Source: Paramoeba atlantica (lineage: Eukaryota > Protista > Discosea). From it: a stretch of DNA of 64,000 nt. The stretch lies in NCBI GenBank assembly GCA_977017575.1, contig CDRNVI010000009.1:1-64000 (forward strand). Reading direction: 5' to 3'. The notes beneath the pieces are model-generated. The model searched no databases. It was not told the origin of the DNA and saw only the letters and a list, made by a program, of their open reading frames with translations. Each line of letters begins with the position of its first letter. Within the stretch, counting starts at the first letter, position 1. Shown here one piece after another: positions 1 through 64,000 of the stretch. The translations under genes and the position numbers were made by a program.

Positions 1-2
1 CT

Positions 3-2156
3 GGGAGAAATGGAGGATGACGCAGAGGTTGTCGCTCTTGGGGTAAGACTCGCACGAAGGGACAGGCCTTCGATCTTTGCTTCGCCAGGTGTCTTCGTTT
101 CACCTTTTTCTTCTGTTTCTTCCGTCGAGGATGGTTTCAACGTACCAGGAGTTGCATCCGGCACGCGTTCTTGTGAAGATGTCTTCTCATCCGGTTTTTC
201 GTCCTTCACGAGCGGCTTTTCCAACGAGGTTTCCTGCATCGTCTCGGTTTTCTCCCCTTTTAGTTCCGTTTTTCCCCTTTCCTCGAGTTTTCCCGTTTTT
301 TCTCCCCAGCTCTCCCCTGGTCGCTGTCCCCCACTCCCCTTTTGTGGACTTAACGCCGCATTCAACGGGGTTTGCATCCGTGAGCCCGGACGGCTACTGG
401 CCCGGCTATTCACCCCTGAGGACGAATTCCGACGATTCGGTCCCATCCCACTTCCCCCATAATACCCCGAGGGCGGAGGACCATAGGAAAACCGATGTTG
501 AGGATTATTTTGAGGATTGTTGCTCATCCCATGATTCGACGGATGGTGACTCCCCAAAAAACCTTGATTCTGGTTTTGTGGGGGGAAATGCGGCGTGGGA
601 TGTTGCAACGGACCACCCCCTGGGGGTGGGTGATCCCTCCCCCCCACGCCCCCCATTCCCATAGGGTGAAACTCCAATCCGCCCATGACCCCGGGGATCG
701 GGGGGTTGAAGGGCGGGGGAGAGGCCATGCCTGGCCCATTCCCGTTGACCATTCCCCCGTAGTGGGGGAACGAGGGTCGTAGGGGGTGGACCCCGGGGAG
801 CGGGGTTGCTCGGTGACCCACCCCGCCGTGGTGCGGGGGTGGGACCCCGGAGTGCACGGAGGGGTAGGCGGTAGGGGAGGGGGAGAGCGCGAGATCGGCA
901 AAGTTCTGCGTCGGGGGAAGGCTACCCCCTGTGGTGGGGGGTAGGCGCGTCGAGGGGGAGGGGTTTACGCCACTCGGGGCTACGGCTACCCCTCCATGGG
1001 GAGTGGGGGGGAGCGTGCTGTGTGGGGGGGCGACACCCGAAGATAAATGTGGGGTCGGATAAATGAGGGGGTCGGATAGCCCCAGAGGGGGTAGCGGCGG
1101 GGCTTGATTTTGGGGTTGCCCCTGCGTTTGTGGGGGTTGTTGCTGCGTTTGTTGCTGTTGTTGTTGCGCAACAAACTCCTGAGAGGGGTATCCCGGACCT
1201 CCTCCTGAGGAGACGGGGACAGTATACCCTATGGCTTGTGCTGCAGCCATTTTACCTCCATAGCCCCCCGGGAAGGGAGGAGGGACATGGATTCGGGAAG
1301 GAGATGCAGCTCCCGAGGCGGGGTAGTGTCCCCCCTGGGGGGTCACATAGCCCGGGTTCATTGTGGGGTCATAGCGACTGTGTGAGGACCCGTACGGGGG
1401 TGGGTAGTTCGAGGAGGACATCGGGTTGGGGTAGGTATAGGGGTTGGTGTAGGAAACGTTGTGCGTGCCGTGGTACTCGGGAAATGTGGAGAGTGGAGGG
1501 GTGAGGTCGTCGAAACGGAGGAGCGGAGGGGTAGGACCCGCGAGTTTGGGGTTGTGGTTGGCCGTCGTCGTCGTGTTCGTCAGGGTTGTTTGATGGGGCG
1601 TGGCGGGGTGACTACGAACAGGGGCAGCAGGGAGGACGGGAGCGATGTTGTTCCCTTTTTCATGGTGGTTTCCGGAGTTAGAGACAGGAGGATTCTTGGG
1701 TGCAGTTGGGTTAAGAGAGGAGGAGGAGGGGGAAGCCGCAGCGGGAGGCGTTCCACGGGGGTTTGGGCTCGCAAGGGAGTCCTTGGAGGGGTTGGAGGGT
1801 TGCGCCGGGAGAGTGGACTGGGGGGAGGGGGAGAATGCCTGTGGGGGGTTACCTGGGGGAAAGGCTGCGGGGGTGGATGATTCGGAGGAAGTGCCGCTGC
1901 GGATCGGTGCGATAGCGGTCTGGACACTTTCCGTAGGTGTCGTTTGTGACGAGACATTGGGTAGGTGCTCACTTTTAGCGGTTGATAACTGCGTAGTGTT
2001 GCATTGTGCGCTGACGATTTCCTCGGTGGCATTCGACTTTTTTATGCATTCTGTAGGCACACTTTGAGCACTCGAACTTTTTTCCTTCCCAGTTGGAGGG
2101 GCTGTAAAACTTGCTGGGTTGAAGGGTTTTGCTTTAGCACTTAAACCGGAGCTCAT
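3..2156 (-). CDS. Low-complexity Pro/Ser/Gly/Gln-rich protein with N-terminal PAM2 motif; 3' end runs off the window
   Basis: Manual translation from ATG at 2156: MSSGLSAKAKPFNPASF... fits PAM2 LxxxAxxFxP. The frame stayed open in all segments I read, down to position 3 (...RATTSASSSISP). Absent from the ORF track because no stop lies in the window. Confidence 0.8.
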   Translation of the reverse strand, partial: MSSGLSAKAKPFNPASFTAPPTGKEKSSSAQSVPTECIKKSNATEEIVSAQCNTTQLSTAKSEHLPNVSSQTTPTESVQTAIAPIRSGTSSESSTPAAFPPGNPPQAFSPSPQSTLPAQPSNPSKDSLASPNPRGTPPAAASPSSSSLNPTAPKNPPVSNSGNHHEKGNNIAPVLPAAPVRSHPATPHQTTLTNTTTTANHNPKLAGPTPPLLRFDDLTPPLSTFPEYHGTHNVSYTNPYTYPNPMSSSNYPPPYGSSHSRYDPTMNPGYVTPQGGHYPASGAASPSRIHVPPPFPGGYGGKMAAAQAIGYTVPVSSGGGPGYPSQEFVAQQQQQQTQQQPPQTQGQPQNQAPPLPPLGLSDPLIYPTPHLSSGVAPPHSTLPPTPHGGVAVAPSGVNPSPSTRLPPTTGGSLPPTQNFADLALSPSPTAYPSVHSGVPPPHHGGVGHRATPLPGVHPLRPSFPHYGGMVNGNGPGMASPPPFNPPIPGVMGGLEFHPMGMGGVGGRDHPPPGGGPLQHPTPHFPPQNQNQGFLGSHHPSNHGMSNNPQNNPQHRFSYGPPPSGYYGGSGMGPNRRNSSSGVNSRASSRPGSRMQTPLNAALSPQKGSGGQRPGESWGEKTGKLEERGKTELKGEKTETMQETSLEKPLVKDEKPDEKTSSQERVPDATPGTLKPSSTEETEEKGETKTPGEAKIEGLSLRASLTPRATTSASSSISP

Positions 2157-2766
2157 TGATTTATAGGACAGGTGCTTTTTTTGTGAGTATGACGCAGGCT
2201 TAAATGTTTACACGAAACAAGTTCAAGTCAGCAAAATGGTATACTCACGAGTTGATAATATTTCTCCGACGCGGTAGGGCACGTTTTTGTGCGTAACCTA
2301 TTCTTAAGAACTGATGGAGAGAAAAGTAGAAAAAACAACCTACAAACAATACTTCGCAATTACCAAAGATGTGCGCACTACATTTTCTTATTTCTGGACA
2401 AGTGCTGGTAAAAAAGTACAAACACTTCGTACACAATGTTATGTTCTAACGGGAGGCATAAAATCAATTATACGTGTCCTATTGATCCTTGTTCATCATA
2501 GTGACCGCAATATTAAAAAGCAAGTGTGCCTCAATTCCTCTGCACAGTTTCAGGATGTCCGAATAAAGCACGTAATCACTTTTCTGTGTGTGCAATTTTG
2601 GAACAAAAACGGTTTCACTACTCGTACCAAAGCTGAATGCAATCTACGAATGGTGACATTGTATATCGTTCATCATGGCTTACAAAAACAATTTCAAGTT
2701 CGAAAAAAATCAGATAGATTCAACCTAGTTTCATTCTTTATTCACCGCCATAATTGTGCGTGCTGC

Positions 2767-3462
2767 TTACTTTGCCAACTCGCTTAACCATGGATACGTC
2801 ACGCGAACATGCTCCACGGTATCCGGCTGCACATCAGCCTCCTGAAGCCGCAGCAACTGACACAAATCCTTATCTGACTTCTGCCGCAGAGCTAACACCG
2901 CCACCACGCATCCATAATCCACGCATCGCGCCATGCCGAGGTACGAACCCGCACGGAGAAAACCCCAAAGCGGGGCGATCTCCGCCCGATTCTTTTCCGG
3001 CAGCAAGCTCTCAAACAGAAACGCTCGCTCCGAAGGCGAAGGAAAGATCTGGTGCAAATCCGAAACCACCGGACACTCCATCGCCGGCACCTTGTCCGGT
3101 GAGGGGTACAGGGTCAACCAATGCGCAAGGGTTTCTGCCACCGCAGAAACAAAAGGAAAGGAGAGGGTATTTTTTATCTTCTCCTTGTCTTCCTCCTCCT
3201 CCTCCTTCCCCCGTTCTTCCCCCTTCCCCTCCCCCTGCTGCTCCCGTCCCGTGTACCACGCGCTGTGATCCGCGACCCAGTGCTTGGGGAGGATCACCGC
3301 ACGCTCATCGGTACACAGCAGCGCGAGCTCGTGCGGGTGAGACTCCAGCAGGAGAGAAGGAGAAGAGGTCGAGTCCGCCGGGGTTGTGGGGAAGGGGAGA
3401 GTGCGGTAGGGGAGGGGGGAGGGGGAGAGGGTAGGGTCGGGGGTGGGGAGAGGGGCAGACAT
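2767..3462 (-). CDS. Divergent SKP1-family protein
   Basis: POZ-like N-terminus (LALLCTD...; LSFPFVS...LAHWL). C-terminus FLRAGSYLGMARCVDYGCVVAVLALRQKSDKDLCQLLRL...VRVTYPW aligns by eye with the SKP1 pattern LILAANYLDI..LLD..C..VA..IKGKT.EEIR..F.I...W. Confidence 0.75.
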   Translation of the reverse strand: MSAPLPTPDPTLSPSPLPYRTLPFPTTPADSTSSPSLLLESHPHELALLCTDERAVILPKHWVADHSAWYTGREQQGEGKGEERGKEEEEEDKEKIKNTLSFPFVSAVAETLAHWLTLYPSPDKVPAMECPVVSDLHQIFPSPSERAFLFESLLPEKNRAEIAPLWGFLRAGSYLGMARCVDYGCVVAVLALRQKSDKDLCQLLRLQEADVQPDTVEHVRVTYPWLSELAK

Positions 3463-4440
3463 GGTGGGGAGGGGGGTGTGGGACGTAGGTAGAGGCTATT
3501 TAGAAGATATTGGAGGAGAAATAGAAAGAAAAAATAATGGAATGAAGAAAAAATTGTAAAATTGTAAAATCAGCGTAAAAAGATGAGAAAAAAGGTAAGG
3601 AAATGTGATAAGGAAAAAAGGTAAGGAAAAGGTGTGGAGAGGGGTAGACATGGTGGGGAGGGGAGTGTGAGGTAGAGGATATTTAGAGGATATTTAAAAG
3701 ATATTGGAAGATAAAAAGAAAGAAAAAATAATGGAATGAAGAAGAAAAATGTAAAATTGTAAAATCAGCGTAAAATGATGAGAAAAAAAGGTAAGGAAAT
3801 GTTATAAAGAAAAAAGGTAAGGAAAAGGTGTGGAGAGGGGTAGACATGGTGGGGAGGGGGGGTGTGGGGCGTAGGTAGAGGATATTGCGGTGGCTGTATA
3901 ACTACCGCTCTACCCTCGATTATTGAAAAAAAAGTGAAAAAAACAGTGAAAATATAAGAGAAACACAGCAATATAATAGAAGAAAAAAATATAAAAGGAG
4001 GCTCCGGTGGTCCAAAATTAAAAAAAAAATTGAAAAAAATGGGGGGTCCATGGGGGGGGTCCAGGGGGGGGCATACGTCGTTTTTTGAAAATTTCAAAAT
4101 CTTGATTTTCGAAATCGAGCGCAGGGAAGTGGTAGAGTAGGCCGCGGCGATGACTTTCCACCCCACCACCTGGGGGAGGCGATTTTTCTGGCGATTTTTC
4201 CTTTTTAGGCTCTTCGTTAAACGCTGAGGTAGTTTTCAACGCGCAGCGCGCAGCATGAGTGACTTCTGAGTTGAAAGCAACCACCGCGTTTAACGAAGAG
4301 CCTAAAATAGTCGTAATTTTAGAGGCTATTTAGAAGATATTGGAAGAGAAATAGAAAGAAAAAATAGTGGAATGAAGAAGAAAAATGTAAAATTGCAAAA
4401 TCAACGTAAAATGATGAGAAAAAAGGTAAGGAAATGTGTG
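3454..4440 (-). repeat. Three tandem ~190-bp copies of the SKP1-like gene 5' region (pyrimidine tract, AG, ATG); third copy interrupted by an insertion
   Basis: Units begin ggggcagacat/ggggtagacat near 3454, 3641 and 3837; the third unit resumes at 4320. Confidence 0.85.
3887..4319 (+). mobile_element. Dispersed composite repeat A (GGGGGGTCCA-tract body plus ~105-bp terminal hairpin)
   Basis: Homologous to 19533-20435 and others. Hairpin ttttaggctcttcgttaaacgc...gcgtttaacgaagagcctaaaa at 4203-4307. Flanked by tagaggatatt/tagaggctatt, a candidate 11-bp TSD with 1 mismatch. Confidence 0.7.
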
Positions 4441-4645
4441 GTGTGTAAGGAGATAGGATTACTTTTTTGAGAACCAGTGGAATACGGTGGAGGAGCAATT
4501 AATCGGGGGTGGGAGTGGGTCGATTCTATTACTGGGGGTTTACGGTAGTTGCTTAAAAACAACTACCGTGGGATTTGGGACTCTCCTCTGAGTGCATCTA
4601 CGAAGTTACGTTTGTTTGACTGTCTTGTATGCCCAATCTTGACGT

Positions 4646-5710
4646 TTGGGGCAGATTCCCTCTCAATCTCCAGTAAATCCCTTCGTAAAACAGAAAATTG
4701 ATAAACAGAAAAATGAAGGGGCTCACGAGGGGGAGGAAATTCACCGCAGTCCATGGAATCCTTGCTGGATGTGTGGGGGGTGTGATGGGTTCGCGTGCGT
4801 CCGTACCTGGAGAAACCTTAACTTTGTGCCGCAAGGCGAAAAAGCCTACGACTGGATGCTAACGCACCAATTTACTCAATCCTCCGGAGTGCCAAAGGCA
4901 CGGCACGGAATTTATGCAACCGTATAAGAATAAACCAAATATGAGTGAATACCGACATTACGACGAAGGTTCAGGTAGTTTTTCTTTCTGCGCCTTACCT
5001 GGACAGCCATTCATCATTGACCCTTGCGAAGCTGTTATTAATATGGGCCGATATAGCCAATAATTTAACTACGGGTCAAATTTACCGGAATTGTGGAGTT
5101 CGCCAGAGAACTGTGACCAAAATTCTCCACATGGTCGCCAACGCAGCTTTGCACGAGCAAGACACTACAGAATTCAATTTTTCGAAACTGCAAGTAAACG
5201 AACTTTTATCGGCAAGCGTATGTATCATCGGGGCAAACGCATTCGCAAGATTGGGTGGTGGTTTGTAACTGCCACCGAAATCGGTTATCGACAAATAGTA
5301 GGTCGCGCCCACTGGCGCCTCGTAAAACGACGGGATCAGGGAACTCTTGCCTCATTTGTCATGCCTCACCTTGTCAGCGTGCGATCTGTTGTGATCACTG
5401 ATGAAAGGCGGGGGTACATCCATTTCGGTGAGTACTGTCGCCATTTCACGGTGAACTTAAAGGATACCATACGAATCATGCAGAAGCTGCCCACAAGACT
5501 ATTAAGCAATGGATCAAACAGCAGCACTACAATTATGTATAATTATGGCGCACCCTCCATGGACCTACGCCGTAATGTCGCTCTTCAATGCGTAAAATTT
5601 GGGTACGGCAAGACAGACAGAAAGTGAGCCTGGCAAATTCGTTTTATGAACATCTTGCAGTGCATCCAAAAGCATTACAGCTACATGTCTGCTGATATAC
5701 TCGATGATGT
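4646..5710 (+). pseudogene. Merlin (IS1595-like) DDE transposase, frameshifted
   Basis: Across frames: LQVNE/TFIGKRMYHRGKRIR, VKRRDQGTL..FV, VITDERRGY..F...CRHFTVN, HTNHAEAAHKTIKQW, matching the ISXO2/Merlin motif order. First catalytic D reads as N next to a 1-nt frameshift. Confidence 0.8.
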
Positions 5711-6039
5711 ATCCGAGAGCCATCGTAGTTGTTCAGAGGACGACATCGAGCTTTCTTCATGTGAATCATTTTCCTTGTAAGTCAGCGATTTGTCCTGACC
5801 ATGGGTCGCATTTTATCGAGCAATCCGAAGAGCTGGGAATTATGAATTGTGTGCACCGCGGCCATGGGCAACATGAACGGTGCCACAGAAAGATCAGTTT
5901 CCTTTCCTTCGTCATTCCTCACCATGCTCGCTACGCGGCGGGGGCTATCTTCTGCAATTCTAGGCCGCGGATCATTTTTCAACCGGTTTTCTAGGTCGCG
6001 GATCATTTTTCAACCGGGAAAACATACAGTATGTATGTT

Positions 6040-6380
6040 TGTACTGTATGTTGGGGGAATAAAGACCATCCCCCATATTTTCAAGGATCTATGCGACACG
6101 GCTCTACAGCACGAAGAGAGCCAAGTATCGCGATTCGATGGTATGGCTGTTGATGAAAACTTACCTTGGAAAACGTAAATCTGAGCGTGTTTGCAAGGAA
6201 GCGTGATGGTTCGTTACAGAAATCCTACGTGACGGTACATCCGGGAGGACTGTTTCGACGCTCGTCCAGAAGCGTGACCGACCTACCTTAACGACATTCG
6301 TCGAGAAACACACACAGGAAGTAGGCACTGTGGTGGTCACCTACTGTTGGAAGGGTTATGCCGGTCTCTCGGAAATGTGA
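6040..6380 (+). pseudogene. Second Merlin-like transposase fragment
   Basis: AVDE/TYLGKRK...WFVT...VQKRDRPTLTTFVEKH...VVTYCWKGYAGL across a frameshift and a stop. Confidence 0.7.
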
Positions 6381-7016
6381 GAGCCGAAATCTGTCAGAAG
6401 CGCGTGGCTCTGCAATGTATGAAACTCGGCCGAACTCAAATTCGGCCGAATTCTCTTAAAGAGAATTCGTTTAGCTAACTTTGTCTCATGTGTCGCACAG
6501 TAAAGTAGAGTAACTTTTGGATATTTCCCGTGAGACGATCCCCTCCGGCTCTTTAGCAGAAGTGTTCCGCGAGTTACAGTGGTTTCTATTGCCCCCCCCC
6601 CCCCCCCCCCCGAGGAAATTTGATTTGATTTACCCGTTTTTGTTATTTTTGTTGCATACGAGAAATCTCGTTCCCCTAGCGAAGCGCTTCGCCACCTTTT
6701 ATGGTAGGGATCCTCTGGTGTTCATATGATTACCCGAAAGAGAGCTAAAACAAGCTTTTTGGAAAATATGAACCTTGGAAAAAAGCAGTAAAATGGAGGA
6801 AAAAAGCGAATTTAAACGTTGTTGAGAACTAGACTAAACGTTGTATCCTGCTCGCTTGAATTCTGAAACGAAAAGAGAAGCCTTTCAACTTTAAAAAAAG
6901 TTTGAAAGCAGGTAAATAAATAAATCCTAATTGAAAAGATATAAATTCACTAATGCTTGTCGTCACATTCAAATAATTCAATTGATGAATTACTATCACA
7001 AGTTTACAATATGATG

Positions 7017-7634
7017 TTATGATCTGAAATGCACACAAGAAGGAAGTTTTCCTGAAGGAAATGTTAGTTGCGTTTTGTAGACTGAAAGCGTTTGTAGACC
7101 ATGAGGAAGCTTCGAAAAGTCTGGAACTCCATAAATCGAATTACAGTGGAGAAATATCTTAATCATGGTTTCTGGAAAAGCAGTAAAATCCAGACTACCC
7201 TGTATGTTGTTTCCATAGAGATCCAGTATGCGAAGCGAAGGGGGAAGATCGCTTACTTCAAGGGACCCGCTGATACCCAATTCCTTAAGAATTAGCTCTA
7301 AGAGACCTCGGGGTAATGATGCAAAGTCAACGTGCGGAATCTCGCCCTTTAAGTACACACAAGTGCTGTTATAGTTGAATCCTGAACTTAAATTCAAATG
7401 CAACAAAGAGCTCGGTAGAGAAGACCATTGGAACTCACCAGAAAGACCAAGGCCACTCCATTCCAACCTTTCAACACTATTTTTCTCATTACATTTCACA
7501 CCTTCCCACTCACATGCGGGGGTGTGCGTACTCCATGATTTTCGAGGATTGGGAAGACTTTTAATGAAGAGAGCGAGAGTGTACTCTTGCGGTAAATCTG
7601 CACGACGAACTCGATGTGCCACGCTGTCCGACAT
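7017..7634 (-). CDS. LRR-only family protein, copy 1
   Basis: MSDSVAHRVRRADLPQEY...SW...PACEWEGVKC N-cap followed by LPxxLxxLxL repeats; first ATG at 7634. Confidence 0.85.
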   Translation of the reverse strand: MSDSVAHRVRRADLPQEYTLALFIKSLPNPRKSWSTHTPACEWEGVKCNEKNSVERLEWSGLGLSGEFQWSSLPSSLLHLNLSSGFNYNSTCVYLKGEIPHVDFASLPRGLLELILKELGISGSLEVSDLPPSLRILDLYGNNIQGSLDFTAFPETMIKIFLHCNSIYGVPDFSKLPHGLQTLSVYKTQLTFPSGKLPSCVHFRS

Positions 7635-8559
7635 ATTTGTGAACACTAGTCTAGGGATAAATTGCAAAAAAGATAGATAAAAGACTTTTTCTTTTCAAAT
7701 ACTTTTACACTTTTTTGCCTCCACACCACCAAGTCTAACCATTGTACATGAGAAAGTTCGCTTTTGCATAGCGAAGACTTGGAATGCGACTGGACACTAA
7801 TTTTTCGAGCAAAGAAAATGACCTCTTTCGGATTAATTTTTTTGTATAAAAAGTTAGCAATTTTGAGAACCTTTCCACGGCTAAAAGGGTCCCAAAGAGA
7901 GCGGAAGGGCAATAAATTATGCTATTTTTTTTGTGTTTTTTATAAATATTTTGGACCCCCCGAGTGGGGGGTGGGGTGGGGTGATAGCTAAACAAACGGC
8001 GAGAAACGATCTAGTTTTTCGAGATTTGTTGAATGATGCAGGAATTAGGTCAACAGCTCTTACGGTCTGCTCTGGAGCCTGGAGGAACGAGTACTTCGAC
8101 TGTATTTCGAAAAGTCACCCTTTTAAAAAACATTCGTAGTGTATGCACCCTCGCTAGTCCACCTAAATTTTTTATTTGGAGAAAGTACGCCTAAATTGCA
8201 CAAAAAAGATTTTGTTTTTGAATTTGCAGTGCAAAAATAATTTTTTTCTTTCGTGAAATTGAGTGGGTCCAACTGCGCCAGATAACTCCACTCCGCCAGA
8301 CATGTTTTTTATAAAAAAAATTATTGATTTAAAAAAAGAAAAACTTGAGAAGAGGTGCTGCGTTCGTTGAAGGAGGAACTATAAAAGGCGTCTTTTCCGT
8401 GGTCTGGAAATGTAAATAAATTTCCGTGGTCTGGAAATATTGGTTAACCATACACGTACTCCCGCCGGGTAAATAGATATGTAATTGCCCGCTTTACTCC
8501 GCATTTGCACCCCTCTCCAGAAATAATTTCTGGAGAGGTCTTTTGGACAGTCTCATAAT

Positions 8560-9000
8560 TTTAAAAAACAGTTATTCCAAGTGAATCTGAGAATCTTCTA
8601 GAAAAACTAAGCGTTTTAGATTTACCTTGGGATGACGAATGTCGCATTTTGCAGGAGCATGGAGGGGCTGTTCTATCTGCGTTAGATAGAGCTTCGAAAT
8701 CGCAGGACATCGAAACTCCCAAGTTAGGTGGTGTCACGCGTTGGTGCCAGGATAAGTTTGTAACAATGGAGTTCATAGCCAATAATATTAATACCATTAA
8801 TGCGTTTGTAGAAGCCAAACAGAACAAAAAAAAATCGACCTCTCAGTCTATCGTAAAATGCTCAAAACTAATTGCTCGTTACGGGGTCGATGGTATCCGT
8901 GATTCCTGCTCATCATTCCTTAAAGATCGTAAGATTTTGTATGTCGCACTAAACAAATTTTCTGACTTAAATGGGAAACCGACGCCTTCGCGGAGCCATA
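8560..9000 (+). pseudogene. hAT-like transposase fragment, homologue of 57618-59250
   Basis: TPKLGGVTRWCQDKFVTMEFIAN here versus TPKLGGVTRWCSDKFTSMEFLAN near 58760-58830. Confidence 0.65.
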
Positions 9001-9416
9001 TTCTGGAGGGGGGCACAATAATAGAGGTCGGTTCCACTTATTGTGCCCCCCCGGCACAATAAATAGCTATAGGCCCATTAACCCGGAACAGGGTTCAATT
9101 GCCGCGCTCTCGGACACGTACATCCCCAGCTGCGCCAACCGGTTTTCTCCCGGGGGTGGCGAGATGAACCGCCGCGGCGAAAGACGAGCGGCCTTCTAGA
9201 GGGCCCCAAAACCTACTCCCCACCCCAAAAATCTACTCGTGCTTGCTTGTAGAAGAGACGGCGAACAAACCTACCAGACTCTTTAAAAATTTCTTGGAAA
9301 TATGTATGGAATGGGGTTCAGTATGTGAGCACGGAAAAACATCGAAAAATGCTAATTTCAATCGGTGACTAATCAATGCCGAAAAATGGGAAAAAGTGTT
9401 TTTCCTCTCTTCCTGA

Positions 9417-9599
9417 AACCCAGGCTAAAGTGGACGAGGGAGATACCAATAGTGTAGGTGCGACAGTTTCCCGCAGGAAAAACGGCATCTCCACCTTTTT
9501 AGGCACCTGTCTTTATGCCATAAGGGAGATACCGTTTTTCCTTGGGAAACTGTCGCACCTACACTATTGCTATCTCTCTCGTCCACTTTATCCTGGGTT
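9417..9599. mobile_element. Foldback MITE with long inverted arms
   Basis: aacccaggctaaagtggacgagggagata...cgacagtttccc is inverted at the other end; same termini as 22334-22531. Confidence 0.75.
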
Positions 9600-9635
9600 G
9601 CATAGTAAAAATATGTGCCCTAGGACTTCTTACAG

Positions 9636-9833
9636 CTTCCTTTCGGTGCCGTCGGTCGTGTTTAACCCTGCAATTCCGGTCCAAAGCCCGGAGCCACATG
9701 CCTCCTTGGTAACGTGGAAAGGGGATGGAAGACGCACTTCAGCGGACAGAAGTAAAAAAAATGGGGGGGGGTATGCTTCCGACCGGCCTTTGTACCTGCA
9801 GGGTTTAAGACGACCGACGGCACCGAAAGGAAG
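9636..9833. mobile_element. MITE with ~37-bp TIRs
   Basis: cttcctttcggtgccgtcggtcgtgtttaaccctgca (9636-9672) and its near-perfect reverse complement (9797-9833). Confidence 0.7.
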
Positions 9834-10386
9834 TAATGCATGACTACCCCGCTGGGCACGTTATGCGCACTTCCTGTCCGGAGTCCCAGGTCGGATGCAT
9901 CCAGGTTGTGGCCAACCCTCGCGGCATCTGATTTTTGAACTTCAGAAGCCTTTTGGACTCACAGTAGCGGGCCAACCCTCCTGGTATTCTGATTGGGAAA
10001 ACGCATCCAAAAATGGGTAGATTGCACGGTCCTCCTTCGGGAGGCGTGTACGGCGCGGTTCCCGCTTGGGGATACGCGGATTGCACATCCTTCTTCGGGA
10101 GGCGCGTGCGGCGACGCCTTTTATGGGAAGTTGTCTAAGTTGGTGCAACTTCTTAAAGAGCGAGCGGCGAACCGGGACAACTCAGTATCCTGGCCAAATA
10201 GGAATGGATTAAATTCCCACTTGCAATTTGATAGCTCGCACAAAAATTTAATGAGCTAAAAAATAATAGTCCAACGATGCGCGTGAATTACACGCAGTGT
10301 TGGTGTATCGGATAAAACTTGTGTCGGCATTGCGTCTTATAATACGCATGGTTACGATATTATAATACGCCTCTGCGATAGGTTTT

Positions 10387-10851
10387 GTGATTAGTTACCC
10401 TCATACTTTACTCATGGTTGACGTTGTTGCTGAGCTTATGCCCGAAACACCACCCGTCATATCGTCCCAGGATGCCTTTAAGGAGATCTGCTCCGTGAAA
10501 CGACTTGGCATCACTGCTCCGGAAGAACTACGTCGGGTCCTCCCCGGGGCGATAGTTTTTCTAAGCTCCGATCTTGCGTATTACGCGGAAGTTCTATCGA
10601 AAATGCCCCCAGGAACAACTGCACCAAGCATCGAATCAGAAAGTGTTCGATTAAACAAGTGGTCGGTATTATGTAAAATCGGAGCAGTCGAATTGAGTTT
10701 CCAGCTTGGGCACGAGGGAGTTGCCCTATCCCCGGAGTTTCTCGAAACAGTCATGCTAGACAATGTGGTGGAGAATAGCAACAAACTGATTATTGCACAC
10801 CTAGCGGCTCATTCTCGCGCGATTAACCAAGTCCGTAGTGCACAACACTGA
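10387..10851 (+). pseudogene. ORF upstream of a tyrosine recombinase; putative gag-like ORF of a YR retroelement
   Basis: VRLNKWSVLCKIGA...NSNKLIIAHLAAHSRAINQV is homologous to VRLSYWALLCKLGA...TDKCIISVLASHQATNQL at 44147-44365; lies directly before the YR ORF. Confidence 0.45.
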
Positions 10852-10869
10852 CACATAACACTGCACAGA

Positions 10870-11450
10870 AACGAGCATATTATTTTGAACGTATGAAACA
10901 GTTTATGGGCATACATGGAGTTACGAACATTACTGAAGAAGACTTTTGCTCTTTGCGTAAGTCTCACACGCTTCTACCGTCCTTCAACTTTGGAAGCGTA
11001 TCGCGCCGCACTCAAATTGAGAATCTCGGGGGCGAATGAGTGTTGGACGCAGACGGTAAGACTCCGTCGGCGCTTTAAAGGAGTGTTGAAGCTGTTCTTA
11101 GACCCCAAGCCTCGAGGGTCAGTGACACTTGAGCAACTTCGCATGCTCAGTCAAGAGTGCACAAATGAAGGCAATATAACCTTTGGACAAGGTTTCACAG
11201 TAGCCTACTTTGGGCTACTCCGTCATAGTGAGCTAACTTGAGCAACTTCGCATGCTCAATCAAGAGTGCACAAAGGAAGGCAATATAACCTTTGGACAAG
11301 GTTTCACAGTAGCCTACTTTGGGCTACTCCGTCATAGTGAGCTAGTCTCACTGCAAAAAGACGACATTGAAATCAGCACTTCGAGTGCACTGAAAAAAAA
11401 TCGGGGAGGGAAAGGTCGCCAACATTATGTTGTGGATACGGTAGAGGCTC
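10870..11450 (+). pseudogene. Tyrosine recombinase, N-terminal half, truncated, with an internal ~107-bp tandem duplication
   Basis: RFYRPSTLEAYRAAL...RRRFKG...PRGSVTLEQL...FTVAYFGLLRHSELVSLQKDD...GGKGR; LR.SEL..L is the first catalytic Arg box of YRs. Confidence 0.75.
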
Positions 11451-12785
11451 CATATGAAATTAAGGGTCGAATTGAACGAAGTTTGCACACTTTAAAAAAT
11501 AAATTTAAAACGATCTTGTTATTATTATTTTTTGCTTCTGTTGCTTGTAAAAGATATAGTTTAGCATCTTTGCTTGTATCTTTGACCTTTTTACATTCTC
11601 AGGTACGGTTGAAGTCATGGTCAATCACTTTGATGGTGGGTTTTGTTATGGGTGCCTTGAAATGAACTGTGTCACACGTCTTCCGTTTAGTGAGGTTAAG
11701 AGAGGTTAAGCCCGCTGGTACGAGTTTTGTTGGTTGTGGCATTGTTTTGTGCGGAAATCGTCTTGTCTGCATCATTTTGTTTTTCTTTGGAATTCGTTGA
11801 TATTTGGTCACTTTTAGAATTTTTTTGCAAAGTGTGCAAACTTCGTTCAATCTGACCAAATTAAGTAATTACTGACGTATCTAAAAGCGTCCGGTAGTCA
11901 ACAAACTTTTTCCGAAATGGGATAAGATAAAGGCTAATCGCTTAATTTCAACCCTGGCTAATCGTTTAGCATGGAATCAACACCAAACGTGGTCTTTTCA
12001 TTGCCTTCGGCACGGGTGCGCGGGACATTTGACCCGCGAAGGAACTGATCTGACCACACGGCTTCGACGGGGACGGTGGATGTCAGAACGTTCTGCATCT
12101 CATTACTCAATGCAGTAGTTGTAATTTTTATCTTGTACTGCTAAATGAATGATATAATGTGAACAACCGACACAAATGTATTGTATTATTGTAAAGGGTA
12201 GGCTACTTTAACAGTGGATAGCATTTACACAAGTAAAGAACACTAAAAATAATTGGACCATGAGATACATTTCATTTACTTTTACTTCAACAAATAACTT
12301 ATTGCTAAATGCGGTGCCATCCTCTTCCTTGGAACCCTCCCAGTGGGATTGGCACATGGTAGGCTAACTACATAGTGTTCAGGTCAAAGTGAAGCATTAT
12401 TTCACACTTTTTTTAAAACATTTATTATCGCCCTATTTTAGTAAAAAAGAAAAAATTAACTCTCTTGCCCTTGTTCTAGAACGATTTCTACGTTCTCGCA
12501 ATGTCATCTGAGGTGCTAAAACGGGCGACGGAGGGCATAATCTTCATGTTTTCCTCTCTTTAGCTTACTTTTCACAATTTCTGCGCCGAACTTCAGCCGA
12601 TTATGTCGCGCTTCTTTCCCACTATCAAGCGTACGGTCACCGCGAAAAAAGTACAGCTGTATGTAAACAAATGTCAGAAAAATACTTTCAGTGCCCGTAA
12701 AATATGATAAGACAACACTTAGAACACATAAAAAAATTAACGAAACTAAATATTTTTTATGTGAAATAATGCTTCACTTTCACCA

Positions 12786-13140
12786 GTGTTCATTGTCACT
12801 TCATCCGAAACTTCGGAAAGACGCAGAGTATATTTTGCATCCCTCGAAAGATTGTTAGACGTCCACGGAATCGTCAATATTTCGGAAGAATCGTTTTTAG
12901 CGTTATGCAAAAATCTCTCCCGTTTTTACCGACCTTTGACGCTGGAATCGTTCCGCGCCGCCCTCTTGTAGCGGCAACTTGAGAATATGCCAGAATCTCA
13001 CTGCTGGACATAAACTAGTCGTTTTCGCCGTCGCTTTAAAGGGGTGGTAAGCGTACGCCCGGATCCACACCCGCGAGGACCGATTACTGTAGAGCAGCTT
13101 CTCCAGTTGACAACACGTTGCATGCAGCAGTCTTATGACG
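12786..13140 (+). pseudogene. Second tyrosine recombinase N-terminal remnant
   Basis: LSRFYRPLTLESFRAALL*...RFRRRFKG...PHPRGPITVEQL, collinear with 10915-11150, with stops. Confidence 0.7.
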
Positions 13141-13675
13141 ACTACGTACATGGATCCACGATGACAGTCTTATGACGACTACGTTACGCATTAAGCAATT
13201 AGACCATTCTTGATAACACGTTTAAATATTAAAACGCTGCGCTTGTGCTTGATCAGGAACTCTCCCAGCGGGATTGAGATGTATGATAGGCTAACTACGG
13301 AGTGTTCTCTGTCACTGGTGAAGGACCTAGGAGAGCATTGTGTACCTGTACCCGGAACGATCCCGGGAGCCGGAGTGGTACTTGCGGCGCTTGCATGTGG
13401 GGATTGTAGGCGCTCTTGTTACCATCACCACCCCCACCCCCACCACCAACAAAACTGAAACACCTTTTGGAAGATTCGTTAATAAGAATGGATCAAAAAT
13501 ATTAGAAGTAGCCTAGGGAGATCCAGCTGAAGATTTTAGATTGATTTATGTGTATATTAGACCAATCAGATTTAGTTGGCCCCTTCGCATACTGAGCAGT
13601 GCAACACAAAAGAAAAGCTACAATTTGTTTGATCATTCAAAAGTAGCGGAGATACTTACTACCCCATCTCCGTAC

Positions 13676-14323
13676 TCACAAAAAAGCCTGCTCCTCATAC
13701 TCCTCCACAGACCGAAATTCCCTTCGTATCCCCGTCCCCCCAATCTCCAAACTTTTTAACGAGAGAGGTAACATCACCGAATGTACCTTTCCGTACAGTT
13801 CCTCATTATAATCGAGACACAACCCCCGTAAACCCGGCGGGAGTTCATGAAACTCCACTCTGCCGTTGAACTTATTGTGATCCAGCCACACCTCAACCAT
13901 TGACCCCGGCAGGTCTTGTAAACAAATCGTGCCGGAGAACCGGTTGTGGGAGAGCATCAGCTTTCGCAGCCCCCGGGGTAGGGACCCCAGGGCTACCTCC
14001 CCCGTGAGCTGGTTCTGGGCGCCGTACCGTTTCGGCACGTTGCGGTCTCCCAAATCCAGCTCTGTGAGGGTAGGGGGGAGAAACTTTAGAGCGGGGGCGC
14101 CGGTAAGGTGGCCCCCCGCCCAGTCGATACGCACGACGTGCTCGTGGGCGTCACAGGCCACCCCTTTCCACCGACACACGGGGGTTTCGTGTGTCCACGA
14201 GGGGTGATGGGGCTGGAGGGGTTCCAGGAAATACTCCAGCGCGAGGTGAGGCGCCAAGAGCGTCCGGTGGACTTTGGCGGGACGTCGGGGAGGGGCGGTG
14301 TCGGCAGACACAAGAAAATGCAT
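13676..14323 (-). CDS. LRR-only family protein, copy 2
   Basis: RPAKVH...SW...PVCRWKGVAC cap and NxFxGx[IL]xLxxLP repeats. Confidence 0.85.
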   Translation of the reverse strand: MHFLVSADTAPPRRPAKVHRTLLAPHLALEYFLEPLQPHHPSWTHETPVCRWKGVACDAHEHVVRIDWAGGHLTGAPALKFLPPTLTELDLGDRNVPKRYGAQNQLTGEVALGSLPRGLRKLMLSHNRFSGTICLQDLPGSMVEVWLDHNKFNGRVEFHELPPGLRGLCLDYNEELYGKVHSVMLPLSLKSLEIGGTGIRREFRSVEEYEEQAFL

Positions 14324-15361
14324 GGGGGAAAAGGAAGAAACGGGGGAGGTAGTGTGGAAAATCGTGATCTATTGTACGTACTCTACCGAGTATGCGGTAT
14401 AGTATGGCTTAGACTAGTAAAGTAGTAATCACATGACTACAGTGTATGTAATTGTAGAAGAATTCTAAATCATATGGCATATTTTGACACCCAAGTTTTG
14501 CATACATACAATGTATTTTTCGTGCAACGAATGTACACACTACGTATTTCGGATCATGGCATCCGGGTCTTGCATCGAAACACTATTAGTAATAGTTAAT
14601 ATACTATTAGTAATAGTTAATAATTACTTACTTTGCACTATTACTTACTTGATTAATTTTTGCATTCTATATGAGGTCCACACCACGGTACATAAAAACA
14701 CGAATTTCGGAGCTGTATGATGGCGGGGTTTCCTTGAGTTCTATTTCAGGTACTAAGGAAGAAGCGCAAGCAGGAAATGGTAAGCCAAAATATAAGCGAA
14801 ATGAAGCGTTACCCCAGGGCAGAAACAAGTGACTTTCGGCCCAAAAAGAAAGATGACAGAGACGATAGAACTCACCGATTCGGATACCGAAATCCCTTTC
14901 AACCCTTACGGCGGACAGCCACGGACATGCATGTACGCTACCGGAGTGGAAAATATGTAAGAGTGGAAAATAGAAGACTCAATATCGCGCGAAAAACCGT
15001 TTTGCAAAAAACGAAACGAAGCCACATAGGAGTATTGAAGGGAAACTCGGATGAAACTAAATCGGTGTTTAACTTGCCTGAACGCTTTTTTGATAAAGAT
15101 GGGTGATTCGATAAATAGAACATTATAATATAGGGTAAATTACAAAGCGCAACACGCAACAAGGAAATAAGGAAAATATGAGAGCATAGGTGGGAAATAT
15201 AAAGTTATAAGCGTACGAAGCAAAGTGGAACTCCTAATTCATCCACAAACTGCACAGGACAAGGAATGCCAGGCATGCACAGCTCAGGGTGAGGGTTTAC
15301 GCTCATCTATTAGCCCCGTATCCCGTTGCCAGGTCACACTGGATGGTGATCCTGCGCTTCA

Positions 15362-15475
15362 AACGAAGTTATCTTCCAACAGGATAACGACCCCAAGCAT
15401 ACCAGCCGTTGTGCGCAATGGCACCTCTAGGGTACCGGGTTTGAAGTCATGCGGTGGCCCCCGCAATCCCCTGAC
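15362..15475 (+). pseudogene. Tc1-like DDE transposase fragment
   Basis: Manual translation NEVIFQQDNDPKHTSRCAQWHL*GTGFEVMRWPPQSPD; not in the ORF track. Confidence 0.8.
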
Positions 15476-16139
15476 TGACGCAGGAGCATTGCACGAATGC
15501 ATCGTGAAAAAGATGTGATGTAGAGGCTCGAAACACTCCGGCACAAATCGCAGTTAACGCGGACAATGCGTTAACGTGATCAGTCGATTTGTGATCAGTC
15601 GATTTTTCTCCTCGTCCTCGCAAAGGAAAAAGCAATACTGCGAATGGCCCCCTGTCGTTTGGTTCTCTAAGAAATCAAAACCTCTTGGTTTTCACATGCG
15701 CTCCAAAAGGATGTGAAGCTTGGGCCATAAAAAATGCTAAAAACCCCGTGGGTTCTATTAAATGCGTCAGCCTGGGTCACACTCGACACATGAAATGCAC
15801 GCAATGCACATTCGTAACCCACAGTCGAATTGATACATTGTGCTATAAGCATTTAAAGACCTGCACAGGCAAATCAGCGATACATCTTTTGATGGATTTA
15901 CCTCCTGATGACACTGTGTTCTCTGAAGACAGGTATTCCGGCTCATATTCTCCCGTGTACGACTGTCTACGCAAGTGAGTGAGTTATAAATTCTTTGAAA
16001 CAATGATTGTCCCTTAGTCTGACAAAGAAGTGGTACATTTGAATTTTGCTGGTCTTTCGGATGTGGAGAAAAACAAAATCAAGTACGCAGACAAAACCTC
16101 TTCCTGCGCAGCAACTAAAAGATTTAGAGGAGAAAAAAA

Positions 16140-16940
16140 TCAGACTTTGCAGGGATTTGGACCGTTTAAGAAATGAATGCCCAAGTCTGGTGGAAGTTCC
16201 ACGTTTTCTATAGGACAAGAGAGCTGCAGTACGTTATCCAAACGTAAAAGCATTAAAGTTTTCGGAAGCGTCGTAAAATCAACGACACCAGTAAACTTAT
16301 TTCTTTCCAAGTTAAGTTCTATCAAGTTCTGGGGTAGAAAGCGAAGTTCAGGGGTTCCGGTGAAAAGATTTCTATGTAGATGCAAGAAGAGAAGTGTGGA
16401 GGGCAAATCACACAGGTCAACGTTCCCAGTAAAAGAATTGTGACTTAATATCAAAACCTCAATATTTGCTGGGAGAAAAGCAAAAGAAATGTTACCCACT
16501 AATTCATTGCTTCGAACACAGAGTTCTTTTAGCTGTTGCGGGAGGTGTTGCAAATCAAGTCCGCCTTCAAAAAAGTTCTCTTCGAGGTTTATGTCGTCTA
16601 GATTATTGGGCATAAAATGAGTTTCGACTTTACCTAGTAACAAATTTACGGAAAGATCGAGAAGCATCAACGACTGTGGAAGATACGCCCAGTGAAGACT
16701 ACCTTTTATGTACATGTAATCCCAGCTCAGGGCTGTGACTTCTCCTGCGTCATTGCATTTCACATATTTCCATTCACACGCGGGGGTGTGCGTATTCCAA
16801 GACTCCTGCGTATTTTCCACGTCCTGAACAAAACGCACAAGTTCGTATTCGGTCGGCAGAGACGCACCACGAACTTTTCCACGAATGCTCGTTTCTCGCG
16901 TTTGTTTTCGCCTCTTGAGAGGCGGTTCAGCGTTATCCAT
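16140..16940 (-). CDS. LRR-only family protein, copy 3
   Basis: RGKVRGASLPTEYEL...TPACEWKYVKC followed by about 7 LRRs. Confidence 0.9.
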   Translation of the reverse strand: MDNAEPPLKRRKQTRETSIRGKVRGASLPTEYELVRFVQDVENTQESWNTHTPACEWKYVKCNDAGEVTALSWDYMYIKGSLHWAYLPQSLMLLDLSVNLLLGKVETHFMPNNLDDINLEENFFEGGLDLQHLPQQLKELCVRSNELVGNISFAFLPANIEVLILSHNSFTGNVDLCDLPSTLLFLHLHRNLFTGTPELRFLPQNLIELNLERNKFTGVVDFTTLPKTLMLLRLDNVLQLSCPIENVELPPDLGIHFLNGPNPCKV

Positions 16941-17205
16941 GAATAGATAAAAAATAGGAGTTTTTAAAATAGTGCTTTACACCCTTTTCTACTGATCATT
17001 GAATGTCATTGAATGACTAAAATCGAAGAAATATGAGTACGATAAACAAAAATCATGAACAATAATCTATTTTATCCCAATTTTAATATTCTTTCATTAG
17101 AAAAGAGAGAGAGCAGAGTACCAAGATATCTAAGGAGGAGTAACGGTGCAGTAAAGAAAAAGAAATAATGCAAGACATCAGTTTCAATAATTTTCCTTTT
17201 TAAAA

Positions 17206-18654
17206 TTAGGCAAAATAGGCAAGTGCAAGGTATACGAATCTTTTCCACTCACAATCGGGAAGGCAATGCGCCATTGCTAGAGATCTCGGCTTCAACAGTG
17301 CAGACCGATGAGACTTTGATATATTCATCGTGGCACCTCGACGATCAAATCTTGTGCTTAGTTTTTTATGACAACTAGGTGGGACTCTTCCGGTTGTTTG
17401 TTTTGCCGCGGTAATGGAATAGGAAGAACTAATCGGTAAAACGGTGGACTGAGATTCTGCTGTCTTTAAAAATAACTCAGGATTTGACGTAAATAACTTT
17501 AGGGCCCTTGTCACACACTTACGCAAGGAAACAAGTTGTTGTATCGGTAAGCCCCTGGTTGTGCTCAGAGCAGTGGAGAACAAAACCGTAAGAGGTGAAA
17601 TCCATAATGAGGGAAAGTATCCCAGTCGTGCAAGGGCATAAAAAATGCGGACGACATAGTCTACAGGAAGATGGTCGACGTCCAGGACATAGGCTTGAAG
17701 GAGAGCCTCAAGAAATCCCTTGTGCTTAACACCACGTCGGGAACACACCTCAAAAAGATACGGCAAGGCTCTGGTGATTCTTGGATCGAACTCAACTCTG
17801 TCTGAATTCATACAAACAGGACGTTCTCCCTCTTGATCAAGTTCTGAAGGACGTGTTTTGTCGTGAGCTTGGATAATAGAATGTAAGGTGTCTGCTACGA
17901 GAAACGGAAAGGGATGCCACTCTAACGCGAGACCGTTGAGCAGAAGGCTTTCACCTCGAACCATACTTCTTAACTTCATTCTTGCCAAAACATTTGACGA
18001 CATCCAACTCCCGTGTTCTCGATTCAGTTTCGCATACTTTAGTAGTCGGAGTGCAAAGACGATTTCGCGGAATGCAAACATCATGGTCCTTGGTGATGGG
18101 TCTTTACTTTCTCTGTTCCATCCACCCATTGAGGAAAAAAGCTTTTCCGATTCTTGCGCCTTCACCGCTTGAATCTCAGCAACAAGCCACCGCAAACCAT
18201 ACTCCGAATTGACGTGGTGTAAAACGTGAATCACGCTTCGTCTCAGATACGGTAGCTGCTTAGGCGATATCGTTTCTTGTTGTCGCAGCCCATCAAGAAT
18301 GGATGAGCTCAAAAAAGATGGATATCCAATATTCAATCGCCCGTACGCTTCTGTAAGCGCGAAAACATGTATTGGAGTAGTACACTCTGTTTTTGTGTAA
18401 AACCCACGTGCTTTATGTATTTGGTGCGTGTGAGCCAATAGGACTATCTTCCCCAAGTTATCCATGGCGTGAAGAAGGTTCAACCATTCACTAAAAGCAT
18501 TTACGGAACTCGGGAGCTGAAGAACGAGTAGAATGTGAAGCAAATGAACCACGCGAGGGCGAACAAGACTGTTTCGTGAAAAGACGACGGGCGTGATTCT
18601 TCGCCTCCCGTGGCTTTGGTATGCAGCCCATAAAGCCCGTACGGCTTCCATCAT
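17206..18654 (-). CDS. Hypothetical protein (~482 aa from the first MM), possibly helical-repeat
   Basis: Long ORF on the gene-bearing strand with protein-like composition; start codon uncertain (ORF extends to 18924). Confidence 0.65.
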   Translation of the reverse strand: MMEAVRALWAAYQSHGRRRITPVVFSRNSLVRPRVVHLLHILLVLQLPSSVNAFSEWLNLLHAMDNLGKIVLLAHTHQIHKARGFYTKTECTTPIHVFALTEAYGRLNIGYPSFLSSSILDGLRQQETISPKQLPYLRRSVIHVLHHVNSEYGLRWLVAEIQAVKAQESEKLFSSMGGWNRESKDPSPRTMMFAFREIVFALRLLKYAKLNREHGSWMSSNVLARMKLRSMVRGESLLLNGLALEWHPFPFLVADTLHSIIQAHDKTRPSELDQEGERPVCMNSDRVEFDPRITRALPYLFEVCSRRGVKHKGFLEALLQAYVLDVDHLPVDYVVRIFYALARLGYFPSLWISPLTVLFSTALSTTRGLPIQQLVSLRKCVTRALKLFTSNPELFLKTAESQSTVLPISSSYSITAAKQTTGRVPPSCHKKLSTRFDRRGATMNISKSHRSALLKPRSLAMAHCLPDCEWKRFVYLALAYFA

Positions 18655-19532
18655 TCGAGTATAGTGTGGACAAACAACAAGATGATTTCGTAATTCTTGT
18701 GAGTGGGCAACAATGGGAAGTGGCGTACAGAATGAGGAGAGAATCGAGTCGATGCTCGTGGTAAGGGAGAGGGGAAGAGGTTCGTTGTAAATCGGTAAAA
18801 GAGAATGATCTTTCTCTGATGCATTGAATGATCTACTACTTGTTTGTACTGCACAAGAGATCGTTTTGATGTGTGCATACACGCTACAACACGTATTGGG
18901 GTCACAATGTTTCGTGTTGCACATACAACAACGTGATGGGTTGCGTGTGGTGCTGTGTAAAAGGATTGTGCATTGAGGTGTTATGCGTTGCGATATAAAA
19001 GATAAATTATTCTAAACCGTGTTCCGGGTTATTGTGCCCCTCCTGCACAATAACTGTCTCTAGGCACAATAGCTAAATATAGGAAAAAACCAAAAAACAT
19101 ACCCCTGCCGGGTCGATGGGTAATTACCCATTAGCGGGTCTGTGCGGGTAAATTACCCGGGTCTGTGACCCAGTTACCCGCACCGACCCACACAGACCCG
19201 CATCGGCGCACTAGCCATTAAATACAAAATGATTTCCTCTCAAGTGTGCTGATTCGTAGGATTGGCACGGAATGCTCTATGTACAGAAACGGTATCTTTA
19301 GCGATGAGGAATTCCTTCCATAAGAAGAATTCCCTCTACTGATTTGCTTGTGTCGCCCATCAATTTTTTTTATTTTATTTTTTTGGTGTGAACCCCCCAG
19401 GCCTACCGGAAGCCTACCCCCTAACACCGCAATGGTACCAATTTTTTTTTACTTTTTTTGGCCAGTCGAGTTTACCCTCGAGTCCTAGCAAACTAAGGTG
19501 AAACTATAAAGAATCACCACATAGAAAACATT

Positions 19533-20435
19533 GCGGTGGTTGTAAAACTACCGCTCTACCCTCGATTATTGAAAAAATAGTGAACAAAAACAGTGAAAAT
19601 ATAAAGGGGAACACAGTAATATAATAGAAGAAAAAAATATGAAAGGGGGCTCCGGTGGTCCAAAACTGAAAAATTTTTTTGAAAAAAATGGGGGGTCCAT
19701 GGGGGGGGTCCAGGGGGGGGTCCAGGGGGGGGTCCAGGGGGGGGGTCATGGTCGAGCAAATTTTTTCTAAAAGATTAGTTTTCGAAAAAAAACCGCAGAA
19801 AGGGTAGCCGGGGTCTTGGCGCGCATTTTCCACCCCCCTACCAGGGGGTGACCCCCCCCCGCGTATCCGCAGGACGGGTCCGCCAAGTTCGGATTTTTTC
19901 GGAAAAATTTTATTGAAAAAAATTTCAACTTGGCGAAAAAAATGGCAAAAAAAATATTTTTCCAAAATCGTTTCCCCTATTGTATTTTGATAGTTTGGGA
20001 CCTACACTAGCTTTCTACGCAGTTGTTTTCGCAAGGTATGCCTTCTTCGAACTGTGGTGCGCCCCTCAAACTGACCCATTTTTGACTAAAAAAGGTGAAA
20101 AAGTATTTCGGACCTAAAGGGGCATTTTTGTGTCGAAAGAATGGTATGGTTGGAGTCGTATTCTCTACCCAATACGTTCGGTAGGCTTTCATTCATGCCT
20201 ACGAGTGATTTCCCACGCGCAAATGTCGGATTTAGTGCTCTGAGAGCAAAAGTACGCGAAAATCACCCCATTTTTACCCGAAATTCGGCTATATTTGGCT
20301 ATAATCTTTCCGTTTTCCAGGCTAATTTTTTTTAGGCTCTTCGTTAAACGCGGCGGTAGTTTTCAACGCGAAGCGCGCAGCATGAGTGACTTCTAAGTTG
20401 AAAACAACCACCGCGTTTAACGAAGAGCTTAAAAA
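19533..20435 (+). mobile_element. Composite repeat A, long copy, directly followed by another copy starting at 20438
   Basis: Same gcggtggttgtaaaactaccgc start, (G6-8)TCCA tracts and terminal hairpin as 3887-4319. Confidence 0.75.
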
Positions 20436-20748
20436 TTGCGGTGGTTATAAAACTACCGCTCTACACTCGATTATTGAAAAAAAAGTGAACAAAAACAGTG
20501 AAAATATAAAGAGGAACACAGTAATATAATAGAAGAAAAAAACAGGGTTCGCAGAAACTATAATATAGTAAAATATAGTTTTTTTCATTGAATATAGTTA
20601 CTATATAGTACTATATTTACTATATTTTACTATAAAACTATAAGAAAACTATAAAGGTTTTTTCACCTTACAAGTGATATTTTTTGAGTCCTCTCCGCTT
20701 GTGAAGGACATGCACACGCCTCTACATGCGTTCTTACACGCTTACATA

Positions 20749-22301
20749 CAGGGGTGGGCGCCTTCAGAGTGGGGGGGTCTAAAATTCGTAAAACTTGACC
20801 AATTTTGGAAAGTAATAGCGCATTCGAGAGCTCTCAAATAGTCTGGTGTAATGGCAACATCCGTTTCCCGTTTTTAGACATTCGAGATAAATGACAGAAA
20901 AACAAGGAATTTATTTTTCCCCGAAGATGCAATTTTTCAGTTTTTTTGGCTTTTTTTAGTTTTTTTGCGCCGTTAATGCCTCAGAAACGTGTACGATCGC
21001 GAACATCACGGTTTCCCTTCCAGAGAGATGCTTATTCACCACCTGGGAAGGTAGGGCCGTCGCATCGCATGCTTCTCGTAGACCATTACTTTCGTTCTGG
21101 GTCCTACAATGCTACAGCACGCCACTTTGAAGTAGCGGAGAGCACTGTGAAGCGATGGGTCATTCGTTACAGCGAAACTGGTGATGTCGAAAGCATTCCC
21201 AGACGTCTGAATTTTACAGTTAGGACATCACTGTTTATCGGAGAAGCACTCCGCATAGTAGATGAGGGTACACGGGATCTTCCTTATGGTGTGGAATCAT
21301 GGTGCGCTCTACATCGCGAACTTCTATCCAGAGGGTTTCAGTGTTCCAGACGCACTTTGGCTCGAGCTTTGAAGCCCGATATTATCCTCCGCGTAGTTCA
21401 GCGTAAACCACGACTAACCCAACAGCATAAAGACGTTAGAGTCCGATTCTGTAAGGACATGACGGGCTGGAGCGAACACCAGCTTGATAATATTATTTGG
21501 TGTGATGAGAAAAAGTTTACCTGCAAGAAGTCTACCAAAAACGCCTACCTTTGCCGACGGTCCGACCCTGTAAAAGAGCAGCTAGGTGAGCTGGAAGCGT
21601 GGGTAGGGGGCGATGGTATAATGGTGTGGATGGGGGTAAGCATAAAGCATGGATTTCATCTGCACATTTTTCCTAATAGAGATGAGCAGGGAAATAGAGT
21701 TACTGTGAACGGGGCTGTTTTCGAAGCTGCCATGACCAAGCGTAATGGTCTTTTGAACTACCTACACAGGCACCGTGCAGTTGTTGCTATGGACAATTGC
21801 CCTGCGCACAACTTGGCAAGGCGTACTTTTCAGCAGCAAAACGTGCGAACGCTCCCCTGGCCCGCAAAGTCACCAGATCTCAACCCCATCGAAAACTTGT
21901 GGAATATCATGGATCAGCACAAGGATCGCATGCGACCACGCAATCGCGCAGATCTCCTCTCTTCTATCGAGAGTGCATACGACGCACTTCAAACCGATCT
22001 CAAAAGTACTTGCGTGAAGACCATAAAGAGTGTCTCCAAGCGCTTTCAAATCGTTATTGAGAAAAAAGGGGGAAATTGTGGGTACTGAGATTTTTTTTTT
22101 TGGAAAAAAAGGACTTTTTCGTTAAAGTTGCAATTCGTGTTTGGGACCATTCTAGCTTTCTTTGATTCCCGTAAACTTTCGCAGAGTGCTTTTTACGATT
22201 ACACTAGACTATTTGAGAGCTCTCGAATGCGCTATTACTTTCCAAAATTGAACAAGTTTTACGAATTTTAGACCCCCCCACTCTGAAGGTGCCCACCCAT
22301 G
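20749..22301 (+). mobile_element. Apparently intact Tc1-like DNA transposon, ~104-bp TIRs, TA TSD
   Basis: TA at 20747-48 and 22302-03; TIRs 20749-20852 and 22198-22301 nearly identical; one intact transposase ORF. Confidence 0.95.
20976..22088 (+). CDS. Tc1-like transposase (370 aa), DD32E spacing
   Basis: HTH (YNATARHFEVAESTVKRWV), IIWCDEKKF, AMDNCPAH, WPAKSPDLNPIENLW; 32 residues counted between the second D and the E. Confidence 0.92.
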   Translation: MPQKRVRSRTSRFPFQRDAYSPPGKVGPSHRMLLVDHYFRSGSYNATARHFEVAESTVKRWVIRYSETGDVESIPRRLNFTVRTSLFIGEALRIVDEGTRDLPYGVESWCALHRELLSRGFQCSRRTLARALKPDIILRVVQRKPRLTQQHKDVRVRFCKDMTGWSEHQLDNIIWCDEKKFTCKKSTKNAYLCRRSDPVKEQLGELEAWVGGDGIMVWMGVSIKHGFHLHIFPNRDEQGNRVTVNGAVFEAAMTKRNGLLNYLHRHRAVVAMDNCPAHNLARRTFQQQNVRTLPWPAKSPDLNPIENLWNIMDQHKDRMRPRNRADLLSSIESAYDALQTDLKSTCVKTIKSVSKRFQIVIEKKGGNCGY

Positions 22302-22333
22302 TACGTATGATATGACAAGAAATTCTGAAAAAA

Positions 22334-22531
22334 ATGTGACCCAAGCTAAAGTGGACGAGGGAGATACTAAAAGCACCTTTGGCAAACCACCATAAAAATG
22401 GAAGGGTATGTCCCTTAAAGATTCTTTTGGTACGTCGGAATCCTTTCCAAACCGGGAGATATCATTCTATTTTTGTGGTGGTTTAAAGGTGCTTTTAGAA
22501 TCTCCCTCGTCCACTTTATCTTGGGTTACAT
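22334..22531. mobile_element. Foldback MITE, same family as 9417-9599
   Basis: atgtgacccaagctaaagtggacgagggagat / atctccctcgtccactttatcttgggttacat. Confidence 0.75.
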
Positions 22532-23749
22532 AGCTATCGAAACATCCTCCCTCTTCCCCGCGATTCCATCACCGCCGAAAAATATCATCAACTAGTGTGT
22601 CATCTCCTCGGAAATAGCAATGAAACGCATGCGAAAGGAGTGACGATAGGAAGTACAAACTCTCCACTCGACAACACACCGCGTAGTTTATTCAGACTCA
22701 TATGATTGTATTTATTCAAACTCATAGAATTGTGAGCAGCAATTATTCAGTCCCAAGACATAACGTCGGTGGCTCCAGCCAACGCGCGGCGACAGCGATG
22801 CAGTGAGAAGATGTTCGGGACGCAAGATTCGCACAAGGCAATCTGTCAAGGCCACGTGATGGGACTGGGGTACGTCCCCTCCTGACACAAGTTACATTCA
22901 ACCGCTTGTTTACTTCCCTCCGTGTGCAGCAGTTCAATAAAATAATCTTTGCAGAAACTACCCCTCGTAACTTTAGTTTCGGGCATCAATTTTCGGGTTT
23001 AAAAATAAGAAAAATCGTACACAAATGAATTCGCCGTGTATTTATGGTGTGTTGGTGAGCTTCGGAGTGCTTAAAATGTGAAACAAAAAAATATAGTTTT
23101 TTATAGTTTTCAAAAAAAGTTTATAGTAACTATATAGTACTATATTGATAGTTTTATAGTTTCTGCGAACCCTGGAAAAAAATATGAAAGGGGGCTCTGA
23201 TGGTCCAAAACTGAAAAAAAAATTGAATAAAATGGGGGGTCCATGGGGGGGGTCCAGGGGGGTGGTCCAGGGGGGGGTCCAGGGGGGGGGGTCATGGTCG
23301 AGCAAATTTTTTCGAAAAAATTATGGGGGTTTCCCCCCAACTAACTTCTACAACTCCTATCCCTCTCTCTGTCTGTATTCGTTTATTCCGCAAGTACAAG
23401 GAGTCGCGTCCCGAGGTTTCAAAGGCAGAAAAGATAAATGTTATCCCCAGGGACGTGCGCACTATTCAGCATGACATGAGAATTCTTGCTGATTGTGTGT
23501 GGTTAAACATTCGCGAGACCATAGACGATCCATAGATATTTGGGCTTGCGATTGATGCTGGAATGGACTCCGTCCTGCACGAACACGTCTTGGTTGCTGT
23601 ATTTATGTGGGGTCGCACCGGCGGCTGACTCCACCAATGTGTCATCCAAAGTCCAGCGCCTTTAATGGGAAAGAGACAGCAGAAATATTTGTTTCTTCAG
23701 AAATATCTTCAAAGGACTAGAATAGGGGGGGTATGGGGGTCAAACTTAC

Positions 23750-24330
23750 ACACACACTTTTTTGTTCAAAATTGTTTTCGGTCATCCCAAAAATCCCTCC
23801 ATGCCCCCCTCCCTGGACCCCCCATGCCTCCATGCCCCCCCATAGACCCCCCTTTTCTTCAATTTTCTTTTTCGGTTTTTGTGTAACGGGGCCCCCTTTA
23901 ATTTTTTTTATTCTATTACTGTACCCCCCCCCCGTTTATAATAGCCTCGCTTTTGCCCAAACCTATAAGGGGGGAGGGCGATTAAAAGTTGGCACAGGAA
24001 TCGCCTTACATTTGTGAGCGAGGAACCAGTAATTATCCAATCGCTAAGTGGGCCCCGGCGCTCTGCCAAAGTAAAATGACCAGCACGACCCCTCGAAGAA
24101 CCATGTGAAAATAAATATCAAACTATTTAAGACGGCGCAAGAAAATTTAAAAAAATCTTCCTCGGTTTGCCCAAAAAAACCTATAAAGAGGGGGTGGGGG
24201 GGAGGGGTCGAGGCTATTATAAACAGGGGGGGGGGTACAGTATATTACAGTGTTCCTCTTTATATTTTCACTGTTTTTGTTCACTTTCTTTCAATAATCA
24301 AGGGTAGAGAGATAGTTATACAACCACCGC
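23750..24330 (-). mobile_element. Diverged inverted copy of repeat A, interrupted at 23919-24240
   Basis: Ends ...gatagttatacaaccaccgc, the reverse complement of the repeat A start. Confidence 0.65.
23919..24240. mobile_element. CTGT-terminated MITE with TA TSD
   Basis: ta|ctgtacccccccccc gtttataatagcctcg...cgaggctattataaacagggggggggtacag|ta. Empty repeat A copies read tctattatattac, so TA was duplicated. Confidence 0.85.
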
Positions 24331-24858
24331 GAATAGTACTATAAAGTAGTTTTTGTAGTTTTGCGGACCTCTGGCTGAAACGAAGGACGTGTGTTTTCAA
24401 TATCCCATTTCATTTGCTTACGTGATGTCAATTATTAATGAGAGGAGGAGTATTCTGAGAGTTCGGGATAGCTACGATTCTACGACATTTCGTTTTTCCA
24501 AGAGATATTCTTCCTACCCCCACTCTTTAAAAATGACCTGAATTCAAGGAAAAAATTGGTATTGTTTCGCCCCGAAATGCCGAGGGTTCCTCAGATTTTT
24601 GTTTCCTAGTCTCTTCGCTGAACGCGGAGGTAATTTTAAGCAGTGTAGATATAGCAGCGGTGACTTTTAAGAGGGCTGAAACCAGTAAAATGAAAACCCA
24701 GGCTAACCTAGGCAAACCCCAGGTAGTTTCAGTCCTCTAAGTTGCACCGTCTTTAACGAAGAGACCATAATATAAAAACGTGGAGAGTGAATTACGGTGT
24801 ACAATGCGTTGCCGGGAAGCAAAACCCCATATACAACTGATTGTAAATGCAACAATAG

Positions 24859-25569
24859 TCACAAGACTACGTTCTTCACAAGATCCATTACATTTCCACT
24901 CGGAACTCGAAAAGCTTTGTCTTTGAATGATCTGTCATTGATGTATAGAAACGGGTTACCATCCAAACTCAGGTGATTCATTCCTTTGGGAAGAGAACTC
25001 AAGCTCACATGACCACGAAACCGATTATTACTTAGAAAAAGTGAACTCAATGAGGAGGGCAGGTTTGTTAAATCTAGCGGTCCACTGAATTGATTGTTTA
25101 TCAAGTTAAGTGAAGAAAGATTTTGAGGCAACTTGGTGAGACAGATCTCTCCGGAAAAATTGTTGTTGCTTAAGACCATATAGGCCATAGTGTCTGGAAG
25201 CGCAGTGAAGTCAGCCTTACCTCGAAAAAAATTATTGTCCATGCAGGTATTAAAAAGTTTCGGTGGCAGCTCCGTAAAAGGTACTTTACTTTTCATTTCA
25301 TTGCTATTAAGATTTAATGTAACCACAGTATGAGGAAGAAATTCCCACTGAAGACTTCCTGAAAGGCGGAATCGATACCATTTGATTCCAATGACATGGC
25401 CTTCCTCATCGCATGTGATTCCACTCCATTTACATCCGGGATTGTCTATACTCCATGAGGGCCGATGACGTTCCACGATGAGGTTTTCAATGAGATGCGC
25501 AAGTTGATATTCTGGAGGCGGCAAGTTCCCTCGCACCTTTGCAGCCTTCAACGGAATACTCGTGTTCAT
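24859..25569 (-). CDS. LRR-only family protein, copy 4 (type A)
   Basis: 236-aa ORF, KAAKVRGNLPPPEYQL cap, LRRs. Confidence 0.9.
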   Translation of the reverse strand: MNTSIPLKAAKVRGNLPPPEYQLAHLIENLIVERHRPSWSIDNPGCKWSGITCDEEGHVIGIKWYRFRLSGSLQWEFLPHTVVTLNLNSNEMKSKVPFTELPPKLFNTCMDNNFFRGKADFTALPDTMAYMVLSNNNFSGEICLTKLPQNLSSLNLINNQFSGPLDLTNLPSSLSSLFLSNNRFRGHVSLSSLPKGMNHLSLDGNPFLYINDRSFKDKAFRVPSGNVMDLVKNVVL

Positions 25570-26137
25570 TTTTTTGAATACGTGGTTGTAGAAAATAAAT
25601 AGAAACTTTTATATTAAGTAACGCGTTTGGTATAATGCAGTGATTCGCTTCATGGCGGAAGTCACATTACCACTTGTTGTAAAGAAATCTATTTTAGGAC
25701 GAATAAAAGCTGGACGAAAGTCTTGCCGATTCAGAATGATTAGGTCCAAAAATGGTGACACGTAAAATATTTCCAAAGTAAAGACCTATAGGGGGGGGCT
25801 ACACATTGATAGCGCGGTATATTAGGAGAGTATCACGAAGTGCTCTGTCTTCCAATATGCTATTCTTTGGTTGCAAATTTAAAAATATTTATAAAACGTT
25901 ACAAAATATTCATTACATTCATTACTGGTATTACAGATTACAAATTACAAAATATTCTTTAGTGATAGTGTTTCTCCGGTGGTATTCTCATCGGTTTAAA
26001 AAAAGTGCCCAACTTCAACCATTCAGCCACCACCGGTCATATTTAGCCCAAACGAGTCCTTGAACAGACTTAAAATTAGTTCCCGAGACTTTTGTGGGTC
26101 CAAGTATAATCGTTAAAGTCTACACTAATGAACACAA

Positions 26138-26848
26138 TTACGGAATTACCTTCTTCACAAGATCCATTACATTTCCTCCCGGAACTTGAGAGGTTTCGTC
26201 CTTGAATGCACTGTCTTTAATGTACAGAGACGGGTTACCGTTCAAAAACAGACGACTCAGTCCTTTGGGGACAGAACTCAAGCTCACATGACCACGAAAA
26301 CGATTGCTATGTAGAAAAAGTGAATTCATTGAGGAGGGAAGGTTTGTGAGATCCAACGTCCCACTGAATTGATTTCTTGCCAAGTTAAAAAAATAAAGAG
26401 TTTGAGGCAACTTGGTGAGACAGATCTCTCCGGAAAAATTGTTGTCACTTAAGACCACATAGCCTACTGTATCTGGAAGCGCAGTGAAGTCAGCTTGGCC
26501 ATAAAAAAAATTACCATCCATGCAGAGAGTAGTAAGTTTAGGTGGCAGCTCCGTAAAAGGCACCTTACCTACGAGTTTATTGCTATTGAGATTTAAAGTA
26601 ACCACAGTATGAGGAAGAAATTCCCACTGAAGATCCCCTGAAAGGCGGAATAGATACCATTTGATTCCAATGACATGGCCTTCCTCATCGCATGTGATTC
26701 CACTCCATTTACATCCGGGATTGTCTATACTCCATGAGGGCCGATGACGTTCCACGATGAGGTTTTCAGTGAGATGCGCAAGTTGATATTCTGGAGGCGG
26801 CAAGTTCCCTCGCACCTTTGCAGCCTTCAACGGAATACTCGTGTTCAT
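26138..26848 (-). CDS. LRR-only family protein, copy 5 (A N-terminus / B C-terminus mosaic)
   Basis: N-terminus and upstream DNA match copy 4; C-terminus and downstream DNA match copy 7. Confidence 0.9.
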   Translation of the reverse strand: MNTSIPLKAAKVRGNLPPPEYQLAHLTENLIVERHRPSWSIDNPGCKWSGITCDEEGHVIGIKWYLFRLSGDLQWEFLPHTVVTLNLNSNKLVGKVPFTELPPKLTTLCMDGNFFYGQADFTALPDTVGYVVLSDNNFSGEICLTKLPQTLYFFNLARNQFSGTLDLTNLPSSMNSLFLHSNRFRGHVSLSSVPKGLSRLFLNGNPSLYIKDSAFKDETSQVPGGNVMDLVKKVIP

Positions 26849-27226
26849 TTTTCTCGAATACGTGGTTGTAGAAAATAAATAGAAACTTTGATATTAAGTA
26901 ACGCGTTCGGTATAATGCAGTGATTCGCTTCATGGCGGAAGCCACATTACTGTACCCGGGTACAGTTATTATTGTCAAAAGTTTTGACAATAATATGATG
27001 ATTTGGCAATAATAACGTGATTTGGAAATAATAGGAAGCTTTGCATCATATTATTGTCAAAAGTAGAGGAAGCCCACCATTTTTAAAGTATTTTTAAGTA
27101 AAACCTAGAAAGCACAGTATCAATGATCAATGGGGAAAGCAGTTTCGAATTCAGAAAAGCCCAGAATCTTTTTTTTCTCGATTAAGAATGAATTAATAAG
27201 GCTTTAGCAAGCATAGGCATAGAGAT

Positions 27227-28420
27227 CTAAGGCTGTCGGAATTTTATAAAGTCTGTCATTTTAAATTGCTTTTTTTCAGAAGAAAGTTTTGGTTTTGATG
27301 ATTTCAATATTTCCAGCAAGCTTCGTTGGCAAGCTAATTCCTTCCTTTCTTTCGTCAAGTTGGCATCCGGCGGGCCTTCAGTAAGGGAAATAAATTTATA
27401 GTCTTTACCCTCGCTGGAGGAAGTAGAATCTATTTCATGAGTAAGAGACTCTCCGTCCGAAGAAAAGGCCAAAGCATCGTCATGCGCAACAACACCAGTA
27501 CCAAACTCACTCTTTTCTACGCGAAATCGTTCGAGTTGAAGAAGAAAAAGGTGTTCCGAACAATCTGGAATATGAATGTCCTCCGAATCGGTGATCGACG
27601 ACATGCTGGAGTAAATCAAAAAACTGCCCAAAAATCACCGATGAAATAATAATAAAATGACGATAATAACGTGATTTGACAATAATAAAGGACAATGGAA
27701 CCCATGCAGACCGCCACTGCGAGCCAGTGCCAAACGCTGCCAGCCAGTACCAAATGCTGCCAGCCACTGCGAGCCAAAAACGTCCTCTGAGGGCCTTTCT
27801 CCTGAGGCCAAACCATCTGGTTACCCGAACATTTAGTCCATGTCTTGAAGGTACGCTTCAAGGTCGGCGGTTGCCTCTCCAAGGGAGTACGCGCTACGGG
27901 GGCGGACGCTCAGAAGCAGATGGCCCCGGAGGTCAACCAAATGGAACAGGACGCGAGTCACGATGCATGAGGTCAATTCAATGCCACACACAGAGCGCGC
28001 AACATGTAGGAAGTTGTCCATCGTGCATGAAACGCGCCCTGCGATTTCCACTTTACTACTGAGCTCCGCATTGCTTATCTCCAAACGTGGCTCGGAGAAA
28101 ACGTCGGGCCTTTGTAAAGACCCGGGCTGTCGAAGCCTTGATGACGTTGAAGAGTTTGTCTTCGGCACTTGTCTCAGGCCCAAGAGCCAAAAAATCCGAA
28201 TCATTCCGGATTGCTCCAGATGGTCACTGGCAAGTCAGACCCTTCACAGACAGATTTGGAAGTTCCGAGGCCGACTTCCTCTACCAGTTTCCGCTTGTCC
28301 AAGGTGGCACCAACGTGCTGTTACCAACACGCTGCGTTGACGAATTGTACGTCAACACGGCTCATCCAAGAGGTGTAAGCCGGCCCAAGAGCAGTCAATC
28401 GCTCTTGCAATGCGTCATTG
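27227..28420 (-). pseudogene. Possible degenerate pogo-like transposase
   Basis: Weak motifs VLFHLVDLRGH, YLQDMD.MFG and C-terminal KKQFKMTDF; ta|cagttattattgtc at 26961 resembles a pogo end. Many stops. Confidence 0.3.
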
Positions 28421-28821
28421 CTCTCGGTAGACATAAACATTTAGGAGAAAAGTTTACGGGAAAAGAAGAATGTACTGTTGTTAGTAAAAAGGAATAAATT
28501 GATTCAGAGAAAGAAACAAAGAATAATATAGCTAGAAGCGTACACCGAATCGGAAATTCCACATAAAAATAATAAACAAATGTAAACTTTTGCCAGTTTT
28601 GTATCTTTTCCCACCGAAAATACAAACCGCGGTCTCGGTCGAAGTACCCGCAGCCCCTCAACTACCGCGTTTAACGAAGACCCTTAAAAAGAGAATTAAT
28701 TTCTATACGTCATTCTTCTTAACTTTGTGTCATACGCTGCCATATACTAGTAGATTACGGTGTACAATGCGTTGCCGGGAAGCAAAACCCCACATACAAC
28801 TGATTGTAAATGCAACAATAG

Positions 28822-30227
28822 TCACAAGACTACTTTCTTCACAAGATCCATTACATTTCTATTCGGAACTCGAAAAGCTTTGTCTTTGAATGATCTGTCA
28901 TTGATGTACAGAAACGGGTTACCATCCAAACTCAGGTGATTCATTCGTTTGGGAAGAGAACTCAAGCTCGCATGACCACGAAACCGATTATTACTTAGAA
29001 AAAGTGAACTCAATGAGGAGGGCAGGCTTGTGAAATCTAGCGGTCCACTGAATTGATTGTTTATCAAGTAAAGTGGAGAAAGATTTTGAGGCAACTTGGT
29101 GAGACAGATCACTCCGGAAAAATTGTTGTTACTTAAGACCATATAGGCCATAGTGTCTGGAAGCGCAGTAAAGTCAGCCTCACCTCGAAAAAAATTATGG
29201 GTACAGACCACTTATATTGCACCCACTTTCAAAATAATGCTATGAATGCATTGAAATGTTTTCTTGCGCAGCTTAACTTTACACACTTTATCTCACTTCC
29301 TCCTTCCGCCTATTTTACGTCAAAAAAATATTGCAGTATGCTTAAAGTTGGCCACTTTACACGTCAAATGCCCATGCACAGATAAAATGCTTGTGGGCAG
29401 ATAAACTGCCAATGGACAGATAAAATGCCACAAAAAAAAGCTTGGCGTCAGTGCCACACGACAGGCGGGGAAGACCGCTAGGAGGTCCCATGTTGGACCA
29501 TGTTGCCCCATGTTAGGGCTGCGGGAAATATTGAGAAGACTCCTAGTTATTTATATTATATTACCTGTTATATTACCTATTTATATTACCTGTCTGGAGG
29601 TAAGGCCCAACTTTGAGCGTAGCCCACGTCTGTGAGCAAAGCCCAACTGTGGGCGTAGCCCTGAGACAGAATTATATTTTAGCTCCCCTGCACACAGAAG
29701 CGAGCGGGGGCGCGTACTAAGAACCAACGTTTGTCCCTTCCGCAGGCTTGTGTACTTGTTTTCCTATGTTGTGTGACCGGGCGTGTGATCCAGTAGCCTT
29801 TTAGGATATGCTGTCCATTTCAACTCTGTGGCACAGTTTGACCCAAAAAATAGAAAAGTGGGTGCAATATAAGTGGGCATTACCCAAAATTATTACCCAT
29901 GCAGGTATTAAAAAGTTTCGGTGGCAGCTCCGTAAAAGGCACCTTTCCTTCGAGTTTATTGCTATTGAGATTTAAAGTAACCACAGTATGAGGAAGAAAT
30001 TCCCACTGAAGACTTCCTGAAAGGCGGAATAGATTCCAATTGATTCCAATAACATGGCTTTCCTCATCGCATGTGATTCCACTCCATTTACAAGCGAGAT
30101 TGTCTATACTCCATGAGAGCCGATGACGTTCCACGATGAGGTTTTCAATGAGATGCGCAAGTTGATATTCTGGAGGCGGCAAGTTCCCTCGCACCTTTGC
30201 AGCCTTCAACGGAATACTCGTGTTCAT
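28822..30227 (-). pseudogene. LRR-only family copy 6 (type A) split by a 687-bp MITE
   Basis: N-half 29886-30227 and C-half 28822-29198 rejoin into a copy-4-like gene when the insert and one TSD are removed. Confidence 0.9.
29199..29885. mobile_element. GGGTA-terminated MITE with 8-bp TSD (Merlin- or hAT-type)
   Basis: TIR gggtacagaccacttatattgcacccactttc / gaaaagtgggtgcaatataagtgggcattaccc; TSD aaaattat at 29191-98 and 29886-93. Confidence 0.9.
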
Positions 30228-30794
30228 TTTTTTGAATACGTGGTTGTAGAAAATAAATAGAAACTTTGATATTAAGTAACGCGTTTGGTATAATGCAGTG
30301 ATTCGCTTCATGGCGGAAGTCACATTACCACTTGTTGTAAAGAAATCTATTTTAGGACGAATAAAAGCTGGACGAAAGTCTTGCCGATTCAGAATGATTA
30401 GGTCCAAAAATGGTGACACGTAAAATATTTCCAAAGTAAAGACCTATAGGGGGGGCTACACATTGATAACGCGGTATATTAGGAGAGTATCACGAAGTGC
30501 TCTGTCTTCCAATATGCTATTCTTTGGTTGCAAATTTAAAAATATTTATAAAAAGTTACAAAATATTCATTACATTCATTACTGGTATTACAGATTACAA
30601 ATTACAAAATATTCTTTAGTGATAGTGTTTCTCCGGTGGTATTCTCATCGGTTTAAAAAAAGTGCCCAACTTCAACCATTCAGCCACCACCGGTCATATT
30701 TAGCCCAAACGAGTCCTTGAACAGACTTAAAATTAGTTCCCGAGACTTTTGTGGGTCCAAGTATAATCGTTAAAGTCTACACTAATGAACACAA

Positions 30795-31505
30795 TTACGG
30801 AATTACCTTCTTCACAAGATCCATTACATTTCCTCCCGGAACTTGAGAGGTTTCGTCCTTGAATGCACTGTCTTTAATGTACAGAGACGGGTTACCGTTC
30901 AAAAACAGACGACTCAGTCCTTTGGGGAGAGAACTCAAGCTGACATGACCATGAAAACGATTGTTATTTAGAAAAAGTGAATTCATTGAGGAGGGAAGGT
31001 TTGTTAGATCCAACGGCCCACTGAATCGATTTCTTGCCAAGTTGAAAAAAAAGAGAGTTTGAGGCAACTTGGTGAGACAGATCTCTTCGGAAAAATTGTT
31101 GTCACTCAAGACCATGTAGCCCATAGTATCTGGAAGCGCAGTGAAGTCAGCTTCGCTATAAAAAAAATTACCATCCATGCAGAGAGTAGTAAGTTTAGGT
31201 GGCAGCTCCGTAAAAGGCACCTTTCCTTCGAGTTTATTGCTATTGAGATTGAACATAGCCAGAGTATGAGGAAGAAATTCCCACTGAAGATCCCCTGAAA
31301 GGCGGTATTCATCCCATTCGATTTTAATAACGTGTCCTTCCTCATCGCATGTGATTCCACTCCATTTACAAGCTGGATTGTCCATACTCCATGAGGGCCG
31401 ATGACGGTACATGAAGAAGTTTTCAATGAGATGCGCAAGTTGATATTCTGGAGGCGGCAAGTTTCCTTGCACCTTTGCAGCCTTCAGTGGAACGCTCGTG
31501 TTCAT
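30795..31505 (-). CDS. LRR-only family protein, copy 7 (type B)
   Basis: MNTSVPLKAAKVQGNLPPPEYQL; 711 bp, the same length as copies 4 and 5. Confidence 0.9.
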   Translation of the reverse strand: MNTSVPLKAAKVQGNLPPPEYQLAHLIENFFMYRHRPSWSMDNPACKWSGITCDEEGHVIKIEWDEYRLSGDLQWEFLPHTLAMFNLNSNKLEGKVPFTELPPKLTTLCMDGNFFYSEADFTALPDTMGYMVLSDNNFSEEICLTKLPQTLFFFNLARNRFSGPLDLTNLPSSMNSLFLNNNRFHGHVSLSSLPKGLSRLFLNGNPSLYIKDSAFKDETSQVPGGNVMDLVKKVIP

Positions 31506-31871
31506 TCTTTGGATCAGAAAATAAAATAAAAGAATGGGTGAAACTGAAGCAAATTTCATTTGTTTTTCTATTTTTTTCAATCAAATTTTCTGATTGTAGA
31601 AAATACATCTCGAAATATTTTACTTGTACATTTTTTGTATTTCTCGCTATTCATTTCGTCATTTTCAGTTGCTTGGTCTATCTTTCCTTTAGTTAGATAT
31701 ATTTCCCTTAGTTAGATATATTTCTTCCCCGAAACAATTGGCGTTCCACTCGCATTTATGTGTCATGATTGTTGGAGTCACCCGCTATAGGTCATAGTTT
31801 TCTGGCCTCATCCTATGCAATTTATGGTAACTTGTGACTACCCCAGAGATAAGCGCATTTAATATTTTTAA

Positions 31872-33863
31872 TTAGCGGACACCCGCCTTCCTCCACTCTT
31901 TTACCGCGGAGGATAGTATCGCGGCGTTGCCTTTTTGAATAGCCACATTAATGGCTTGTAGTGCATGACGCAGGAAACCTTTCCTGTCATACGTATGCCT
32001 TGCGATCTCCTTTAGGAGGAGTACGGTGCGCTTCCCTGCCACACCAAAAACGGTAAATGCAAGGGGGTAGAAATGCATACCCCTTTTCGTGTCACTGTGC
32101 GCTTTTGCTTTCAAGCTTTCCACCCTTTCTAGAGTGTTGCCAGGCGCTACCCATTCGGCCTTAACATAAGAAGGGGCGAGGGGGTTAACGACGGTCACGT
32201 CCACCAGACATATCTTCCCTCCCAGCATAAAGCAGACGTCGGGGCCCTGACCAGCAGAGAATCGGGGTTCATGATTGTCAGGAGTGAATCCGTACTGTCG
32301 TAGCAAGTGCACGAAGGCATTCTTAACAAGTTTGTGGCGAGTGGCCGCAGTGTCGCCTTTGACTTTATTGCAGTCAAGGGCGTGCACAACAAAATCTTTG
32401 TTTGAGAGGATGTCTCCGCGCTCACATTGTGCGAAAGGATCCGAAGTAGGTGCTATCAAGTATCGCATGCGCATGGCTGTTTGCCATTCTGCGTCGCGCA
32501 TGAAGTACTCACCCCGATTCCTACGCGCCTCTGTCCAATTGCGCGTTCTCTTGTCCATCAACTGAAGTGAATGGACGTCATGTAGTTCGCTGGTTTCTTT
32601 ACGCACTGCTGACTTCGATTCTTCATATCTTGTCAAGGCAGAACGTCGTCTTTCCATACACCCTAATACCTCAGCTTTTGTGCGAGAATACAGAGTTGCC
32701 GCTTGCTGCGCAAAAGGTTTCGCCCCCAAAAGGTCGCCCGTCATGAGAGTACTGTGAAACGGGTTCTTTTCCAGGTCTTCGAAGCCTCCTAGCAGCTCTG
32801 AGGCACACTCCTGTATGGCCTTGTCCGCTAACACGTTGGCTTTTGCCGTTACCTCCGGCTCATGACACCGCATTAGGTAGTTCCACCGGGGGACTCCACA
32901 TCTCTTCAGCAAAATGTAAGCACTTTGTAACGAAAGATGTTGCAGCCGCTCCAGGAATGTCTGCAATTTAGGCATTTGGTTGACTACCCATCTGGTTTCA
33001 TCCGCGCCTTCCTTGGAGACGAATGCACCTAGGAGCTTTTGTCCTTGCTCCGCATGCTCTATGTTCATACCTCTGAAAGGAGCGTACTGGTCATTGAAAT
33101 GCGTCGAAAGCTTACATTTGGCCGGATATACCTCCAGTCCTATTCCCGAAGCGTGATCACAGAGAGCGCCAAACGCCTGTGCGACACGTTCTGCCGGGCC
33201 GATGATTGAAAGGTCGTCTAGGTAAGCCCAAAGCGTCAGATCACTGAACTCATCCTTCAATTTTCCAAGAATTTGGTGCAAGCCGAGAGAAAACAGTAAC
33301 GGTCCTAATGGGTCGCCTTGTCGGACTCCCCTCAGAACCTTAGTCGGCGAACACGAGGAGTTAAATATCGTAGTTGGAGCCCCATATACATATGAGGTCA
33401 CCCCGTATAGCTCGTGAAATTCATCATTTCCCCTTAGATACTGAAACACCGCGTTTCTTTCAATTGAATTGAAGGCGTTACGGATGTCTACTGTCAAGAG
33501 CACAAAGTCCGCTTTTTGACGAAACGCGTTTCTTGCCCTTAATATTATTTTAGGTCCTCCGTTTCTTGTTCCAACACCAAATTGTGTATCTTGGAAAAGT
33601 CTGCCCGTTGCTTCTGCTACCCTGTCCATGGCGATTTGGCTAGCCAATTTAAGAAAGATTTCCCCCATTGCTATAGGTCGGCAGGCTGGGGATCCTTCTA
33701 CGGAAGGGCCCTCCTTGCGCAGCAAGATCAGAGTGGAGCTGGTTAAGACGTCCCTTAGCTGAGCGTCTCGGGAGTTTCGCAGCACTGCTGTAGCTATCCA
33801 AGTAACGCAGGCCACGATATCCTGGTCCTCTAGGAGCGGTATATTGGCGTTTCGTTGTTTCAA
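31872..33863 (-). mobile_element. 5'-truncated CRE-clade non-LTR retrotransposon (RT plus restriction-like endonuclease)
   Basis: RPIAMGEIFLKLA, GVRQGDPLGPLLF, WAYLDD; then CERG...HALDC, RHKLV, HEP, GPD, VDVTVVNP, PLAFTVFG, AIQKGNA. Open for 663 codons but no ATG start; begins inside the RT. Confidence 0.9.
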
Positions 33864-34275
33864 CTAGATTTTCATTTCGAGGTAGTTTTCAACGCAAAAT
33901 GCGCAGCAGTAGCGTGAATATTTGAAAAACTTACTGAGTATTGGAGAGTATCCAAACGATCTAAAAATAAGAACCTGACAAAAATACGGGTGCCGTCACA
34001 CCCCTCACTTCGCTTGCCAGAAAGGCAGAAAATTTACAGGTAGAAAAAGAGGAGAAGTCACCCTGCAGGATAAGCCGCGTAATACCTCATCACCCCGTAT
34101 ACGTAAAATATTTCTTCACTAAAGACCACCGAAAATTGGGTTTGAAAAGTAAATTGTCTCACAATACTCTTCCCACCCGTTGTGCTCTTTTTCGAAAATA
34201 TCGTTTAGTCTTGCTGGGTGAGAGCACCCGTCAAGGCACTGTTGTATACGCAGCAAAAAGAAGAAGCTAAATAAA

Positions 34276-34857
34276 CTATGGGGTTATGTCCGTGTCTATC
34301 CAGCTATGAAGTCTTAAAGGCACAGGAAAGTCTGCAAGGCAAGCGCTTCCTGTAAGCTTTGTGTTGTACCCCAGAAAGAGCTCCTCAAGCCCGCTAGGCA
34401 AGTCATGAAAATAAACTCTACCTTCAAATTTGTTGCTCATAAGATAAACCTTTTGCATACTGGGAGGCAACTGTTGAAGTTGAATCGCACCCGTAAACTT
34501 ATTGCCGCTTAGGTTAAGTATTATCAACCCTCGTGGAAATTCTTCAAAATTCACGGCCCCGGATAAGTTGTTGTCTTGAAGAAACAGATTCTCAAGGCTC
34601 CAGGGAAGATGTCGCCATTGGGGTTCACCTTCCAGATGACGGGCACTCCAACGTATGGCACGCACCATGCCTGTTTTGTCACAATCCACATCGGCCCAAT
34701 TCGAGACGGGTTGGCTCGCATTCCATGAGATGTGTGTTCCTTGAAGAGTTTGTATAAAAACACCAAGTTCGTATTCTGGAGGAAGATGTCCCCTAACTTT
34801 ACTCGCACGATACAGTGGGGAAGTACGTCGGGTATCGGCAGGTTTTACAAGCTTCAT
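34276..34857 (-). CDS. LRR-only family protein, copy 8
   Basis: RASKVRGHLPPEYEL...WADVDC cap, LRRs; ATG of MKLVK at 34857. Confidence 0.85.
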   Translation of the reverse strand: MKLVKPADTRRTSPLYRASKVRGHLPPEYELGVFIQTLQGTHISWNASQPVSNWADVDCDKTGMVRAIRWSARHLEGEPQWRHLPWSLENLFLQDNNLSGAVNFEEFPRGLIILNLSGNKFTGAIQLQQLPPSMQKVYLMSNKFEGRVYFHDLPSGLEELFLGYNTKLTGSACLADFPVPLRLHSWIDTDITP

Positions 34858-35846
34858 GCACACAAAAACAAAAAGCAACAACAAAATATGGTTCTAAAAT
34901 AAGATGATTAGAAGGTGTGGAAAAGGTGGTGTAGTTGAGATGCTGCACACGGAGATAATATACAAGGGGTACGGTTAGGTGAATACGAGGTGCTGTACGT
35001 GACAAATCAACTGTACGGATTCTGTAATGCAATAAAAAATAGCAAAAACGGATAAGAAAGGATCAATCGCTAGGGGGGAGACTTTTGGTTGACACTTTTG
35101 ATAGTGTAGGCGATAACATGTTTACAATGGTCACACCCTGGAGTAATCGATGTAGTACATTACTACCGATTACTACATTTTTCAGAAAACCACAACGAAT
35201 CAATATACAGAATGTCCTCCATTGTTTTGCATTACTTTTCGAAGCCTATTGGAAACCGGATCAATGGAGTTTAACACTTTTTATTTTTGAACGGGTCGTT
35301 TTAGGAAAGAAAAATATTTTTTAATGGCTCGTGCAAGGGTGGCGTAATCGTGAAGCTTAATTAGCTTGTTTACAAATTTATCCGCTCTATTGCATAGCTA
35401 TTGATGTTTGTACAGAATTATTGCTTGAGCCTCTAAGAAAGCCTCTAAGAAATTAGAGGACTATTCAGTCTACACACATTCAAAAAACCCACAAAATCAT
35501 GAAATAAATCGGAAAAAATAGTTGTGCGCACAAAAAACGTCCTAAAAATCCGTACTTTTTGCACCAGCGGGCACCAGGGGGTCTCTATGAAAAAAAGGCG
35601 GCAAAGCGCTTCTTTACGGGAACGAGATCTTTTCAATACTGCAAAAAATTCGTGGATTGCAAGCAAAGACAGGGTAGCTGTTAGGGAGGAGGGAGGTAGG
35701 AATATTAAGCACCATTGGGACACTTAATATTCCTGGTAGGAATAATACGAGGAATGCTAACCCGGACAGTGGTTTATTTGTTTCATATACAGTGATAATC
35801 ATAATAACGTCCTCTGGTGTGATAATTATACACCTTTAAAAAGGTG

Positions 35847-36027
35847 CTGTTCCCCCCGTTTAAGCGCACCTCGTTTTCCGTGAAAAGTGCGCTTAAACGG
35901 GAGGGGGTCTGAATCACTACACAAAAAAAAAGTGGCGCCGCTTTGCGGCCCCCGGCTCTGCACCTCAACTATGTATGTGTGCTTAAACGGGGGGTCCGAC
36001 CGTGTGCGCTTAAGGGGAGGAGGACAG
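35847..36027. mobile_element. Small CTGT-family MITE
   Basis: ctgttccccccgtttaagcgcac / gtgcgcttaaggggaggaggacag|ta, internal gtgcgcttaa repeats and a GC hairpin; left flank is tg rather than ta. Confidence 0.6.
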
Positions 36028-36452
36028 TACATCCGAAAAATCATCCCCCCCCCAAAAAAAAATATCATACATATCTTTAGAAGTTTTTGCTAAATCTCAA
36101 CAACCTACGTAGGATATGACACCGATTGCGAGGAGTGTCACGAGGAGTGTCTTTATGTCGTATCAGTCCTTCTTGTACCTGCCCCAATCATGTCCGAAAC
36201 TGCTGCTCCACACTCTCAAAAGGCAGATGTAGTAATCGAGGTAGTAATCAGTATTCGGTGTAGTAATCAGTAACCAAAATGTAGTAATTTACTATCGATT
36301 AATCATCATGTAGTAATTTACTACAAGATTAATCCAGGGTACGAATGTTTGACACGGCAAATTAAAGATTTAAAGTCATTCAGACCCCTTAATTGATGAC
36401 AGCATTTGATATTCCTACTTTATTATTTAAATGAACCACTATTATCGATTGA

Positions 36453-37082
36453 CTATTCCATGGCAATCGGCTCTATCGTAATTCCTGTCCCTTTTACCTC
36501 AAAAAAGAAATACTCCTCATATTTCAAGGATGCACAGGTACCCGTAAGTCTCATGTTATGCGCGAGGTTCAATTTCACCAACGACGACGGAACAGCCTCA
36601 AAATCAAACACTCCCGAAAAGTTATTCCACTCCACGTCCAGTTTTTTCATTGCTCGCGGTAGCAATGCGGCCTCCAAATTTCCTTCCAGCTCGTTGAAGG
36701 AAAGATCCAAGGACTCCAACCCTCCCGGGAGACTTGCCAGCTGAAGTTTCCCGGTGAGTTGGTTACGCAGACCCAACCTGCGCGTGCGATCCCACCCACA
36801 CGCTATGACCTCCACGGAGGCGGGGGTGTGCTCCCAACGCATCGGGCCCTTGAGCTCCATGCCGTTCCATTCTATCGTGGCGACCTCCCCGGAGGGGCTG
36901 ACCCGGACCCCGGTCCATTGACTCGCTGGGGTGTCCCGGGTCCACTGCGCTGGAGCATTTTCTAAATCCTGAACCATACGAGAGAGAGAAAACTCCGGGG
37001 GGAGGTTAGCGCGGGAGACTTTCCCGCGGCGCGAAGATGAACGCGGCGGTTCCGTGTCACAACAAGGATACAGTAGACGCAT
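36453..37082 (-). CDS. LRR-only family protein, copy 9
   Basis: RRGKVSRANLPPEFSL; shares an insertion before NQLTG with copy 2; N-cap cysteines replaced. Confidence 0.85.
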   Translation of the reverse strand: MRLLYPCCDTEPPRSSSRRGKVSRANLPPEFSLSRMVQDLENAPAQWTRDTPASQWTGVRVSPSGEVATIEWNGMELKGPMRWEHTPASVEVIACGWDRTRRLGLRNQLTGKLQLASLPGGLESLDLSFNELEGNLEAALLPRAMKKLDVEWNNFSGVFDFEAVPSSLVKLNLAHNMRLTGTCASLKYEEYFFFEVKGTGITIEPIAME

Positions 37083-37210
37083 GTAGAAATGAGAGATGAA
37101 TCTACAAGTGTAGAAGGAAGAGGACCTTGGAACTATTTATAACACTTATTTAGATAGTTTTAATTATTTAGATAGATATTATAAACTACACTATACATAT
37201 CCAAAATATA

Positions 37211-37962
37211 CAGGGGGGTAAATCAGATGCTGCGGGGGGTCTAAAAATTGCGAAACCTTTCCAACTTTGGAAAATGATAGCGCATTCGAGAGCTCTCGCA
37301 GAGTTCTATGTTTTAGAAAAGGCAGCTTCCCGGGGACAACGACTTCGTTTTCTTTAAAGGTTCTAAAACTTCTATTGTGGCAAGGAACATTATCCGAAAA
37401 CGAAAAAATGAGCAAATTTGGGAAAAACTGCATATTTTAGAGGGGCAAAAAAACTTTAAAAAAATGCCATAAACAAAATTGCTTTCTTTTGAGGTGAAAA
37501 TAGCGCAAAAACATAAAGGGGGGGTTCGTCTATTATTAACAAACTTTTTTGCTAATAATAGACGGTTTGTTAATAATAGATGAAATAATACCCCCTTTTT
37601 CAATAAAAGATGAACTTTTCATCTATTATTAACAATAGACCTTTTCGGCTTATTTTAGGCTTGTTTCCTACCCTTGTCCCCAAGAATAACCCCACTTTTA
37701 CGAAAAAAAGCTCCATGAAAGTTAGTTTTAGCGAATTTTCCTTTAGGGAAGCTGCGATAAATGAAGAAAAATAATTCTTGTTAATAATATATGAATGTTA
37801 ATAATAGATGAAATAATACCATTTTTAATAATAGATGGTTGTTAATAATAGACGAACCCCCCTTTTAGAACTCTGCGAGAGCTCTCGAATGAGCTATCCA
37901 TTTCCAAAATTGGAAGGGTTTTGCAATTTTTAGACCCCCCGCAGCATCTGATTACCCGCCTG
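37211..37962. mobile_element. Non-autonomous Tc1-family element (~100-bp TIRs, TA TSD) with a nested TIR element at ~37516-37865
   Basis: ta|caggggggtaaatcagatgctgcggggggtctaaaa...gcgcattcgagagctctc and inverse ending cccgcctg|ta; shares the TIR core with 20749-22301. Inner TIR aaggggggttcgtctattattaac. Confidence 0.85.
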
Positions 37963-38120
37963 TATGTATCACTATTTTTTCCGCAATAGAACCAAAACAC
38001 GTTGTTCGCGCCACAGGCAGCCCGAAACTCCGTCAAAAAGGACTTTTTAAATAGGACAGTAGGCTACCACTTGTACAACATTACGAATGATAACTTTGCT
38101 CACTTCATTTTTCATGCGTA

Positions 38121-38960
38121 TTATTTCTTTTGCCCACGGACGTGACAAACTATTTTAGTTTTGTGTATGTACACCAGTGCTCTTGCTTGTGGTGTTGGAA
38201 ACAACGTTTCAGAAAGAATGGACTCGTCAACCACACCGTAGATATCAGGGTTGTCATTTACGTACATGTATTGCATTCCTGATGGAAGAGAATCAAAGAT
38301 AACGAGGCCCGAAAAGCAATTGAAACTGGCACAAATACACTCAAGTAATGGTGGCAAGTGTTGCAATTGAAGGGGACCTGAAAATCGGTTTGCTGATATG
38401 TCAAGAAGTCGCATATTAGGCGGCAAATGCGAAAGATCGACGCCACCGGAAAATTTGTTGTACGAGAGTCTTAATTCTTGCAGGCTAAGAGATAAATGGG
38501 CAAGATCTACACCTCCTTCAAACCGGTTGTGCTGCAGATGAATAAGGCGTATGGTAGCAGGCAAACACGTTAGACATATCCCACCGGTAAACCTGTTGTG
38601 CCGTAGTTCCAACTCAACCAAATGAGGTGGCAACGCTTCGAGAGTCACGGACCCAGATAGCTGATTATCCACGAAGATACCACGAACAAGCGATCGTGGT
38701 AAATATTCACATGAAAAATAACCTGTCAGACGCTTAAAACCCCAAGTCATCTCAACCACATTGTTCGCAGAATCACATTTAACTCCTTCCCAATTGCATG
38801 GGGAGACGCTTTGGACATGTCCAAATGAATTCTTCTTAGTTGTACGCCATGACTCATGTTTTTCGGTGAAATTGTCAATAAATCGTTGGATCAAAGCTGC
38901 TTGAGGCAGTAACATAGGGGTAACCTTACCGCGACGTGAGTTGGAACCGCTGTCTTTCAT
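38121..38960 (-). CDS. LRR-only family protein, copy 10
   Basis: RRGKVTPMLLPQ...PCNWEGVKC, about 7 LRRs; alternative ATGs at 38981 and 39023. Confidence 0.88.
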   Translation of the reverse strand: MKDSGSNSRRGKVTPMLLPQAALIQRFIDNFTEKHESWRTTKKNSFGHVQSVSPCNWEGVKCDSANNVVEMTWGFKRLTGYFSCEYLPRSLVRGIFVDNQLSGSVTLEALPPHLVELELRHNRFTGGICLTCLPATIRLIHLQHNRFEGGVDLAHLSLSLQELRLSYNKFSGGVDLSHLPPNMRLLDISANRFSGPLQLQHLPPLLECICASFNCFSGLVIFDSLPSGMQYMYVNDNPDIYGVVDESILSETLFPTPQARALVYIHKTKIVCHVRGQKK

Positions 38961-39140
38961 AAGTGTGCCTCGTACGTTCATTTGTACAAAATCGTAAAAG
39001 CAGTACTTACAGTCCGGTTTCAAAGATCCCTTTCACAGAACTACTGACTGTGGACGACAACGAACTAATCCCGTTCGTTGAATATTCGACGTAGAGAGAG
39101 TAGAGACGTACACAAATCTTTGTTTTACCATTTTCTTTCT

Positions 39141-39426
39141 AAAAATATCCGAACTTGGCGGACCCGTCCTGCGGATACCGGGGGGGGGGTCACCCCCGAG
39201 TAGGGGGGCAGAAATTACGCGCCAAGACCCCGGCTACCCCTTGAGGGACGAAAAAACTTTTTTTCGAAAAACGTTTCGTGCGGTATGCCCCTTCTAGAAA
39301 TTTGGACCGCCGGAGCCCCTTATGTGAATCTTTCTTTTATTGTATTACTGTGTTCTTCTTTTTCACTGCTTTTGCCCACTTTATTTTTCAATAATCGATG
39401 GTAGAGCGGTAGTCATACAACCAGCG
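39141..39426 (-). mobile_element. Inverted, internally deleted copy of repeat A
   Basis: ccgaacttggcggacccgtcctgcggatac is the reverse complement of ~19860-19895. Confidence 0.7.
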
Positions 39427-39711
39427 TAATTACTAGTAATTGCGGGACGTTTGACCCAAAAGGGGGCGTCCCTGGATTAAAGTTTCCCGTAAAAACAGCG
39501 TATGTACAAAGTATGTAAGTTCCGAGATGTATTTAGTTAGTCTAATCTGGAGTGTTTTGCTTATTACAAATACCCGCTTAGGTTCTCGATTCTTAGTTTC
39601 CAAGAATGCGGGATCTTTTACAAGTAAGAAAATCATTCCCAGGAAAGGCATAATGTTTCTCTCTATCTGCGTATCATTATGGTTCATGCAGTTTCCGCAT
39701 TGTAGCTTGAA

Positions 39712-40341
39712 TCACACCAAAGAGGGATCTAAGGTTTGGACACAAGAGGGGAGGATTCCAGAAGGAAATGTTAGTCGCGTGTTGAAGAGCGTAAGCCGTT
39801 CTAGGCCATGAGGAAGTTTCGAAAGATCAGGTGTTCCTTTAATAGGATTGTCATGAAGGAAGATCTCCATCATGGTTTCTGGAAAAGCGGTAAAATCCGG
39901 ACTGCCCCGTATCTTGTTTGTGCTCAGATCCAATACGAGAAGCGAAGGAGGAAGATCACTTACTTCAAGGGACCCGCTGATACCCAGACGGCAAAGAATC
40001 AGCTCTAAGAGACCTCGCGGTAATGATGCAAAATCAACGAGTGGAATATCGCCATTTATGTACACACAACCGCTGTCAAACCTAAATCCTGAACTCAAAT
40101 CCAAATGCAACAAAGAGCTCGACAAGTGAGACCAATGTAGTTGACCAGAAATCCCAAGACGATCTCACTGCAACCTTTGAACACGATTTTTCTCATCACA
40201 CATCACACCCTGCCACTCACATGCGGGTGTATGCGTAGTCCACGATTTTCGAGGGTTCGGAATATCTTTGATGAAGAGAGCGAGAGTGTACTCTTGCGGT
40301 AAATCTGCACCACGAACTCGATGTGCCACGCTGTCCGACAT
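39712..40341 (-). pseudogene. LRR-only family copy 11, paralogue of copy 1 with an in-frame TGA at codon 59
   Basis: RLQ*DRLGISG versus RLEWSGLGLSG in copy 1; TGA at 40165-40167; rest of frame open. Confidence 0.85.
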
Positions 40342-41040
40342 ACTTATAAATCAAGAAGGTTACCAATTGAAACGATTATTAAGGATAAAAGTAATTAAGG
40401 CAGAACGAATTTAAAAATTAATTATTGCCTCAATTAAAGTTGCCTTAATTAAAGTGGCGCTGATAAAAGCCCAAAAAAGTTCGTATTAATATTGTTGTTT
40501 GTAGCATAAGTATCACATTTCTGCTAAAAGTGCTCAATTTCTGATCATTTGTCATGTTTTTCGAACTTTTCTAGACGAGCTTCGCCCGTTTCGCCTACCT
40601 TTACGGTCTTCAACCAGTTCAACGTGTGAGAGAAAAGCTAAAACGATCATTGAAAGAAGTCTGAGACGAAATCATGAAATTAATTTTCCCCAAAATGATA
40701 AAAAATTAATTATTGCCTTAATTAAAGTTGCCTTAATTTTATTTACCCTTAATTGAAGTTTCTACGGTATATCGAAGCTAAGTTCGTACGCTAGTGTGTT
40801 CGAACGTACATGTGTGTATTCTACATGTGTGTATTCTTATTTCTACATGTACATGTATTAGAATACATGTATGTATTCTATTGTACGATACTTGACCATA
40901 CAAGTATTCTACATAAAGTTTTTGTAAAAGTAAAGCGAATCCGATAGAGCAGTGATGAATAGTTCGACTTACATGTCGAATTACTTACATGTATGAATTG
41001 ACTCGATTTTGAACAAACGTTTGTAGAATAGTTTTTTTTT

Positions 41041-41729
41041 GGGTACAGACCACTTATATTGCACCCACTTTCAAAATAATGATATGAATGCATTGAAATG
41101 TTTTCTTGCGCAGTGTAATTTCACACACTTTATCTCACTTCCTCCATCCGCCTACTTTACGTCAAAAAAATGTTGCAGTACGCTTAAAGTTGGCCACTTT
41201 ACACGTCAAATGCCCATGCACAGATAAAATGCTTGTGGGCAGATAAACTGCCAATGGACAGATAAAATGTCACAAAAAAAAGCTTGGCGTCAGTGCCACA
41301 TGGCAGTGGAGGGGAAGACCGCTAGGAGGTCCCGCCTCCTGCTAGGAGGTGAGTGTCCTCCCATGTTGGACCATGCTGCCCCATATTAGGGCTGTGGGAA
41401 ATATTGAGAAGACTCCTAGTTTACCTGTCTGGAGGTAAGGCCCAACTTTGAGCGTAGCCCACGTCTGTGAGCAAAGCCCAACTGTGGGCGTATCCCTGGT
41501 ACAGAATTATATTTTAGCTCCCCTGCACACAGAGGCGAGCGGGGGCGCGTACTAAGAACCAACGTTTGTCCCTTCCGCAGGCTTATGTACTTGTTTTCCT
41601 ATGTTGTGTGACCGGGCGTGTGATCCAGTAGCTTTTTAGGATATGCTGTCCATTTCAACTCTGTGGCACAGTTTGACCCAAAAAATAGAAAAGTGGGTGC
41701 TATATACTTATTGTAAGTGGGCATTACCC
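41041..41729. mobile_element. Second GGGTA-terminated MITE, inserted into another repeat
   Basis: Collinear with 29199-29885; the empty site of the host repeat is at ~45720-45920. Confidence 0.88.
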
Positions 41730-42323
41730 GTTCTTTTATTTTTCATTCATTGCTTTGACACGCTCTTCTTGCGAGCGTGGGATGAGCGGGCGCCGTATAC
41801 CGTTACCCTCCCCTTACTTAGCCCCCACTTTTTGTTCCAAAACCCATACTTTGTGGTGAAGTAAGGGGGGTGGTGAAGTAAGGGGGGTGGATAAGTGATT
41901 CAAAGCTCGATCAATTTATAGTTCTCTAGGAAATCCTCAAATTATTTAAGTACACTATGCTATCGACATTAAGTATAATTTTCTTTTCCTGAGTGTTGCA
42001 CATTCGTGTTGCACATTCTATATTTTGTGTTTCTTTTAGCTTGTGTACTTTCAAAATGTGATCGCCTCACAGAGGACGGCAGAAAATACGACCTTCTTGT
42101 CTTCACCTTGTCGTGGCACTCTGGCTTAATACCCTTTGGGTTAACGAAGAAATGGCCAATTTATGTTGTACAACCCCGTTCACATTTACTTCCCACAATT
42201 GATTGAGCGGCTCGCGGGAACTTTTCGACTAATTCCTTCGTGATGCGCGACGTACGTCCGTTGTGCGCCTTAGAAAAATGCCTTTTCGTTCATTATTTCC
42301 ACATCAACGCAGCTAGATACATA

Positions 42324-42405
42324 CAGGGGTGTAAATTGTGGGGGGGGTCTAAAATTTGTAAAACTTAGCCATTTTTGGAAAATAATAGCGCATTCGAGAG
42401 CTCCC
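42324..42405 (+). mobile_element. Solo left TIR of the Tc1/MITE family
   Basis: ta|caggggtgtaaattgtggggggggtctaaaatttgtaaaac...atagcgcattcgagagctc. Confidence 0.7.
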
Positions 42406-43499
42406 GAACAGGGCTCATGAAGGAAACAAGGCCGAACTATGCACAAGGGGGTATTGCCCCCTATACAAAGCGCCCCCAAACGCTATTTGCAACTTTCTAA
42501 AACAATAGCAAATATCGAAAAAAAAAATTATAATTGCTATTATCGTTGATTAATCTCAATCACAATACAGCATCGCTTTCGAAAACTCTTCATGACATTT
42601 TCAGGGGCCTTGAAACGCTGCTTCGATCGCAATGATCAAATCTGCACGATTCCGAGAGGCTCAAACATTTTTGGAGTCGCCCAATGTGGAACATGATTTT
42701 TTAATGCGAAAAAGATTGTGTTGTTTCGTAATCAGCAACAAGAATCATGCACCAGCTTGCTTTTACGTTCCCAGGCGAAGAATAAACCCTTTCGTAGTCT
42801 TTGTGTTCGGGTGATGGCCCACAACCCCATCTTTGTAGCATTATTTGTAAGCATCTTTGTAGCAGGGTTAAAGGAGGCCACAGACGTGAGCGGGAAGTAT
42901 GGCGTCACGCACGTGACGCTCACTTCCCGATCCGTCGCCGGCCGGATGCCCAACCCTAGTCGTGTTTGAGGGTCGCGTTTTTTCTTTTAAAAAGAATCAG
43001 CATGAAAGTGATTAGTAGCCGAGGGACCCCTGAATACACTGACAGAGCTAAATTACCGTTGGGCGAGGGATCTCCGGATCCACCAACGTCGAGCTGTCGG
43101 GCAAGGGATCTCCGGATCCCTTGCAGAATTTAAGTGATCCGTGTTATTAGAGATATTCTATGGCCATTCTTCCGGGAAGTTGTTTTGGCTCACGACTACT
43201 GTACGTGCAATGTATGTACGTATATCTGGTTGCTCTCAGGAACTTTTTGTTTGCAAAGGAACTCTGTTCTCACTGACAAACAAGGATGTCTAAAAAAATT
43301 ATAAGAAGTGATTTTTTACCGGGGAACATACATGCAATGTATGTGAAGAAGTGAAAATGCAAGTGAAGGTTGTCCATAAAAAACTACAATACCACACAGA
43401 AGAGTGGTTTATTCACAAGAGTGCAACTGTTCACAATTTTAGCGGTTTACAGATGCAAACATTCCCTAATCTCATCAACTCTTCTCTTTTTCTTCCGTA

Positions 43500-44365
43500 T
43501 TAAGTCAATGGACTCTGTATCAGACATAGTTAATTTCATCGCGGATGCAGAAATATGACCTGAATCTCAGAACCCAGAAGATGCGCTTGAGGAACTCGCT
43601 TCCTTAAAAGGATGAATGTCAGCCTTCGTTCTATGATTACGGCAGTGCTGCCGGGTGCGATACAACATGCTAAAAGCACGAGTTCTGTAGACCACGTATT
43701 GGAAAAAGCTGCAGCTCTGGCCGGGAGCGGAGCCACTGAAGAAAGGGTTGCAAGCATAAAAGGAACCTTAAATGCCCTTCAGATTGGAAATTTCGCATCG
43801 GAAAGAATCCCTGACAACGTAATTCTGCATCTGCGTGATGAATTGTGGAGTCTACAGCCATTGAACGCAAAAGAACATGAATAAAAGGTAAAGGATAGCA
43901 GCCGCAGCAGCGTTATTCGTGGGGCACAAGACGTCCTAGAGGCCTTCGTTCCTCTTATAGGATCTCCGAGTGATCCTCGATGTGGGCGGCTGATACATCA
44001 TTACCTTTCCAACAAAGGCTTTTCATCCGAACCGTGGCTCACGAACAGAGTAGTGGAATATGTCCGGAGCCAAATAGGAACGGACCCGGATAAAATAATG
44101 TGCGCCGAAACTATGGTAAAGCTAGACCCCGGGGGTTCAACTGCCAATGGTACGAGTGCAACAAGTGCGTCTCTCGTATTGGGCGTTACTTTGCAAGTTG
44201 GGAGCAGCCATTTACTTTCAACGGCTTGCCGCTCAAGGAACCTATGTATCACAAGATGCGATAGAAGATCTTCTAAATCGCGAGGTCTCGACCACAGACA
44301 AATGTATAATCTCGGTTCTGGCAAGCCACCAGGCCACAAATCAGCTTTCCAGGTATGGTGCACGA
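43500..44365 (+). pseudogene. Degenerate homologue of the putative gag-like ORF at 10387
   Basis: Shared VLPGAI and VRL..W..LCK.GA...IIxxLAxH blocks; stops and frameshifts. Confidence 0.45.
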
Positions 44366-44639
44366 ACGATGTTTGTCTCTATTAAAGGGGGGGCTCAAAT
44401 GAGAATCCGAAACAAGAAAAACAAAAATCGGCGCCGCTTCGTGGCGCCTTTTTCCCAAGCCTTAAATATATGCACATGTGAGGGTCCTTTTACAACTACT
44501 CAGAATAGTAAACATGTAGTACTCAGAGTAGTAAACATGTTTTACAGAAACGGTATATTTATCGTTGGAGCAGCTGTTCTACTCATGTTTCTGCGTAATA
44601 AGGACTGCTACTAGCGCAAAGTAAACGAGAAAATAAAAG

Positions 44640-45100
44640 CGCAAGAACGCTGTTACAGTTTTCTTAGGGTTGGTATCCATAATTTGGGGTTGGGCGCATC
44701 CGATCGGTGCGAGCGTATAGCCCTGTACTACTCCATTGACGAAAACAGCAGTCCCATCACCGAAGAACGCAAATCTGTAGCGGCGAACTGCATTTTGACT
44801 ATACAGTTTTTCTGCCTGTGCGATGCCTCAACGTCTATGCGTCCGATCGCCTCAACGTCAATGCGATGCTCAACGTCTGCAGGGGCAAGGCACTGAGTTC
44901 TTTCCCAACGCAGCCACACCCACCCGTAATACTTTCGAAAAAACAAATACGTCTCTTCGAGTGCGTTTACGGATGTCAGACCTGTGTGCTCTCGAATCAT
45001 ATCCATAACGATGGTTTTGGTAAGAGGGCACGAGAGGGAAGAAGCTTGCTCGCATGCGCGATGTACGCGTTCCATAGCAACTGCTTTACTGTACGTTATG
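44640..45100 (-). pseudogene. pogo-like transposase remnant (CENP-B-type HTH region)
   Basis: CPLTKTIVMDMI...FFRKYYG and downstream YTLAPIG, compared with RTLAPKG in the 55-kb pogo remnant. Confidence 0.45.
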
Positions 45101-46036
45101 GGCTCCGCGTCATTATAATCCCCCCTCTTCCATTAAAACCGCGATTTCTGCAGCTGCCGCCCATGGAACGATTGATCAAGTTTTGATAATGTTTCGCTCC
45201 TCGGTTGCGTATTTTGTACAAGGCACTTCGATAGAGTCTGTACTTATTCTGTATCTTGGATACCGGCGATTTCGACAGGCATATATCGCGCTTGTCATAC
45301 ATACTTAACTCTACTCGCTCTCTCTTTTCACGGACAGTGCTTGGAAGAGGATTATTTGTTATTTCGAGTGTCGGATTCCGATTCGTGGCGCTGGAAGTTC
45401 TGTAATAATCCAGGAGCTTAGAGACCCACACAAAGAACGAACTGTGTTGGGAATACCATCTTTCAATTTCACAGGTGGATGATAGCATTGGTAGAGATTC
45501 TTGAACGTTCGGTGAATTCTAAGTATTTTTCCTCCCATTTTAAGCAACATCCCAATTTTTTCTCTACTTTCGCCAAAAAATACCCCCCAAACAAATTCCC
45601 CCAAAAATTTGTCTCTAATAAAGGGGGGGATGAGGGGGGTCTCTATTAAAGTGGGGGCCACATTATGTATTCTTATTTCTACATGTATGTATATTCTATT
45701 ACACATGTCATATGTATTCTATCGTACGATACTTGACCACACAAGTATTGTACATAAATTTTTTGTAAAAGTAAAACGAATCCGATAGAGCAGTGATGAA
45801 TAGTTCGTCTCATGAAATGTCTCGATTTCAAAAAAAAGTTTGTAGAATAGTTTTTTTATTTTTCGTTCATTGCTTTGACCCGCGCCTCTTGCGAGCGTGG
45901 GCATGAGCGGGTGCCGTATATTCTGAGGGGAGACAAGTTCCACTGCCGGCAAACCAATTTCTGATTGATGACTGATGGCGATTGTTTCCTTCTCTTATAG
46001 CATGCAAAAATCTGAAGTTTACAGACTGAGGTATTT

Positions 46037-46912
46037 CTATTCAGTCATTCGTAGCTCTGTTCCCTCGTAATAAAAGTTTACCAATGAGTCAGGTAAAGCC
46101 GAGCCCTTAACATCGCCCGATAGTTTTGAATTGTCACAGAGGTTTAAAGTTTGTAAGCACTGAGGGAGAGAACTGAGTTGTACCACTCCCGAAAAACAGT
46201 TGTCTGCCAGCTCCAGAAAACGAAGAGAACAGGGCAAGTGTAGGAAATCTGGCGTCCCTGTAAAAGCGTTAAAGCTAAGATCAAGGGATGCCATGAAGTG
46301 GGGCAAACGTTCTAGCGCAATGGCCCCGGAGAATTGATTCTGTGCAACCGAAAGATCAACCAAGCAAAGAGGGATATGGGTTAGATCTACGTCCCCATGT
46401 AAAGAATTGTCATCCAAGAATAGCTGCAGTAAGCGATTCGACCCGTACGGCAACGCTAGCGTTCCGCTCAATCGATTCTCCGAGACATAGAAACGAGACA
46501 GCGAGGAGGGAAGCGACTCCAGTTGTAGCGCTCCAACCAACATATTGGAGCTTACAAGAAAATGTTTTGTGGATCGTGGCATCCACTCCCATTGTAGCGA
46601 CCCGGAGAGTTTCAAATGGCTCCACTGAATCTCAAACACCTGACCTTCGAAATTACACCTCACATGAAACCAAGTACAGGCCGGAATGGATGCGTTCCAT
46701 GAGGGATGAGGACTTTGAATATTTGCAATCAGTCGTGTGAGCTCAAACTCCTGTGGGAGATCTGTTCCACGAACTTTGCCCAGACGAACGGTTTGTAAGG
46801 ACCGCTTTTCTTCTCCTAGCGCACTGGAGTCACTGTTTGGCTTTCGTCGCTTTGCTAAAGGCGATGAACTCTCGGATAATTGAACGGCGCGTGTTTGTGG
46901 GGTAATAAACAT
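46037..46912 (-). CDS. LRR-only family protein, copy 12
   Basis: RLGKVRGTDLPQEFEL...PACTWFHVRC, about 8 LRRs. Confidence 0.9.
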   Translation of the reverse strand: MFITPQTRAVQLSESSSPLAKRRKPNSDSSALGEEKRSLQTVRLGKVRGTDLPQEFELTRLIANIQSPHPSWNASIPACTWFHVRCNFEGQVFEIQWSHLKLSGSLQWEWMPRSTKHFLVSSNMLVGALQLESLPSSLSRFYVSENRLSGTLALPYGSNRLLQLFLDDNSLHGDVDLTHIPLCLVDLSVAQNQFSGAIALERLPHFMASLDLSFNAFTGTPDFLHLPCSLRFLELADNCFSGVVQLSSLPQCLQTLNLCDNSKLSGDVKGSALPDSLVNFYYEGTELRMTE

Positions 46913-47347
46913 TGGAAAGCGTAGGTGCTTTTGTGTGTACTTATGTTTTGAAATATATTTAATGCTTAACTGTTTACCGAACGATCTGTACTAAAACATT
47001 TTCGATGTACGCTGTGGTTGTTTTGAGCAAGAGAAATATCATTGCTTACGTATGTGCTTTGCGTTGAAACTTTTTGTTTATAGAGAAGTTTGATTTCTTT
47101 GATAAAAGTTAAATCAAGAAGCAAGCTCACGGTACGAAACTCAGGACCTTTCCCCCCTTGCCTCACCCCCGCACCCATTCCCTTCGCAATGGAGGAAAAT
47201 GAGCCATAAATCGTTGCTCCTCCATTGCGTTGTCCAGAATTAAACTCATCGGCCCATTGGCATTATTCCGGACCTCATCACTGGAGCTTAGCATGGCCGA
47301 GACCTCAATCTCGTCATGGCCCTCCAACACCACTTTTTGACAGTGCC

Positions 47348-48007
47348 TTATCTCAGCGCCGCCGTGGCATCCGCGACGCTTTCAAATTGTACAAGCGCCT
47401 TGGTGACTTTCTGTGGAGGCGCTCCTGGAGCGGCCAGCACAATCACTTTCCGCATGTGCGGTACGCCATAAAAAAGTTGAAAAAGTAAAAAAGGGGTAAT
47501 CGGGAGCAAACCCCCAGCCCCGCAGCGTACCCGGGTGATACGCACAAACAGCGTTCGCACGAGTAGACTGGTTTGTTTACGAGCGTAGTCCACAAAGAAG
47601 CTCCACCCGGTCCGCGGGTCGGTGATTTTTTCAAGTCTCACCAGCTGCGCGGCCGCTTTTCCCGAGACCATCTGGACAAACGCCTGGCGCCTCTCCTCAT
47701 TATGTTGAATGGACTCGATTTTATAATCGGGACCGAAGGATTGTAGAATTCGCGCCATTTCGTATTCATGCGTGTGACAGGAGAGATTGCGAAGATGTAT
47801 AATTTTTTTCGGAGCCTCCACGAGGGTATCGACAAGGGAGAGGCTCGGGGGGAGGGAGGAGAGATCCGGGAACTCGACATCTTGGTAGCAAACACGGCAG
47901 GTGAGACGGATGCGGGAGAGCGGGGTCTCGGCCTCCGGTTTGAAGTAGGTGATGGGGGAGGGGAGACGTCGAAGCCACTCGTTGTGGTTGCAGGGAAGGG
48001 AAACCAT
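47348..48007 (-). CDS. PTB/hnRNP-L-like two-RRM protein, probably continuing by a 1-nt frameshift to 47163
   Basis: KIIHLRNL...RQAFVQM and TLFVRI...PIT..LLFQLF...KALVQFESVADA match PTB RRM1/RRM2. The stop falls inside RRM2, and a shifted frame continues HCQKVVLEGHDEIEVSAMLS... Confidence 0.7.
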   Translation of the reverse strand: MVSLPCNHNEWLRRLPSPITYFKPEAETPLSRIRLTCRVCYQDVEFPDLSSLPPSLSLVDTLVEAPKKIIHLRNLSCHTHEYEMARILQSFGPDYKIESIQHNEERRQAFVQMVSGKAAAQLVRLEKITDPRTGWSFFVDYARKQTSLLVRTLFVRITRVRCGAGGLLPITPFLLFQLFYGVPHMRKVIVLAAPGAPPQKVTKALVQFESVADATAALR

Positions 48008-48499
48008 GTGTTGGTCCTATTGTATTCGTACGCGAAGAATTATACCTCTATAGAAAAGAAATGGATCTAAAGTTGTGTGTAGGTTTTAACGGTCACGGTG
48101 AATAGTTGTGCAGATGAGATACTCTGATTCTAGGGTGAAATCGATAACGATGTGTAGAGAAAAAGTGCTAAATGGGAGCGAAGTTTGTACTATCTTCTAG
48201 ATTTTATGCTCTATTTTTTCGGTTATACGACAGGAAAATCGAGAACAGTGAACACACTGCCTCTGTTTTCCAAAATGAACCTCCTCAGAGTGTCCTGATC
48301 TCAATAAATGTTGAGAAAATTATACTGCATTACTAAACTACAGTACTATTGTGTGAATATTGTACTAACACGCATTTACGCCTTGCCCGCTGTTTATGAA
48401 GCTTGACGCCTAGAATTGCATTCCTTAACCATGAAAAAGAAATACTCTTTCGACATAGGCTCAACGACTCTATGTTCTACTATTTTCTTTTTTGACTCT

Positions 48500-51400
48500 T
48501 TAACCCTGCGGACTACCCAACGACCCACCCAGCTCCTTCCGTACTCTCGCGCGTAACAACCGCATGACATAGCGTCCCACCAGCGTGCGCACAAAAGCCA
48601 ATGCCGTGGCCTTTGCCTGCTCCACCCCACGTGGGGTAAACCATAAAATATTCTGTCCAGGAAAGGGGTACCCGGCTGTGGAGACTTCCTCACTTTTTGC
48701 AGAAGGGACAGCAACCTCTGGCCCAGCCTGTTGTTTCAAAACTTGCGTATTTTCAAAACTTGAGGGCACACAACCGGAGGGGAGCCTCTCGCAGTAGACC
48801 AGCACCAGCTGACACGCTGCCGAGGCACTTTTCGGCGACTTTTTTCTAAGATTCTCAACCTCTCGTAAATCTCTTTCCCAATTCGGCTCAGAGGTAATCA
48901 ACAGCACCGGCCGGGAGGGTTCCTCCACCAGAAGATACGGGTGCGTACCCATTAACGCCGCAACCGAGGGGACATCCACCACACTCGCATCCAGCAGCCC
49001 TGGACCCCGAAACAGCAGCTTTGGGGCCGAGCTCCCTAATCTCCCTCCCTGGAGGATTTCCTCCACCTCACCCCCCTCTAGCTTTTTCTCCTCGAGAGGT
49101 CTTGAAAATTGATCCTTTCGGTTCGCGTAACCCAAATGTGGCAAATTGGATAAATTCATTCCCTTTTCCTTTTTCTCTTTATCCCTATCCCTCTGTTTTC
49201 CTTCCTCTCCCTCTCCCCCCTCGGCTTCACCAACCTGTGTCACCTGGAGTCGAGCATAATCCGTAGGTTCACTACGCAGCTCCAGACACACACAACGGTG
49301 GCAGGGGCGTGTCATGGCCAACCCCAGCGCGGGGTAGATGTTCCCCACATCGACCGTCTCGGGGTTCTCTTCCCCTTCTCCTTCTCTCCCCCCCACTTGT
49401 CTTCCCCCAATGATAATGACTTGCGGAAAATCACAAGTCCTCACAAACTCCGGGAGCAGCTGAGCTCTTAACACCCGGAGGTACCCCGCGAGGGTGTGGG
49501 GCCGAAACCGTTCCAGAACGGCTGGCCCCCGCAGGAGCGCCGTGGGAAAACAAAGATGTAAGTCCCGTAGAAAAATATCCCCCGGGGTCCCGGGAGGGGC
49601 GTGGACGACAAAAGGAGTGAGAAACCTTTGTGGAACACAAGAAGAATTCGGGTTTTGTGAATTCAAACAGGAATTCGGGTTTTGTGAATCCAAGCAAGAA
49701 TTCGAGTTTTGTGAATCCAAGCAAGAATTCGGGTTTTGTGAATTCAAACAGGAATTTGGGTTTTGTGGAACAAAACAAGAATTCGAGTTTTGTGAATCCC
49801 AACCAGAGTTCTTGTTTTGTGAATCCCAATAAGAGTTCTTGTTTTGTGAATCCCAACAAGAGTTCTTGTCTTGTGAATCCCAACAAGAGTTCTTGTTTTG
49901 TGAATCCCAACAAGAGTTCTTGTTTTGTGAATCCCAACTCGAATTTGGTTTTTGCGAATCCCAACAAGAATTCCGGTTTTGTGAATCCAAACCATTCGGA
50001 TTGGTTGGGGAGAAAAGAGAAAAACCTTTTTGATTTGTTGTTGTTGTTGTTTTCAACGAGGCGTAACCCCCGAGGCGGTGCCAGGGCTCGATACGGAGCC
50101 CGGCCCCGGGCTGGGGATCCACCACGTAGCCTCGGGGCTCGACTTTTTTATTTATCTCGGCCAGGGTGAGCCCTTGGCCGCTCTCACGCTCTTCTGTTCG
50201 AGGGAGCTGCACGACCACACTTATGGGGTCATGGGGGCGAACCAACCGCAGACGTTGGTATAGGGTACTCTGGGTACTGTCCGCGGGGGTGAGGGTGAAC
50301 GGGGGGAGCCACACCCCGTAGTCCGGGTAGGGGCCTTTGAGGAGCGTAAGCAACCCGTCGAGCCCGGAGAGCAGGGAGGCGTTTTGGGCAGAGCTCCGCA
50401 CCGCGAATTGTCCGTTTTGGGCCGCGCAGATGGGCTCGACCTGGGTGGCGAATCCAAGGACGCGGAGGAGGGCGACGACAAAGCTTGCGGGTTGGTGGGC
50501 GACGTGGTCGATGAGGATTTCGACATCTTCTTTGAAGGCGGAGGAAGAAGAAGAAGAAGATGTTGGTGAAATGGTGCCTCGAACTCTTGAAGATAAAGAT
50601 GAAGAGTTTTTGGTAAAGGAGGAGGTTGTGGAGGAAAAAGAAGAAGATCCGCGAGAGGATCTTAAACAAGGTGAGGGGGTGCGGATGCGCGCCCTGCCCA
50701 CGTACCGCAGAGCGGAGGAGGCAAAGGGGGGGATTTTGGTTGCAACCCTGTTGTTCGTGGTTTGGGGATCATTGTTTTGAGTTTCTCCATCGTCTACTGA
50801 GGCATCGCTGGGGTTCGATGCGTCTGGGGGATAGTGGGCCAGGGCAAGACGAATCATTTCCTTGGCCACGCGCTCACGTGTGGTGAGACCCCAGACCAGG
50901 TTCTCGGTAACGGTGCGAGGGGTTAGACCGTCCCGGTGGGGATGAAATCGCAGACAGGCGTTGTCTGGGAAGCTCTCCGCAGGTCGGGAAGAGTTTTTTT
51001 CCAATAGGCAGGTCTGAGAACTGATTTCATAGCGGTCGCAGTCGGAGGTGCAGAATCCATACCACGGGATAGGCTTCCCTACTCGGGCGGGGTGAAGCCA
51101 GATGACATCGTCACAGGAGTTCCCGCGCACGATGGTTCGAAGAGATAAGAGGTACGAAAGATTAGGGTCGGAGACGGGAAAACTCTCATTTGTGGTGGCA
51201 TGGTGGGAGTAGGTCGATTCAGCAGAAGGAAAGGCCTCGGAAAAAATGGGAAAATCGCCAGGATTCACCCCATGCGAGGGAGCATGTCCCGAGAAAGAGC
51301 TGAAGATCGGAACCCCACCTCCTTCCACAGCCCCTGAATAGGCGACAGTAGGCTGTGGGGGAAGCGATCCCCATTCACATGGGTACGTCGCAACTTGACT

Positions 51401-52582
51401 CCCCACACCATTTTCCACGCCTTGAGCATTCCCCTCTACATATTTATCCTCTCCCCAGAAAGGCATTTCTACCCCATTCCCCCCCTCTGTCCAAGCCCTC
51501 CCTGTCGTCCCCCATCCCTCGCTCCCCACCTTCGTGGCCTCCCCCCCTTTTCCTTTCCCCTCCCCCCCGTGTCGCACCAGCTCACGAACCACGGCCCCAC
51601 CGTACCCCTTCCCGAGCCTGAGGTTCTCCCGGGCTTTCTCCACCAACGCCCGGGTCACGGCCTCCATGGTGGTAATCCCGCGCGCGAGATTCTCATGGAA
51701 GCCTCGGGGCCGAGACCCGTCCCGGCCTTTGTGGAAGTACTTACACACGTTGTTGGGGAACGCGTGGCCCCGGAGTCCCCCTTTCACGGAGATCGGGGTC
51801 TCCTCGTGGAGGCAGATCCCGGTCTCGGGGTTGTAGTTGTTGCACTGACGCACTTGGAACCCGGCCCACTGGTTTTGGGTTTTACGCTCGGGGGGACGAG
51901 CGCCAGGGGGGTGGGGGTTGGATGAGGATAATGGGGGCGTTCTGTTTTTGTGGAGAGCGCTCAGGGAGGGCGTTCCCAAGGCTTGATGTTTAGGATCAAA
52001 GATTGGGGAGGAAGATGAACCTAAAAAAGTGTGGGTTTGTGAAATAGGTTTTGTTTGGGTGGTGGATGAATGGGTGGCTCCCAAGGCTTGATTTTTAGGA
52101 TCAAAGATTGGGGAGGAAGATGAAGAAGAACCTAAAAAGGTGTTGATTTCCGAATTAGGTTTTGCTTGGGTGGTGGAGTTAGGAGAGATGGGCGTTGGGA
52201 TAGGGGAATGGGTTTCTGTAGGTGGGGTAGTGGATGAATTCGATGGTTGGGTATTTCCGAAAGGTGGGCTGAGACATAGAGGGAGGGTTGCGCTCGCCCT
52301 CCATGTGGATTCGATGGGAGGGTTTACAGAACGGGAGAAAACGGGGGAGCAGAGAGGAGAGAGGCGGGTCATGGGCTCGTGACCGGGTAGCGAAGGACTG
52401 GTGGAGTTGTGCAAAGAATTTCTGTTCCTATTACCTCGAGGACGGGAGACGAACTGTTTCCATCGAGCCGTAACGTTGGGGTTGGCTTGAGATGGTGAGT
52501 TCTTTAGTTCTTCAACTTCGTTTGACTGTGAAGATGCGTTGAATTTCGCGTTAGATTGCTCCATGCTTGAATTTTCACTCAT
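48500..52582 (-). CDS. 1360-aa hypothetical protein with two atypical CCCH-like domains and a 9-aa tandem repeat
   Basis: Uninterrupted 4.08-kb ORF on the gene-bearing strand; internal duplicated domain at ~51632-51844 and ~50841-51040. Confidence 0.85.
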   Translation of the reverse strand: MSENSSMEQSNAKFNASSQSNEVEELKNSPSQANPNVTARWKQFVSRPRGNRNRNSLHNSTSPSLPGHEPMTRLSPLCSPVFSRSVNPPIESTWRASATLPLCLSPPFGNTQPSNSSTTPPTETHSPIPTPISPNSTTQAKPNSEINTFLGSSSSSSPIFDPKNQALGATHSSTTQTKPISQTHTFLGSSSSPIFDPKHQALGTPSLSALHKNRTPPLSSSNPHPPGARPPERKTQNQWAGFQVRQCNNYNPETGICLHEETPISVKGGLRGHAFPNNVCKYFHKGRDGSRPRGFHENLARGITTMEAVTRALVEKARENLRLGKGYGGAVVRELVRHGGEGKGKGGEATKVGSEGWGTTGRAWTEGGNGVEMPFWGEDKYVEGNAQGVENGVGSQVATYPCEWGSLPPQPTVAYSGAVEGGGVPIFSSFSGHAPSHGVNPGDFPIFSEAFPSAESTYSHHATTNESFPVSDPNLSYLLSLRTIVRGNSCDDVIWLHPARVGKPIPWYGFCTSDCDRYEISSQTCLLEKNSSRPAESFPDNACLRFHPHRDGLTPRTVTENLVWGLTTRERVAKEMIRLALAHYPPDASNPSDASVDDGETQNNDPQTTNNRVATKIPPFASSALRYVGRARIRTPSPCLRSSRGSSSFSSTTSSFTKNSSSLSSRVRGTISPTSSSSSSSAFKEDVEILIDHVAHQPASFVVALLRVLGFATQVEPICAAQNGQFAVRSSAQNASLLSGLDGLLTLLKGPYPDYGVWLPPFTLTPADSTQSTLYQRLRLVRPHDPISVVVQLPRTEERESGQGLTLAEINKKVEPRGYVVDPQPGAGLRIEPWHRLGGYASLKTTTTTNQKGFSLFSPTNPNGLDSQNRNSCWDSQKPNSSWDSQNKNSCWDSQNKNSCWDSQDKNSCWDSQNKNSYWDSQNKNSGWDSQNSNSCFVPQNPNSCLNSQNPNSCLDSQNSNSCLDSQNPNSCLNSQNPNSSCVPQRFLTPFVVHAPPGTPGDIFLRDLHLCFPTALLRGPAVLERFRPHTLAGYLRVLRAQLLPEFVRTCDFPQVIIIGGRQVGGREGEGEENPETVDVGNIYPALGLAMTRPCHRCVCLELRSEPTDYARLQVTQVGEAEGGEGEEGKQRDRDKEKKEKGMNLSNLPHLGYANRKDQFSRPLEEKKLEGGEVEEILQGGRLGSSAPKLLFRGPGLLDASVVDVPSVAALMGTHPYLLVEEPSRPVLLITSEPNWERDLREVENLRKKSPKSASAACQLVLVYCERLPSGCVPSSFENTQVLKQQAGPEVAVPSAKSEEVSTAGYPFPGQNILWFTPRGVEQAKATALAFVRTLVGRYVMRLLRARVRKELGGSLGSPQG
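49637..49987 (-). repeat. Coding minisatellite, 13 x 27 bp (DSQNKNSCW grading to DSQNPNSCL)
   Basis: Unit gtgaatcccaacaagagttcttgtttt on +; 13 in-frame units counted. Confidence 0.95.
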
Positions 52583-53849
52583 TTTCGCCCCGAAATTATA
52601 CCTCTTTATGACTCGAACGAATACACTCTGTTTTCCTGATAAGACGTTTGTGGCGCTGAAAATTCAACTCAGAGTCATGTTGAAGTCAAGGAGAACTGCT
52701 GATGATGTTGGTACTATGAATACACACTTTACGTACTTTGGATGAGCAACGTACTTTGGGTGAATTATAATCGTATTGTAAATATCGTGAGTAGTTAGGA
52801 AATTTGTCAAAAAAGTTGGGAGACAAGAGAAAACTGGCCAAAAAAGCATACTCCCCCAGTAAGAGAGATTTGGCCATTTTTACCGAAAATCGATTCTCCT
52901 ACTGGGGGGTCTACGGTACCCCCGAAAACTCTACAAAATGGGACTAACCTTTAAAGAGCTACACGACTTGTTTTTATTTGGCTACAGAGAAAGGGTACAG
53001 TGAAAGGGAGCGGACTTGGATCTGGAGAGTGGTTGGACGACCTCAAAACGAGATCACGTGAGATCATGCGAGATCATATCCGCAGCCCCTCAATTGAAGT
53101 CCTTGGAGAAAAAAATCAATGTCAAGGATGCAGCTATCAAGAGGCTATACGTAACAAACTCTGTAAAACTAAACGAAAGGTAAGAACTCTTGAAAAACAA
53201 GTGGGTTGTCTGACGAAGAAAAATCAAAGAAAATGGCATCTAACTGTTCTTTTCAAACTGCCTGGCAGCTTAACTCAGTCTGGGTTGTTTGACGTTCAAT
53301 TGACCGTCGCTTCAACGAGAGAGAGAAAAAGAACGAATATGCGCCCATTTTTACCAAAAATAAGAAACATTCTGTTTTTCTTACTTTGTTCCACACCACC
53401 TTTTTAGAGTTAGCACGACTTTCTTTGACATAGATTGAGGGACTGCGGGCATGATCTTGCGTGATCTTACGACCACGTCAAAAAAGTTTCGCACCGCTTC
53501 GCGGCGCGTTGGTCGCTACCAATATGTCTGATTTGATTATAAACCCCGCGTCATGAAAAGTGACCGCCCCACTTTTGTTTCTTACAAAAGTCCGTTTGAG
53601 CTAATTTTTGTGGAATTTTGCAGATCTCACAATAGGAGCTTTGCGCGCTTATTAGCGGGCAACAGAGAACACCAATTATTTATAACGTACAATTACAAAA
53701 TTTTCGCCTTTCAATCTTATACACTTCACACTTAAATAAAATGGAGGTGATTTTTTTGATACATTTTCATTGGTCCCTACCCGAACGAATTTTCGACTCC
53801 CAACATGTGACTTGCACATCTGAGATTGGACACTTCTGTGCTTTATTTG

Positions 53850-54479
53850 TCAGAAGACTACGCCGTTAGGAATAAAGTCCGGTACTTCAAAACGATTTCT
53901 ACTAAGAAGTATCTTGAGATCAGATGAAACTCCTGTGAAATCCAATGGTCCATTCAACAAGTTGTCTCTGAGATCAAGCTTTCTTAAAGATGCCGGAAGG
54001 CGCGTGAGATCAATTCCGCCATAAAATTCGTTGTCATCTAAGGAAAGGATTTCCAGCGCCCTGGGCAAATCGGTAAGATCTATGCATCCATAAAATTTAT
54101 TCATACTGACGTCGAACTTCGCTAACGACTCTGGAAGTGAGGAAAAGTTTATAGTACCCGTCAAATTCTGCCAATATGCTACGAAGGAAACAAGCGTCCG
54201 GGGTATATGTTCCCACTGCGGTGTGCCTTCTACACTAGGATAGTCGGAGTCAAGAAATCCGCTATTCCAGTGAAGATGAGTCACTTGCATTTCGCTGTTA
54301 CACTCAACATGGTCCCACTCACATGCGGGTGTCGACTCACTCCACGATTTTTCTGAAGTGGTTACATTACTTATGAATCGCACGAGAGTACACTCCTGTG
54401 GTAACAGAGAGCCATGGACCTTTCGAGGACGAGATGCGCCGTCCTTTGTCAGCAAGAATGTGCTAGGCATACAGAGCAT
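53850..54479 (-). CDS. LRR-only family protein, copy 13
   Basis: RPRKVHGSLLPQECTL...TPACEWDHVEC, LRRs; ATG may be at 54470. Confidence 0.88.
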   Translation of the reverse strand: MLCMPSTFLLTKDGASRPRKVHGSLLPQECTLVRFISNVTTSEKSWSESTPACEWDHVECNSEMQVTHLHWNSGFLDSDYPSVEGTPQWEHIPRTLVSFVAYWQNLTGTINFSSLPESLAKFDVSMNKFYGCIDLTDLPRALEILSLDDNEFYGGIDLTRLPASLRKLDLRDNLLNGPLDFTGVSSDLKILLSRNRFEVPDFIPNGVVF

Positions 54480-55015
54480 ATTGAAATGTGAAACTGAAAA
54501 ACTCCAAAAACCTCGTTAGAAGATGGTTTGGCGATAATTGGAAGACGAAAATGTTCCTCAATGTTGGTCGCAGACCACACACTTACGAGAGGTTCCGCAA
54601 GCGTTTTTAATCTTTTTAGAGAGTTATACATGTGTAATTATTAATGAGAGTAGTAAATATTAGGAAAGTAGAAACTAGAAAACTAAATCATGCTCCGGGT
54701 TTATAAACCTACCAGGTACAATACATGTACGTCTGTATTCAGGGGTGAGCACGAATAGTGCGTTAGAGAGCTCTCGCAGAGTTACGCCTTTTTTACCTTT
54801 TCTTGTGGTGACACATACTGTGCCCCCCCACTTACATGCCCCCCCACTTATTGTATTTGTCACCTGTTTTTCGAAAAAAAGGGACAAATAAGTAGGGGGG
54901 GGGTTAGGCTATGACAATTAAGTGGGGGTCAAAATACTTTTATAAACCCCCGTCCGGGTTAATGTACCCCCCCGGTACAGTAACTAGATACAGGTACAAT
55001 ACGTCGCGACCGGTA

Positions 55016-56560
55016 CAGTAAAACCTCCGAAAAATAACGAAAATAGTGAAAAAAAAACTGGTGACGCATCTCTATTCTCATGTCTTCGCTGGTAAAATAA
55101 AAAGGCCATGATAACGAAGGCAGGTAGCAAAAGTAAGCGGCTGCGGAAATTTAATCACGACAGGGAAGTGCACGGGAAATTGTGCTCTATATTACAGAGA
55201 CATTGTATGATTACTAAGGAAATGGTTCATGATGCCATGCAAAAATATGGCGCCTTCTCAGAAGGTCTTCCGATAGGGGAAAAGAGCGTATCTACAAAAA
55301 GTTTAAGATTTTTTTTGAATCACAGGAAAAGCATCACATATCTCAGAGCAAAATCGCCGACAGAATACAGCAATAGGCAAATCACTTGTATACTCAGCAT
55401 AGTGTCAGAAACTATCCATACGCGTTTTTCGGAGATGAAACAAGTTTGAGCGTCGGTGGGGAGGTCCGCGAACGAACCCTTGCTCCAAAAGGTGTGCACA
55501 ATGTAAGAGTGAGTGGAAATAATGCCAAGGAAACTCTTACCGTTTTTCTTGCTCGCCTGTACGACATAAAAGAAAAAAGGGTCTACCGGCTTCCACCTAC
55601 CATCATTTTCACTTCATCAGCACAGGAAGCAGCAAAATCGCGTGTCCTACATTGTACAGGAAGTTACCCGTATAGCGGGCACCATGAACCACGCGGTATA
55701 CGTCGAAGTAACTAATTCAGGGTACATCTTTTCACTCATCTTTTAAAAAAATATATTAACAACATCAGTGGTCATAAACCGCCGACTGCGATTTTGGTGG
55801 ATGATTACACAGCACATCGTACCACAGACCTACAAACTGCGACATGCATCGCGTTCCCGGTGCTGGTACTCCCTATAGTCAAGGAAAAAGGGATATACAA
55901 GGAAAAATATAAATATTTCATCAACAATTTTAAAAAACAGCGAGTGAAAAAGGGATGACCCTCTTCCGGCTAGCCTTTACGGCCTTCGGAATCCCGGGTA
56001 ACATGACACTCTCCCTTTTACGTAAATTGGGGAGACAAGCAACCAACCCATCGGGCTTCATGGAGCACGCCATCATGTCCATCGGCGTCCCCATCCAGCG
56101 CGGAAACGCTCAGATGTTGAGAGCTGCCGCGGCAATGAAGGTGGGGGACACGGTGTGGTAGGGATTCTGAAGAGGAATCTTGTTTATTAAATTTACATCT
56201 ATCGCACCTTTTTGTTATGAAGGGTTGAATAATTCTTGCCTCCATCGTGGTCTAATTCACCTCTTGTAAATAGTTTTTCTTTGAAATGAATAGGCTTATC
56301 TTCCAGAGATTTTAAGAGAATTTACCATCGCGCACTGAAGAAGTGGAAGGCTGAATATCCGTCCATTAGAAAAGTGCCCAGAGCGGTATTCATGAATCTT
56401 ATTTACTACGCTCATGAAAAAACATGGGAGTGGTACCGCGAAAGAAATATTAAAATTTCAACTCAGTTAATTTTCAATCCACTGACTAGTCACCAGTGGA
56501 GTTGGAATGATTGTAATGTCCCATCTTCAGAAGAGAAAATTAAACAGAAGCAAGATCATG
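55016..56560 (+). pseudogene. pogo-like (DDE_1) transposon remnant, interrupted
   Basis: ta|cagtaaaacctccg left end; FFGDETSL, RTLAPKG...KETLTVFLA...LPPTIIF, ILVDDYTAH, then FKRIYHRALKKW...PRAVFMNL after the CRE fragment. Confidence 0.7.
55940..56161 (+). mobile_element. 3' fragment of a second CRE-like retrotransposon
   Basis: LAFTAFGIPG..TL.LLRKLG...FMEHAI..I.VPIQRGNAQML matches the C-terminus of 31872-33863. Confidence 0.75.
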
Positions 56561-56989
56561 ACGAAAAAATTCTTTCAAGCTCAAAACCTTTTAGAATACC
56601 ACCTTTCGTTGCGCGTGCAGCTCTGGAATCAATTTCTAGCTCTCGAATCTCCAAACCAACACAGCCTTCTCTTGCCCCCCAACTATCAGAGCAGTCTCCG
56701 AAAGTAAATAAATGGGCACGTCTGCGACGAAAAGGTGCGAAGCTTGCTTGGTCCCTCCACCAAGCTTGACATTCTTTGCGATAGACTTTTTTCTTGTTTA
56801 TAAGGAGAAATTTCCTTCTGAAGATGTAATTTTCTGGAATGTGCAGACTATGCTTCTTATTATGGGACGGGCCGAATTTCATTCTCAAGTCTCACATAGC
56901 ACATATTATGTATAAAAAATCTTATTCCTCACAGGACGAAAGCTCTTGATCATCTCCCGAACAAGAGCAATAACTCTCGCTGGCGTCAT

Positions 56990-57310
56990 CGAGAAAATTG
57001 CAGTAGAAGTAAAGTGAATTGCAGTAGAAGTGAAGTACTGCAGTATACACTGCAACAAGTTCGCAAATCTAATCTGCCACGCTTGCTTTCGTTCAGTTTT
57101 ACCATAACCAAACTTTACACATTGCAGAGCAACGTTTCGTTGGATATCCATAGATGATGCCCCATAATTGTAATGTTGCTGCTTCACCCATTGTTTAAAG
57201 GTTTTGTGAGCAGCCTCAGCATGATTTGTATGATGGCCTGCGAGCGTGATAAACTCTTTGCTGCGGTTGACTGTATAGTGGCGGCAGTAGTCACCGAGAT
57301 GCAGATATCA
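56990..57310 (-). pseudogene. Third Merlin transposase fragment (C-terminal)
   Basis: YLHLGDYCRHYTVN...HTNHAEAAHKTFKQWVKQQHYNYG...VALQCVKFGYGKTERK, collinear with 5410-5700. Confidence 0.8.
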
Positions 57311-57317
57311 TTACTTA

Positions 57318-59379
57318 CTGTGACCCCCCCTTTAATATGCACACGTTTTTGGGGTTTGTGCATATTAAGGGGGGGGGGGGGGTAAGAGGGGGAAGAACCA
57401 GCCCCTCCGGGAAAAAAATTGCGCCGCTTCGCGGCGCCTTTATTTCCTGTGCGTTTTTCGAACTTGATTGATTGATTGATTTTAAGGGCATGTATCCCAT
57501 AGGGACGTACCCTCCCGGAGATAGCCGGGCACTAATTTTATTATTATTCCAAAATACACTTATTATTCCAATTTTTTTAGTATTCTGCCACCTGAAAGTT
57601 TTCTCAAATTATATTCCATGGATGCCTTTGTGCCTGGCTACATAGAGAATCTTTTGTATCTATCTTTAGAGAATGCACAAGAACGGCGCGGCTACGGCCT
57701 AGGGATCGTAGAAGGCTCAAGCGATGACGATAGTGAAGTGAATTCTGTTTCTTCCGATGAAGAACATGGTAGCGATATAAAAAATGTTAGCCTCGAAACC
57801 CCTGATGGGGTTCTACCACTGATGACGGCAGTGATAACGAGGAAGGTTTGGTTGATTCCAGTGGGGCCCGTAAAGTAAAAGTTGCCAAGCGTTCTAGAGT
57901 CGTTCTAGATTCTCGGAGAAACGTACGCCGCGATGTTCCTTTCGTTGTGAAGCATAAGACTGTTTTCAAAACAGAAATGGCGAACTATGTCTCAAACGCA
58001 CCACAAAGCTATGGCAACAGCACAACAATGGATGAGAAGAACCTTTGGTGAATTATACACAGTGCATTCTAAATCTCAACTAAAAGAGTGGGATGCAGAA
58101 ATCAACCGGCAACTTTCCAGTAACCTAGGCGAGGAACGCCTGCTAAAGCTTAAGTTCTTGATGGTGGATGGCGCCACTGTCAACCATGTTGCCCGTGTGA
58201 ATTGCGAAGGTTTCTTAAAATCCATTTACGATCGTATTGACCCGGTGGGAGAAGAGGACCTAGGAAACATACAGCGCGGAATAAATCAAAAGTACCGTGT
58301 GTCACTATTATCTTGTATAGGACACATGTTAAATAATGTCTGCAAAACGGCGTTTCAACCCTACGAATCGTCTCCAGCCTTTAAATTTAAAAGAAGCTTT
58401 TCGAAGGCCTTTTTTTCATGGGGCAAGGCGAGTGCCACAAAGGGAAAATACAGAGGAATTGCTTTATCCCACTTGCTGGTACGATTCGATTCCAACGTAA
58501 TGCGAGCTGAGGCACTTCTAAAGCAGTGCTACCTGGTTCTTGGAACAATTTCTCCGACAGCATGGAAAACCAATTTGGCGGAAAAGTTGTGCGAAAGCCT
58601 TTGTGTGCTCAAGCAAGTGATACTACAAGAAGTTAGTGAAGTGCAGGAGAAACTTTTGAACCTTGGGGAAAACGATTTCCAGGAAAAACATCGAGTATTT
58701 TCAGAGTGTGGTCCAAAATTTTTGAACACCATGACCAGTGCTCGCATGTAGCATGGCGTCGTTACTCCGAAACTTGGAGGGGTTACTCGCTGGTGCTCCG
58801 ACAAGTTCACGTCCATGGAATTTCTGGCAAACTATTTGCAAACTATTCAGTTATTCATCGAAGAAGCGAAAAAAGGGCCACGAGATTCTAATTCCATTAA
58901 GCGGTGTCAAAAAATCTTGACTAAATACGGCTCACAATGCATTCAGAAGCAGTGTGAAATTTTTTTGAGCGAATGTAGTGAACTACATGCGGCACTCAAG
59001 GAATTTAGTGAAAGCAAGGATACTCCTATGGCCACACACGTTTGCCAAATGTTGGAGCATCTATACGAAATTTCCGAAGGTACAGGAGCACCACAAGGAT
59101 TACGATCATCCCTTTTGCACCACAAGAAAAGACTAGATAAGAATCATAACATGCGTCTCTGGAAACAGGTAATGTGGTTTCGACCAAGTTGGGTTGTCCT
59201 GTTCGGTCGGCCAATACGTCAACATGCTTTGTGATATTGGCGAACTGAAATTTTGTCTGCGCAACCACCGTGAAAAAAAAATATTTTTTTTTTGGGAGGA
59301 AAAAAAGTCCCCTTTCACCAAAATTTGTGCATATTAAGGGGGGGAGGGAAGGGGGTGCATATTAAGGGGGGGGTCACAG
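57318..59379 (+). mobile_element. 2062-bp CTGT-terminated, TA-flanked element
   Basis: ta|ctgtgaccccccctttaatatgcac...gtgcatattaaggggggggtcacag|ta; the gtgcatattaagggggg motif occurs twice at each end. Confidence 0.85.
57618..59250 (+). pseudogene. hAT-like DDE transposase, frameshifted
   Basis: VVLDS, LMVDGATVN, SCIGHMLNN (CxxH) and GVTRW in hAT order, across three or more frames. Confidence 0.65.
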
Positions 59380-59410
59380 TATATACTTTACATTGGAAAA
59401 AGTATTATTA

Positions 59411-60343
59411 AACCCCTCCGCATCAAAAAGGCACCCACCCTTATTTTTCGCACAAGGGGGGCTAGGGGGGTTATCGCACCACTTTATCGTGCAAAATTTT
59501 GAGATCTGTACATTCCCGTTGTCTTTAGGTCATTTCGAAAAATATAAAAAAGTTGAAGGTATGTTTTAAAAAAAAACACTTTTCATGCCAAAAAATACGT
59601 ATCGACTCCCCAGGGGTGGTCTTACAGAAAGTGGAAAAGTGTTATGGCGCATGAGGCTTGGCCACGGGGTTGCGATAAGGTAACTAGCCCGCGGGTTTAA
59701 TGTCAATGTGAAACATATTGGAAAATATTTGAAAAACAATTCGCCTGAAATTCTTTACACTCTGAGCCCTGAAGTAAAAAAAGAATCCAAAGACACTTTG
59801 TTATTCTTCCATCCAACTCAATTACATGTGTTTCGTACATTAAAACATTAAAAAAAGTACCATTCACCACAAACTGTATTTTTCAGCAAGATGGGGCAAC
59901 ACCTCACACTGCGAAGGAAACAAAAGCGTACCTTGATGACAACAAAATGAAATTTTTGAAAAATTAGCCGCCCAACTCCCCCGATCTCTCACCAATAGAA
60001 AGCGTGTGGAGCATGGTACAAAGTCTTGTAGATGAATACAATCCGGCAAATAAAGAAGATCTCATAAAAAGCGTACGTAAAGCTTGGCGTAAATTGTCTC
60101 AAGATTATATTTATGATTGGGTTTTGAGCTTAGATGCTCGCCTCAAAGCTTGTGTGGCGAGTAACGGAGAAAAGGTGACAAAATGGTAAACTTTCTCTAA
60201 AATATACGTATTCGTTTCTTTTTGTTTCATTTCTTCACGCGCAAAGTCTTTATGTTGAGATCTGCAAAATGCAACAAAAATCAGCCCAAACGGACATTTC
60301 GCTGAAAAGTTAAGGGTGGGTGCCTTATTGGTGCGGAGGGGTT
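59411..60343 (+). mobile_element. Internally deleted Tc1-like element, TA TSD
   Basis: TIR aacccctccgcatc..aaggcacccaccctta / taagggtgggtgcctt..gtgcggaggggtt; inside FQQDGATPHTAKET...N*PPNSPDLSPIESVW. Confidence 0.8.
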
Positions 60344-60632
60344 TATAAGCGTATTCTAAAATCTTGAGCATTTGACATTATTAATTTGATTAGGCATTTG
60401 TTCAAAGAATTTTGTATTTCAACATTCGCTGCAATAGTCCGTAGTCATGCTATGTAGTCATGCTAATAGTCCGTAGTCATGCGTTGTTCATTCTATTAAA
60501 TGATAGTAAAACGTCGAGGGGAAAACAAGTGAAACGTCGAAAATAACCATAACAAAAACGAGAGCGCAAGAGCTATGAGTTCCCTAACACAATGCAGAGC
60601 GCCAATAATCCAACATACAGCACGTTTCTCAA

Positions 60633-62177
60633 TTATGCACTCTGATATTCGATAGTCCGCCTGGCGAAAATCAAGAAAGCCGTGTGCGCAATCGTGCCGT
60701 TCCGTGGAACTAACACTCCAGTGGACCTTGATTCAGAATGTGACCCTTTCTCCGAAAAGAAGCCCTTTTTTTCGTCCGTTACAAACGAGTCACACTCTTC
60801 TTCATCGGAATCCTTACCACGTTTTGAACCCCTTCTACCCGTCGTTCTTTCGTCCATGGAGATGTCTTTTCCACTTTCGTCCGCTCTCTCCTGCGAAAGA
60901 CAACTCCTCGATTTTACATTCCGCACCATGGGGTCATAAAACCGCGGCTGACACTCACACACCCGAATCTCCGTAAACAAGGGGTGGCTCCTCAGTGCCC
61001 CCACCACCTTTTGCACCTGTTCCACACACGGGGAGAAGGCACAAAACATCCCCCCCGGTTTCAACCCCCACTCACCTATTCGTGTGTGATTCTCCACAAA
61101 AACCCAAGGCTTGGGGAGATCTAAAAAAATCCCATCCAATGCCTTTTCTCCCCATGCAGGGGCTACCCCCTCTTTTCCCCCCTCCCCTCCCCCCCCTCCC
61201 CCCGCCATCACATCCCCCCAGTAGCACCGCACCACCCCCCCGAGCCCGTGCCGCTCCACCTCCCCCTTTGCGGCCTCATGCCGCCCCCGGTGGAACTCCA
61301 CGGTGTGCACGACCCCGTGGGGGGAGACCGCGCGCGCGAGGTCGTGGGTGAGGGCCGCGCTGCCGGTGCCGGCCTCCAGCACGGCCGCCCCGGGGGGGAG
61401 GCGCAGCCCGGAGAGGATGAGGCCGGCGTCCCGGTCGTGGATGAACTGGGTGCGGGGGGGGAGGGTGAGGCGCCAGAGGGGGGGGGTGGGGCGTAGGAGG
61501 GAGAGGGTGAGGGGAGGGGGGGGAGGGGGGGGAGGGGGGGTCCTGTACCCGTGTTCCCCGGGCTCCGTGGGAGGGGGGGAGGCGGGGGGAGACGGAGGCG
61601 GGGCCTCACGCTCTGTGGGGTTGGGTTGTGGGGTAGTACCCTCGCCCTCTGTCTCCTTGGGTTGTGGGGTCGTACCCTCGCCCTCCATCGCCTTGGGTTG
61701 TGGGGTCGTACCCTCCGTCTCTTTATTTTTTAGTGTCTCACCCTCCGTCTCCTTTATTTTGGTCTCACCCTCCAGCTGTTTATTTTTTGTGGTCCCACCC
61801 TCCAGCTCTTTATTTTTTGTGGTCCCACCCTCCATCTCCTCCGCGTGCTGAGAAGAAGGGGGAGCGGATTGCTGTTGTTGTTGTTTCATTGTTGTCTTTG
61901 AGTCCTTTGATTTTACAGAGGAAACCACAACTTTGCGACGTCGAGAGGGGTGACGTTGGGAGGTTGTGGATACGGAGGGGAAAACCTCCAGAGTGGTGCC
62001 GTAGCGTTGCCCGATGAGCCGGGAGTAGGGGAGGGTACAGCCCCGGATGTGTACGGCGTCCGGGGAGGTGGAGGGCGGTGAGGTCGGGACAGGGATCTCA
62101 ACGCAGTGGACGAAGTTGTAGCCAGAGGAGAGAAAGAGGATGTCACCTGGTTGTACAACACTTCGGGAGTGGAACAT
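60633..62177 (-). CDS. TRM61: tRNA (adenine-58-N1)-methyltransferase catalytic subunit
   Basis: LIGQRYG, LLRPTP.LW..TLP.RTQ, VLEAGTGSAALT, VHTVEFH, IFLDLPKPW, FSPCVEQV, HTAFL. Confidence 0.92.
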   Translation of the reverse strand: MFHSRSVVQPGDILFLSSGYNFVHCVEIPVPTSPPSTSPDAVHIRGCTLPYSRLIGQRYGTTLEVFPSVSTTSQRHPSRRRKVVVSSVKSKDSKTTMKQQQQQSAPPSSQHAEEMEGGTTKNKELEGGTTKNKQLEGETKIKETEGETLKNKETEGTTPQPKAMEGEGTTPQPKETEGEGTTPQPNPTEREAPPPSPPASPPPTEPGEHGYRTPPPPPPPPPLTLSLLRPTPPLWRLTLPPRTQFIHDRDAGLILSGLRLPPGAAVLEAGTGSAALTHDLARAVSPHGVVHTVEFHRGRHEAAKGEVERHGLGGVVRCYWGDVMAGGGGGGEGGKEGVAPAWGEKALDGIFLDLPKPWVFVENHTRIGEWGLKPGGMFCAFSPCVEQVQKVVGALRSHPLFTEIRVCECQPRFYDPMVRNVKSRSCLSQERADESGKDISMDERTTGRRGSKRGKDSDEEECDSFVTDEKKGFFSEKGSHSESRSTGVLVPRNGTIAHTAFLIFARRTIEYQSA

Positions 62178-62271
62178 GGTTAAGTTTATAAGGGTATAGG
62201 AGGATAAGGGGCTTGATTCTACTCGTGGTATACTTTGAATGTCAAAGATAACGCTGTAGGACTAAAATATA

Positions 62272-63053
62272 CAGGGGGGGTCACGAAAACTGTTACACCT
62301 GCCAAATTTGGCCTATGCGGCCGTTTTGGCTAATTTTTGTTGCATTTTGCAGATCTCAGTGTTAATATCGTGTTGAAACCATTCCGAGTACAAGAGTAGA
62401 CGGGGTAGGGTGATTCTTTGGACTCCGAAAACAAGAATTTTATAGTTTTTGCAAATCCTTTTGGCTACCAAAAAATATCATATTTAACATTCTGTAGTCA
62501 ATGGAGCCACCATTTTTGTCCCGCAGCTCTTGTAATCGAGTTGGGAGGCTGTTTATTGCTGATTTTTCCAGCAAGCATCTGTCGAAATTCGTCAGTATCA
62601 CAGGTGTTTTCGCGTGTGTACTTCTTTCGCTTTACATCACCCGTTTCTTCAAAACGCTTAATGTAGCGCGATACAGAAGTGTGTGAACAGTTCTCGAACA
62701 GCTGTCTCGCGCAAAGAGGCCCCTTGGTCCACCTCGTGAGAGCAAACCACCCTAGTGGCATAATATGTTTGCTCCGGCGAAAGCTGGCGACGATTTAGAC
62801 GGGATCGTTTCCCCATTTTCGACAAAAAACAGATCAAAAAAACAAAAGAGGGACTTTTTCTTGCATTTTTGCATTTTTTGGGGGTGAATTTTTCGTATAT
62901 TTTGTACCAAAATTATTGTTTTCGGAAAATCGAAAAGTTGTTGGTTTCAACACGATATTAACACTGAGATCTGCAAAATACAACAAAAATTAGCCGAAAC
63001 GGCCGCATAGGCCAAAATTGGCAGGTGTAACAGTTTTCGTGCCCCCCCCCCTG
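62272..63053 (-). mobile_element. Non-autonomous Tc1-like element, ~110-bp TIRs, TA TSD, residual HTH
   Basis: ta|cagggggggtcacgaaaactgttacacctgcc and inverse; residual SHTSVSRYIKRFEETGDV on the minus strand. Confidence 0.85.
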
Positions 63054-63117
63054 TATTGTCGCATACCATGGTAATGTGGTAAATAATGTGTTAGTTACTG
63101 TGACCCCCCCCTTAATA

Positions 63118-63638
63118 CAGGGGGGTGCAGCTAAATCTGGTGGATCTAAGATTTGTAAACTTTAGAAAATAACAGCGCATTCGAGAGCTCTCGCGAATCC
63201 CTCGGGTGGAAAGTGCGTCGTTTTCCACACCTTGCATAGCGTGGATAAGGTCGAAAACGTCAATTGCAAGCTCTTTTGCACAGCTTACCTCAGAACAAGA
63301 CCCTGTTTTGGCGTACCTCTCCAGACAACGCACTCTACCATCGGTTGCCCAATGAATGGTAATGAGCCTTTTAAGACACTTCCTGGTGAATGGACTCACC
63401 TTTCATTCACGGATACCGAAAAAACGTAAAACAACATGCCAAAAATACAAAAATAATGTAAGATTGCCAGTTTTCTTTTTGCATTTTCGTTATGAAAACG
63501 GTAAGGCTCTAAACGGCGGGAAACGACGTATTTTCCACCAGAGGGATTTGCGAGAGCTGTCCAATGCGCTATGATTTTCTAAAATTAGCCAAGTTTTACA
63601 ATTTTTAGACCCCTCCAAGATTTAGTTGCAATCCCCTG
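63118..63638. mobile_element. Tc1-family MITE inserted at a TA inside a CTGT-family left end (63098-63117)
   Basis: ta|cagggggtgcagctaaatc...gcgcattcgagagctc and inverse ending atcccctg|ta; preceded by ta|ctgtgacccccccc ttaa. Confidence 0.85.
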
Positions 63639-64000
63639 TACTTCGCCCATTTTAAGCAGAAACGAAGTAAGAGGGGGCGCCTGAATTGTTTTTCATGGGT
63701 CTGAAAATTGTTCGCCACTGTAAAAAAACCTTGCCGTTTCGCGGCGCAACTCATCCAGTTTTCATGTCTCACCTTCCATTTCTACCGGCACTGCTATCTT
63801 ATCGATAGTACATACGCCGACCTTTATTAGAGAAAAAAATTAGAGAAAGAAACGGAGAAAAAAAGAAACCGGCAATATTGAAATTTTATGAAAGAATGCT
63901 GGCCCCCACTTTAGAGTCCAAATGCCCAAAATCGGCGGACTCTTAGGTAGAGGGGTACAGCAAGAGATTTTTTTTTGATTGAATTGACTTTGCCATTATC

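Follow-up and report, generated by a model that had tools for sequence, protein, structure and literature searches.

Within the 64,000-nt stretch of DNA analysed here, hereafter the window, a 2062-bp element at positions 57318-59379 is very probably a non-autonomous transposon of the pogo type (IS630-Tc1-mariner), in which the pogo gene has been replaced by unrelated filler and a dead fragment of a hAT transposase gene, and which has been moved in trans by a pogo enzyme. This reading is based on the TA target-site duplication, on ends that are common to elements with a pogo gene, on the lack of pogo coding sequence inside the element, on the incompleteness of the hAT part and on the finding that intact hAT relatives have ends of their own. 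A preliminary description of the window had proposed instead that a hAT-like enzyme with an altered, TA-type target duplication defines a new group of DNA transposons. This proposal fails, as intact pogo-like ORFs are found between the CTGT ends. The alternative that the description had mentioned, in which an element that targets TA captured a hAT gene, is supported by the dead hAT fragment that we find between pogo-type ends. A false lead is thereby removed, since there is no TA-duplicating hAT-like group here, and the case illustrates that the motif content within a transposon does not reveal the enzyme that moves the transposon. What remains is a multicopy chimeric cut-and-paste element that is polymorphic between homologous contigs and carries cargo from a rival superfamily. 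It is one more documented instance in which Tc1-mariner/pogo elements capture and shuffle DNA, and it shows that elements of the pogo type have been mobile in this protist genome.

Structure, target-site duplication and copies of the element

The element is bounded by inverted ends of 25 nt, or 27 nt if the TA is counted, which are 96% complementary (57316-57342 versus 59355-59381). The end motif GTGCATATTAAGGGGGG is present four times in the window, where 0.01 copies are expected by chance, and all four copies lie within the 2062-bp element: one in each terminal repeat, one in inverted subterminal position on the left and one in direct subterminal position on the right. The 3' region bears the end motif twice in direct orientation, at 59327-59343 and, within the right terminal repeat (59355-59379), at 59355-59371. 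On the left about 217 nt of the element derive from the pogo-type family, on the right 136 nt, and these ends enclose about 1.7 kb of foreign filler. The coordinates of the individual features are compiled in Table 1.

Table 1. Features of the 2062-bp element and its flanks (positions in the window; nt, numbering within the element).
Feature	Position	Strand	Remark
TA target-site duplication, left copy	57316..57317		single TA in the empty C4 site; 250 of 266 genomic ends follow TA
Left terminal inverted repeat (CTGTGAC, C-tract, TTTAATATGCAC)	57318..57342	+	also in the autonomous pogo-like element L074
Pogo-type-derived 5' region, nt 1 to about 217	57318..57534	+	inner limit approximate
Subterminal inverted GTGCATATTAAGGGGGG, forming a hairpin-like pair with the left repeat	57357..57376	+	same arrangement in L074 and L075
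Unrelated filler, nt 218-747 (530 nt)	57535..58064	+	no DNA copies beyond the composite family
Dead internal fragment of a hAT-superfamily transposase gene	58065..59231	+	approximately residues 280-665 of an 809-aa paralogue
In-frame TAG within the hAT-like fragment	58749..58751	+	common to all four copies compared at this position
Pogo-type-derived 3' region, nt 1927-2062	59244..59379	+	91-92% identity to other CTGT-ended elements
TA target-site duplication, right copy	59380..59381		from flanking letters and the empty C4 site

When the intact pogo-like element L074 was compared with the element by blastn, matches were limited to nt 1-148 (82% identity) and to nt 2005-2062, the last 58 nt (97% identity); beyond nt 148 a weaker alignment continues to about nt 215-217, and nt 147-217 were found again at other places in the genome. 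We searched the interior of the element for pogo coding sequence and found none. Nor is a hAT terminal repeat or a 6-bp duplication left inside it. The filler contains an ORF of 86 aa, acidic and rich in Ser, but no similarity was detected at the protein level between nt 218-747 and the 24 hAT-like loci or the pogo loci, and a genome search for its source yielded nothing beyond the composite family itself. For the hAT part, the closest free-standing hAT remnant found is about 75% identical in DNA. Pfam assigned no family to the four ORF pieces of the element, the 86-aa ORF included, and Rfam gave no hit over the window.

The genome assembly comprises 45.7 Mb in 248 contigs, the element's own contig being labelled C9. 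Many loci are present twice, on different contigs, and the assembly seems to hold separate haplotypes or large duplications. On contig C4 the sequences that flank the element lie side by side with an overlap of two bases, and the homologous C4 site, read directly, has one TA where C9 has TA-element-TA. This single TA in the empty site proves a 2-bp TA duplication and excludes one of 8 bp, in agreement with the preliminary description, which had recognized a 2062-bp element with inverted ends and TA on both sides and had seen no exact 8-bp duplication. In total we identified seven independent insertions in the genome, all of them with TA on both sides: the full-length copy of the window on C9, a further full-length copy on C59/C26, and derivatives of 2000, 1440, 1090, 937 and 585 bp. 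The copies of the composite element are about 98% identical. The 2000-, 1440-, 1090- and 937-bp derivatives have undergone one internal deletion each and keep both ends, as expected of cut-and-paste elements that are mobilised in trans. The 585-bp copy (L018/L023, C69:94693-95277) is rearranged, with nt 1-208 joined to inverted nt 1-366, so that both of its 'ends' are left ends, yet it is TA-flanked. An older relative with 87-92% identity (L019/L026, C12:560687-561720, with a twin on C2) has nt 435-802 and the 3' end in common with the element; it contains a 515-bp middle of its own and its left end is not detectable. Because nt 435-802 span the junction between filler and hAT-like part in this relative too, the junction must be older than the split of the two lineages.

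The hAT-like cargo and its intact paralogues

The hAT-like part extends over nt 748-1914 and accounts for 57% of the element. The interior is therefore not almost entirely one ORF, as had been described, since nt 218-747 resembles no hAT paralogue. In a tblastn comparison nt 796-1896 aligned with residues 294-660 of the 809-aa protein of locus L044 (49% identity over 368 aa, E 1e-119), and 22 further paralogue ORFs align within nt 748-1914 only. The fragment keeps the second D, the CxxH motif, the helical insertion domain and TRW. It has neither a zinc finger nor the first D, and no C-terminal domain with the third acidic residue; about 280 residues are missing at the N-terminus and about 145 at the C-terminus, two of the three catalytic positions included. 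With regard to the motifs listed in the preliminary description, DGA..N, CxxH and TRW are indeed present, while the region of the first catalytic D is absent. The defect in the hAT-like part is the in-frame TAG at 58749 and not a frameshift, as had been stated there, and since this TAG is common to all four copies compared, the fragment was already dead when the family spread. A second piece of related sequence, noted before at about 8560-9000, was recovered as a hAT-like fragment at 8454-9008.

Assignment of the cargo to the hAT superfamily, at first a guess from motifs, was borne out by a structure model that matches Hermes and by distant relatives with a hAT dimerisation domain. Sequence searches with the intact 809-aa protein contributed little: Pfam assigned no family, a PDB sequence search with the protein and with a five-sequence profile yielded nothing meaningful, and in a word-based search the sole matches among 5.8 billion proteins were two that are 99% identical to the query (ENA records). 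A protein atlas hinted at hAT. An exhaustive profile search with the 809-aa family gave only 189 matches in 1.84 billion representative proteins, and in 5 of 10 distant full-length relatives from this profile search the Pfam domain Dimer_Tnp_hAT (PF05699) scored at or above the cut-off. A first AlphaFold2 model from the five-sequence alignment was too poor for use (pLDDT 48.9), whereas an alignment of 25 sequences from the profile search led to a model with a mean pLDDT of 79.6 and a pTM of 0.68. With this model, the top 11 Foldseek hits were all Hermes transposase (E 2e-7, probability 1.00, target TM-score 0.58-0.66), followed by the P element transposase (E 6.6e-4). The cargo is derived from a divergent hAT lineage, for which the model predicts a Hermes-like fold with an RNase H core and a helical insertion domain.

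The alignment of the paralogues shows conserved acidic residues at D245/D249, D312 and D748, the pair C362xxH365 and the triplet T518-R519-W520. In hAT enzymes the catalytic Glu is part of an SER motif; judged from the alignment, the paralogues appear to have Asp (CDSWLS) at the corresponding position.

The intact paralogues are located in elements of their own with CATACCCCTGCCGGGTAAATGGG (CATACCCC, CATACCCCTGCC...) ends, which are accompanied by 6-bp target duplications. Five of these are exact (TAAAGA, GTGATC, TAGAAT, TATTTA and ATTACT) and one more agrees in five of six positions. The lineage with CATACCCCTGCC ends and 6-bp duplications comprises L044:509-3459 (C71), L042, L045, L049, L050 and L051. 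When ends and duplications were sought in other hAT lineages by a generic search, a single uncertain candidate (L056) emerged. At none of the 24 hAT-like loci (0/24) is the ORF enclosed by ends of the type TA followed by CTGT and a C-tract.

The proposed CTGT-ended partner and possible origins of the chimera

Ends of the type CTGTGACCCCCC are abundant, with 266 occurrences in the genome compared to none for a control pattern. Several plus/minus pairs of these ends are spaced 2.3-3.1 kb apart, two of which (L074 and L075) were read, and the pogo-like ORF matches obtained when the genome was searched with protein lie inside at least ten of the CTGT-end pairs (C26, two on C4, C1, C19, C20, C7, C27 and two on C30). 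L074 (C26:367097-370021, 2925 bp) is TA-flanked and has the terminal repeat, the left hairpin and the two right-hand motif copies arranged as in the element. It carries an intact pogo-like ORF of 771 aa on the minus strand (L074:617-2929; C26:367613-369925), whereas L075 is a frameshifted copy. The 771-aa ORF matches Pfam DDE_1 with 29.1 bits, where the cut-off is 22. Assigned by motif and not by structure, the acidic residues D272, D393/394 and D424 of this protein correspond to a DD29-30D signature. A check for CENP-B_N and HTH_Tnp_Tc5 brought up only a weak match to HTH_28 (E 0.15). The protein is further extended at its C-terminus by about 200 aa, which show an H..D..C pattern (NNHFFF..., FDSYEGY, NECGIH) and by eye look like a cysteine protease of the Ulp1/SENP type; this tail gave no match to Pfam Peptidase_C48 and no relative in a PDB sequence search. 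More unusual than the chimera are its two parent families, a pogo family with a protease-like tail and a DDD-type hAT family that duplicates 6 bp.

We propose that the 771-aa pogo-like transposase of full-length elements, L074 being one example, would excise the 2062-bp element and reinsert it at TA in trans, and that it would do so by binding the terminal and subterminal GTGCATATTAAGGGG motifs which both have in common. The hAT fragment would be passive and play no role in movement. L074 may not belong to the exact subfamily that supplies the transposase, as the left 148 nt of the element are just 82-84% identical to the autonomous copies sampled. The chimera would have formed once, either through template switching while a pogo element was repaired or replicated, or through insertion of a hAT element into it and later deletions, and would then have spread and given rise to its own internal-deletion derivatives.

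The presence of hAT-like motifs inside an element with a proven TA duplication could also be taken to mean that the element is a mutated, once autonomous member of a new group, in which a hAT-like transposase acts on CTGT ends and produces 2-bp TA duplications. Duplication length does vary in the clade, since the related hAT lineage departs from the 8-bp rule with its 6 bp. We nevertheless consider such a group extremely improbable: the fragment is without both protein termini and two of the three catalytic positions, the stop codon is found in all four copies compared there, no longer hAT version with CTGT ends was detected among 149 scored hAT-like matches or 24 inspected loci, and identical ends enclose intact pogo-like genes. 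The intact hAT-like copies, for their part, have CATACCCCTGCC... ends and 6-bp duplications. Membership in Kolobok, PIF/Harbinger or Mirage/CMC was rejected as well, the ends being common with pogo-coding elements. Kolobok requires TTAA and PIF/Harbinger duplicates 3 bp; Mirage/CMC elements duplicate 2 bp and have a transposase of their own.

Regarding the way in which the hAT fragment came to lie between pogo-type ends, a full hAT-like element may have inserted into a pogo-type element, after which deletions took away the hAT ends and termini together with the pogo gene and the residue transposed on. Nesting is common in this genome, pieces of pogo, hAT and miniature elements adjoin in the window, and internal deletions are frequent in the composite family. 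The nested route is possible but rather doubtful to us, because it should have passed through several separate deletions, neither a hAT terminal repeat or 6-bp duplication nor a pogo coding remnant is left in the element, and the 530-nt filler is foreign to both the pogo and the hAT element. A different question is whether the cargo was kept for a function. Truncated P-element proteins act as repressors, and by analogy the truncated hAT ORF of 254 aa (57987-58751) might have been retained as a regulator, namely a dominant-negative form or repressor of the resident hAT, and spread by the pogo machinery. In four of the five copies that retain it this frame is open, and it covers the second D, CxxH and the greater part of the helical insertion domain. 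At about 98% identity among copies, however, an open frame of this length is expected without selection, one copy has a TGA, and several derivatives spread despite deletion of the region, which makes retention as a regulator very unlikely. That the frame would encode a truncated hAT protein which interferes with or regulates the resident DDD-type hAT family we regard as highly improbable; if it were true, one transposon family would spread a disabling piece of its competitor through the genome.

Comparison with known systems and neighbouring features

The element belongs to a known kind, the non-autonomous Tc1-mariner/pogo elements that have captured filler. A study of Pack-TIRs described 115 TcMariner Pack-TIRs in animals and proposed gap filling or fork switching with subsequent transposition as their origin (Tan et al. 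2021, PMC8277862). Like these, the element at 57318-59379 consists of TIR-transposon ends and subterminal sequence around unrelated DNA, is found in several copies with distinct target duplications and presumably moves by a transposase supplied in trans. It differs in that the filler includes a 1.2-kb piece of the transposase gene of another transposon in place of host sequence, that the filler measures about 1.7 kb compared to a median of 224 bp, that it is multicopy, which is rare among Pack-TIRs (1.4%; PMC8277862), and that its host is a protist.

Pogo elements are 1.2-5.2 kb long and encode transposases of 300-977 aa with a DDE_1 domain and a DD29-56D signature, and they generate a classical TA duplication (Gao et al. 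2020, PMC7386202). The TA duplication and the terminal repeats of not more than 40 bp agree with this superfamily, and the partner L074, with its DDE_1 domain, DD29-30D, 2.9 kb and 771 aa, falls within the published ranges throughout (PMC7386202). In contrast to typical members, the element itself has no pogo gene, its ends begin with CTGTGAC followed by a C-tract, and the partner protein bears the long C-terminal extension which by eye resembles a Ulp1-type protease. With the hAT superfamily (Hermes, Ac, hobo) only the cargo has features in common: the model of its protein family matches Hermes over approximately 690 columns, the family has CxxH and (S/T)RW, and distant relatives have the hAT dimerisation domain. 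Unlike in hAT elements, this cargo is merely an internal fragment that sets neither the ends of the element nor its duplication (2-bp TA versus 5-8 bp), and even the intact paralogues deviate by their 6-bp rather than 8-bp duplications and by the apparent Asp in place of the catalytic Glu of the SER motif, as read from the alignment.

Pogo-like proteins of the Emigrant/Lemi1 system of Arabidopsis are reported to bind terminal and subterminal repeated motifs of the system's miniature elements (PMC1636448). Short end motifs common to an autonomous pogo-like element and its non-autonomous derivatives are a shared trait, while motif sequence and host differ. In kinetoplastids, Merlin was the only type of DNA transposon reported in PMC8101967.

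Several further mobile elements or fragments were found in the window. Related ends with CTGT and a C-tract had been listed at five places, of which 23919/24240, 54818 and 63098 could be reproduced, whereas the position at 35847 is not preceded by TA and the one at 26950 has no C-tract. The first of these is a 322-bp miniature element (23919-24240) with TA on both sides and ends of the form TA followed by CTGTACCCCCCCCCC; its ends follow the pogo-type design but belong to a different subfamily. A hAT-like N-terminal fragment is located directly upstream of it (23329-23699). Two decayed pogo-like transposase fragments are present at 44531-45460 (minus strand) and 54818-55838, one of which is 55-59% identical to L074 and the other 36%. 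The 36%-identical fragment (55260-55838) contains an FFGDET motif and lies behind its own end, TA followed by CTGTGCCCCCCC, at 54818. From 63098 to the end of the window extends the left end of another TA-flanked CTGTGACCCCCCCC element with a different subterminal motif, the right end of which lies beyond the window. The DNA immediately to the right of the insertion (59409-60345) is itself repetitive, being present in at least 40 copies with 85-98% identity. Its first 35 nt are found again in inverted orientation at 60311-60345, as in a miniature element, which would here be about 940 bp long and bounded by inverted ends.
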